A DNA stretch of 63,313 bases, counting the filler, from Sphacelaria rigidula (taxonomy: Eukaryota), in the NCBI GenBank assembly GCA_964200075.2. It is 8 parts of 8 records of this genome, joined end to end, with 100 filler letters (N's around TTAATTAATTAA, not from the genome) between each part and the next. Parts side by side here need not be neighbours in the genome. Positions count along the whole stretch, not along the records: positions 7,929 to 15,755 come from CAXNAA020013336.1; 7 more parts are not named here. One strand, written 5' to 3'. Position 1 is the stretch's first letter, and every line of letters starts with the position of its first letter. The position numbers and the translations under genes are program-made. This document shows, in pieces, positions 1-63,313 of the stretch. A model generated the notes under the pieces. The model searched no databases, had not been told where the DNA came from, and saw only the letters and a program-made list of their open reading frames with translations.

Positions 1-9
1 CGTTCCTGA

Positions 10-210
10 TATGTGGGTGCATCATCCGGGGTGATACAGGAGGAAGGTCAACACACGAGTTTTTTCTTTTTCCTTTTGTTTTAGCACACCACTTTCCTTC
101 TGCGGTGCTTGCCTTATTTGGTGGGTTAAGGTTGGGGATTTTTATCATTTTTGATTGCGAGAAGGGTTCAGCGGTCCCTTTTCCTCGACGGGACCGTCAA
201 GTCGAATATC
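10..210 (-). mobile_element. Partial copy (body/3' part) of the SINE-like family also at 44225-44537
   Basis: Shares tgtggg..ggggt.a.acag.aggaagg, ccttctgcggtgcttgccttattt and gcgagaagggttcagc..tcccttt.cctcg with 42900-43070 and 44255-44395. Confidence 0.6.
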
Positions 211-497
211 GTACATTATACTGTACCACTATACCGTGTAGTATTTAAGTAGTACTGTTTTAGCTATCGGTCACCGGTCACCCTCCGCTCGAGTCAGTGT
301 CAGTGCCTGCCCGATGCTCATACCCGGGCCCGGAGCTATTACAGTATAATACTTGCATCCATCCGCATGTTAGTCGTGTTTCGCGTCTGCTGCAAGATTT
401 TTTTTCGGAAAAAAATCCTGAACGCAAATGCTCGATACGAAACACTCACTTTAGGGTGTCACTTGATACTCTTAGCTCGTTACTTGATGCTTGATAG

Positions 498-3400
498 GGA
501 TTTGGATGACGAGCTATTCGCTGACTTCAGTGCGGAGGTGCAAATGTTGGCGGCTCTCCGGCATCCCAACGTTTGCCTCTTCATGGGGGCGTGCGTGACG
601 CCTCCAAATAGGGCAATTGTCACCGAGCTCGTGAGCAGGGGATCCTTGTGGGAAGCTTTGCGAGAAAGTGCTCTTCCTCGGGTGAGACGATCGCATACAT
701 TATAGGTATAAAATCGTATGCATGACATAATCTTGAGAAGGCAATAGCCAAGCAAATTAGATATACCTCCAAGGCTACAAAAAATATTGGATCATGATTC
801 AGCCAATTATGGCGATCTGATTATGACGGTGCTGACAGCGGTGCCAGTGGTGCAGTGCAGTGCAGTGCAGTGTAGTGTAACCAGCGCACTCTGCAAATTC
901 GATTGCAGTTGAAAAGTTGGAAAGTGCACCTTATCGTTAAAGTACCACTCACGCCAGTGACGCCCGTGACGCCCGTGACACCAGTGACGGGTTACGTAGT
1001 CTTCGATACAAGTCTTGGCTACAGGACTCGTGTTGCGACATGTTTGCACAGTAGCACACTAGTTGAATATTATAGTGGTGGTATTGTCAGCACTAACCTA
1101 ACCCACTTTTTTACGTGCTTTCGCTTATGGAGTTATGGAGCAATCCACAGACAGAAACGAACCTAGCAGTAGGAGTAATGGTGGTGTACTTGAATCACTT
1201 CAATCTTTCGTGCTGTCGTGTTGTGGTGGTGTGGGGTGGTACTGTGTACCACGCATATTTGATGGTGTTGGTGAACCCTGTGATGTTGTTAACGTGCCAC
1301 TTTGCTTTCGATCGATCTTTTCTGCGTTATATCGTTATATCGTTATATCGACAAATTGTTGAATCAGGATTCTTCGTCGGATTCGGGCAATAGAGGCCAC
1401 TGTCACAGTACTGCAGCTGGAGACACCGTGTCCAATCCCAACTTCACCAGTCCAGCGGACTGCTGGCCATGGTCTGTGGTGTTGAAGGTCGCCGAGGGAG
1501 TGGCATGTGGCATGAACTACTTGCATGGACACCAGCCCTCGCCTATTCTGCACAGAGACCTCAAGAGCGCGAACTTGCTGCTGGACGACTCCTTCAACGT
1601 CAAAATTTGCGACTTTGGCCTTGCCAGGTCATGTCCTTTTCATAGAAGTCGCCGTTTGGTCAGAATGTGCCTGTTGGTTGGAATGCTCACTGACGGAGCA
1701 ACTTAACTTGTTGTTGGCTTTAAAAGCAAAATACACGTGGAGTATAACCATGCTTGTGGAGCACGAGTGTGTGAGGATGACAACAGGACAATGGAACAAT
1801 GGTCGTGGGCGTTCCAACAAAGCATACCGTTTTGTGTAAGCCTTTGGGCCCTGTGATCAGCATAAAAAAGGTGTAGGAGTAGTGGATATAACAAACCTTA
1901 TGCTGAGGGTGCTGGACGCGCCGTGTAGAGTTTTTTTCCGACGAGATGGTAACTGATCAACCATGTACGTACCAGGGCCTGAGACGACGTTATACATAGT
2001 TCATAGTTCATACGTGGTAGCGACAGTGCGCAGGACCTTTTCATTTCAAGCAGCTTCATAACTAGTGCTGCGAGCATGAAACAAACCCTAACCCTAAGTG
2101 CTGCCCTCTCTACTTTCATAGCTAGTGTCATAAGTAGTGTTGGAGTTGTTCTACAGTAGCGTGCACATTTGTTTTCTTAGGCTCTGCACTCTCGGAACCT
2201 CTGGATGACAAGCATCTGGGCCTTAGTGTGCAACCCCAGAAAACTTTGGGACTAAAAAGTGAAGAAGTGCACCCCCACCGTAGAATCAGTCGTTGGGTCC
2301 TTCACATGTACAGTACAGTAGCTATCGGTAGTATCAATACCTTTGTAGCTAGCTTCCTTATTCCCATCGTTCGTCCGCGCGACTGTTTTGTACTGTTTTG
2401 TACCTCATTCCCTCCTGTCTGGTGGCTGTGTGGCAGGTTAAAAGCTTACACCAACTCCATGACGGGAAACTGCGGCACTGTACAGGTGCGTACTGTATAC
2501 CCACCGTGATAATACTGACGAGCACTATTACTTGTACCGCAGCTCGACATAGGTAGTGGTGGAGACTGATTGATTGTTCGAGTTGGTGGCCATCATACAC
2601 GGGAATGACACTTTCGTTTCGCAAGCTCATCGACATGCGCCGCCATTCGTGTCCCGCTTGCATTTTTTCCCGAGGTACCGTGATGTCATTTATCTCTTTG
2701 CAATGCGGGTCAAGACTAGTGATGAGGTACTTGTGACCGTCGTCGCTATTATAGCTCGACAGCTGGCGGTGCTTGGCAGTGGCACGATATATGGTAGTCG
2801 TTCTTCATTGTCCTCACAGTTGGGGTTGTTGATGGGTTGTTGGTGCAGTTAGCTGTCTTTCTGCCGTGTTTGTGGCATCAGCATCAGCATCAGCATCAGC
2901 ATGCCGCACTTCCTCATCGCTTGCAACGTTTGGCATGAGAGATCGCGTGCTGACCATTGCTTTCCTCGTGTATTCATTTTTGCACGTACTAAATATATAT
3001 CCCGTTACACCTGGTTCACCTGGTACACCCGGTACGCGTGATGACCGATTCGTGATGTGCTTGCAGTGGATGGCCCCTGAGGTTTTGGCGAGCGAGAAAT
3101 ACACGGAGACAGCGGACGTGTACAGCTTTGCTATTGTCTGCTGGGAGCTTCTGGAACGAGCCTGCCCGTACGAGGGGATGAGCCAGATTCAGGTAGCTCA
3201 TGACTTATGTCTACATGTTGAAATATCCCCATGTTTTACCACACTATATGTAAAATGGCACGCCTGCACTAGCACACGAGTGAAACTCCATCCCTGCTGT
3301 TTCTTCTGCTGCCTGTTGGCTGCTCGTGTCGACACGTACTTGTACAGTACGACCAACGGTACGCGACAGGTGTACAGCTTGTTGCAAGGATCGAATGGAT

Positions 3401-4859
3401 AGTGTAGCTTGTGGTGAGCTTGTAGTTAACTTGTCCACCGGCTGTGGTTGATCCACTGCATTCCTGTCATTGGTGTCAAACAGCTAGCTATATGGTGGGG
3501 TGGCCTCAATGTGCCTTGGTCGAATTTTACCCATATTCAAGGGTATTTATTAAGTGGTATATGTAGGGAGTGTGTTGTGTGTTGTGTGTATGCGTCTTTT
3601 GTATTTTATGTCCCGTGATGCTACAGCCATCGATCACCGTCATTTACATCATCAGCATCATTACCATCATTATCACGATCACCGTCTGCTGTAATCTTGT
3701 ATATCCTCACTACATTAGCATCTTGCACCCTTTGCACCTTGAACGACAAACAAGCGATGGTGTTGTGAAGGCCACGGGGTGCAAATGTATATTTTATTGG
3801 TCTCTCGATTATTGCGATTGAATGGCCTGTTGTACTACCTGTAAAACTATAATGTACTCTATTCCACATGTTGAACAGAAGCAGACTTGTCAACTGCGCA
3901 TGGGTTTTAGGTGCATGTAGGGCACAGCGTGTAGGACACAAGATCGTGAAGTGTCGTGCGATCAGTTTATGAATTGAAATGCTGTACGTGCTACTGTCCT
4001 ACTGTGCGTTTCTATGTTCAGGTTGATGTTGTTGGTAGCAACATGAATGCTTTGATGCTGAGCTATTTATTTCCCGCGAATGGTGGGGCTTTGCACTGCA
4101 GGTGGCAGTGGCTGTCCTTAATAATGGGCTACGGCCGGAGATACCAGCTTGGTGCCCTTCGCACTTCTCCATGTTGATACAGGTGATGACAACTAACGGT
4201 CCCACGCTCAAAGCTGGTTTTGATGACGATGATGATTATGGTGATGGTGATGCAGATGACTGTGGCATGCTTGCCAGTGGAATTTGAAAGGGCGTTGCCA
4301 ACCTGTCCTGATCGTGCCATGGTGATGCCAATGTTTGACACACTTGGATTCGCGTTCAAGTACTGTATTGTGCAGCTGGCTACCGCGCATGCCTTTTTAC
4401 TTCTAGGTGGCGATTCATGTTGTATCGACATGCTGCTACTACTATCCTACTGTTATTCTTTGTCTATCCTTGTGCAAGTGCAGTGTCGCTTTTCCTCTCT
4501 TGGATGGTCAAGGTGCAGTTATGGAATACGAGTCGGTCAGATCTACAATGGATGACTATTGCATCGAGACTGTCATGTTTCACATGCGTATGCGTAATGT
4601 TCGGTTGCTGAAACCATGAAGATATGGAACGAATGTTGGACGTCGGTCCTGCGTCTGACGCCCTTGATATCTCTCAGCGCCTCTCACCATCACCATCACC
4701 ATTTTCGGCGTGCTCACGTTGTCCTGCCCGCTGTATCATCATTAATTTCATTGTTGTTTTTTTATTTTTTGGTGGCAGAACTCGTGGGATCAAGACCCGA
4801 CAAATCGCCCTTCGTTTGGCCAAATCCTCGACTTTATTAGAAAAACGCTCACAACCTAG
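498..4859 (+). CDS. Tyrosine-kinase-like (Raf/CTR1-type) Ser/Thr protein kinase, 5'-partial, 6 exons
   Basis: Exons 498-681, 1368-1627, 2437-2485, 3067-3192, 4102-4182 and 4779-4859 join in frame through GT-AG introns. They encode [76 protein letters not shown] and [11 protein letters not shown], ending at TAG 4857-4859. HRDLKSxN and GTxQWMAPE are TKL signatures. Confidence 0.93.
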
Positions 4860-7828
4860 GCGGCTGGCTACATGTAGCCCACATTTGTCTGGCGGAAATA
4901 TGGAGAAGGCTACTGTGCACCGCATCTTCTCCGGCTCGGACATGATGTGTGTGTGTGTGTGTGTGTGGGTGTGGTGGTTTAGTTTTTCCTTCTTTCCCGG
5001 TTGGTTGAGTTGTCATTGTCATCTGTCATTTGCCATCGTCGGCTGTGTATGTGTATCTGGCGACAGGTGCAGTTACGGGTGTAATGAAAATGTTCATGCC
5101 GTTCGTCTCCACTATGCTGTAGAATGTGAAAGTTTTTCGATTTTATGTGTCGTCGGCCATGTAGCGGTGGTTGTTGGCCTTTTAATTGCACCATTGTTCC
5201 AACAGAGTTAGCATTAAAATAGCGTTAAAATAGCCCACCAGGGTAGGACGGATGTTGTGAGGGCACTTATATTTACACTTCCCGACACAATATCTCGACA
5301 ACGGCTTGACTTTTAATATTAAATTGGCATGTGTAGCGTACGTCCAGACCCTTCGGCGCTGTAGGTCGAATACATGACATTGACGAGTGTATATTTCTGC
5401 AAGTCTCCGGTACAGTATGGTATTAGCGACGATATAGTTGTCACACAACGAAATTGCGCGCGCTTGGTTCCATGTTACTTTCCGGTCGAACCACGTGCGG
5501 AAGGCATTTTTAGTCGGTAGAATGTCGTGTACGTGTACGTTTCTTGTATCTCGTGGATACGTTGTCGATCGCCTGAAAGAAAAGGCAATTGACGCTTATG
5601 GTGGGTGCTATTAAATAATTTTTATCATGCCCCCCCGGGGCTATTCATTGGCAATATCCCTTTTGATCTGCAAGAGCTGAGCATAGTACGGTGTAACAGT
5701 TTACTTCAGTACAGTATAGTGTTTCCTCTTCGTCACAGGTGCATGTTCCCGAGAAAAAGTGTTGGGTGACATGGAAGACAACGATTGTGCACCTTCATGA
5801 TGTAGACTTAATTATGTCTTCATGCGGGACCCCTGTGCGGGTTAGTTTAGGAGGTAAACGGGCAGGCTTGATTATTTTGTCTTGACATGCATTATAAGGA
5901 TGTACACCATGGTTCACACACAACAGCGCCCTCAGCCCTGTTGCTGGGTTATTACTGTGAGAGTGTGGTGATGTAATTGGGCGACAGTTCGGTACTTGAG
6001 GTGAGGTAGGCTTCGGGCGATCGTGCAGAGCCTGACTGCTAGTAATCCACGCGTTGTGCGCACCATCTCACTTGTCGCGAACTTGTATAGCCTCTCAGAT
6101 AGGAAGGTGCATGTTGCTGATACAGCAATCGCAGGCTTGCTGTAGAACTGCAGATTCGGTACTCCCTTCCTCACCGTCCCCAGTCAAAAGTGATAAGCAC
6201 TGTTCAATGTATACGGTGGCGTCCGGCACGAAGTGATGTTGCTCTACACTACTACGGTACTACACAGTATCTATGTCCGCGTCCTCCCCTCAAGTTCAAT
6301 TCCAACACTAACCCACATCCATACTGTCAAGTATAGATGCATATGCACATACGCTACCGATACCACCCCGTATCACGCATCGGATGTCCACAATCAACCA
6401 AATCATGGCTATCACAATATCAAAATACTGCTCCCAAAACACAGGAGAGGGAAAGGCGTCAGCAAGTCACTTATGATCGACACATCCATTGTTCCCCCTA
6501 CAACCTACGCATCATTTTCATGTATCATGTGAGTACCGTACACGACACAAATTGCCCTCTGTGCTACTTATAAAAGCGATATGATAGCATACTACACACC
6601 GTCACACTACTTGTCCACCACTTGGTTCACTTTCCCCAGTGTAGCTGGGTACAAGGGTGAAATGTGTTGCGTTGACAAAAACTGTTGGATTTGATCGTTC
6701 AAAATATTGCTCACCCGTTGATATGTACGTCTCACACATTTTTTTCTAGTGAAAATGATGCCGAGCCAACATATGATCCACGATAGAGGCCAGAGGACTG
6801 GGTCACTTTTAAAAAGTGAATCAATTCCAACACAAAATCACCAGCCATCAATCGCACTGTAACCATCGCGTCCCACGGACGTGTTGCTCGTGCATACGGT
6901 CGAGGATAATTTCAACGCGCTTGTTCCTCCACGACTACCTTCACTACAAATAGCTACGATCGTGACTTCAGTGTTGTAGCCATACGACAAATCTCATACC
7001 GGGGCCCTACCTTCCTTCCACTAGTTCTTTCTACCTGTTTCTTTGTCCTTCTATCCATCTATAGCCCCTTCGCAGCACTAGTGACCGTGCACCGCACGGT
7101 GGGCAGTTCCGTCGTTCCTGCTGCTGCTGCTGCTGCTGCGTGTGTGTTGTGCTTCACCTTTCGCGAACAAACCGCAGACCTTTTGGTGTTGTGTTGCACG
7201 CAATCTTCCAGTGTTCAGTCGAGTGCCCCTTGGTGAGGGAGTGATATGCTGCATCGATATGGTGCATCGCTGATCCCTATCCCTTCCTCTTCCTTTGGCC
7301 TGCATGTTGCTGGAGATTCAGGTTCGTGTAACCATGCATTGTGCGGACCGAACCAAGGGAACAACGCGTTTGGGATTACTGGACATGAAGTAAGGACTAG
7401 GAACGAAATCGACCGAGATACGTGATGTTGCGTGTGTTTCATGATCATGATTACGTTTAAACTCCCAAAATATTAACCGCATATTTTCTCACGAAAAAAT
7501 ATTAATGCCGATGAATGTGCAGCGGGGTTGGATCATGTTCGAGTGTGTATCTCTCCCCGTTATGCATTCATCACCATTCTGCTCTTTGTGCAGAGATTTT
7601 CACACACTAAGTGCCTGTTGTAGGTGCTGGAAAATTTCATTGCTGGCGCCACCATCGTCTCTGTTTCGTGGTTCCATGACAGACAACGTGCTACCAGTAC
7701 TTGTGGCGAAGACTACGCAATATCGAAACAATTTGCATAATATAATATATATATAAAGCAATGGACTAGGAAAGGTATACCTTCTCGTTTTTTGCCCAAG
7801 AAAGGTACGAAAAATGGCCAGAAACGCG

Positions 7829-7928
7829 NNNNNNNNNNNNNNNNNNNNNNNNNNNNNNNNNNNNNNNNNNNNTTAATTAATTAANNNNNNNNNNNNNNNN
7901 NNNNNNNNNNNNNNNNNNNNNNNNNNNN
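7829..7928. other. Artificial contig spacer
   Basis: 44 N + TTAATTAATTAA (stops in all six frames) + 44 N. Confidence 0.98.
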
Positions 7929-7930
7929 GG

Positions 7931-8383
7931 CAATCAGGCCGAGGAAATCGTGCATTTGGTGATTTTGAGTCGTGATGATTCGTCCTAACCGTCATCAGTA
8001 CACGTGGAAAATGGCCAAACTGGGTCGTCCTTCGCAACGCTGGGACTCGATTTTCAAGACAACTCAATACAGAGTTTTTGACTTCCATCGGTTTCCCCTT
8101 ATTTTCATCTTTCGAAGGGTATCAACTTCAGTGTTGTACACACACGCCGTTGGGATGGACGCTCCTTGTAAACTCGAAGCTTCCAAGTAATGGGACAGAG
8201 AAAGCATTTCCCATACAAGAAATGGATTGATAGAAGCAAGCTCACCGATGCAGTTCCGTGTTTTGTCAACCGTTTCTTCTCCTGTTCAGTTGCCCGTCGT
8301 GAGTACACAGACGGAATCTTCCACGGTTAGGACAAATCATCACGACTCAAATCACCAAATTCACGATGTCTTCGGCCTGATTG
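7931..8383. mobile_element. MITE-like element with ~60-bp terminal inverted repeats
   Basis: 7931-7992 (caatcaggccgaggaaatcgtg...gtcctaaccgt) is an imperfect reverse complement of 8323-8383 (acggttaggac...cttcggcctgattg). Confidence 0.7.
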
Positions 8384-9947
8384 TCCAAAAGGGNNNNNNN
8401 NNNCGTCACGAGTCGACTCATTATACTAAACCCAAGTAATTTCCATACAATCATTATTTGTCCGACCCTTGGAATCTTCTCATAAACCCCAGACACGAGG
8501 TCAAAACACATCGGATCATATCCGCACAAGTCGCGCCTGAAGCACGTGCAACCCCCAGAGAATGAATACACCATAGCCTTCAGCTATTCAGCAACGGATG
8601 TTCGAGCCATACGCCAATGCTATGGGGGGCAAGATCATAAAACAGAGACACCAGGGGTTAAAATCAACACATTACATCCAACTCGATTTCATCTATACAA
8701 AGAACAACGCCGGGAACGGTCTCAGGATCCCATGTAACGAAAGATCTCGAGAGGATGCTTTCAACGACACCATTTTGGGTGGAGTGTCGACAGTTACAGT
8801 ACTGGAAATGGCTGAACATAAATGGGCTGGTTTCTCATCGTGCGTGCTACATTCCATATGACGCTTGCGGTAAGCACATCCGCACCTGTTCTAGGCGATG
8901 CAGTGTGTGACCACGTCACATGAGGTATAAGCCTCGTGAGCAGTACATCGGAGCATAGCACAGGACAGTGTTCAATAATTAATAGCGTGAAACATTTAGT
9001 ACTGCTGGTATGGTACGCTACGGAACGGCACAATATCGTACAGGACAGCAACGTTCAGTACAGTGTGAGACGCTCAAAAATCGAACCTCAAGAACGTCAA
9101 GGATTCCATCAGCGTACTTTCCCTCAATATTGATCCCTGTTGACCCACTCTGTATCTTACGCAAACATGATCGACTGTACTGACTGTACTGTACTCGTGA
9201 GAATCCTGTGAAGTTATGTTGTGACTAATAAATACACTGCCGTACGCCGTTACACTTTACAAAACTCTGAAGGTTTTGCACTTGCGGGTGATCCCCATAC
9301 CCGCACGAGGACTTCGCAGCTCAACCAAATGTACAGGCTGTATCCGGATAGTGCGGTGTCTGTCCCGTATACTACGCAGAGTATTAGTACAGTCTTATTG
9401 GCTCTTATCCTTCGTGTGCATCATACGGACAGAGTAACACTCAAGATTTGTTATGAGGTGAGCGGGTTTGCAACTACAACTTGCTGTTTGAGCTTGGATC
9501 ACGACAGCGAAGCGGAACATTTCCCCCCTATTGGGAGATGTGACTGAAGGGCAAGAGAACAAACTGCAAATACGCCCCCAACGATGCCCGATCAAACCAG
9601 GACAATCACCTGAATGACTATAGAGTTGACAAAGTAAGAATTTCTTGCAGAGCCTCGACTGCAATCGCCAGACAAGAGTCGAATAAACCGCCATCCACGT
9701 GGCCGTGCTGAGGTCGGTTCATGCATCCAAGGGTGATGGCTGACACAGATTACCTTGATACTGGAAACAAGATTTTCACCTCCTCCACGGTTTCGATACA
9801 ACAGAAAGAGAATCAACTTTCCAACTTTCCGTTTCAAAACCTACAGTCTGACTGTAACATTACCGCCATCCAAATGCAACGAGTCTGCACTTGGCGATAA
9901 CCCGACCCCCCCCCTCGACATCCCCTGGACGTGAACACAATACTAAC

Positions 9948-10259
9948 CGAAGGTGCCGAGAAGGAACGCCCACCCATGCGGCCGCCTGACCGCGCCGCCA
10001 AGGCATCCTGGGGTGCCGAAAAAGCGAGAGCCGCAACCGTCGCAGCCACAGTGAATTTCTTGGCCATGTCCGCTGCAAACACCTCCCAGCCGCTCTTCTT
10101 CTCGCCATCACCCTCAGGAGACGAGGAGGTCATACTCAAGCCACGGGGGCGTACGAGAGAGTTGCGTGAGAGAGTCGTGGGGGTGAAACGTGCTGACGGG
10201 ATGGGCACGAAGGCCCCTGCCGGCGCACAGGCCAGCAGGCATAATGATGCGGTCTTCAT
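9948..10259 (-). CDS. First exon of a plastid-targeted DUF1517 (FLAP1-like) protein
   Basis: MKTASLCLLACAPAGA-FVP is a signal peptide with an ASAFAP-type F. An S/T/R-rich transit peptide follows, then hydrophobic AATVAALAFSAPQDALA and ARSGGRMGGRSFSAPS, the SGGR.GG.SF start typical of DUF1517. Donor GTTAGT at 9947. Confidence 0.8.
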
Positions 10260-10693
10260 GTTGACAGGGTTGCTTAGGAGCAGGCGATGGGATTGAGTTC
10301 GGGTGCTAAAAACCTTGCTTGTGCAAAGCAGGGTTGCCAGTGTATGGTGACTCGTTGTCTTTATCAGTCCTGGTGTGTCCACGTGGAAAACTTGGTGGCC
10401 TTGTCTTGTGTGCTGATGATGAATCACGGCGCCGCCCACTGCAGTGCCAACGCAATAGGAACAGCTCAGCACCCAGATTTGTTTTTTCGTATTGTGTTTC
10501 CCCCATTTTCTCAGACCCACGACTTCTGAACTATTGAGTAATTGCGCCGCTTTTGTCAACTATTACTACTGTTGTTAGATACGTACTGTCGTCACTAGAG
10601 TATTGCTGTTGTGCGTCGGATGTACACGAAGTGCTCCTGTATTGCTCAGTATCGCACATCCAGCAAGACTTGTAGATATATGCTGTAGTCGAA

Positions 10694-13600
10694 ATGAGTA
10701 ATCTAGGCATAAGTGGAAGAATCGTACTTCTCTCCGTTGCATTACCGACAGCGTGGGCATGGTGGGCACCAACTACAGGAGCGCTATCATTTCGAACACG
10801 CACTTACTGGAGTACACGGAAACATGAACACACGACGGAGGCAACATGCAACCCACGGTGTCCCCCCATCATCAGAGCTGCCGTCAACAACAACATGGAA
10901 GCCGACCGCTTGGAACACATCGACACTCCTAGTGCCAATAATCCACTGGAAACTTCAACATCGCGCGGCGATTGGTTACGAACAGGGGCAGGGCTGGCTG
11001 CGATGGTACCTCTTGTATCGTCCGTTTTGTTAGGATCGCCAGCTGATGCTGCTGCTGCAAGAGCCGGATCTGGAACAGTTACCGTTATCGGCGCCGGCGG
11101 CAAAACCGGCAGGGAGTGTGTAGAGTATCTCGCGGCCAGTGGCACAGGAGAGTATTGTTCGTTTCATGTACTACTCCCTCTTTTAGCTTGCATTTTGTTT
11201 GTGTTGGTCGGTGTCGTGTGCAGATGGCGGTCGCGCACTCGTTTTCAAACACATGATGTGGTGCAGTCGCGGAGCAGGAGTTAGAGCGCGACAGATGTCA
11301 GACGGATTTGTATGTGCAACCAATCCCTATTTGTACAATTTGAGGATTTCAGCCCGTGTAAATACGATTTTCTCCCTTGGATTGATTTTTCGGGCCCCAG
11401 TCCGCTGGGCAATGTTTTTCGCCTAGCGTTGAGGAACAGATGCGGGAGTCTCCCGATCTGAGCAGAAAGGTGATGAACCAAAAGTCAGCGCCCAGAGAAT
11501 CGGAGAATTGATCTGGTTTCCTCAGAGCTAGGCGCAACACGGTATGGGTGAACCCACGATAGCACACGATCCTGTGCACACCATGGTTACAGTATTCGAT
11601 CGCTCGTGACGCTCACCCTCCCATTCCTCGCCGTCCTCGTTTCTGTCGCCGGCTAAACCATGCAGCAATGTGGTGCCCAATGGACTGGGGTCCGAAAAAT
11701 CCATCCACGGGAGAAAATCGGGTTTACGCGGGCTGAAATCCTCGAATTTGCACAAATACGGATTGGTTGACATGCAAATCATTCTTAGGCCAACTCTGAT
11801 GGGAGCGTTTAGAATTTTATTTTGCAATGATTTTGAAACGACTTTCTTTTTTTTTCTTTGCCGTGGTTGTGTAATGTGCCCGTTCACCACGATGACAAAG
11901 GAAGAAAAAAAACTCCTCTGAAATTGTTGCAAAAATAAAATTACCAACGCTCCCATTAGAGTTGGCCTTAGGCTACTTCTTATGTATCGAAAACCAAAAC
12001 TTGTTGAAAAGTGCATTTTTGGCCCTTGTCCGTCGTTTTCCCCCGAAAAGAGGGCTGAGCGGCTGTTAACACCTCGGGATGATATGCTCTACTCGCCGAG
12101 ACGGTTCCAGAGCACCTTTGCGTTTCCCGCAGGTCACGGTTTTGTTTTTGGCCAAACTTGCACTTTCAATAACAAACGGTCAAGTTATTATCTAAAAACA
12201 GGGGGAAACTGACATTTTCTCGATAACTTGACTGTTTGTCATTGAAAATGCAAGTTTGGCCAAAGACGAAGCCGTGACCTACGGAAAACGCGAAGGTGCT
12301 CTGGAACCGTCTCAGCGAGTAGAGCAAGTCATCCCAAGGTGTCAACAGCCGCCTAGCCCTCTTTTCGGGGGAAAAACGACGGAGAAGGGTCATAAAATTG
12401 CACTTTTCAACAACTTTTATCTTTTTTATACATAAGAAGTAGCCTCAGATCCACTTTTATGGCAACGAATCTCGATTTGTTCACATATGAGATTTTCAGC
12501 CCGTTCACAGGCGATTTTCTCCCGTGGATTGATTGATTTTTCGCGCCCCAGTCCGTTGGGCAATGTTTTTCGGCTACCTGTGAGCAAACCAGACCACTTC
12601 TCCGATTCTCTGGACGTTTACTTCCGGTATACCACCTCTCTGCTCAAATCGGGAGACTCCTGCATCTCCCCCGATTTTTTTTCAAATCGGGAAAAAATCG
12701 GGGAAGATGAGGAGGTGTCCCGATTTCAACAGGACGGTCATATATCGAATATTAACGCCCAGAAAATCGGAGAATCGATCTGGTTTGCTCACAGCTACAG
12801 TAGCCGAAAAACATAACCCAACGGAGTGAGGTCCGAAAAATCAATCCACGGAGAAAACCGCCTGTAGACGGGCTGAAATCCCCATATTTGTACAAATCGA
12901 GATTCGTTGCCATAAAAGTGGGTCTTGGGAAGCTCCTATTTTGAGCAAGGCTCGTATCTTACCTTCTCTCCCAATCCAGCAGAAATGCTCAAGTTTAAGT
13001 TCTTATTGTTCGAAGAGGTACAAAATGCCAAATGCTTAATTTTGAGATTCTTATTTTGCACATGCATCCAATACAGGATTTTCCCCCCTGAGCGATTGTC
13101 AAGAACCAAGTTTGTCTCATTGCATATGTATTACTCATAATCCGAAGTACTGTATTTCCCTAGATTTTCATGATGTGACGAAGCTCTCCAGGACTGCAGG
13201 GATAGAAGTTCATGTTGCCCACCTCCGATGACTACAAAACTGCTGTAGCACTGTACAACTGTAGCCAGAACAGCCACTCATTCGACATGGTCTATATTAC
13301 GCACGTTGGACGTTAATACCCTACTCCCTCCTACGGCCTGCCGGTTTTTTCCGGCTTGTTTCGAGATCTCCGCGCTGGCTGTTCTGCCCGCCCCTTCCGA
13401 CCGCACCCCTCCCTCCGCTGTTTGTTAGTAGGCTCTGGTAAAACCCTCTACCATAAGGGACGGCAGGTACAGTACTGTACCGTGCGCCAGCAGTAAGCAG
13501 CACGTAGACCAATCTTGTACCGGAAGACAAAATCGAAACAAAATACAGTACAGTACTGTACGAGTTTCGTATAGATTGTCATTATCCATGGGGTGGCCCA

Positions 13601-15109
13601 GTGGAGATCAATGTTGTTTGCCAGAGAGAAGGTCGCCTGCTTGGGGGCCTGATGTAGCCATGGTGGCTGTGGAGGCAGTTTCTTATGATTGTGAGGTGCA
13701 TCATCACAAATGTGTACCCGTAATTTCTTACTTTTCTAAAAAAAACGAGCCTGAGATTCTCAACGACCAAATTTTGAACATCTGGCGCGCTCTGTACTAC
13801 ACGTACTGTATCGAGCCCGACTCGTTACAGTACTGTTCTGTTGTTCCGCAGATACAGCGTTATGGATACTGTCCTGTATATCCCCACCGTGTGACGCGGC
13901 CCAACACCCCTGCTAGAGGGAGGATGACCTTCGACGCGCGAGCCATCTCGTAAATGTATCCATGTGTAGCGTGTGTACTTCACTGAGGTGGTACCGGCGT
14001 CGCCGTTTGCACTGCGAAGATCCTAAGCCGACGGTTGGCGTTCTTACCTCTAGTTCTGTACCACCTACAGAACCAGGAGTAGGGTCAGCAGTGACTGGTG
14101 GAGTCAGTGCAAGATGCGACTATTAGTAATAATCCTGCTGACAATCTTCACGACTAGTTTACCAAAACATGTATACGGTCTGAAGCCATGTACTTCTACA
14201 AGATTCCAAGTATCGTATATCAGGTACAGTAATATTACTCCCTTGCACGTGAAACCACTGGAGGCCAGGCACAAGCGACGGCCACCGTGCCCATCAGAAA
14301 CCTGACTGCTCGTTTGTTCTTCCCCTCGTTGTGTCTTTGACGCTCCGGAACTGCAAACATGTGGTCGCTGTTGCAGCGGTCAAAGCGGTTGCTCGCAGCC
14401 TGACCAATAAGGAAGGCGAACCGCTGCAGTACAAAACTACGGAAAAGGTTCAGCTCGCTACGGCGGACGTTACCGTGCCCGGCTCGCTACCTGAAGTCGT
14501 CAAAGGGTAAACTGAGAGAAAATAATTGTTCGAAAGAGCAGCGTACAGGAGACGACGCCAAATGTTCGGTAGCGTCAGGTGTTCGTACTCGATCCGATTG
14601 AGAGTTTGACGGGGCCTTGTTTCGCGCAGCACTTGTGGCAGTCATGATACTATACCACGGTTCCCGTCTGCCTTGCCATGTATAGCTTTAGGCTTGTGGC
14701 CTGCTGTAAGGGCTAGCTCTTGCTTATGTTGACGGGTTTCTGCGTACCCGCCGGCTGTGACTCCCTTCCCAAGATGTCTTCCTGAGCGGACTAGCGGCAG
14801 GGCAACCGCAAGTGCTCGCAGTCGAAGCTTGAGATTACATGTTGAAGGTTTCTGAGGATGCAGCGAAGTTTTTCACGACTGTATGTGGATGTTCACTATT
14901 TTCGGCAACATCCCCGTGGGTCCTGCATACAGCTGTTGGCCAAGGAACTGGCGACCAGGTCATACCAGTGCCACAAACGTACTTGCGATATGAACATTAA
15001 TTTTATTTTGTCCTCGCAACTTTTTTTGTGCGCCACAGAGCTTCGGCAGTCATTTTTGCATCGTCAGCAAGCAAGCAGGGAGGGTCTGCAAAGGCGGTGG
15101 ACTACGAAG
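10694..15109 (+). CDS. Plastid-targeted NAD(P)-binding Rossmann-fold protein (NAD_binding_10 / Tic62-like atypical SDR), 3'-partial
   Basis: Exon 10694-11147 ends VTVIGAGGKTGRECVEYLAASGT. Exon 14377-14506 reads AVKAVARS...ADVTVPGSLPEVVKG. Exon 15039-15109 reads ASAVIFASSASKQGGSAKAVDYEG. These are consecutive motifs of the family (GAxGxTG, xDVT, VIFxxSA, VDYxG). The signal peptide ends AWA-W. Intron 1 appears to use a GA donor. Confidence 0.85.
11301..12924. mobile_element. Four abutting foldback MITEs (PIF/Harbinger-like, TNA junctions) in intron 1 of the Rossmann gene
   Basis: Self-complementary units at 11301-11784, 11788-11967, 11971-12444 and 12448-12924, separated or flanked by TCA, TTA, TTA, TCA and TTG. 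Confidence 0.8.
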
Positions 15110-15755
15110 GTACTGCGTGCACTACTTTACCCATTGTGCGACGACAAACATCTCCTACTCGTGCATTATTTTTCAGTCGACTACAAACAAGCTAGTACAC
15201 CTTTCAATCGATACGTACGTCGGAGATGTGGACGCCGATGTGCATCTTGCTGTGGCGAATTGTTTCGCCCAACGCACGATCCGTTTCAGCAAGAAGCGAC
15301 AAAGCGACGGGTAGGCCGCCGCATTGCAACTCCCTTGGTCTGAGGAGGGAACGAGTAATAATAGTCACTGATAAGTTCGAACTTTTGTTCACCCTTCAAC
15401 GGGTGTCGTCCGGTTCCATGGAGGATGGTCAATCGCCTCAAGAAAGTAAAATCCCGGAGCTCAGTGTACCGTCGTTCTGGTGCAACAGGGTCCCATACAG
15501 TAATGCGTTTCCAATGTCCGCGAAATCATACTCTGGATAGGCATGTGCGTGCACTAACTGGTCAGAGACAGTGTAAACCCGTCTTTTTTAATACACGTTC
15601 CTTTGCTATATTTCCCATCTGTGTGTCTCTGTCTCTATTCCATTCGCTCGTCGCATGCGGAACTGTCCTTCTTCCCGCCCTTCCCCCGCATGCCATAGTA
15701 CAACCCCCCCCCCCCCCCCCCCCCCCCCCACCCAACCCCCCACCCCGGTCGCATC

Positions 15756-15855
15756 NNNNNNNNNNNNNNNNNNNNNNNNNNNNNNNNNNNNNNNNNNNNT
15801 TAATTAATTAANNNNNNNNNNNNNNNNNNNNNNNNNNNNNNNNNNNNNNNNNNNN
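15756..15855. other. Artificial contig spacer
   Basis: 44 N + TTAATTAATTAA + 44 N. Confidence 0.98.
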
Positions 15856-16002
15856 TCCGTCTCGAAAGGGATGCGTGATCAATGCTCAAACGACTAAGGC
15901 AAGCAACAAATGAGTACGCCCACTACGCTGCGCCCTATGTCTTCTCGCTCGCGCGCTATCTTCCCGCACTGTGGGCACATTTCAACGCCGCTCCCACGGT
16001 AG

Positions 16003-19000
16003 GCTCGTTTCTACTGGAGGCCGAACTCTACCGACGACGTCAACGACGATGGTGCGTGTGTCATTGCCATCACCGACGTCGACTTCAACTACCAGTTCGA
16101 GTACCTGGGGTCGAAGGAGCGTTTGGTGGTTACGCCGCTTACTGATAGGTGAAGACTCTACCTATGTGTATATATAAATATGAACAATTGCCCAGGCTCG
16201 CCGTTTCAGAGTACACGCGGGTAGTGCTTGCTCATTGCGGTGGGTTAGTAAGGTTTCTCGTGCAGCGCCACGAAGGAGAGAGTAGTGTTTGCCTATAGAG
16301 CAGGGTTTCCAGTCGATGGAAACAGAGCAGTGTAGATCGTGGAAGGTATCTTGAGTCGGTGATCGAGCAAGCGAGTACCTGTAACCGCACTACTGTAGAA
16401 TAACAAAACTGGAGTGTCATACGAGGTCGCTGGTTTGATACCCCTCGACCGAGAGGACTTCATTTCTTTCGTGGACGTGGGTTAGATGCGTGAACCTCCA
16501 CTAGCTAGTGGTCGCTTCCCTGCTATCCGATGGCCACGGTCCCGCTGCGGTGTCGTGCGCACGATGAAACACGCCAGTCTCTGGCGTTTTCCCCTTCAAG
16601 GCGCTCATGACTGACAACTGTTGTCATTTTCGATTTGCCGTACCGATTCAGTTATCGCTGTCCCGTCGCGATGCCCCCACTTTCAAATACTCTCCGTTCT
16701 AGTCCCTCCCGTGAATGAAAATATAAAAAAAATACCATCATTATGGATGGGATGCGATGAGATAGATGGGTCCTTTTTTTACGAGGTGCGTTTTTTTCTG
16801 GCTTTGGGGGTTTTGGACAAGGGGAAGACGGTATGGACTCACCCCTTTTGTCCAGACAATCCCACCATTGGGTTTGTACTCCTCCTTGACACCACTAACA
16901 ACGCAGGGCGTACATCACTCTTGCTCAAGCTTTGGGAATGTACTTCGGGGGCGCTCCCGCGGGTCCCGCCGGTACGGGGAAGACCGAGTCCGTCAAGGAT
17001 CTGGGGCGTGCGCTGGGAATCTTTGTGGTGAGCTATAATACTGTAGCTGTTGATCGGGTGGAGTCCGTAGATCGCGAATGAAACGGGCCCACCGGCATCC
17101 AACGCTTTTCAATTTTTATACTAGTTTCTCCCGCCACGTGCTTTTTTTGCGTGTGCCTTTTTGTGCAAGGCGTTTTTCACCTGTAGCGATGTTTGCACAG
17201 ACCGGCCAATTTTTGTCTTTCGTATTTTAGTCTTTTGTTTTTTTTTGTTTTTGTATTTTTGTATTTTTGCTCTTCTTCTTGGCCCACTCTGTTTGTTTGT
17301 TCTATCTCTCTTTTCTCTCCACTCTCCTTCAGCCGGTGTTTCCGTTCTGGTTTTACCTTGGGCACTCGTATTTGTCTTGTGGATAATGACCACTGCTAGA
17401 TCACTCGGCAATCAGTTAATGCGCAACAAATGATCAGTCCCGTCATGAATCATTTGCTGCTGGTATCAATCGAAGGCTACCGCGTGCACACAGAAAGAGC
17501 ATTCATCTGTCCGACGAAAGCTATCACAAGTTGACGAACACATACCCATCTCTCTGCATCCTTTCTCCGACCCCTCGACTGCATGATGGAACAGGTTGTG
17601 ACGAACTGCACCGATCAGCAGAAATACACCGATTGCGCGAAGATCTTCAAGGGGCTGTGTCAGGGAGGTCTGTGGGGGTGCTTCGATGAGTTCAACCGCA
17701 TTTTACTGCCAGTGCTTTCGGTTGTAGCCCAGCAGGTGAAGGAATGAATAGCAGGCCTATCGGTTCGCATGCACCGAGTGCAGTGTGAACTTTGGGCAAA
17801 AACACGGCATAAAGTCCTACAAAATGATGTTGATATGTCTTGCTGTTTTTTCGCTCATGCAGATCGTCCATCAATAAATCAATACATAAGTGCGGTTTGA
17901 ACGTAAAGCGAAAAAAAAGAAAAAAACGCCGTGTAAGGCCCTGACGTTGTGTTGAATCTACACTTCAAGTTTGTTGTTTTTTCGTCGCTCCTGCAGATTG
18001 TCTGGCGTGCTTGCCACCGCTCCTGCCATCTCGAGCCGCCCGAAGAGACGGACGGCCGCATTCACCACCTGCTCACAACCCGACCCTCTGTTACCGAGTG
18101 CATCAGGTACTCGCGATCCAGAACGCCAAAAAGACAGGCATGGAGTACTTCCAATTCCCTGGCGACCCGCAGAACATCCTGTTGAAGCCAGTGTGTGGAT
18201 TCTTCATCACGATGAACCCCGGATACGCTGGCAGACAGGAACTGCCGGAGAATCTCAAGGCTCTGTTCCGGGGCGTAGCCATGATGGTTCCCGATTTCCA
18301 GATCATCATGAAGGCAAGCATAGACAAAAATGCGGCATTTATAGCGTAGAAAAGTGCTGCGTGTAGTCGCATTTCACGTGCTGGTGGCCGAAGCAGGCCT
18401 GCGTTTTGATTGAAGCACAACGGTGGGTCGTCCACATGACGTCCTCATGTATACATATATTGGGGTTCGGCTCACGATCCATGCGCGGACGGCGCACACA
18501 GCACGTGGGTCAGGGTTGGGGTTAGGGCTACGGTTAGGGGATTTTGGATTAGGGTTAGGGTGTACGGAAGATATGCGTTTATATGAGTCATCGTTTTTCA
18601 TCAACACCGCTTCATGAGCACATGTACTCGCTGTGTGCGCGCACCACAAGACACGCCTATCATTCATTTATGGGGGGGTGGGGTCTCCATTCATCAGGTG
18701 AAGCTGTGTTCAGTGGGATACGGAGAGTTCGAGATTCTCTCTCAGAAGTTTTTCGTGCTGTACAACACGTGCAAGGAGCAGCTGTCGGCACAGAAACACT
18801 ACGACTGGGGGCTGAGGAATATTCTTGCTGTGAGTACCCTGCCGCGAAAACTGCGAACGATTAGTTCGCAAATTTAACGGCGATCACGTCGATGTGGTGG
18901 GAGTTAATATTGCCCTGGAAATACCGAAATTCCTCGTTGTCCGTGCCGATGTTGATCACACTATAAGGCAAGCTGCCTACGAGTTAATTTCCCAGGTTAC

Positions 19001-22000
19001 GTAAACTGCACTCACTATAGAGTGCTGGTCCCAGAAGCACAATCCGCTTCTAGCTCGGTTCAAGTGTTCATGAGAGCACGATCGATCAGTGCCACCCATA
19101 GTCATATGACTACGGCATGCAAGATCATGAGTACACCCCCCGCGTACCACTCCCTAGGGGCTCGACGTCGGTTGGGGACGGCGCCGTACAACACGTTACT
19201 CACTGCGTAAGCGAGGCAACCAAGTTACCGTTATTTTTCCTCTCTTGCGGTTTTCTGCGGTGACCATGATCTTGGTTGAGCTAGATGACCTTGTGCGGGG
19301 TGAACAACGAGGATGATCGTTCTGCTACATATTTTCTCAATTGTAGGACACTCAGGAGGCAGTGTAACCCGTGGCTGTCTCTTGAGGTGGCGATGCCAGG
19401 AAATGAAGCAACTCATTGGAGGCTGTCGTCCATATGCAAGATAATCGGTACGCTTCGAACCGAACAATCTTAGCAGGATGCAGCTCACCCTCCATGCGAC
19501 TCGCCAAACGAACGCATCACGGCGCTTCGCGGTTGGTGATTGGTTGCGAGCCTAGTCTGGCGAAAACCCGGCGTGCTCCGTCCCTGCTTTATAGGGATGC
19601 GAGGTCAACGGTGTTATGACTACGGTATTCATGATCATGAGTACACCCCCCTCCCCCCTCCCCCGAACTTCTTGTTGATGAAGACTCAGAACAGCACATC
19701 TTAGCCAATACGACACGAGCGCCCTCAACTAATGCCCACCTCCATCCCTACCATCCGCCCCCCCCCCGCCCCGGAAGGTGCTGCGTACAGCGGGGAAAAC
19801 GAAGCGCGACAATCCGGACAAGGCAGAGGCCTTCCTGATGTATCGAACCCTCAGAGACATGAACCTGAGCAAACTTGTGGCCCAGGACGTACCGCTGTTC
19901 TTGTCCCTATTGGCGGATCTTTTCCCCTCCACGTCAGCACCCCCGAAAGGAGAATACCCCGAGATCGAAGCTGCCCTGAAGGTGTGCAAACAGAAGGAGC
20001 GCGTTCTATTGCAGTCATGCATTGTTGGCGTAATCTGACTGCTACTACTGTACGCCATGTTTATGCGTAAGTAAATACATAATGACCCCTCGATGTTGGA
20101 CACTTTGCTTGCACGATCTTGCTGTTGGCCTACACTCATACTTGGAGGAAGAAGAAGATACATGCACTTTTTCGTGAACTCCACGGGCCTAGCACATTGG
20201 TTCTTCTGTGCATGTTGTCTATGTAAAAAAAGTAGTATTCTGGACGAGCAATATTTGTTTCTACGCTGCTTGCCGAGACGATATCTGGATGGATACACGT
20301 ATCCTCCAATACTGGATTTAGATTTCTTGGCGAAAATTTAAGTTAGACCCTCGCGTTCGGGTGGGATTCTGTTTCGCTGATCCTCTTCGTGGGAAGCGTA
20401 GGTGGCTGTCGAAGGCGAAAGGCTGGTGTATTTTGCTGGTTGGGTGGCCAAGGTTATTCAGGTGAGCAAACATGATTTTCTTGCTTCTTGTTTGTTCATA
20501 TTTTCATCGGGAACACTTTCTACGATAGCCCCCCTCCCCCCCCCAAAAAACAAACAAACAGCCCAAAAGTGTCACGAAAAAAATGGTCATACTATACAGC
20601 GCCTGATGTTTGGGTTCAGGCTGCATGAAGCGCCTCATATGGGCGGTGTTGGCGAGAACGAACCAGAGCGTGGGAATTCCCAGCTGCTCGTTGTGCTCGG
20701 CTTTTTCCATCTCGATTTACGTGAAGATTTTATTTCCCCGAACCAGGCACTTTTGGGGAGGGGGCTATCGTAGAAAGTGTCCGAGATCGGTACTGGATCC
20801 ACCACGGAGCCTTCTTCGTTACCTCCTATCCTTTCCTTCCCCATACGTTCCTCTTTTCTCACTTGTTATCTTGAGACGATTCTCGAAATTTCAAGTTCAC
20901 TTTTGTTTTGCTCTACTGTACCTTTTTTCGTCAGCACGATGTTGCCATAATGTAGTCATCGGCAGTTTGATTTTCCCGCATATTCCTTCTGCCTCACGCT
21001 ACGCAGCAGTATACGCGTCTCAACACCCGTCGTCAAACAACTCGTACCTTTTTCTGGTCTATATTTTCGTCAACATCTTTGTCGCGTCCACCATGCCGCA
21101 CTTCACAGCTCTATGAAACTACCCTGGTGAGACACGGGATCATGCTTGTGGGTCCCACCGGTGGAGGCAAGACCAAAATTTTCAGGTGCAAGTTCGCCGA
21201 CCACAGACCACGACGCAATGCGGCACAAAATCGGCGACAGCGCCTGCGGATCATTAGGGTATATATCATCTGCGGTGATTAGTTACTGTATGCCTTGTCT
21301 GTGGCGGGTTCTGTGCTCCATTGCGCATACCCAGCCTCAAGTTCGACGCAGCAAAATAGTGCGGATGGCGTGGGCGTTCGATTAAACCAGAGTTGCCAGT
21401 AAGCGTGCAAGCACCACCTTTCCGGTTTGGTAGTGCTCCTGGCTCACCTCGTAGTAATGTCAGTGTATGTGTGTGTGTGCATCTTCACGTCTTTGGTAGT
21501 GCATGCGGCCTTTACGTTGCGCCCTCTCGAGGATTCCAGCATGATCCACGCCCCCAGGTAGTTTTTGGCTGCGCAAAAATTATTCTCGCTGTCGACGCTT
21601 TCTGCAGTAGCACCGAGCAGGATCTCTTCCGATTGGAGTGATTAGATTGGCTTGACTGTCGTACTTTATCTGATCCTCCAGGTAGTCATGATCCAGCCGT
21701 GGTCATTGTCCACATGATAGACGTAACCGGGACAAAACAAAACTGAACCGCTCGCTGGAGAGAAGTGAAGAAAAACAGAATAGGTAGGACAGAGAAACAG
21801 AGTAGACCGAGGAAAAACGAAAAAAGAAAATGAAAGGAAGAAGCGAGTGAGAAGATTATGTCGGCGAATCCATTAGTTTTATACATCAAGCTCAACCATG
21901 CCCAAACCGGCTGAAGGAGTAGTTGCATGCTACTGTTTGACAGTACTTCTGACTTGACCGAGGCAATCACCGTTTCCCACCCCTCAATGCGTAACCCCAG

Positions 22001-23430
22001 ATGTCTGCGTACTGCGCTGGACAAAACTACGGGTATCACCCACAAGGACAGCCGCTTCAATCCCAAAGCAATCCGAGCGCAGGAAATGTACGGAGAAGTT
22101 GACCCCGCCACCGGGGAGTGGAACACAGGTACTGTTGCAGCAGGACGCTATTTTCCTCACAACGTAAGTTGTGTGTTTTTGGTGTACACGTAATGTGCTC
22201 AGAACTTTCTGCATACGATGGAGGGCCCGCACATTCAAACACGACACGCGGTTTGAGTCACCGCATAGACTAACGGTACCCGTCTGCCGATGCGTTTCGT
22301 CCGACAACGTCATCAACGCGGGCGCTTTCAGGTGTCTTCGCGGCTATGTGGGCAAAATACAACAACCGCCAAAACGCCTACAACACCTGGATCATCGCCG
22401 ACGGTCCCGTGGATGCCATCTGGATCGAAGATCTCAACACCGTGCTTGACGACAACAAGATATTGACGCTGGCCAACGGCGATCGCATGCCCATGACAGA
22501 CAACGTCAAAGCCATGTTTGAGGTGTGTATACCGTGCATTGTGGGGGGCATGGTCTCGATACGAACGAATCCTTGAGCATCGGAAATACCGCTGTTTTTC
22601 ACGGACGGGACAGGCTGCAGTCGCCTCTTTCCACATCACCTATTTGAGTTTCAGCGTCATTCCTCGGACCGGTGCTGAGCACTGCCTCTCTGCAACGTGC
22701 CCCTGCCCGCGCTGCAGAACTCGAAACATTATTTCGCTTTCACCCACGGAACATTTGCTTTTGAAAGCAAAACAAGACCCTACCATTGCACAGTACTCTT
22801 CGTGATCAGTACGAGCACGGTGTAGGAAAAACGCTACCTAAACCTGTATTCTCGTCCAAAATATTCGAAGATGGCATAAACAATCACCGTGCTGATCCTT
22901 CCCCCCCCCCCCCCTCCCCCACACACACAGATATCGACCGCAGAAACATGTGCCCCGAAAGATACATAGACCCATCTCTACTTCTACTAGGTCACTACGA
23001 CCAGCACGTTTTTCCACCGCCGCTCGCCCTATCCCCGATTGCTTAAGGTGGAGACCTTGGTGAATGCCTCTCCTGCCACAGTGTCCCGCGCCGGTATCAT
23101 TTTTGTTTCGGACACCGACCTTGATTGGTCTCCCGTGGTGGAAGGCTGGATCCTCAAAAGACCAACAGTTGAGCAGCCGGTCTTCACCGAGCTGTTTTCC
23201 AGGTTTGTTTCCAGCAGCTTCGGTGGCACACCATCAAAAATGGGTGATTCGCCAAAGCCAGGCTGTCAGAAGTACGTGACCGTCAGATCAAGTCGCCTCA
23301 TTCTCGTTACGATACGGCGACGTCATACTTTTTTTTTTGCCTTCTCGTTTGAACGGACAGATGGATGGGAGAGAGTGAGCCGACTAACCCAGGCCACTGC
23401 ATCGACTTCCTCAACAGAAACACATCGCAG
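16003..23430 (+). CDS. Axonemal dynein heavy chain, outer-arm gamma (DNAH5/8-like), internal fragment covering AAA1-AAA2, 12 exons
   Basis: Exons 16003-16148, 16907-17027, 17595-17735, 18107-18313, 18698-18829, 19778-19981, 20402-20461, 21109-21185, 22001-22128, 22332-22522, 23048-23202 and 23361-23430 splice in frame. Motifs: [107 protein letters not shown]. Confidence 0.96.
19136..19662 (+). mobile_element. Apparently full-length ~520-bp interspersed repeat bounded by C-runs
   Basis: Aligns along its length with 51347-51881 (reverse). Truncated copies at about 31800-32150, 38290-38590, 39178-39290, 37785-37865 (reverse) and 19095-19141. Shared terminus gactacggcatgca.gatcatgagtac(a)ccccc. 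Confidence 0.8.
20514..20779. mobile_element. MITE in a dynein intron
   Basis: TIRs CACTTTCTACGATAGCCCC / GGGGCTATCGTAGAAAGTG. A second copy lies in the opposite orientation at ~59899-60150 and a fragment at ~57665-57760. Confidence 0.8.
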
Positions 23431-23682
23431 GTACAGCGCGTCCTTAGAGTCCGTAAGCGTCGTCGATGGCAACCGCTTACGACAAATATGCGGACCCGAT
23501 CAGTTGCACCGGAGCTTGCCTCTTCAAGGCGCGTCCTACTTTGCCAATACTTGGGGTTTTTCCATGCGTTGCCTAACTGGAGAGATGTGGTTGTCAGGGT
23601 AGGAAGGACGGGAGGGGGGCGTGGGGGGGTGGGGGGGGGCGGACTCATTTGTTGCTTGCCTTAGCCGTATAACCATTGGCCA

Positions 23683-23782
23683 NNNNNNNNNNNNNNNNNN
23701 NNNNNNNNNNNNNNNNNNNNNNNNNNTTAATTAATTAANNNNNNNNNNNNNNNNNNNNNNNNNNNNNNNNNNNNNNNNNNNN
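23683..23782. other. Artificial contig spacer
   Basis: 44 N + TTAATTAATTAA + 44 N. Confidence 0.98.
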
Positions 23783-26700
23783 CAACTCGCTCTCACTTCT
23801 CGTTTTTTTTTTTTGCACCACTCGACGTGTTGCGCGGATTGATGATAAAAATATTGTGTCAAAATTGCAGGGCCTGACTCTTCGATTTGCTAAACGCATC
23901 TCCACTCTTCGTTTGAAAATCGCCGATGGCCGGCCCAGCTCGTACTGGGTGGATTTTAGCCAGACTGCGATGAGAAGGTATATTCAGATACATACTACAG
24001 CTGTGTATCGCTTTAGTTGCGATATAACCCTCTGTACACTTTTTTGTCTCCGTCGCGTCTTCATTCTGGGGATGGTGATGGTAAACGTGACACTAACCCC
24101 CGGCGTACACTGGATGGGGCTTGCTGCGGCAGCGCGACCCCAAGGGCGAAGCCATGAGCATTAACAACATCCCCAGCAGTTTTTTAGTTCCCTCAACACA
24201 AAAGTGGACGGGACACCTCAGGAAATGGCCCGCAACGTGCCCAACTCCTCCAAGTTCTTCTCCCCTTGTCTCAGTAATCGTTACTTGTGCCCGTCTCACG
24301 CTACTCTCAGACGGTCACAAAAAATCTCCATTTCGATGAGAGATCACGTAGAAACCGATTTTGTTCTACCTCCGGCAGTACCCTCTCATCAGCCGGGGGG
24401 CGGGGGGGGGGGGGTTCAGTTGAAGCTACGCCCTCGAGGCGTACACTACATGGTGATGAACCGATCTCCAATACACTGTTGTACCAGGTCAATGAAATCG
24501 AGTTCGCAGTGACAGCTCCAAACGTTGACTGGAAACCGGTATTATAGCAGCATGCACCGACCACGCAATGCTTGCAGCGATGCACTTTCTTGAAAAGTTG
24601 CAGCTCACGCAGCTCTCTATCTCACCATTATACCACCTATGATCGGGTGCACGAGCGAAGCCGACGGGATCTCCGCAACATGCGCGTAGCGTACAGTCTG
24701 CATTTGAAGCACTCCGGTCGAGGGGCTATGTATAAACAAGGTCGGGTTCAAATTTTGGCGAAACACAGATAGTACATTGCATTGCATTGCATCACGGTGC
24801 ATGTTATATCTTACCTTAGACCTAGAAGGACACTTCCCATACGGGAGGATTGGGTTATTGAAGCACACACACTTGCAATTGCAAGCCAGTCCCTGCCAAG
24901 CTTACCCCACGTGACTGCTGTACCAAACACGTGAAGGTGGATAAAACGCCTTCGGATGACAAAAAGCTTTTAAGAGAGGATTATCTCCGGGAATAAGGAC
25001 CACTTCACCCCCCGATATGCCCATCCCGAAGATCTCGATGAGATTTTTCCTACGACAATAATTTCGGCGGAGCGTCGACCATGGCTTTGGAGGAAATGGA
25101 GGTATGAAAGCATCAACATCCGGAGTGTCGACGGCCCGTCGCGAACCCGTTTGGACTGCTGTACCTTCAAGAACATGTAATGTGAGGACGCTCAAGACAC
25201 CCAGGGACACATATACACAGAGAGACAAGCGGAACTAACCATCATGGCCCTCAGGTGATCATAGCAATCCACTTCCGGCACCTCGTCCGTCGTAATTCTT
25301 TCACAAGTGAAATGCTTTCTATGCGCCGTAATATTGACTGTGCGATGATGCGTGATGTCTGCTTTCCTCTCGAAGCCAAGGAGTGTTTCGTGGTTTGGGC
25401 TATCGATTCAGCCCTCCTAGTGATATTCAGACCCGCGGTTGCTATGTAGGAGATGAGGGATTACCGAGTATACCACGCACATAGAAAACGGCAAACATCA
25501 CTCCGCTGGTCAGAAGATGTAACTGCAATGGGGAGCTTCTGTTGCTACTCTCCCACGCTGCATGAAATCCACCGAGAAGAAGAAGCAAAGATAAAACTGA
25601 TGTGAATAATCCAATCACAACAGCGAGCACGTTGCTTTACCAATCAGTTAGTAGAAAAGAGCAAAGCGTTACCACCAACCACGTCAAAAAATGAACCAAA
25701 CTTCGAACAACAAAAGCGATGACATTTATACTCATGTCTGTACTGATACGCATGCATGATGGACGCAGAGGCTTCCAAAAACAAGAAAGAGGAAATGCTT
25801 AAACACAGAAGCCACATCATAGGGGATGGGCGGGGCAGAATACAGAAACAACGCATAAAGCGGAGAATGAGGGAACGCCATACACATAATCGATTATGAG
25901 TAGTAGGGCCCGAGTAGGGCGTGGCTAAAAAAACGACGAGGGTAGGTGGGAGACAGTAATAATAATAACTTACGTAATCAACTACATGCTAAATGTCATG
26001 CTCATTTATGTATGTGTCGGGGATGGATTATTACATACATTCGGTTAAAGTATTGGCTCTTCTCCTGTGCATTCCTCGTTTGCAATCCATGCCATGAGTT
26101 GCCCCCCAAACGACTTGAAGTTTATATTGTCTGAAATGGAAGATGACAGCTGCGATTGAAAAGTCTACACGAAGCGGAATTAGTTGAGCCGCTGTGGGGA
26201 TATCAAAGCCCATCATCGTATCAATCGAAAGCACGCACAAATGATTTTGATTGCAGTGGAGAACGAGGGGGTAACCAGAAAAAGATATAGGCTACACAGC
26301 AAAGCAGTGGGACATTTCGGGCGCGGTTTTTCCGCCCTCTTCGAAGCTGGTTGCGATAAACGACGGGTCCCCAAATATCCACACAACGCCCAAGCCTGGC
26401 GATGTGGTATCACCCACGAAATTCACCACATATCTGCATAGCTTGTTCTGTGTATTAATGTCACATCGGCGCTTGCGTAGTGGGCTGCTGGTGATTATAC
26501 TGTACATTACGCCGGATACACGCAAGTCTGTAGTTATAGCAAGGATACTAAAAATGCTCGACGAAATGGAAAACTCGCACAGTAGGGGCAACATTTGAGT
26601 AGTAGGCTTGATTGAATGGATACAAATAATATGCTGAACGTGGCTGGCCAAGGCAGTCGCCATCACTTCAAACGGCCGAAAGCTTAAGCAAATATAGAAA

Positions 26701-27419
26701 CAAACGTCGCCGCATTTTCAGACCTGAGACAGGTGCCAATGAGCGTTGAAATTTGATGGATCAGAGGAAATAGCGAATATCGACGAAAACCGCGGGGGAA
26801 GTCAGTGGTGCGTCATCGCTCTCGCACAAACGCCTGCTACGGTGTAAGTGCGGAATAATAAGTGGAGTTGACTTGAATACCTTCTTCCACAAACTCGCCA
26901 TCGATTCTCCCACAAACAGCCCCAGGTCAAGCTGGGAACAACAAGACCCACACTTGCTGAGACTAACGGCATTTGAACATCCACCAACATCGACTCAGGC
27001 AAGGTGTATCACAACAGCGCTCCCCACTTATCCAGCGGACGAGAGAAGGTGGGTCGCACTCTGCTTAAACTCGCCGTGAAGTGTGTACATATGTGAAGCG
27101 TACTCTGGGCAGATAAGAATGTTGCTATATGGAGAGACACGAGGGAGACATCATGACGGCGCTCAATGCCATGATATCCGATATTGCTGTAAAAACATGT
27201 GGTCGCGGTCGACAGCGAACATGTACAGAGTAGTTGTAGTTAACATCATTACGTGCACGTTTTGAGGCCAACAACCTATTTGGATGGTCGAGACCACACG
27301 TTTGCCTGGCTGCTTCAATTTCAACCACGATTGGTTTCTCTTCATCATATTGTAAATACTACTCGACATCTGAACCACTCGTGAGCGCTAACTGGTCAAC
27401 AGATCCCGCGGCGACTCAC

Positions 27420-30400
27420 AGTGATCCCGACGACCGATGACGGTGTTGTACATCAAATCGTCTTCCGTGAGCTTCACGCCCTTTGGTAGTACAAGGACCC
27501 CTACCAGCGGGCTGTAGGCGCGAGGAACAGGGCATTCGGGTAGATTACATACCCCATCTCTTTCAGATCAGGGAATATTTCCTAGCCTTCCCCTTCGTTG
27601 TATGTATGAGGCAAGCTGACCGCGGAAAACGCTAGAGCGCCCCCTGTGACCGTCGATGAATGAGAGTAAGTATCTTTGGACCAAGCCTCAACCTTCGCCA
27701 GAAGTCAACTTGAGAGAATGTGTAAAACAACGTATCATCACTTGAAAATAAGGGTAGAATCAAGTGTCGATGCAGTGATCATTTGCACAGACGCACAAGG
27801 TGGCTACGCCCGAGGTGGCTGACGCCTCCTCCGGCTTGCGCGGGGTAGCCGAGGCCGGAAGTAATCAAGAGTGTCCAAAGGTTGAAAATGAAATTCGCAT
27901 CCGAGGCTCCTCAACTGAGTTGAGCAGGTAGGGTTGGGGGATTAAAAGAGAGGAACGTGGTACTATGGCGAATGCCTGCGCATGTTGTTCTGGAGTCAGC
28001 GTTATATTTTACCCATTTCCTTGCCGCGTCTTTCCTGCACCAGCTCAAAGATGTTGCACCAACGACCAGAAACACTTGACGCGAGTTAGTCGTCATTTTT
28101 TCACGATTGGAGCATACTCCACGTTAGGATGGTGCCATCAGATTCAGGTCCGGAGAAGTCTGACAAGTCCAGGTGCTTGCAGAGTGCGCAGCACACGTTC
28201 TGGGTCAAATCGGCGTATGTCTAGAGGCGCCGATTAAACTCTGCCAACGTACACTTTGTCCAGGATACCGTACGCAAACCCTTGCCCGGGGGCTTGCGGT
28301 GTGCCGTGGATAATGGTCAGGGTTGAGGTCAGTATTGAGATCCGAAAAATCCGATTTGTGTAAATACCGAGGATTCGACGAACTCGCGTAAGGCCCACTC
28401 CAACGACCACTGCACGGACCACCGTATCGCTGAGCCTGTCTCCAGATTGGACTAAAAAACATCCGAGTATCAATTTATTTTCAAGCGAATGGTTCTTACT
28501 ACAGCGCCGTTGTGTTTGGCCAACTAATGCAAAAACCTCCCCATCTGATCTGAAAACCTAGCTACAAATCTGAGCTACAAATAGTCAATGAACAAAAACA
28601 TCTTTTGAAAACATGTGTGCGCACTGGATTTAAAACTCGTCTCTGTTTATTTTCAAGTGACGAAATTACTTAGTTCCGTGCAACGAAGACTGCTTGCTGC
28701 GCGCAGATGCGCAAGGGCCAGTGATGCAGCTATTGTGCGTCTGTGTGGCGGTTGTCTGTGCGTGTTTTTTCAGAGGTTGGTGTGTAGCTTTTGTGCTTTG
28801 TTCTCCAGTCTTACTTGCACCAGCGCATAAATGTAGGATTCAAGACCACCGCAAAAAATTCCGCAGTTGCGAGCCCGTCAGCAGATTCGACAGGATAATA
28901 TATCGCTCTCGTGTATTTTTATGTGACAAGGTTGTACGTACGTACTTTCAAGTTTGATTTGCTCTATTTTCAGGTGAAAGGGTTACGCACCGGGCAAATC
29001 CGCACACGCATGATCCCACGCTCCGAGCGTTTCTCGAGGCCCACCATCAATATGTTTAGGAATATATTGAAATTTGAAAGTCAGTCCATGGTAACCACTC
29101 TAACGCTTCCTGAGATTTTTCTGTCTTCTGCTTTCTTTCCCTCTTTCTCCTGCATACTTTATTGTTGGCAGATCTGAGGGGTTTGCTTCTTCCTCACCCC
29201 GATAAACTCAGGGGACCCATTTCTCTTCTGTTTCTTGACGCTTCTCTTCTAGCTTTCATTTGATTTTACTTTGTTGTGTATATTTTTTATCTGGAGTCTC
29301 GGTAGAAACGATGAAAACCTTTTATCTCGTAAGGAATAACAAGGGTGTTACTTCAAAGACGAGCCTACTTTGGTGACCACGGGTTTGAGAGAGAGGGCTA
29401 ATACGGAGAAATATTGGTGAAAATCATAGTAATGGTAGTGATAGTAATTATAATAACAACACCAATACCAACACCATCAACAACAATAACAATACTAATG
29501 ATAATAATAGTACTGAAAACATAATAATTCTAACGTGATTATTAGTACTTACTACTGCTACTACTGCGACTACTGTTGCTGCTCCGACTACTACTCCTCC
29601 TCCTCCTCCTCCTACTCCTACTCCTACTACTCCTCCTACTCCTACTCCTACTCCTACTCCTCCTACTCCTACTCCTACTCCTCCTCCTCCTCCTCCTCCT
29701 CCTACTACTACTACTACTACTACTAGCACACCTTCCTTAGCGTGAAAACGTCAAAGGTTCACTTCGGAAAAATGTTTTTTCTTCTTGTTTCGTACGGTAC
29801 TACATTCACAAAATCGGTTCCTTGATCAGTATGTTTTAGGTAAAAGGAAGTAACAGAGATGTTTTTCAAGTACAACTTGCACAATGGCCTTGGTTTTCGA
29901 GATTTCCCCGTAGGTCGCAAGTCAGGACTGATGGAAGCCCAGAACTACCACTGTACCTTAACCGCGGTACCTGGTCCTCTGTCCGAGTCTTCAAGCGGTG
30001 ATAAGTTTCGATCCATTGAGTTGGCCTTGTTTTTGGAGGAAACCGATATCACGTTTCGAATTGTGTCGGCAACACCTCTCTGCTTTCCCTGTTTTGACCG
30101 AAATCTAAGAAATCAAGAACATATTTTACGGGTGAAACAATATAGCAAGAAAAAAACGAATGCCAAAGTGGGCCTTGTGAAATATACCGGGGCAAGCTTG
30201 AGCATTTTGTCGACATTCACAAAGAGCCAGAAGATCGTTCTCGACACTTGCAAAGAAGCAAGTGTCGAAACATATGACATGTTTTTCTTTACACCTGTAA
30301 AGAGTCAGGTGTAGAGAAGTTCAATAAACATCCATCGACACGTGAAGAGACATATGTGTGAAAGGGGGACGAGGCCTCGACGGACGCTTGCCTGTGGAAA

Positions 30401-30745
30401 GTTGTCCCTTCTACATGGTAGTATCCACATCGCCTTCTCCCTTAATGAATAACGTCGGGCGTTGCTTGGCGGTAAAGCGTTGATGAGGTTTTCTCCCCGC
30501 AGGCTATCGGTGAAAATATTCGTGGACGTTTTATTCGTGTCTCTTACGTATGTTGGGTAGTCAAGCCAGCAACCTCCAGAGAGAACTCGTCCGTGGTTAT
30601 GTGGACTCTGCTTGCTCGTCATCTGCCGGTCTTTCTCTTCCCTCAGCAATTTCATGACTATTTGCCGCCCGCTGAACTTTGGGGTATCTCTCACTTCGTC
30701 GCGTTGGTAGGGACCATGATTTAAACCCGGGGGCCTTCCGCTCAT
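27420..30745 (-). CDS. Putative multi-exon gene of unknown function
   Basis: Candidate exons 30745-30392 (ATG start, CAG|GCAAGC donor), 30088-29957 (CAG acceptor, AAG|GTACAG), 28435-28253 and 27511-27420 (CAG acceptor, GTGAGT donor) are all stop-free. No family recognised; the frame of the last two exons is ambiguous. Confidence 0.35.
29430..29725. repeat. Compound trinucleotide microsatellite (TAA/CAA, CTA, CTC/CTACTC)
   Basis: Directly visible low-complexity triplet run. Confidence 0.9.
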
Positions 30746-31513
30746 GGATCATACAGAGTTACGCTATGGTATCGCCAATGCGAAAATATGATGAGCCCTC
30801 GACCTGTACGTGTGGGCACGCTTCCCCTCCTGTGTTTCAGTGTCCACACAAGTGCCGAACGGAAGTCATGGACATGTGTGCAGAACCAAGTGTCGAAGAA
30901 TGCAATACTGTAAACAATCGTCGTGTGTGCATAACCGAGTGCAAAAAAGTAAAATATAACAAAAACATGGACATCTGTTGAATCTCAAGAATAGGCGGTA
31001 CTTACCTCACCGGATCGCATGATCATCGACAGCAATCTCTGAAACGGAGGTCAGAACACTGACAATGCCCTCACGCTCTCTCGAAAGCAGTCGTTTGAAG
31101 ATAGTGTAACAGGGCACAGGTGGGATTCAGCCTTTTCAGACAGGGCATGACAACTCCAGTATTAAAACCATCGTTGTGCACAGCGGGATGAGGCTGTGCC
31201 CTCTCACCCTCTACCTTCCTGTTAATCATATATTGTGTGATGAGATTATTATAATCCCGGAGAATGCCTGCCGTAGGCGTGAACGTTTCGTGCGTGGGGG
31301 AAGACTGCTGGTATGCGTTGCTCCAAGGCTTGAACCTTTCCTCGCACTCGAGTCGAGAGGTAGTGCTCTGAGAATGAATGTCATGAGGCACTCTATTGCT
31401 TGCCACAAACATTTAACTGGCGGACCTGCAACATATGGTCCTGATCGAGTTACGTGGGCAAACCACACCAGGTCCTGTATGGGCTGAAAGAACTCCGAAA
31501 TCTATTAATACTA

Positions 31514-31547
<34 letters not shown>

Positions 31548-31609
31548 GGGGGGGTCCCTTTTTCGGGGGTGAAGGGGGGGGGGGGAAACACCGCGGGGAG
31601 TTTGTAAAG

Positions 31610-31709
31610 NNNNNNNNNNNNNNNNNNNNNNNNNNNNNNNNNNNNNNNNNNNNTTAATTAATTAANNNNNNNNNNNNNNNNNNNNNNNNNNNNNNNNNNN
31701 NNNNNNNNN
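31610..31709. other. Artificial contig spacer
   Basis: 44 N + TTAATTAATTAA + 44 N. Confidence 0.98.
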
Positions 31710-32283
31710 CAGCCGGGGTGGTCATAAGGCGGAAGTGCAACTACGAAAAAATGCGGCGGGTGCTTCGAACCATCTAAAAATAGCCCCCCCCCCCCCCCAA
31801 AAGGTGATGATTGCATAACGTGATGTTTACATGGTGAGTCGCCCACGAGGCAATGTCTGACGTGTGGCTGTCTCTGGAAAGAGGCGATACCAGAAAATGG
31901 AGCCTCTCATTGGAGGCTATCATCCATTCGCGACGCTTCGAGCCGAACAATCTCATCAGGATACAGCTCACTCTTCATGCGACTCGCCGAACACACCACG
32001 GTGCTTCGCGCTTGGTGATTGATTGCGAGCCTGGTCCGGCGGAAGCCCGGCTTGCTCCGTCTCGGCTTTGTAGGGGCGCGAGGTCAATGGTCACAAACGA
32101 CTATGGCATGCAATATCATGAGTACATCCCCCCCACACCCACACCCACACCCAAAAGCTGTCGACATTTTCACTGCAAACAGTACTACGCCGGGCACGGC
32201 GTCTGGCAGCCCAACCGTCGTTTTGGATCAAGTAACTGATCGTATTTTTGGTTTTGTGTAAATCGACCAACTAGAAAGGTACG

Positions 32284-32375
32284 ATGCCAGAGGGGGTGAC
32301 AGTGATGAAGGCAGAGTGGGTATTCAGTTGGAAAATAGACGCCGAGGGTTTAATAATCGAGGCCATGGGTAGGGT
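32284..32375 (+). mobile_element. Ty1/Copia reverse-transcriptase relic
   Basis: PEGVTVMKAEWVFSWKIDAEGLIIEAMGR resembles the Copia RT start P.G..V...KWVF..K....G.I...KAR. Confidence 0.55.
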
Positions 32376-34607
32376 TCGCCGCGAGCACTTCAAAATAGTC
32401 CAACATTACCCAGGGCCCCGCGAAACAAGTCGTTTTTGTGTTTATACTCTCGAGGTACGAGATCCACCTGAACGCCCACTTTCCCGTTGCCTCATTTTCC
32501 CCCCGTGGTTTCGTCTCCGTCAAACAGGCTCCTGCATAAACGAGGCTATTTAATTCAGCGCCAACGGCGCTTATCGACAGTTCATATTACGAACTTCCCC
32601 CCATTTTTACCCTCTTGGGACTGTTGATGGGAAAATGACGATAAGAAGTGACGCTTGCTTGGGCAAGATATGGCTGTTTTTCTGCAATTGGTGTTGATGA
32701 ACCCACCAGAACTGTGCACCAATCCAAGTCAAGGACCAGGCAAAAGAGCAACATCTGCTGTCGTGATCATGACAAACTATCAGCGGTGACTCCATTACAA
32801 TACAGTGCATATGCAGTAGACCACAGCACAGTTGACTGGGAGAGTTGTGGATCGACGTGATGGAAAAAGTAAGCAAATTGAACGAGTCGGAACAAAGCCC
32901 CACCCGTGTGTAGTAGTGCTGCAGACGAGAGCTATGGGCGAGACAGCATTAGAAACAACTCAACCCTTCGATAGCCAGGGAGGGAGAGCAATTTCTTGAA
33001 TCGGCACTATTTTTCCTGTAAGGACGGATCCAATGTACCCAGATGACGTGCCCTTCCTGGGCTACACTGCACGGATAGTCCATTTCAACACGGGCAGAAG
33101 CAGGCTGCTTGCAAGGGGGTGAATATTTAAAAAACGGTGCTTTCACGACGAACACCAGCTTAAGGCGAGTAACTCAGGATGGATTATCGTAGTGCACCGT
33201 AGGATACGTGGAGGTAATCGTGAATACATGTAGGCATCACACCGCCAGTATGTCCCCACCGACCACCAGAAACGTTATTTTACTTAGGTTCGACACAACA
33301 CCCGGGTATGCTCGTGCAGTTGGGTGATGGCGAGAAAAAATTACATGACGGATATCCGCCGCGGTCGCTTGAACACTTTTCCGACAATCACACCAGCAAC
33401 ACAAATTTTGACCTTGCCAACTTCCAACCTTCCGTATCCATTAGATTTCTCGCCCATGACGTACTATTTTCCGTGGAGGTGAAAAAGCGTCCACTGTCTG
33501 TACTGTCGGCCTCTTGCATTTTTCGTGAAGAAACATCCACAAGTACTCCTTGCCTTGTGGAAGTCAGGGAACATGATGCCGCAGCAGTAGTGGCACCAGG
33601 ATGCATACGGTTATACTTTTTGTATTTAGTTTGGCGAATCCTCAAGCAGAGAAAAGCTGCTCCAATCTGTACGGTAAATTCAACCCTACTCCAGGCCTCT
33701 AGCCGCTGTGATGGCCAACACAACGCTTACGTGAACGGTGCTGTTCACGACGTCTATTGCGCACGGGCTGGCGGTAGATGGACTTAAACCTTATAGCATG
33801 CTTTTGTCTGTATGTTGCCAGGACTGACTTGCGCAGCCATTATATACTGCCCGTATATGCGAACTGTACTATTGTACTTCGAAGTACAACATACTTTTTT
33901 GGATATTTTCCAAGAGTTGCGATCATCTCTTGTCTGTCAGTCACTCCTCGCACCACAGAATTTACTACACCGCGCCGCCGTACACTGCATCGTACGATGT
34001 CTCTACTTCTAGGATGGTTTTGGCTCCGGTACCTTCCCCAAGAGCTCCTGCTCGCTGACTGAAATAGAACGATACACTTCACGCATTCCTGCTTGACGTG
34101 ATGGGGGATCATGCGGCGAGACATGGCAGACGCATCTTGTTCGGAAGGAATCTGTGCCAAGAGCGATGGCACGTTCGCTCAAACTCCTGCTAGGGATGTC
34201 ACCCGTATATGCCTTATTGTAATCTGTTTCAGTAATGGTATACGCTCGAACGACACATTGCACCATCGTGTGCGCTCCAATTGCGCAGCCATATCGTGGA
34301 GCACTGCACCCTACATCGGACTGGACTGCGGTACAGACGGTTGTGCTGTGTACTCTCTTCTAGATAATAAATAGTACAATCAATACAGGACTGACACTGA
34401 TGCTGCCTTGGCTGATGTCTTGGCAAAGAACTCCCTCCAACCTCAAAAATACTGATCGCTGTTTCGTTTTGCATCGATTTTTGCGTGTACAAACTTCCAG
34501 GGAGGAAATAGACGATTGCATATCTATCCCCCTCCTGCTCTCGTTCCATCTTCCGCAACGCAAACCATGCCCGTATTTGCCCAGGCATCACAACGCAGCA
34601 TCCCCAC

Positions 34608-34985
34608 CTTAAAGTCGACACGAATGTTGCTACCAATGCCGTCTGAGACATCGATGCTTTCCGCGTGCCGCAGCTCCCAAGGCCGCGCCTGGAATGCATA
34701 AGGCTTAGACGTTAGCGCACCATATGGTAGAAGCGGTAGCAAACCATCATTGCCCTTTCCCTCATCGTCCTGCCTTCCCTCCGCGGCCGCCTCTCGTGCT
34801 GGAGACGTAGCCGTAGCGGCCGCGCGCGACGCACTACCCTCACTCGTACTAGACCTAGAAGAGCAGCAACGCCCTAACGCCGTGGTGGCACGGCCGCCGC
34901 CGCCGCGCGAAACACGAGCACCCAGCAAGGCGGGGGCGTTGCGCGCCGCCACACCTGCTCTGGCTATTGTCGAGATGCAGGGCAT
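34608..34985 (-). CDS. nad11: First exon of the nuclear-encoded C-terminal moiety of the complex I 75-kDa subunit (split Nad11/NDUFS1)
   Basis: An R/A/S-rich presequence is followed directly by [41 protein letters not shown]. This matches the internal NDUFS1 segment [18 protein letters not shown]...ESIDV.D..GSNI. Donor AAG|GTGGGG at 34607. Confidence 0.88.
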
Positions 34986-36103
34986 CCTGCCTCTACCTCC
35001 AAATTGCTTGCTGTGTTGCCCTGAAGAGGCCCTGGCTGGGAGAGGAATTGAGGTCTGACTTCGGCGGCATGGTATCCATGTTTACACTACCGCCCCCCCC
35101 CCCCGGGGACTGCTTCGAGGATTCCCCCTTGTGTGTCTAAAACATGAATGCCTTTTGAAAACTCGAAGCGTAGATTGTAACCGTAAACCGGTTATTATTC
35201 CTCTAATATATTTTCAGGATAGTCATCTATTTTTGTGCTGGGAGTAGCGGCTTCTTGAAGGCTCTGCCAGTATTCGTCTTGGTTATTTGCGGAGCATTAC
35301 TTCTTTGTTGCATTGGCGTGGATGATTCAGTACGCACAGGGATAGCGCCAGAAGCTCTCGTGTCCAAAGTGCGGCACCAGTCTTGTTTCTTGTTGGATAT
35401 AGACCAAACTACCACGGAAGAAACGGCTGCTGCTTCTTGTATCGAAACGTCAAGTCAAGGAATCGCGATCGGAGGTAGTACCATACAGCAGCTTTTCACG
35501 GAGCTAGAGAGCAACAAGGCGACAGAAGGACTGGGGGTGATTGGAAAGCAGACGGCATAGTGAACATACGTTATGGACACCATAAGAGCTATTGTGAGTG
35601 ATGACGAAATGAACCTCAAAGTTTGTCCTACTACAGTACTTAAAGCAGCCCCTCCTCGCACTTGGCACATGTTTTGAAAAAATCTAGAGATGCCTGCCGT
35701 TGGACTTTTAGTCTACAGACAGAGACAAACTACAGTAGTATTGAATGTGATACACGACGATGCTTGTACTCGTAGCAGTCGACAGGGGACAGCATCAGCT
35801 TGGTACCACTACTCGCACTACGATGCACAGGCGCTAGAGTAGTACATGCGCTAAATGGTCATAACGGCTTCAGCTGCCCCTTCATTGCACTGACTAGACT
35901 CTACGATGCTGTTTCATATGTTGCACGTGGTTAGTCCTCTACTCCCTCGCGCGCTGTGTTAAGGTTGTCGTCTGGCTTTCTACAAGTACGTTCACCCTGT
36001 AATGTTTTCGGAAGGGATTGGTCAAGAAAAGGTACACACATATCTTACTGTCTGTATGTGTACACCTTCACGGATTTGGCCTCGAGGTGCTGTCTGTTTC
36101 AAG

Positions 36104-38137
36104 GCTCCCGCGGATGTCGCTGCAGCGCTCAACGAGAGCAACCTTAGCCACGGGAAAAAAAATGTCAGCACCGGATATGGTGAAAGTAAAGTTTTTATCA
36201 CCACTAAATAACAGTCGGCAGAACCGCAGGGCAGCTCATAATAGGTGATCTGTTCATTACCCCCTGGGGCGCCGAACCGTAATCTCGACGACAATTGCGT
36301 CATTCACACAGTTTCGAATGTTAGTCAGGGGCTGGGGACTGTGAGGTACGCGGCATGTTTGTACTGAAGGTGGCGGTACCAGAGAGCAGCGTCCGGGTCA
36401 CCGGCGTTGACACCCGGCGATATTATTCTGAAAAGAGGTCTGGCGCTCAAGGCGTTGACCTCATAACAGCACTAAGTGAACTATTAATACAAGTTGTACC
36501 TGTAGTCCATTTGAGTCCATGTACGCTAATACTTGTAACCACTTTGTGTGTTGATTTTTCGCAATACGCGATTGCTTCTACAGTGTAAAGGTCTCAAAAT
36601 CTTCGTGATAGAGGGGGAGGGCGAATCGTCAACTTGCCCCACAAAACGAGGGGTATACACTACTGTAGGAATTCATGCAACATGAAAAAGTAAATGCCGA
36701 AGATACAATCCCTCACTGGAAGGCCCATATTTTTCATGCCAGTATGTTTTGTGGTTACATGCTTCATGGAGTATATTGACTCCACCGCGTCCTTTGGAGG
36801 GTGGTGAAAAACATGACACTATATATGGCAGGCGCAACACAACACCGAGTACTTTAGTCCTGCGGATTTTGCCTATTCGGAATGTGGTTTCATCCCCTCC
36901 CTTCCTGATTGTTTTCATTTTTGTTTGAGTTTAGCGAGCGTTTCCGTGTTGTTCACCTTGGGTGCATTTATCCTGTGGATAATGACAACCGCCGGATCTC
37001 TCGTGGTTCAGTGAATGAGTGTGCGCGATCAAATTGACGCCAGTTGTAGGAAGGGCCAGCTGTCGACAGTCCAATCTAGTCAAGCAGAAAGCGCACTCAT
37101 GCTGTACGCAGTGCATCAGCAGACACCATACCGCGCGGTACGGTATTGTAGCGCCAACAGTCCCACCTGTTCTCAGTGCACGTACCGAGATGTGCCTCGG
37201 AGATACGGAGGCGTGAGCGACGTGTAATCCGTTGGCCATGTTCGACACAAGTAAGCCCACCCAGTCCATGCGCACTTGCCCTCAATCCCTCATGAAACCG
37301 GACTTCCTCATGGAATTTCAAGTCTGTTTTTTTTTTTCACACACGAGCGACGAGCTCGTGTCACAACTGATTGCCGACCAGCTGAAGGTCAGGCAGATAC
37401 CTACCTATTCACCGACCTACTTACGAAGTAGCCGTTGCGTCCCGTTGGTCTAAAGGGTACACCGACACGAAACGGGTACACCGACCGACAAACGCCAGCT
37501 CGGACTGGGTTTGTGGCTTTGAAGCCTGAACACGAGATGAGATATTCTCCGTGGTTTTCCGTCGTCTGAAGGCGTGCGAACGTGAGTCGCCAATGAAAAA
37601 GAAAGAAAGAAAAAGACGAAGGTCGACGGGCTGCGAAAATGCCGATCCAGTCAGTGCTCGATGATACCGTTCAAGGCAACAAATATCGGTGGAGAGATGA
37701 GTTTCTTTGCTCAAGATTGCGATCTCGCCCCGACACTGGACGGCGGAGGGGTACTCAGCTACTGCTTGCCTCATGGGGTTGGAGGGGATGTACTCATGAT
37801 CTTGCGTGCTGCAGTCATAACACCGTTGACCTTCGCATCCCTACAAAACCGGGGCGAAGCACACCGGGAGGAGGGGAGGAGGGGTCCATGAAAGCACAAT
37901 GAAAGAAAACACGAACGTCTTCTTGTGTGTCCTGGTTCTGGTTCCAACAAGAATCATATGCCGTGCAGTTACTTCTTCCGTATTGTCGAACCTTCTTGAG
38001 AGTGTATGTGTGCTTGTTCCCCCTCCCCCTCCCAGATGCCTCGCGTTGCGGAAGCTGAGGTGTCTAGAAAGACGGGTTCGGGCGCAGGCGAGGAGGAAAA
38101 TCTGGCCATGCTGCAGGAGTTCGTCAAGTCTATGAAT
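36104..38137 (+). CDS. Putative exons of an unidentified gene divergent from nad11-C
   Basis: Exon 38036-38137 has a polypyrimidine tract + CAG acceptor and a GTGAGT donor (MPRVAEAEVSRKTGSGAGEEENLAMLQEFVKSMN). Weaker candidates are 36104-36179 and ~37348-37388. No family recognised. Confidence 0.4.
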
Positions 38138-39293
38138 GTGAGTGAGCATGCATCCCCCCCCCGTTTTTTGTTCTCCTTCCCTCACCACACTTTTTTTCCG
38201 CAGCTGACTCTGTTTCATTTTTTTGTTTTCTGTCCTTCTTAATCACCCCCCCCCTCCCCTCCCCCTTATGGTGATGGTGAGACACTCATGAGACAGTGTA
38301 TAAGCCGTGGCTGTCTCTGGATTTGGCGATACCAGACAATAAAAATAAAGCACCTCATTGAAGGCTGTCATCCAAATGCAAGATAATCGGTGGGGCGTCG
38401 GACCGACCAATCTTAGCAGGATGTAGCTCACCCTTCATGCGACTCACCGAACACACCACGGTTCTTCGCGCTTGGTGATTGAGTGCGAGCCTGGTCCGGC
38501 GAAAACCCGGCGTGCTCGGCTTTGTGGGGATGCGAGGTCAATGGTCATATGACTATGGCATGCATGATCACGAGTACCCCACCCCCTCCCTTTTCTCAAG
38601 CTTTCTTTATTCAGTTTCCGTTAACCCTCGTGGGTACATCCTTATATCTTGTGATAATCATGGCTTCAAATGTGTAGCGGAACAATAAATGTGCATAAAA
38701 TCAACCATACCATATCAAACCAAAACCGAATCAATCACCTGCGGGTCCACCTGGCAATCCCCTCTGTTTTTTTTCTGTACTAAAATAATATATAGGTCGC
38801 CAACAGTAACGGTTCGAACGCCTCTTATTCATTTACATATTGAAATAACCACACCGAACGCAAAAACAGGCACGGAAGATGAGCACCGGCTGGAGGGGTC
38901 GGCGAACGGGACTGGTGATTAACGATGCGCACGTGACCAAGAATGCCGGCGGTTACGACAACATGGAGTCTTTTTGGGAGTGCGCTCTTCAGGGTGAGTC
39001 GGCGAGCAGGCACAGACACGATGAGACGCAGAGAGCGTTTTTGCGCAAACATCCGCGATATCAACCAACGAATTGGAACGCGTCTGTCATGTTCCATAGT
39101 GCAGTTGATGTTCCAGGTCAGAGCGGTGAGTCGCCAGCCCGGCATGATCGTAATATACTGGAACCCCCCCCCCCCTGAGCCTGGTCCGGCGAAGACCCGG
39201 TGTGCTCCGTTCCGGCTTTGTAGGGATCCACGGTTAATGGTATTGTGACTATGGCATGCGAGATCATGAGTATACACCCCTCCCCCCTCCGCA

Positions 39294-39460
39294 GTGGGAG
39301 AACGTGAATTATACAAGGACAAACAGGAGGTGTTGGTGGAGACGATGCAGGAGCTACACGAGTGCGACATGGAACAGCTTGGTAAATTAGATGGTGGCGA
39401 GAAAACGATTGCTATACTAAAAGATAGATGGTGGCCACACGCAGCGAAGCAAGAGACAAG
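39294..39460 (+). mobile_element. 3' relic of a LINE ORF2
   Basis: GERELYKDKQEVLVETMQELHECDMEQLGKLDGGEKTIAILKDRWWPHAAKQE resembles, from memory and unverified, the C-terminal tail of brown-algal LINE ORF2. It is embedded among other repeats. Confidence 0.45.
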
Positions 39461-39536
39461 ACCATCGTGGAAGGTTCTCACGTTGTGTGTGTGTTGTGTT
39501 GTGTGTTGTCGTCCCATTTATTCTGGGCGCCAGTCT

Positions 39537-39636
39537 NNNNNNNNNNNNNNNNNNNNNNNNNNNNNNNNNNNNNNNNNNNNTTAATTAATTAANNNNNNNN
39601 NNNNNNNNNNNNNNNNNNNNNNNNNNNNNNNNNNNN
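39537..39636. other. Artificial contig spacer
   Basis: 44 N + TTAATTAATTAA + 44 N. Confidence 0.98.
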
Positions 39637-40837
39637 TTTTGTTTTTTGTTTTTTTTTTTTGTGGGGGGGGGGCCCCGCCCTGCTACTCCTTTGCCACGGG
39701 GGGGGGGGGGGGTTGGCGACTGGCTATATATAAGACAGGAGTGGATGCACCACAACCAGTTCCCCGTAAATCAACAAAGGTGTACATACGCCATGGATAC
39801 GACTGCGAGGCGTTCCGACAACCCCATGAACATATAGGCTGTTGTGCTCAACAAGAACATCGAACAGGTTGGTGAGGCGGGCTCGTCGTGCATGCCTGAA
39901 TCCTTGGATTCATCCTCGGCTGTCTGTTGAGTCCCTGTGGTTGGTCACACCTATAATTGAACCGCTTATTTCAGAGGATAGAAAAGCTTCCTTGAACAAA
40001 GTGTATTGTACACAGAGTAGTGGGCGCCCGGCAGTCACGTACAATCATATGGTACAACACTGTAGAAGTAGCAGTATGACATGAAGGCACGCCAAGGTAA
40101 AACGCGGGTTTCCGTATTCGTTCCCATGGCTTGTCCTGTGCAATGATTCTCAAATGCATTGCTCAACAGCAAAGTTCATACTCCAGCGTACATGTGCGTG
40201 CTTGTACAGCGTTGTCCAAACACGACTGCCACCATATGCCGCGACCAAGTGTCAAGGGCAACTCCGACGAACGGACACTCTTGCCTTCGACGTAAGCACG
40301 AGACACACAAACTCCGCCCTGGATTTCCCGTCAATGCCATCGATTGCGAAAAATCTTATCATAACAGGCAATGCTGTGCCGTATGACAGCATCTATCCAA
40401 CATCTGTTTCGTCGCATCGCATATGAGAAGCAATGGAGGGCACCACCTTCATGCGCTTACTGTATCTAATTGCGGGATGGACGCTGCAGCTTTCTCGAAG
40501 GCTTGAGTTGAGGACTGAGTCCTGACCCGACCGAGATCATACACGAGTGCACAGCAAACCCATTATGCTAGTTATTTATAAAGCGCGACTATAGCTTTGG
40601 GTACGGGACCCTGCCAATGCACATCGCACCTTGATGCAGCAAACACGCACGCACACACATATGCGTACCCACAGTCGGAGAAGACCACTCTAAATCAACG
40701 AGTGCACTTGACATTGTGTTAGTCAGCTCTATCTGACAAAGCAGCCTGCCAGCGGGCTGTTAAGGTATACGGTGATCTGATCTTTCCTCAACGCAGGATG
40801 CGACGCAGAGCAGTGCATATATTTTTGGTCACCCTAC

Positions 40838-41157
40838 CTTAGAGTGCTTGCACCACGCTGCTGCGAGCTACCGCCAGCCCCCGCCCAGTAGTGCCGCCCC
40901 GTTACCAACCTCGCTTGCCTCCCTTTTTTCCCAGCGATATCGCGTGATGTGCTTGTCACGCCCCCTGTCCTAGTGACCGTCGCATGTGTCGTCTTGGGTG
41001 AACTTACTCTCGAGTTGAGAGCGAAGCCTTGAACACCAACACTATTGCTTGATGAGGCCGAAATGAAAGCCAGTACTGCAGCGGCGGCCACGGCGGCCGC
41101 TACTGTAGCACGACAGCATGTTCCACGATGTCTTGTGGTGTTCGTGCAGTGCGCCAT
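40838..41157 (-). CDS. First exon of a probable plastid-targeted protein (presequence only)
   Basis: MAHC...ATVAAAVAAAAVLAFISASSSNSVGVQG-FAL is followed by an S/T/R-rich transit-like peptide. Donor AG|GTAGGG at 40837. The mature domain is not visible. Confidence 0.55.
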
Positions 41158-44100
41158 GAGTGTGTGTCGTGCTCGGGGTTGGGGGGAAGAGCAACTCACC
41201 CTGTATGCTTTGGCTTCACAACAAGAGTATCAGCTGTACTTGTGGTAGGGTTCGTCGTGGGTTTTCAATATCAGGTGAGATGGACCCGCTCCCCTCTACA
41301 ACAAAAAAGAAAAATTACTCGATTTCACTACACGCCATAATTTACTCGATTTCAGTGTCGAATACACACCGTGCAATAATGGTCATTATTTTTTCCAGAA
41401 AGGCCCCTCAGCAAATCATTTCCGCAAAGGGCAGTCAGTTTGTTTCGAAGTCGAGGGTTACTGAAGCTGACGTACCTAAGGTGCGAGGTTGGAAATATTT
41501 TCACCTCTATTGCCTATCCACACGCATTGGTGCATGCCATCAACTACCCTGCGTTCGGCATCGCTTTATCCACCGACGTACGACTGTACCGCACAGTAGT
41601 ACTATACAAAAAAACAGCACCACCAAACTGTCGACATCATTTTTCAGCGCCCGTGTTAAAGTTGCGCTGTTCTAAATCCAAGACAAAAGCTTTCGCCGGC
41701 ACCGGGGTCAAAAACAGCCCACCACACAAAAGCCGGTGCTGGGCGGCAGCAGGGGTGATCATCTAAAGGGAGGAGCGAGGCAAACTTTTAATCCATTATG
41801 CAGCTGGGCACCCCGCCGTAACGGCTTGAACTGGAAGCTGGCTCTATCATCACGTCGCAGTGGACGACCCGTTGGGTGCGGAGCTGTCTGTTTGCCCGCT
41901 GGTGTCGACTGCGTCTGTCTTCAAGCTGTGAACTAGTTGTACCCAGCGCGGCCGCTAGGAGTTGAGCTCGCGGGGAAAGAAGAGGTTTCGTAACACTTGT
42001 GAGGAGAGCAGCAGCATCTAGGATCGTCATTGTCGAGAAGCAGAGGGAGAGGCAGGGTCCTGGTGGCGTGCGGATATTGCAGGGAGCTCTTTTCGTTTCT
42101 TGGAAGGGTTCGCTTTTTCGTCGCCTGGGATTGTCATTCACACTCAGGTAAGCAAGGGCATGTATGTTTGGAAGCGTACATTTTTTGAGTCAGGGGTTTT
42201 CGTCGTACCGATGAACATCGCAGAGCGGGGGGATTCAAATGGTCGCACGGCGGGCGTGGGCTTTCAGGTAGAGAGCGTGCGAAGAGCTGCGTGCATTACC
42301 CGGTAGCTACTCTCGTCACCTCTGTTTACTTCGTTTCTTCTGGCTTTCGTGTGTCGGCAGCTGCTAAGGCGCGCAGTTCGCGTCGCTCTTTTGTATATAG
42401 AACAGCAGCACTGTCTGTTATCTACGAGTCCGCTCTACAGACGAGTGTCCTCCCTGTGCATAGCAAGCGTTCAGAGCAAGTATATAAAAATATATACCAG
42501 TTTTGTGTTTCGTCTGACGGTGTGCATGCAGTATGCATGCGGTGCCGTTGTTCGTTTGGGTTTTGGCGTATCCCCTTGCTTTCATAGCCCCATTTTACTC
42601 AATCCCAACCCAGGGTGCTGGCTTGGGGCAACACAAAACACTACCACAATACTACGTAATTTAACGTACTGCAGTGCCCTGCTGAACCCCCCCGTATAGT
42701 TCAAACCAATGCAACCGCCAGTGACCGAGCTCTACAAAACTGATACTAAAACGCAATTCTCTGTCATGTAAGGATACCCCGTCGATACGCCTCCTTCGGC
42801 ACACGATCTTCTGTTGTCTTTTGTGTGGGCCGAACACGGAATCATCTGTATGTTGAATCCCATCTAATCTGAACGCCAGTCTACACCGTTCGGTCTATAT
42901 GTGTGGGTGTATCAGCCGGGGTCACACAGAAGGAAGGCCGACCCAGGAGTTTTTATTATTATTATGATTATTTTGGGGCTGCACCTTCCTTCTGTGGTGC
43001 TTGCCTTATTTTTTATCGCAAGAGGGGTACAGGAGTCCCTTTCCCTCGTCGACTGTGACGTCGATTTTTCCCCCTACGAATAGTGAATAGCAGCAGTCGA
43101 GGGATTTTGCTTGTTGACAGCTTGGTCTATTTTTAGTACGTTGCATGTTACTTGTCGCACACCAATTGCTTTGCAACGAATTTAGAAGTAGTCACAATAT
43201 CAACGTTTGCGTCAAATAAGAAGCGCTCCCCACTACTCTTCGCTGAATGCGAGATACAACTCGAGGCAAGGCAAGAAAAATTAAAAATGAAAACTTGAAA
43301 TTAAATTCAAAAACGGAGCATCTGGGTTGAACCGTTGACAACAAGAGTGGGGCATCTGGGTTTGGATTGATATTTATTCGAAGCAAAAATATTGTGAATT
43401 CAGACGGATAACCCGCGGTGGTGGCCGCGGGGCTGAACTGAAAAACTGAGCGGGTAAGAGAAGGAAAATGACCTCAGCGAAGAAGCGGAAAATGACCGAC
43501 AAGTCCGTGTAATGACTTCGTAAGTACACCGCACAAGAAGCAAGGCCATGAAAGTAGGTTGCGTCTCAGGTACCTTGCCCCCATCTGAGCAGGAAGTCTC
43601 AGCGGCCAGCTCTGCGGAAGCGAGACACGAACCCTGATACTGTTGAAAAAAGAGGGCATTGTTGGAACACACGAATTCCCAAGACAAGGATGGACAGCTG
43701 CAGTACTGTTCGTGGTGTCCACCCGTTGCCTCGGATGCCTTTGTTCTCGGGTTTCAAGCGATGATTACAATAGGCTGGTTGCACCGAGGTCGTCTTGTGT
43801 AACGTGAGGATCGTTCTTCGAGTTCGTTTCCCTGCCTTCCAATGGGCCGTTTCGGAATCGGAACCCGAAACGCCTCCAATCAGTCATTTCTGGAAGCGCC
43901 GCGTGCGTTGGTGAGCATCAATGCTTTGATGCAGTGGACATTTTCAATCGGCACTTACATTGCTGTATCTGCGAATCTCTCCCTTATTCGTTCGTTTTAT
44001 ATAGTCATCACGCAGAGATGGATGCTTTGTGTTCCTCCAACGCAAAGCCCATAGATGTATGTCCTCGAATCTCCGTTTGACCTTACAAACGCCGTGTTCG

Positions 44101-44224
44101 TATTCGACCACCTGAATCTCAGCCATCCATGGGACACAAAGCTTCTCAAGGCTGAAACCTTCAAGTTCCGTTCATACCGAAGGCGTTGACTCTGATACCT
44201 GAAAAACGTTCCACAACATGTGGG

Positions 44225-44537
44225 TGGTGTGTTGTGTGTTGTCATTCCATTTATGTGGGCGCGTCAGCAGGGGTCACACTGAAGGTTCTATTTTGTTTAA
44301 ATTCTCCACCCCCCTTTTGCGGTGCTTGCTTTATTTTTACCGCGAGAGTGGTTCAGCGACCCCTTTCCCTCGTCGACCGTGACGTCGAATTTTGTGCACC
44401 CGCGACGTGGTCGCTCTCCACTTTTGGGCATTTTGTGAGAGAAATGCCAGATCGTGTGACCTCAACGAGATTTGAAGCAAGGACCCAACCGTCAGTAGGT
44501 TTCGAGGTTCATGACTGAGCCACCGGGGTGACCGGCT
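44225..44537 (-). mobile_element. tRNA-derived SINE-like element
   Basis: The minus-strand head GTCACCCCGGTGGCTCAGTC...GCTTCAAATC carries degenerate A/B boxes. The body is shared with 10-210 and 42900-43070. The 3' end ATAAATGG.ATGACAACACACAACAC is also seen at 39483-39536. Confidence 0.6.
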
Positions 44538-46327
44538 GTAAGAAGGGAGGGCGGGACTAAGATATATCTCCATGTATACCACACTGACATATCCTTCTGC
44601 GCCTGTTGAACCCTATTTTTATCATATTCCTGGGGACATCATTATGCTTATCTTGTGGTGTTGGAAAATAATAGCTCTCTGGGCGTCTCGCGTCTTGCGC
44701 AAACTTGAATAAGGCAAGCTGTTTTTCAATAGTGAGGTCCAACCCTCAAAATACGTTCGACCCCGGGACTCCAGCGCCTTCCGTTAACCTGAAACTAGCT
44801 GTGACCAATATTGAGCTTTTCTTCCCCGATCAGTTATAGTACTCTTCGATCGCATGCATTCCTTCTGGTCGCTGTCGCCAACTCTGTACGTCCATGGCGC
44901 TGAGCGGAAGCGTTTTTTTTTGCCTCGATTTTGAGGCGATAAAATTCAGCAGCGAAAGTCGCTGCACAATCATCCACGCGAGCGAGGAGCATCACTCGCA
45001 GGTGGTACAGAAAAAGTCGCTGATAGTTTCAGGTTCGGGAAAGCGCTGTTTTGGGGAGGTGTGTTGTAAGATTCTCATCGACCAAGTGGTGAAGACTACT
45101 GGTTTTCGAACGAAACCTCATCTTAAAGGAAGAATAGAAGAACGTTCGTTACTCTATGGCATCATCGGTATCTGCCGTGTGACTACCAACGTGGTGGAGC
45201 CCCACCTGATGTGCACCATTTGAAAACTGTATGTGCTGGAATCATGCCAGGTCAACCGTGTTGTATCATCCATGACTCAGCAAAGCTGTCCGTGTGCGTG
45301 TCTTTGAGAGATTTGTCGCCAGAATTGTACCACGGTTGTGTTTGTTGCAACACGAACCTGATGCCTGACAAAGCAAAGCTCTCTGTGTCTGCGCCTTTAT
45401 AAAAAGATACCGCCCGCCTGGGGACACCACTCTCCCCACAGTATATCCACGACATATCTCTGGCGAAAGCGGTTCCTAGTATTTTTAGTATGTGTATCGG
45501 TGCGTTCCATCAATACAACGAATTTTTGGGTATCCTTGTCATCAGTACACCAATGGATGAGCGATGTGTTGAGACGGATTGTTGCCGTAGCGGCGCAGCT
45601 CGTAAGCTGAGGAGGCCCAGCCGGAAGCAAGAGTTGAGACGTTTGGGCTTCATCTCTCGATTCTCCGGACACCAGGCGCCCACGTATAGACCCTCCGTAA
45701 ATCATCGAGGGAAAAATAGTAAGCAAGTGCTTCCGGTGAAAATCATGGCATGAATCAGGGATTTGGGACCGAGGAGCAAGCGTAACAATTTTGGTAAACA
45801 AAGTGGAGCTGTTGAGGTTTGGTAGCACTACTGTGGTTACGGGCCTCGAAGATCAAGTCGGGGGATACTGCTCCGAAATGAGGTCTGGTGCCCAAGGGGT
45901 TGAAATCCATCTCTTGAATGGGCTCTCGAGGATATCGTTCGACGCTCATGAAGTTGAGTTGTGGCTGGCAAAGAAAGTCGAGAACAGTGTGGAAAATCCA
46001 AATCACGTGCTCAGTACTACTTCTTGAATTACGCTGTTTACCTTTTGTGTTGTAGGAAAGAAATATAACGTTGCTGGAGGGAGTGCTCTTGCTTATGGTG
46101 TTCCGCTAGGGAATGCGATGCTCTAGCAAAAGCCCCTGCTGATCACCTTTACAGCGAAATCATGGCAAAGAGATGGGGCAATTATCGGAGAATGACCGTT
46201 GCAGAGTGCCACATTCAACGGAGACCAACATACCTCATTTGCAGGAGATGTATTGATGTCTTCTTGCCGTTGATGATTGATGTCAATACACCGCTCTTAT
46301 GTCAATTTGTTCGTCAAACGTTCTTCA

Positions 46328-46515
46328 GGGCCTGTCTTAGCACATGAATTTTCGATCGGAATCGTGCGGTGGAAAGCAACAATCCCAATCTGATAGATCG
46401 TGATTTCAACCATCATTGGTAATTTTGAAGATGGTTGAAATCATGACATATCAGATCAGAATTTTGTTTTCCACCGCACTTTTTCGATGGAAAACTGATG
46501 TGCTAGGACAGGCCC
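46328..46515. mobile_element. Tourist/Harbinger-type foldback MITE
   Basis: Palindrome with TIRs GGGCCTGTC...GACAGGCCC and an exact 3-bp TSD, TCA, at 46325-46327 and 46516-46518. Confidence 0.85.
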
Positions 46516-47462
46516 TCATATCCACGGCCCTCGTATCCACAGCATAGTATCCGAAAGAGACCAAAGCTCGCCGTGTGCTCGCGCTTTGCGAATGGTTTAC
46601 AGTATCGGGCGGTCTAACTGTTCATTTTGGGGCAGTTTGTGATCTTTTCGTAACTGGCGATTTTCTTGGGCTCTTTTCGCTTGCCACCGCTGGTCAAATT
46701 GGGAATCTGAAGACATTTGTATCCGCTCCACTTTCCGAGGGAAAAAACACGTGTACTCCTTATTGAGTAACTTGCGGACTGACCGGTCATCGGGGGTCCT
46801 GCCACGTTTCAGCCCAGATTCTGACTCATTCTCGATCGATCGAGCCTGTCCCTATCATATTTGTGAAGAAATGTACAGTTCCATGTTGATGAATCCCCTC
46901 CTTCCCATTGCGCTAGAGCCGAACATCTGTGTTTCACGGTCAAGAACCCCCTCTTGACAAACAGGGTATTTTCTCCTATCGCCCGATAACACCAACTAAC
47001 ACTGACTTGGGCAGTGTGTTTCGGGTATGATCTGTTGATTGTACCAAAGTCTATCAACGCTAGGAATTTCGAGTTCTATCGAAGAGTAGTGTGCGAGGAA
47101 AACCTCAAAACACCCCTGAATAGTTCGACCGTCCACTGCTGTATATTGGGAACAGCGTTTCATCCACCACATGATATCTGTTTGACAACGCAAAATTTCT
47201 CCGCGTGCCTCTCTAAAACCTCCTTCGTATACGGTGGTGTATCCCCACTTTTGCGAGGTGGTCGTTTTCGAGGCATGATCCCATTTCACGGCTGTGAAAT
47301 TTGGCTTGTATCATTACCCCCTAGTATGCCACGCCCAATCCACGCCAAAGCTAAGTCGCACTTGTGGTTCGGTCAAGTTTTTTCTTTTGGGCAAACGTCA
47401 CAGTAGGGTATACCATGGTGCATTAGCGACAAATCTGGGTACCCTCTTTGTTTGGAGGAGAA

Positions 47463-47562
47463 NNNNNNNNNNNNNNNNNNNNNNNNNNNNNNNNNNNNNN
47501 NNNNNNTTAATTAATTAANNNNNNNNNNNNNNNNNNNNNNNNNNNNNNNNNNNNNNNNNNNN
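47463..47562. other. Artificial contig spacer
   Basis: 44 N + TTAATTAATTAA + 44 N. Confidence 0.98.
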
Positions 47563-47861
47563 TGGGGAAAGCACTGTTTTAGGCTTGAACCTCATCTCGG
47601 AGTTAAACCTCAATTCGCACAATTTGTTGTTCAATACTGAGGCTCGGCGGAGATCGTCTACAGCTCGGTTTGATGGGAAAACTAATGTATGACAAGATGA
47701 CAAAACTCTACTCGTGAATGAATGAAACAACTCTGATCCGATCGAAGATGGCTCCCACGTGTGGTCAACAAAATATTAGTCGAAGAAGTGAAGTATTTTT
47801 TCCCTGCAAAAATGGATGGGTGAGAAATACAGCCAAAGTGCCAACAAGATCACAGCAGCGA

Positions 47862-48292
47862 TAAACACGGGGTTCTACACATTGGGGATTGATCTTTTAT
47901 TGGGGATGAGAACCCGGAGAATTAAAACCTTCGTATCCACAGCAAATTTTCGATGTATGCTTCCATTTCTTCACTTGCTGGTAGCTGTTGGCTACTGCAC
48001 GCCATACAAACTTGGATTCCGATAACCGAAATGTTGGGGTCCTCGGTGAAAAAACAATTGTGGGGGATTTCAGGTGTCCGATCGGACACCAAAATTGTTT
48101 TTCACTCACGACCCCGACATTTCGGTTATCGAAATCCAAGTTTGTATGGCGTGTAGTAGTTGTAAATAGCTACCAGCAAGTGAAGGAATGGAAGCATACT
48201 TCGAAGATTTGGTGTAGATACGAAGATTTTAATTCTCCAAGTTTTCATCCCCAATAAAAAATCCATCCCCAATGTGTAAAATCCCGTGTTGA
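47862..48292. mobile_element. Foldback MITE (family B)
   Basis: TAAACACGGG...CCCGTGTTGA palindrome homologous to 60265-60718. A related hairpin lies at ~48460-48820. Confidence 0.75.
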
Positions 48293-49332
48293 TAGACACC
48301 CACGCAAGATCAAAAACGAGGTCGTCCCTTGGACGGATCTATCAACAATCGATCCCCAATCCGTGCTTCTTTGTTAATCCGCACTTCCCAACCTTCCGGC
48401 TTTCACCAACCAGGCAGGGGATACATTGGCTTGGTTTGCAATCTTCCGGCTAAAAAAAAGCCGATCATCAAAATTGAGGATGGAGCTTTTAATTGAAAAT
48501 GATACCCCGGAAAATTGAAAACTTTGTTTTTACAGCAACTCTTCGAAATACGGTTGCATTCCTTCACCTACTGGTAACTAGTGACAACTACTACACGCAC
48601 GATCACCTAAATTCCTCACGGTTGTTTTTTTCACCTAGGATCCTAAAAGTTCGGTGATCGGAATCCAAATTTGTTTGGCGTGTGTAGTTGTCAATAATAG
48701 CTACCAGTAGGTGAAGGACTGGTGCAGCCATATTTCGAACAATTGGTGTGGACATAAAGGTTCTTAATTTTCCGGGTTTCTTATTTAATGAAACGCTCCA
48801 CCCTCAACTTTGATGATCAGCTGTTATAAGCCTTGGACCGCGAGGGTAGTTCATCTGGATCATGCATTCTGTTTGCAAGTGAAATTGATGTCGATTCGAA
48901 AGATGACCTACTCTCGCCGTCGAAGGGTTAAAGCCGGAAGGTTGCACCCACGCTAATGTGTCCCCTGCCTGGTTGGTCAAAGTCGGAAGGTTGCGAAGTG
49001 CGGAATAATAACGAATCACGGACCCGGGATCGATGGTTGATAGGCCCGCCCATAACAGAAACTGCATTGTGGTCCGTGCAAAGCATGGACGAAACAAGAA
49101 ATATAGATCGATCCTTGTTAAGCCCGACAGAGACGCTGGACTTGAAGAAATGGAGCTTGTGCCGCCCAAACACAAGGCACTGAAGCCTCGGAACGGAATT
49201 GACGTTTCCCAACTGTGAGCATCATCACCTGTAGTGCTGGTATCATACCCAATCGATCGTGTAGAGCATGTGAATGTTGTTGCTCGCGTAAAAGTAATTC
49301 AACCCCCTGTTTTCATGCCGTATGTTCTTCAC

Positions 49333-52300
49333 CTGCGCAGCCGCTTGCATCCACTCGCGGTTGTACGCGGCGAATCGCCTCTTCCGAACCTGGTTGCCCA
49401 TCTCTCCCAGTCGTCCATCGTCACCCCTTTCCCAGACATTGCACGATGATTCGCAGTCCGTTTTTTTCGGTAAAACAGAACAGCACAAGGTACGGTTGAT
49501 GTGTGAACAGGTCATGTACGACTGTTGCAATACACACAATAAACAAGGTCATAAGAAACATGGACAGAAGTACTGTCTACCATTATACATGACGTCTCTC
49601 GCGACAAGGCCCCCCCGCTCAAATAAAGGCAGAACAGCAGGTAATCGTGTTGTTCAAATCATCCTTCGTATCGAGATTGCAAGCCGTCACGAAAAACATG
49701 CATCTAGAAACACAGCTCAACACGGGGTAGGGATTGATGCGCCCCGGTCCATTTTTCAGCTCATTGGATCCACACGCTATGGTATTGCGTGAGTATTTTC
49801 GCTGTGCTCATTGTTCCTCTCTTCGGTTGGGATTGCCACCCGCCCGCCCCGCACTCCGCGTTCTGAAGTCCCCCCGTACTGTTATCTTTGCCTCACAGAT
49901 GCGCGCAAGAGGCTTGCAAATATGGAGCAGCCCTCTTTGTGAATACGATCGGGGAGAAAAGGCTGGCGATCACGAATGTTCGCGGTCGATTGGACCATTT
50001 GCGCCCCCGGAAACATTTTGTTGTCGTCCGATTTCCCCTGAAATGAGCAAAATAAAAAACAACATATTTTCGTCTGTTCTCCTGCCGAATTTCCAAGACT
50101 ATGCGTGCCCGTACCGTCGGCTGTTTAGCAACGTGATGGGGTGTGAGAAGATGCTCCAATGAACTGTTTGACAGGCATCACACCTGGAGACCGATCGCGG
50201 CTACTCTTAATGTAATGAAAGGACATCATCATCACCTACCTGTCAAACTCCAGCACTGTGTCCATACACGCCGTGGCCATCGCTCTCGTGGGGGGGTGTC
50301 GACTGTCAAGGAGGTCCAGCATCTCTGCCAAGGCCCCCGTGTTATACAATACCTGTACTTGCGAGAACACATTTCCAGAACACAAATTTCTTCGCATGCC
50401 TCAACGATTATCGTTCGACCATAACTTATGTGCGTGATTTTTTTTATCGCATTCACGAAGCATTTGGTTCATTTCGAATTCAATTTATTGCTCGATTACC
50501 CCACCTGTTCCAGGCCCCACACTTGTCTTCTGTGCGGTCTGCCCACTGTGGGACTGTAAACTACGGTATGTGACGAAGACCCAATGTAAATTTTCAAGAC
50601 TTCGAACCCACGTGTCTTTCGAGGCACTAGCATACTTTCCCCCCCCGAAATTGAGATTAAATATTAGAATGAGGTTTAACTCCAAAACAGTGCTTTCCCT
50701 GCCTTAAAGTCATGACGATGGAATGTCACATGGACGCCCTCATGCCCCCCGACCTCCCTGAAATTATCTTCTGAGGCTTTTCCGCCTTCCGAGGGTGTGT
50801 GCGAAAGCACCACCATCGGGTTACACGCCTCTCTTTTTTCACCCCGAAATCGAGGCAAAATGGTGCTTTCGCACACACCCTTTGGCGGAAGTGAAGACGG
50901 GAAACCCCGAAAAACACTTTCAGGGGGGTTGGGGGACATGAGGTCGTCCATATGAAAGGCTTTTGTCATAACGTTTGATCACGGGAAGCGCTGTTTTGAA
51001 ATTGAGCCTCATTTTTCCAATCTTCAATCTCATTTCCGAAAAAGAATCTGTTCACTGCTCATTTTATCCCTTTCAGTGCTATTTTTTGGTATAATAACAG
51101 ACTTATCTAAATACGCATACGCGCATACTGCTTCAAGGTAGAATTTTTGGCGCATGTGGAGGACAAGCCCGGGTTACCCCAACTACGTGAGGGGGGAAAA
51201 TGCTACAAACCAATGCTATGAAATTACAGGCCCTACTTGTCAGCACGACTCTCTGAAACGAGATGATCAATGAGTCGTTCAGCCCTCTAGTACTCTAAAG
51301 CTGCGCCTTGGATATTTTTGGCGGGCGCGCGGGCGAATGAGGATGGGGAAGGGGGCAGGGCGTACTCATGATCTTGTATGCCGTAGTCGTACGGCCATCG
51401 ACCTCGCACCCCTACAAAGCTGGAACGGAGCACACCTGGTCTTGGCCGGACTAGGCTCGTAGTCAATCCTCGAGCGCGAAGGCTGTGATGTGTTCGGCGA
51501 GTGACATGAAGGGTGAGGCTGCATCCCGCTAAGAAATACTGGCCCGAAGCGTACTGACTGGCTTGCATTTGGATGACAGCCTCGACTGAGTTACTTCCTT
51601 TTCTGCAATCGTCACTTCTAGAGACAGCGATGGGTTACACACTGTCTTGTGGATGTTATCATTTATACAGTAAATAGTATGACCATCCCCTTTGCGCGGA
51701 GTTCAGGTTCTCCCACCCCGCACAATATGATCTGGGTCGACCATCATCATGTTTACCGCAAAACAAAATAACGCAAGCGCAAAACAGAAACGGTACCCTG
51801 GTTGTCAAGCTTACGGTGAGTAACGTATTTTACAGTGCCAACCAACGCCAATCTCATGGGGGTAAAATGCGCAGGGGGGGAAGCGCTGTGAGTATTGGGG
51901 TAGCACATGATAATAACTGCGGAGGAACGTTCCCTGAACATAAAATCTCAACCACGTTTTCAGGTACAAGTTGCGGAATGGTAGTCCATCGGTGTTTTGA
52001 ATTTTGGGTGATTACTGACACCAAAACCTTTCGATTCTTGAAGCAGTGGGTGCAGCTTCTTAATTTCACCTTCGTTCACGTTACCCCCTCGGATGTGAGA
52101 TGTCAGAAATGTACCCAAGCTCTGCTTGGGGTTAGTAGTGATACATGGATCAAGGATCGAGGACCACGACATAAACGGAATTTTGCCGTCGGAGGGTGGC
52201 GCTCGCGAAAGGAGAATCATGAAGAGAGCATCAAGGTTGCTGAGCGCTGGAGGTCGGTCCACGATATCATAGTTCCGAAAGGGAGCCTCGCCCCCAAAGT

Positions 52301-54883
52301 CTTCTGCTGGCATCCAATGGAGGCGAAAATATCAGCAGTTGTCCGGTTAGCATGCCAAGTATCGTCTATCTCCGGCCCCACTGTGGGCCCGACTCGCTGT
52401 GTTTATATCTTCTAGAGAACATGCAATTTTACATCGCCCACTTAATGTAAAAAAAAACAGGGCAATGCTAGGGTCACTACCGGCAGAGCGGTGCAGTACG
52501 GTAACTCGCTACGGTCATGTTTGTTATGCTCGCAGTATAAATGGTCCTCACCTCTTCTCTAGATGCCTTGACCTGAAGAAGCCACCACATGGTCACGAGC
52601 AGCTGCAGCGTTATCTCCGTGTCCCCAGACTTGTCGGACCAAAGATCGTGCAAAGCGCTGATCACTCCAGCAAAGCGACACAGCAAGGTTGAAACACAGA
52701 ACATGTAGTCGTTTTGTTGAACGACAGGAAAATCGCCTTCAGGTTTTAATGCAACGAATATCCTTGAGCAGAATCGTGGAGTGCCAAAATTTAAACTAAA
52801 ACGTGCCTATAGGGCGTCGCGTCAGCCCAGACTTATTGCCAGCGATTGCGTCGGTCGGGCGTCCTACTCCAAATCATTTTTTGTGAGCACCCACCCCACC
52901 AGCTGTACGTGTGTTTTGTCAATGTTTGTTCGGAAGGCCTTGGCAGGGCATGGAGGAAAAAGAACAGTACGTGTTGATATTCCCTTGACAACTCCTGGAC
53001 TATGTTCGGTTAGTTGAAACGATGGGTACAACAGCGGGACAGCACTCACTCTCGCTCTCTTTGCCCCACCGGTGACCACTAGGTTCAACGAGCGGACAGC
53101 AGACTCATCGTGCGTGGGTATAAAGCCAATGCGACAACGCCTCTTGGTGAATGACCAGAAGGAGGTGTTGGAGAAGGCTCACCCGATGAGTCTTGACCCA
53201 GCTAACAACGCCGCGGCCTGAGCATCCTGCGCCATCACTCCCGCCAGGATCACCACCTAATATTGTTTCCAATACCACGTTTTTGCCGGGAAAGAATAGC
53301 TCACGTCGTATAAACGGCGGAGTAGTTCAGACAACCACAGATCTGTCTACTGAATGGACGGATGTGTTTCGTATGCTATGTGTTTTCAAACCGCGTGAAA
53401 AATTCCTTCCTTAACCGAGGAAGGTGTACCCTCCATCACGTTGGTATTTCTTAGGATCTACGACGGCCGTTTTCGAGGCTTTGGTACCAGGTGTAAACGA
53501 ACAAAGAGCACTGTTCGTTGTTGTTCCTGATGCTGCTGTTGTGGTTGTTTGTAGTGGTGGGGTCAATTCTCCAAGAACGAGATTGTCTCCAATGACACCA
53601 AACGTGCGACCGGAATAGAGAGTTAGGATGGAGGGCCATTGCTTTTTTTATGGAAGATAGGAAGATAAAGACATCTCGATCCTGTCCGACGAATAACAGG
53701 CATGCATGCCCTGACCTCATATCCTCGGTCGACGATCATGGTGGAGATGTTTCTTTTCGAAGAGACGGCACTCAGCAACGCCCAGGTTCGGTGTCTAGTG
53801 CGACAATCACGATCACAATTGTCCCAGTGTAGTGAACCGGTGTCCATGGTATAGCCCGTATCTTCTACAAGATGCATCTAGCCTACACAAAACATTTCTC
53901 ATATCAGTATCAGTCGCGTACTGCATGATGCGGTTCTGTGTATTAACACCCTCAGAAAACCCATCAGCTGTTCACATGCTGCCGTCGGTATAGGATCATT
54001 GTTTTGTAATCAATTTTAGTATGAGAGCTCATTGTTTACTATAATACATTGGCTGGAAGATATACGTTCTCTGAGACATTGATCGATCGTCGCGGATCAA
54101 CGGGACCGCCATGTCAGCGAATATGAGCACAATACGAGTGTGGACGTACACAAGGTAAAACAAGACGGAAACGCTCGCTGAAGGTAAAGAAAAGTAAAAA
54201 AAAAAAAAATGTACGGCAAAAGGACAGAGTAACTAAGAAATAATACTCAAAGCAAACAAACCCAAGCAGGGGAGAAACGGAGAGGAAGTAAAGGAGAGAA
54301 AAAAACGATAACGAAATAGGCCTTGGAGTGACCGACCCCTGCAGCATGGCTTCAGGTGGAAAATATCGTGCGGGAAAGACACATGTATCCGTGTACAAAA
54401 CAAAATCAAACGGCCGTGAGCGCAGGGATGTGGCTCAGTCATTTCGGACCATTTTGTGTGGGCATGAGCTCTCACCCGTGAGCCTTGCGGAAGTATGGCA
54501 CCAAACTGCTACCGTATATAACACTGAGAGGAAAGCAATATCGATGTGTGTGCTTATGTATTCAATATACTCCACTTCCAACACGCAAGGGTCCCCTTTT
54601 TTTTGTGCCCCCCGTAATCGGCAACCCAGAGCAACGTATTGTGGTGTACACAGCACGAGCTCCCTGCGCTCCCACCCGAAACATGGCACTAACGAGCCAT
54701 CGCCTGAGCTCCGATCCCTGAGAGGGTAAACTGTCCTACCTCCAGAACAATATCGTTCTGAGCCATGCCGGGCACAAGAAGCTTCGTGAGGAAGGGTGCC
54801 AGCGCGTAGTTCGACAGCACGTCTACCCAGCCCACGCCCTTTGGCAGATCCAAGGCTGTCAAATTATTGAGGGTGCCCAATAC
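49333..54883 (-). CDS. KIFAP3: Kinesin-associated protein (KAP3/KIFAP3/FLA3), C-terminal armadillo region, 5 exons, partial
   Basis: Exons 54883-54740, 53256-53183, 52657-52552, 50352-50240 and 49426-49333 splice in frame (GT-AG). They read VLGTLNNLT..D...W..VL..Y.L.PFL.KLL.PG.A..DIVLEVVI..G....D...AALLA...QLL...LDLL......TR......D.VLEFD...RF..YN.EW. This is colinear with KAP3 LGTLANLT...PGAAEDDLVLEVVI...KFRWHNSQW. Confidence 0.85.
50647..51037. mobile_element. Foldback MITE in a KAP intron
   Basis: Arm 50647-50815 is an imperfect reverse complement of 50860-51037. The end sequence also occurs at ~47565-47615. Confidence 0.7.
51347..51881 (-). mobile_element. Second full-length copy of the C-run-bounded ~520-bp repeat
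   Basis: Its reverse complement aligns with 19136-19662; G-rich runs lie at both ends. Confidence 0.75.
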
Positions 54884-55330
54884 CTGAGGGGAAAATACGG
54901 CGAAGAAAAAAGTTGAGCAAAGTAGCGAACGATAGAAAGAACAAGTGCAGCCACAGTTATATTTTCGTGACGTCTCTCAATGAAATGTTCGCGAAAATAC
55001 CCCCCAATTTGTTTGTTTTTTTCCATTCTCGCGCCGCGCACGGGCTTGGACCTTTGGCGGTTTGACAGCATCGACCGAGGTCGGCATCGTACACCGTTAC
55101 ACTGTACCGTGTAAAAGTATAAAATATCAAAGAAGACGATGTCCTCCTCTTTGTCGTCCTGTAGCGTTTAGTTCGTGTTGGGATTCGGGTGAATGGATGC
55201 ACTTCAATGGCATTGAACTATGTGTTTTCTACAAAACCCACCGGTCACCGTCACCATCATAGTAACATCCGCCGAAACAACACGGATTTCAGTAGTACAT
55301 GCCGATCGTTTGCGACACCCTTCACTGTAT

Positions 55331-55379
<49 letters not shown>

Positions 55380-55388
55380 TGGGCCCCG

Positions 55389-55488
55389 NNNNNNNNNNNN
55401 NNNNNNNNNNNNNNNNNNNNNNNNNNNNNNNNTTAATTAATTAANNNNNNNNNNNNNNNNNNNNNNNNNNNNNNNNNNNNNNNNNNNN
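55389..55488. other. Artificial contig spacer
   Basis: 44 N + TTAATTAATTAA + 44 N. Confidence 0.98.
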
Positions 55489-57252
55489 TTTGAAAGTTGG
55501 TTTATTGGATAAATGTTGAAATTAGTGGAGCCCCCCCCCCCCCCCTCGGCGGGCCAAAAATGAAAAAATGGTAGTGTGGGTCCAGGATTTTTTTTTGTGC
55601 GCCCTTGCGGTACCCAAAGTTTTTTTTTTTTTATTAGTTTAAATCATTTTACTGATACCTGAAAACTGTTTATTGCCCCGAACTCACGAAAAAAACAAAA
55701 AACCTTTTGGTACCGAGGTAATGTATTTTTTTATGCCCTACTCATTGTCCATACCAAATTTCAGGGTCCAACTCTGAATGTATTAAAGAGCATGGGCCTA
55801 TCAAAAACCGGGTCGGTAGAAATTCGGAGCAGTATTTCGCAGGCCAATCACTGGCTCACGTTTGCTTTTCGTGTGTTGAAATTTTGTGTGGGCGCTCTCT
55901 AAGGCATACTTAACAAAACTAAATTAGGTCAGGTTGATTTTCTTCATTTTTTTTCATAGAGCTTAGGGCGTTCTACTATGGTAAAGACCATTTCTTCACG
56001 AGAACGCCCTGACCTCTATGAAAAAAAAATACGAAGGTCCATTTTGTTTTTCGGCACTCTTTCGTGGTTCTCCACACCAAAATTCGTCGCCAGCCGCTAA
56101 ATGCATGGATCGGGAGTTTCATAGAGATTTTGGTTTCGGCGCTATCTCCCTTGGGTATAGGTATTGCTAGACATGAGGTTTAATCAACGAGAAAATAAGG
56201 GCCCAACATTTTGAGCAGATGTGCACCTTCCCCTTGATTAGACGATTAATACGATATATATATGCGGATCACGGCCCAACTCGCCTGTGCCGATGAAATA
56301 TTGCTGCTTTGAGAGCTTAAATCCGTTTTTAGGCTGACCCAGCTCGTAGTGAAAAGCAAAAACCAATGAAGAGAGAGGGAGATAGAACAAGACAGAGAGG
56401 TCGGAGAACAACCGGAGAGCATTAACTCAGCATCATCATTACCCTTTTGGAACCGTTGATGGAAAAGTGATGATTTACATTTGACGTTTCCTTGCGCAAG
56501 ATATAGTTGTTGGTTGTTTTTCTGCAACTGTTGTTGATGATGCAGCCCACCAAAGCGGTGCACCACTCTAAGTGCAAGTATTTTGATGTGACAGACTCGT
56601 GCATCGAGGTCGAAGTGACGTTTTGCCGGTGACGAAAGCTCGCATATGGGAGTTTGTTGTACTGTTTTTCGCGAGTTCCGAAAGCGTTAACTGATACAAA
56701 TGGTGCAAACGCAAACGATGCAAATTTTACGACACCAGCCCGGATAACTGTTCAGTGGCGTGACTCCGCGTGATGTCTGGAACTAACCGGTTACAACGAT
56801 ATGCTCACCTTACCGTGACTCTGTGCCGATGAAAATATACGCCAACCTTCCTTACTTCATCGTTTTGACCGGCCTAGCTGATGTTGTTTGCCCGCTGCTG
56901 GAGTTTAGGTTGTTGATCACTGCCTGTGAGATTTTCAGATGGATCAAATCAATCGATCCGCGACGGCTGTCTCAAGGATCAACACCGGACGCAATGCGGA
57001 TATCAAACCAGGTTCCGAGGAATCGCCCAATCAATGATACTGAGAACCACATTATCACTGTTGGTGTGTGTATACTTCCCCACCTGTAATGCGTTAGATA
57101 CTCGATTCGCTGCAGTGCATAGGCGACCCGATATTTCCAAATTGAGACAATTGTCCCCTCTCATCTTCCGCTTCTTCCGACGATTGAGCGGTAGGTACCC
57201 ATACCCTTGAACATTTCGAGTAGCTGGCCCGCGGGCCACGCTTAGACCGCAG

Positions 57253-58845
57253 CAGTTGGCGGATGATTTGCGTTTTAGACTGGAGTACATAGCACTGACT
57301 CTGGTCCGAATTCAAGTCAAAACTCGCTTCTGGGCGACACTGATGGGTTTCGGTTTGGTGTGGTGGAAAGTATTCGCTTCCTTTTCTCCAAACATTGTAG
57401 CGCCCACACATCATGTGAGTTGGCTCGGCCCCCCGCAACTATGAGTGTAGGCAAACTTCGGGCACCTCACTGTTTGCCCTTCTCCAATAGGGGGCACGAC
57501 AACGTATGTATCCTGGTGGTGTGCCGTGGGTTTCGATGGCAAACTGTGCAAAGGAACAGCGCGTGATACATATCGCTTTCACTCCTACCGCCTAGATTGT
57601 TCAGCACTGAGTGAGTGTTTCTGTGTAGTATGTAAAATGTACATACATGCGCAAGTAATGCCGAGATAGCCCCTCCCCCCAGAAGAGTGGCTGGTTTGAG
57701 GAGGCAAAATCTTCACGTGACAAAAATGGCAAGAGTCAAGCACACCGAGTGGCTGAGAACTTCAATGCCTGCGGTCGTCTTTGCTAATGATTGATCAATT
57801 CGTGATCGCACTTTGAGTGACCCCCAGGGATCCAGCCTTGGCTAATACCATTGTGCGTCATGCAGTCCAAAACCAGCTATCGTGCGCCGTACGTTCATTT
57901 TCTTCGTGACAGGTTTCGAGCTGTTTTCTTTTGGGCGGAAAGCGTCACCACGTGTACTGAAGCTGGATGATGCATGTCTACTTCATACTTGGCGACCGCA
58001 GGTCTGCAAAGCAACCATGTGGTGAGTTCGAGAAAACGTTACAAGTTTATGAAACTGTATCACGCGACACGGCAAACCCAGATCCAAGAATCATAGCGTT
58101 GGTCAACTACAGCACATACGAGGTGGGCGTGAGGTCATTTCTTTGGCCCTGCTCAGTGCGATGAGCGAGACCATGCCCCCTACCCCAAAACCTACCCGCT
58201 GCGTATTATCGTAAACACACTCCGACAGGCGAGAGGACATCAAGTACTCGCGGGGCACGCGTAGATATTCGTCATTTCTTCGCAAGCACATGGTGAGAGC
58301 GGGTTGCCTTCTGGGTCTGGTCGTACGGTCCAGTGCTCAGTCTTCTGTCTATCCGAACATTTTCTCAACAAACGCAGCCAGCCATACTTAAGGTCGCACT
58401 ACCTGTTGAGACTTCCCCGATGTTGACAACTAAATTTGAGCTGAATGTACGTGAACGCATTAAGTGACGATGATGAGCACCGCAACATGTGGTTGCTCTC
58501 GATCTTTCACTGACGCCTGCGAGATGGAATTTGATGAAGAATGGTGCAGAAGCCTACATGTGTTCGAAAGTATTTTTTGAGGGGAAAATGCGGTGAAACA
58601 TGGCCAGTGTGATTAATATGGGCCACAACAATAATAGTTACTGTACGACGTGGTGGAATGCGCAGTTCCCCGGCAGCCCTTGGAGAAGCTATGTCGTCTA
58701 GCGGGCGGACGGCAGGGTGCCATTGCAGTTTAGCACGTGCGGTATAAAGAAGAGTGCGCGTGTCACAAGAATCGCGTATTGCAAAAACGAGCAACAGCAG
58801 AACGTCGTCGTGGAAGTCCTCGTTTCCAACACCTTTTCCTTGTAG
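57253..58845 (+). CDS. Putative gene with a PH-like domain
   Basis: Candidate exons ~57253-57346, 57913-58021, 58229-58292 and 58702-58845 have compatible phases and AG/GT ends. They give ...GFELFSFGRKASPRVLKLDDACLLHTW...REDIKYSRGT...FLRKH...RVTRIAYCKNEQQQNVVVEVL, loosely like a PLC/PRAF-type PH fold. Confidence 0.4.
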
Positions 58846-60164
58846 ATCCAAAGACGACTCGGCTCCTCCTGCGGCAAGCCTGACGTACGCGGCAAAAGAC
58901 ACACGGCAACAAATCAGTACTGTATCTTGAATACCCAGTGCAACAAAATATTAGTATCTTGAACACTCAGTGCAGTTTTATTTTAGGCCGGATATGCACT
59001 TTTGTGCTAGGCCATATGCGGAAGCGGTAGCAACAGTATCGAAGTCTGGGTATGTGGTATATCCGATGACACGATAAAACCCAACCTCACCCATTTTCTT
59101 GGTTCCTCACGACCCCTCGGGCAGCGGGGAAAAAACTGGCGCTACGTCCAAGGCCCATTTTTATTATAGGTATCTCAACAACTCGGCTCCCGCTATCCTG
59201 TTTTGTGCTATTTTTCAAGTGAAAGTGGTCGCGATTCATAGAAGGACCTGACCTGGCGGTCATAGGGTCTCATCATGTCATGAATAGCGGTCACTTTCAC
59301 CTGAAAAAATAGAAAAACACAAAGCAAGAAGACAGAAGATCTTCGACAATAATAAGCCGTTAGGAGTCCTCTGTAATAATGCGTGATGAGCGGACCGGGT
59401 GCTTCTTGAACCGCATCGGAATTCATATCACCCCGGAACCGATACTTTTCAAGACCGCTTTGGCCAGTCCCTTCAGGGACCGCACCCCTGACCCTAACCC
59501 TAGCCCTAATTCTCACCCTAACCAGAGGGGTGTTGAAACTCCGATGCAGTCCAAGAAGCACTCGGTCCGCTCACGCATTCAGATTACACCCCCTAAATTT
59601 GAGACCTCATCATGCAGGGCTCATGCTGCGATCTTTGCACGGGGTTTTGTACAGTCGGTATTTCATATGTGTATGCTGCTGCATTCTGGGAGGGCCGGTC
59701 GATCACGCCCTCGCCTTCCCGACTTCCCCCTCGTTTCACAGAGAGGTTGCGAGAAAGATGTTTACCGCAGCTGTGAAACGGGCAGGCATCATCAAATCCT
59801 TCATTTTGCGGGCGAAGGCAATCAAATGACGAGATCGGCACAATGTATTCAAGACTATTTTTTACGGCAGCCAATCCGTAATTATTTAATTATTTGATAC
59901 TTTCTACGATAGCCCCCCCCCACCCCCCCCCAAAATGTGGCTGGTTTGGGGAGGCAAAATCTACACGTATACCGGTTTAAGAAAAGCCGAGCACAACGAG
60001 CAGCTGGGAATTCCCACGCCTGAGTTTGTTTTCGCCAATGCCGCCCATTTGAGGCGCTCTATGCAGCCTGAAACCAAACATCAGGTACGAGTACTGTATG
60101 ACCGTTTTTTTTGGCGACAGTTTAGCTGGTTTTGGGGGAGGGGGTATCGGTGAAGAAGGTGTTT

Positions 60165-60940
60165 TTTGTACAAGTATGAGCATTTCACCACGTCTATAAT
60201 AGGCGATTTTCTCACGTGGATTGATTTTTCGGACCCCAGTCGATTGAGCAATGTTTTTCGGATATAAACACGGGATCTTACAAATTGGGGAATAATCTTT
60301 AATTAATTGGGGATGAGAAACCCGGAGAATTAAAATCTTCGTATCCACACCAAATCTTCGAAATATGATTCCATTTTTTCATCTACGGATTGCTGTTGAC
60401 AACTGCTACACACCATACAAATTCGGATTTCGATCACCGAAATGTTGGGGTCCTAGGTGAAAAAACAATTTTGGGGAATTCCAGGTGTCCGAACGGACGC
60501 CAAATTGTTTCGAAATTGGTTTCCCACTTAGGACTCCAACATTTTGGTGATCGAAGTCGAAATTTCTATGGCGTGTAGCAGTTGTCAACGGCTATCAGCA
60601 GGTGAAAAAATGGAACCATATTTTTTTGAAGATTTGGTGTGGATACGAAGATGTTAATCCTCCGGGTTTCTAATCTCCAATAAAAGATCCATCCCCATTT
60701 TGTAAGATCCCGTGTTTATAGCTCTGAGGAAACCCCGATTCGGGGAAGATGCGAGAGTCCCTCGATCTGAGCAGAAAGGTGATGTGCCTAAAGTCAACGT
60801 CTAGAGAATTTGAGAATTGATCTGGCTTACTTAGAGCTAGGCGAAAAAGATTGCCCAACCGACTCGGGTCCGAAAAATCAATCCATGGGGGGAAAATCGT
60901 CTCTTGTAGACAGACTGAAATCCTCATATCTGAAGAGATA
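60165..60940. mobile_element. Family-A foldback MITE interrupted by a family-B MITE (60265-60718)
   Basis: The outer arms match the elements at 11301-11784 and 12448-12924. The inner element TAAACACGGG...CCCGTGTTTA is flanked by TA at 60263-60264 and 60719-60720. Confidence 0.8.
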
Positions 60941-61875
60941 CAGAGTGCTTGCTATAAAAAATGGTTCAAAGATATCCGACAGCAGCGCCAGATCTTCGAT
61001 AATTATAGAGTCGCTATCTCCGTACGGTTTAGGAATTACGAGACATGGGGTTTGATCAATGAGAAAATATTAGCCCAGACTCTTGAGCAGATGGGTATCT
61101 ACCCCTCGACCAGACGGCCAGTAAGATATGCGGATCACGGCCCAATTCGTCTGTATCGATGAGGTATTGCTTTGAGAGCTCAAGCCCGCGCCCAAGCGGG
61201 CCCATCTATTATAGTAATCAGCTGCGAAATGTAGATGGTTAAGGGTGACATATGCGGCGGAATTAGACAAAAAAACCCAGCTGAACCTGGCTGAACACGA
61301 ATTTTCGGTCACAGTCGGCTGTGCCGTGTGTTGCGATTGTACAACAACACATGTCGTCGTAGGTGCGTAGTATCTAAGATTGCACGCAGATGCGTCCCCA
61401 AGCGCGCCAAGGTGAATGGTTGTCGTGCGCGAACCGACAAGCAGTTTGTGGAGATCTCCGTGCCGAGAGTAGAGGGCGACGAGACAAAAGCGAAGTTCCG
61501 CTGAGGTTGTTGTAGTCTACATTCAACGGCACGAAGGGCAAATCAAGAGGTCGAAGTGGGTCGCCCCTCGCAACGAGGCGGAAGAAGCTACAGAGCACTG
61601 ACGACTGAGCCAAGGATACGAGTTTCGTGATGAGCCCCCCCTTCCTGACGACTTGCGTCGAACTGTACACTCCAAGAGGAAGACAGCAGCACCATCCGTC
61701 AGGCTCCCCCCAAGCGAGTTTTGAGAAGATGTGTATCCTGGCCCATCATTTTCGAACAGCATGCATCTCGGGTTTATTTCCGTAATGCTGGGGTCCCGGT
61801 CACGTACGGTTGCAGTACAAGCACAGCACCGTACACTGCAGTGCACCGTACTGTACTGTCATGTACTGTACCTTA

Positions 61876-62601
61876 CTGTACTGTGCCGCACAAATCTTGG
61901 ATGCTTCCACAAGCATGCGCTGTACCAGTGCAGTCATATGTACCGTAAAAGCTGACGGGGTATAACACCCCCCGGTCCAAAGTTGTACGTGCAGATTGCA
62001 GCGATACGTAGCGCATACCTTACTATGCAGTACGGCACCGCACGTTACTGCACGGTATGATATGGTAAAAAAATTGCACCATACCGCACTTATATTGATA
62101 TACATCCATGTGAAAGTACAAGCCAATCGAAAATATCCGATGCTTGGCCGGGGTCATGCAGTACAACATCGTACAGCACTATCAGTCAATACTGCACCGT
62201 TCTGTCCACTTTGTACAGTGTCGTGCAGTACAAGTACGTGTCCAGTACCGTGCATGCTCTACTTTCCTCTACTGTACCGTACAGGCTTTGGATGCTTGCA
62301 CGAGCATGCGTTAGGTCAGTTTAGCAACGTGGACCGTAGCTGACGGTGTACAACACCCCCCGATCCAAACTTGTGCATGCAGTTCGAAGAGATACATAGT
62401 ACGTACCGTGCTGTGCAGTACGGTACCGCACGTTCCTGCACGGTATAGGACGGTACAGTACAGCACCATAACGTACTTGTATTGATTCGTATCCCCACCA
62501 AAGTACAAGCCAATAAAAAATTTGCGATGCTTGGCCAGGTTAAACAACACCGTACCGAATCCTTCAGTCACGACTGCACCGTTCCGTCCGATTTGTACAG
62601 T
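61876..62601. repeat. Two diverged tandem copies of a ~390-bp GTAC/CAGTAC-rich unit
   Basis: 61876-62220 aligns with 62271-62601 (ttggatgctt..ac.agcatgcg; gcagtacgg.accgcacgtt.ctgcacggtat; aaagtacaagccaat; ctgcaccgttc.gtcc). Confidence 0.8.
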
Positions 62602-63313
62602 GATTCACAGTATCGACAAGATGAGTACAGTACATCAGAGTACCGTGCAGTGCACATAATGTGCTGCGCGGCACGGTGACTCGGCCATCATCAGTGGACT
62701 TGTCAAACACAAATCGGCGGTGTGCACGAAATCAGTTGAGTGACGCGAATACCTCACGTGTCGGAGTTCAATACGCCCAGGTCAATATTTGACATGTAGA
62801 TAACGACTCGTAGCGCATGCCGAGCTATACGGTGTGGAACTGTACAGCGGGATCTTGTGCCTCATCTGCACCTTCTTGATGTGTCCACGGAGGAATCATC
62901 GAGCGTTCCCGTAAATGTATACTTTGTTGCCCCCTCCCTACCATCGCGTATGAAATCCGCAACCCACAGGTGGAGCAGGTTTGGTGGGAGTGTGTGCGGT
63001 GTCATGTGGATCACGCCAGAAGCCCCGGAGGAGCGAGGTTTTGATCCTGTCCTCCCAAACGTACGTGACTTCAAGCACGAGAGAACGGCTCCACAGCACA
63101 CGGTGGAGAGTCGGGGCAACAACCTCCTCCTGTCGCCCAAATACCATCTGAACGTTGCGGGGGTGGGGATCGCATACCCTCGCAGCATTTCCAAGCCCAA
63201 GTTCCGGCGAGAGATCAACGATGAGGTGCCGAAGAATGTTCATGCAAACATGATGAAATCCATGTGCAAGGAAACCATCCCGACCACATGAAGGGTGCGC
63301 CGCTTTGCCCGCC

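Follow-up and report, generated by a model that had tools for sequence, protein, structure and literature searches.

Very probably, the first intron of a nuclear brown-alga gene that encodes a Rossmann-fold, NAD(P)H-binding protein is a genuine GA-AG intron. An intron that begins with GA is normally not spliced; such a start passes for a mutation or an error, and many annotation pipelines do not accept it. Intron 1, bounded by CAG/GAGAGTAT at its donor and TTGCAG/C at its acceptor (slashes mark the cuts), is removed precisely from transcripts, its removal gives an in-frame product, and the genomic base at its +2 position is A. It spans 11148-14376 of the window, the whole stretch of 63,313 bases analyzed here, which consists of eight pieces of about 7.8 kb separated by linkers of the form N44-TTAATTAATTAA-N44.

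Both ends of the intron can be read directly from the window. Positions 11145-11153 are CAG/GAGAGT, with GA where GT is almost universal, and positions 14371-14379 are TTGCAG/CGG, so that exon 2 begins at 14377. A scan of both strands found CAGGAGAGT once in the window. The first-pass annotation had the donor GAGAGT at 11148-11153 after ...GGC ACA G and the acceptor TTGCAG ending at 14376 ahead of a phase-1 exon, and both are exact in letters and coordinates. Two of its other boundaries moved: ATG 10694 (MSNLG...), where the orthologue N-termini align, is a more likely start codon than 10895, and transcript contigs end exon 2 at 14506 rather than 14511. Exon 1 carries the dinucleotide-binding motif GAGGKTG behind a signal-peptide-like N-terminus and a second hydrophobic stretch. 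Judged by this N-terminal presequence, the product is a putative plastid protein, as the earlier assignment had it. The features are collected in the table.

Features of the Rossmann-fold gene, in window positions
Feature	Position	Strand	Details
Exon 1, coding part	10694..11147	+	ATG at 10694; ends ...GGC ACA G, phase 1
Non-canonical 5' splice site GAGAGTAT	11148..11155	+	CAG before; A at +2 is 11149
Intron 1, 3229 nt, GA..AG	11148..14376	+	Removed from transcript contigs
Nested direct and inverted repeats within intron 1	11337..12929	.	3 direct families, 9 inverted pairs
Intron 1, 3' end	14327..14376	+	C/T-rich stretch; final TTGCAG
Exon 2, 130 nt	14377..14506	+	X2 contig covers 14374-14506; translation
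Intron 2, 532 nt, canonical GT..AG	14507..15038	+	Joint 14505 to 15038, cut +1, in X1 and X2
Exon 3, 71 nt	15039..15109	+	Transcript contigs; translation agrees with orthologues
Intron 3 donor aag/GTACTGCG	15110..15117	+	Identical loose end behind 15110 in X1 and X2

Assembled transcripts skip intron 1 exactly. Eight public runs contain the stretch, four from study P1 (guessed to be RNA) and four from study P2 (of unknown kind). We compared X1 and X2 from P1 with X5 and X6 from P2, leaving out X3, X4, X7 and X8; the transcript evidence is that of one study, in the form of assembled contigs rather than raw reads. Cover in X1 and X2 is concentrated at 10300-11200, 14282-14640 and 15006-15186, and both also lack 14507-15038, removed at GT..AG. 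Cover limited to exons and contigs that skip introns identify the two as transcript assemblies, just as even cover of unique sequence and unbroken contigs identify X5 and X6 as DNA. Among the joints listed, X1 and X2 contigs join 11144 (+3) to 14374 (+3), a skip of 3229 with no letters between. Each run contributes one such contig, with a side of 27 in X1 and 133 in X2, where the contig is 3067 nt long and extends 133 nt past the joint. This is exactly the junction that had been predicted, 11147 to 14377, and its product is in frame. The joined form occurs in both transcript-like runs compared and in neither DNA-like run (0 of 2), so a processed copy in the DNA is not its source. Intron 1 seems to use GA as its main, perhaps sole, donor in these contigs, which drop rare variants, so that a T allele at low frequency or occasional junctions at 11139 or 11157 could escape notice.

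Flanking exons agree with the same contigs. Exon 1 is covered by an X1 contig (10607-11147) and an X2 contig (10300-11144 (+3)), both with 0 other letters. Beyond the intron 3 donor, the loose end translates to the orthologues' following block, VVNVAKACLE; its 30-mer has no match within the window, whose piece stops at 15755.

The A at +2 is a genomic base. Contigs from X5 and X6 run unbroken across the donor (10300-11407) with no other letters and with A at 11149, and they are also unbroken, without differences, from 13657/14019 to 15676/15700. An unspliced X1 contig (11118-11467) likewise carries A at 11149 and 0 other letters. A at this position in the DNA contigs and in the unspliced contig removes a base-call error, one of three readings that the first-pass annotation had offered. 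Another, a functional GA-AG intron of 3.2 kb, is the one borne out by transcript contigs joining 11147 to 14377 and by DNA with A at 11149.

The third reading, a splice-damaging allele, is unlikely. Under it, the assembly and the DNA runs would carry a dead A, and the transcripts would derive from another allele, GT or GC, that the RNA source has through heterozygosity or as a mixed culture. Spliced contigs lack the intron and hence are silent on their source allele, minor variants are dropped from contigs, and an unspliced contig bearing the A does exist in X1, all of which such an allele would accommodate. However, the RNA source has the genotype of the assembly wherever the two can be compared. 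Over about 2.8 kb per run, the listed unique-sequence pieces of X1 and X2 agree with the window at every letter, and they include unspliced intron stretches of 350, 621 and 1027 nt; mismatches are listed for a single 61-nt repeat piece, which differs at 2 letters. A lone difference falling exactly at +2 would need a coincidence, and A at 11149 is found independently in the window, X5, X6 and X1. A damaging allele should also cause far more retention, whereas the unspliced cover of intron 1 does not exceed that of intron 2: by contig-mean depths, which are rough, it is 0.4-7 against about 4 in X2 and 4-10 against 2.4 in X1, with spliced contigs reaching 165-825.

The data fix a 3229-nt deletion, and its placement as GA..AG is chosen on mechanistic grounds. 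Because CAG is repeated at both intron ends, four placements of the cut are equivalent: CA..TG, AG..GC, GG..CA and GA..AG. None of them is GT-AG, GC-AG or AT-AC on either strand, and GA..AG is the sole placement with an AG acceptor and a U1-like donor. The in-phase GTs that had been pointed out at 11139 (cca/GTGGCA) and 11157 (att/GTTCGT) do have poor flanks, as does a further in-phase alternative, the GC at 11142 (gtg/GCACAG). Joined to 14377, they would give products 3 residues shorter (11139), 3 longer (11157) and 2 shorter (11142) than the GA join.

The repeated CAG also raises the question of an artefact, either template switching by reverse transcriptase at the 3-nt repeat or a mis-join of contigs. 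Template switching leaves just such a short direct repeat flanking a deleted segment, and the evidence does consist of assembled contigs. We nevertheless regard an artefact as very improbable, since the joined form predominates in two runs, each from its own sample, is in frame, falls at an intron position common to 9 of 9 homologues and restores the spacing of the orthologues. The CAG ahead of the donor and the CAG at the acceptor are, moreover, plain splice-site consensus.

Orthologues place the gene in a known family and confirm that the GA-AG join is of the right length. An exon 1 protein search returned 16 proteins; the named ones are all Ectocarpus entries, annotated as "NAD(P)-binding domain-containing" or as unnamed proteins, which marks the host as a brown alga or near relative. 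The first-pass description of a Rossmann fold is supported through the orthologues P0012 (1.2e-31) and P0013 (1.1e-32), which match the Pfam family PF13460, NAD(P)H-binding (NAD_binding_10). Taken alone, the exon 1 and exon 2 pieces each match 0 Pfam families; exons 4 onward lie outside the window. The closest solved structure is Arabidopsis At5g02240 (8e-10). All nine aligned brown-alga homologues are conserved through ...EYLAxxGxG and diverge straight after it, which implies a shared phase-1 intron position, and by this alignment the position of intron 1 is probably old and conserved.

The RNA-supported join has the same length as the Ectocarpus-type proteins P0011, P0012 and P0013, which go on with V(R/K)AVARS at the spacing seen in the window. 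Only the GA-AG join places an Arg 26 residues past the first Gly of GAGGKTG, and an intron-less metagenome homologue, L001, has an identical Gly-to-Arg spacing. The earlier claim that this join restores Rossmann spacing thus stands, both for P0011-P0013 and for L001. When all donor and acceptor pairs were scored by homology alone, no canonical pair restored the orthologue spacing; the best canonical pair scored 124 against 137 for the best-scoring placement, which makes a Gly codon at the junction and lacks RNA support. For the RNA-supported join we estimate a homology score of about 131. The junction codon is Gly in the top pairs of the scan and in the orthologues and Ala (G+CG) in the RNA, at equal length. 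Scans for orthologous DNA found only 3 metagenome loci, all of a single GC-rich, intron-less homologue, and 14 pattern matches in prokaryote genomes, none of them related.

The GA donor has stronger flanks than any other donor scored in the window. Leaving +1/+2 aside, it agrees with the U1-complementary consensus at every position (9 of 9), and over -3 to +8 at 10 of 11, judged by a general consensus from which the host's own U1 may differ; Rfam gave 0 matches on the window, and hence no U1 gene there. The ten other donors reach 3-7 of 9, nine of them GT (3-7/9) and one GC (18314, in a dynein gene; 7/9). GTGAGT is reported as the commonest Ectocarpus donor hexamer (PMC3787667). GAGAGT is one step away from it.

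GA is the exception among the introns of this window. In the piece with a dynein heavy chain gene, eight introns were resolved against P0049 and P0027, seven as GT-AG and one as GC-AG, and none needs GA. One P0027 junction, with a top score of 111 for a non-canonical pair against 104 for GT-AG, is counted as canonical here, and the junction 19966 to 21106, probably a missed small exon, is left out of the count. With two further donors from the Rossmann gene, GA accounts for 1 of 11 donors, a biased sample from a window picked for its GA.

The interior of intron 1 is repetitive. Its inverted pairs include 153-nt arms that are 90% complementary, and the DNA-run word depth of the repeats at 11337..12929 is 10^3-10^5 against 10-73 in the unique flanks, so they are high-copy genomic elements. 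Near the 3' end, CTTTGAC is a possible candidate branch site.

The major (U2-type) spliceosome is the likely agent of removal. The Phaeoexplorer preprint reports no U12 intron signatures in brown algae and nearly all minor-spliceosome genes missing (10.1101/2024.02.19.579948), which points to the major machinery. U1, and later U6/U5, would recognize the donor despite A at +2, given that all other positions from -3 to +8 are complementary to the U1 5' end; the A may be tolerated on account of an otherwise optimal donor. By analogy, this would be the familiar trade-off in which strong flanks make up for a weak +2, as they do at GC donors. Given the age and conservation of this phase-1 position, GA most likely arose when T (or C) mutated to A in a donor of the GTGAGT type.

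Other machinery or multi-step splicing is sometimes invoked for non-canonical ends in other organisms, and here the options would be U12-type splicing, a "stwintron", in which a nested inner intron gives rise to a GT donor, or a GT-AG intron on the antisense strand. We consider such routes the most improbable of the explanations weighed here. For a U12-type intron, the donor GAGAGTAT does not resemble the consensus of U12 donors, the U12 branch motif is absent from the last 50 nt of intron 1, and brown algae are described as lacking U12 introns (10.1101/2024.02.19.579948). For a stwintron, 11149-11150 is AG, with no GT after the first G, so an inner intron cannot rebuild a GT donor. Antisense introns would appear as CT-AC, a case discussed in PMC7072748, and CT..AC is not among the four placements on the + strand. 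Direct removal of a GA-AG intron by the major spliceosome remains the preferred account.

GA-AG introns are rare but already documented, and intron 1 is a further case. In humans, 14 GA donors are counted among 222,263 introns, FGFR1-3 included (PMC5714493), and the GA 5' splice sites of vertebrate FGFR1-3 are credited to Brackenridge et al. 2003 (via PMC6280755, PMC7072748 and PMC5714493). As in FGFR1-3, where the major spliceosome uses a GA donor efficiently within a strong surrounding consensus, the donor here would be read by that spliceosome. The FGFR sites are alternative donors, however, whereas GA here is seemingly the main or only one. The FGFR site is also described as relying on a canonical GT located six nucleotides upstream (PMC7072748); here the nearest upstream GT lies 9 nt off (11139), with none at -6.

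Two further settings offer partial parallels. Blastocystis, a stramenopile and hence of the same supergroup, is reported to have 59 introns of this rare class, about 0.16% of all introns in ST1 (PMC5608401), but it is a distant, parasitic, intron-small lineage with no link to this gene. In the copepod Eurytemora affinis and in Oikopleura dioica, GA/GG donors account for about 3-12% of introns and are regarded as recent gains (PMC5714493, PMC7072748). Their donors have an obligate AG before GA and a strong consensus after it, the same arrangement as here; in contrast to those genomes, 8 of 8 resolved dynein introns here are GT/GC-AG, and the intron position is an old one.

Closer to home, the introns of Ectocarpus are described as 95.3% GT-AG and the remainder GC-AG (PMC3787667). 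GC-AG introns of brown algae resemble intron 1 in that a deviation at +2 is tolerated given strong flanks (the window's own GC donor scores 7/9), but C at +2 is common and accepted by annotation pipelines, and A at +2 is neither. No earlier GA-AG intron of a brown alga came up in searches of article full texts, supplements apart, for GA-AG with brown alga and for GC-AG with Ectocarpus.

Gene models in Ectocarpus hint that the irregular donor extends beyond this species. In alignment, the models P0007, P0008 and P0010 read GTGE/AVARS, 1 residue short, and P0009 reads through the intron site. The short reading, with its E, is what would result had a predictor skipped a G/GNGAGT donor and paired the GT at +5/+6 with an AG inside the Arg codon, and this suggests that the true donor may have been unusable for the predictor in Ectocarpus also. 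Read-through proteins cannot reveal the +2 base, which falls at the third position of a Gly codon. The models P0007-P0010 err at another junction too, and annotation noise is a fair alternative. That the non-GT donor is old and kept across brown algae, rather than a recent accident, is a tentative idea that we would hold as doubtful on these models. If A, or any non-T, at +2 were conserved, it would point to a weak site under selection, for example for splicing-level control of a plastid protein, and pipelines limited to canonical sites would systematically mis-model such genes in brown algae.

Intron 1 places a GA donor at the main site of a conserved gene, in a genome that is otherwise ordinary (GT/GC-AG). 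It offers a clean natural case in which tolerance at +2 is bought with a perfect flank, in a lineage reported to be without the minor spliceosome. It is also a warning that canonical-only gene models of brown algae can fail at such junctions: the four orthologous Ectocarpus models are wrong here.

The window is split by seven identical linkers into eight pieces of ~7.8 kb each, and gene content differs on either side of them (see table). Exon 4 of the Rossmann gene, the plus-strand NAD(P)-binding gene of piece 2, is absent from the window, and the pieces are therefore non-contiguous DNA. Piece 2 also holds a separate gap of 10 N (8394-8403) and, shortly before its end, a run of ~30 C within 15700-15745.

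Features of the joined stretch
Feature	Position	Strand	Detail or basis
Linkers (n=7, identical)	7829-7928, 15756-15855, 23683-23782, 31610-31709, 39537-39636, 47463-47562, 55389-55488		each 44 N, TTAATTAATTAA, 44 N
Protein kinase	piece 1		Pfam match
Rossmann gene	piece 2	+	identity via orthologues
Neighbouring gene, divergent from Rossmann gene	9837-10559	minus	
Dynein heavy chain	piece 3		Pfam match
GC-AG intron, dynein heavy chain gene	18314-18697		aag/GCAAGCAT ... CATCAG/g (slash, exon junction); inferred by homology
NuoG-like 4Fe-4S domain	piece 5		Pfam match

The GC donor of the dynein intron has a flank stronger than those of GT donors, matching the U1-complementary consensus at 7 of the 9 positions scored outside +1/+2.

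Repeats fill about half of intron 1 of the Rossmann gene, the 3.2-kb GA-AG intron. Between 11337 and 12929, short elements recur as nested copies in both direct and inverted orientation, and one inverted pair has 153-nt arms, 90% complementary and 34 nt apart. Word depth in the DNA runs X5 and X6 reaches 10^3-10^5 over these repeats, against 10-73 over unique flanks. They look like high-copy MITE-like elements.

Public models of the orthologous gene in Ectocarpus spp. (P0007-P0011) disagree with one another at two exon junctions. At one, GTGE/AVARS or read-through stands against GTGV(R)AVARS; at the other, residues past DYEG are extra or altered. Several of these models must be mis-spliced predictions.

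The start codon of the Rossmann gene likely lies at 10694. The encoded N-terminus (10694-11060) contains a hydrophobic, signal-peptide-like stretch that ends in AWA, with W as the next residue, and another hydrophobic stretch that terminates in an Ala run. Judged from sequence, this arrangement is similar to the bipartite plastid presequences of heterokonts, and it may include a thylakoid-lumen domain. A 3067-nt contig from X2, a public run treated as a transcript assembly, extends past the 5' end of the gene and through its divergent neighbour. The neighbour's product has an N-terminus, with MKTASLCLLACAPAGA and then F, that likewise looks like a plastid-targeting signal.
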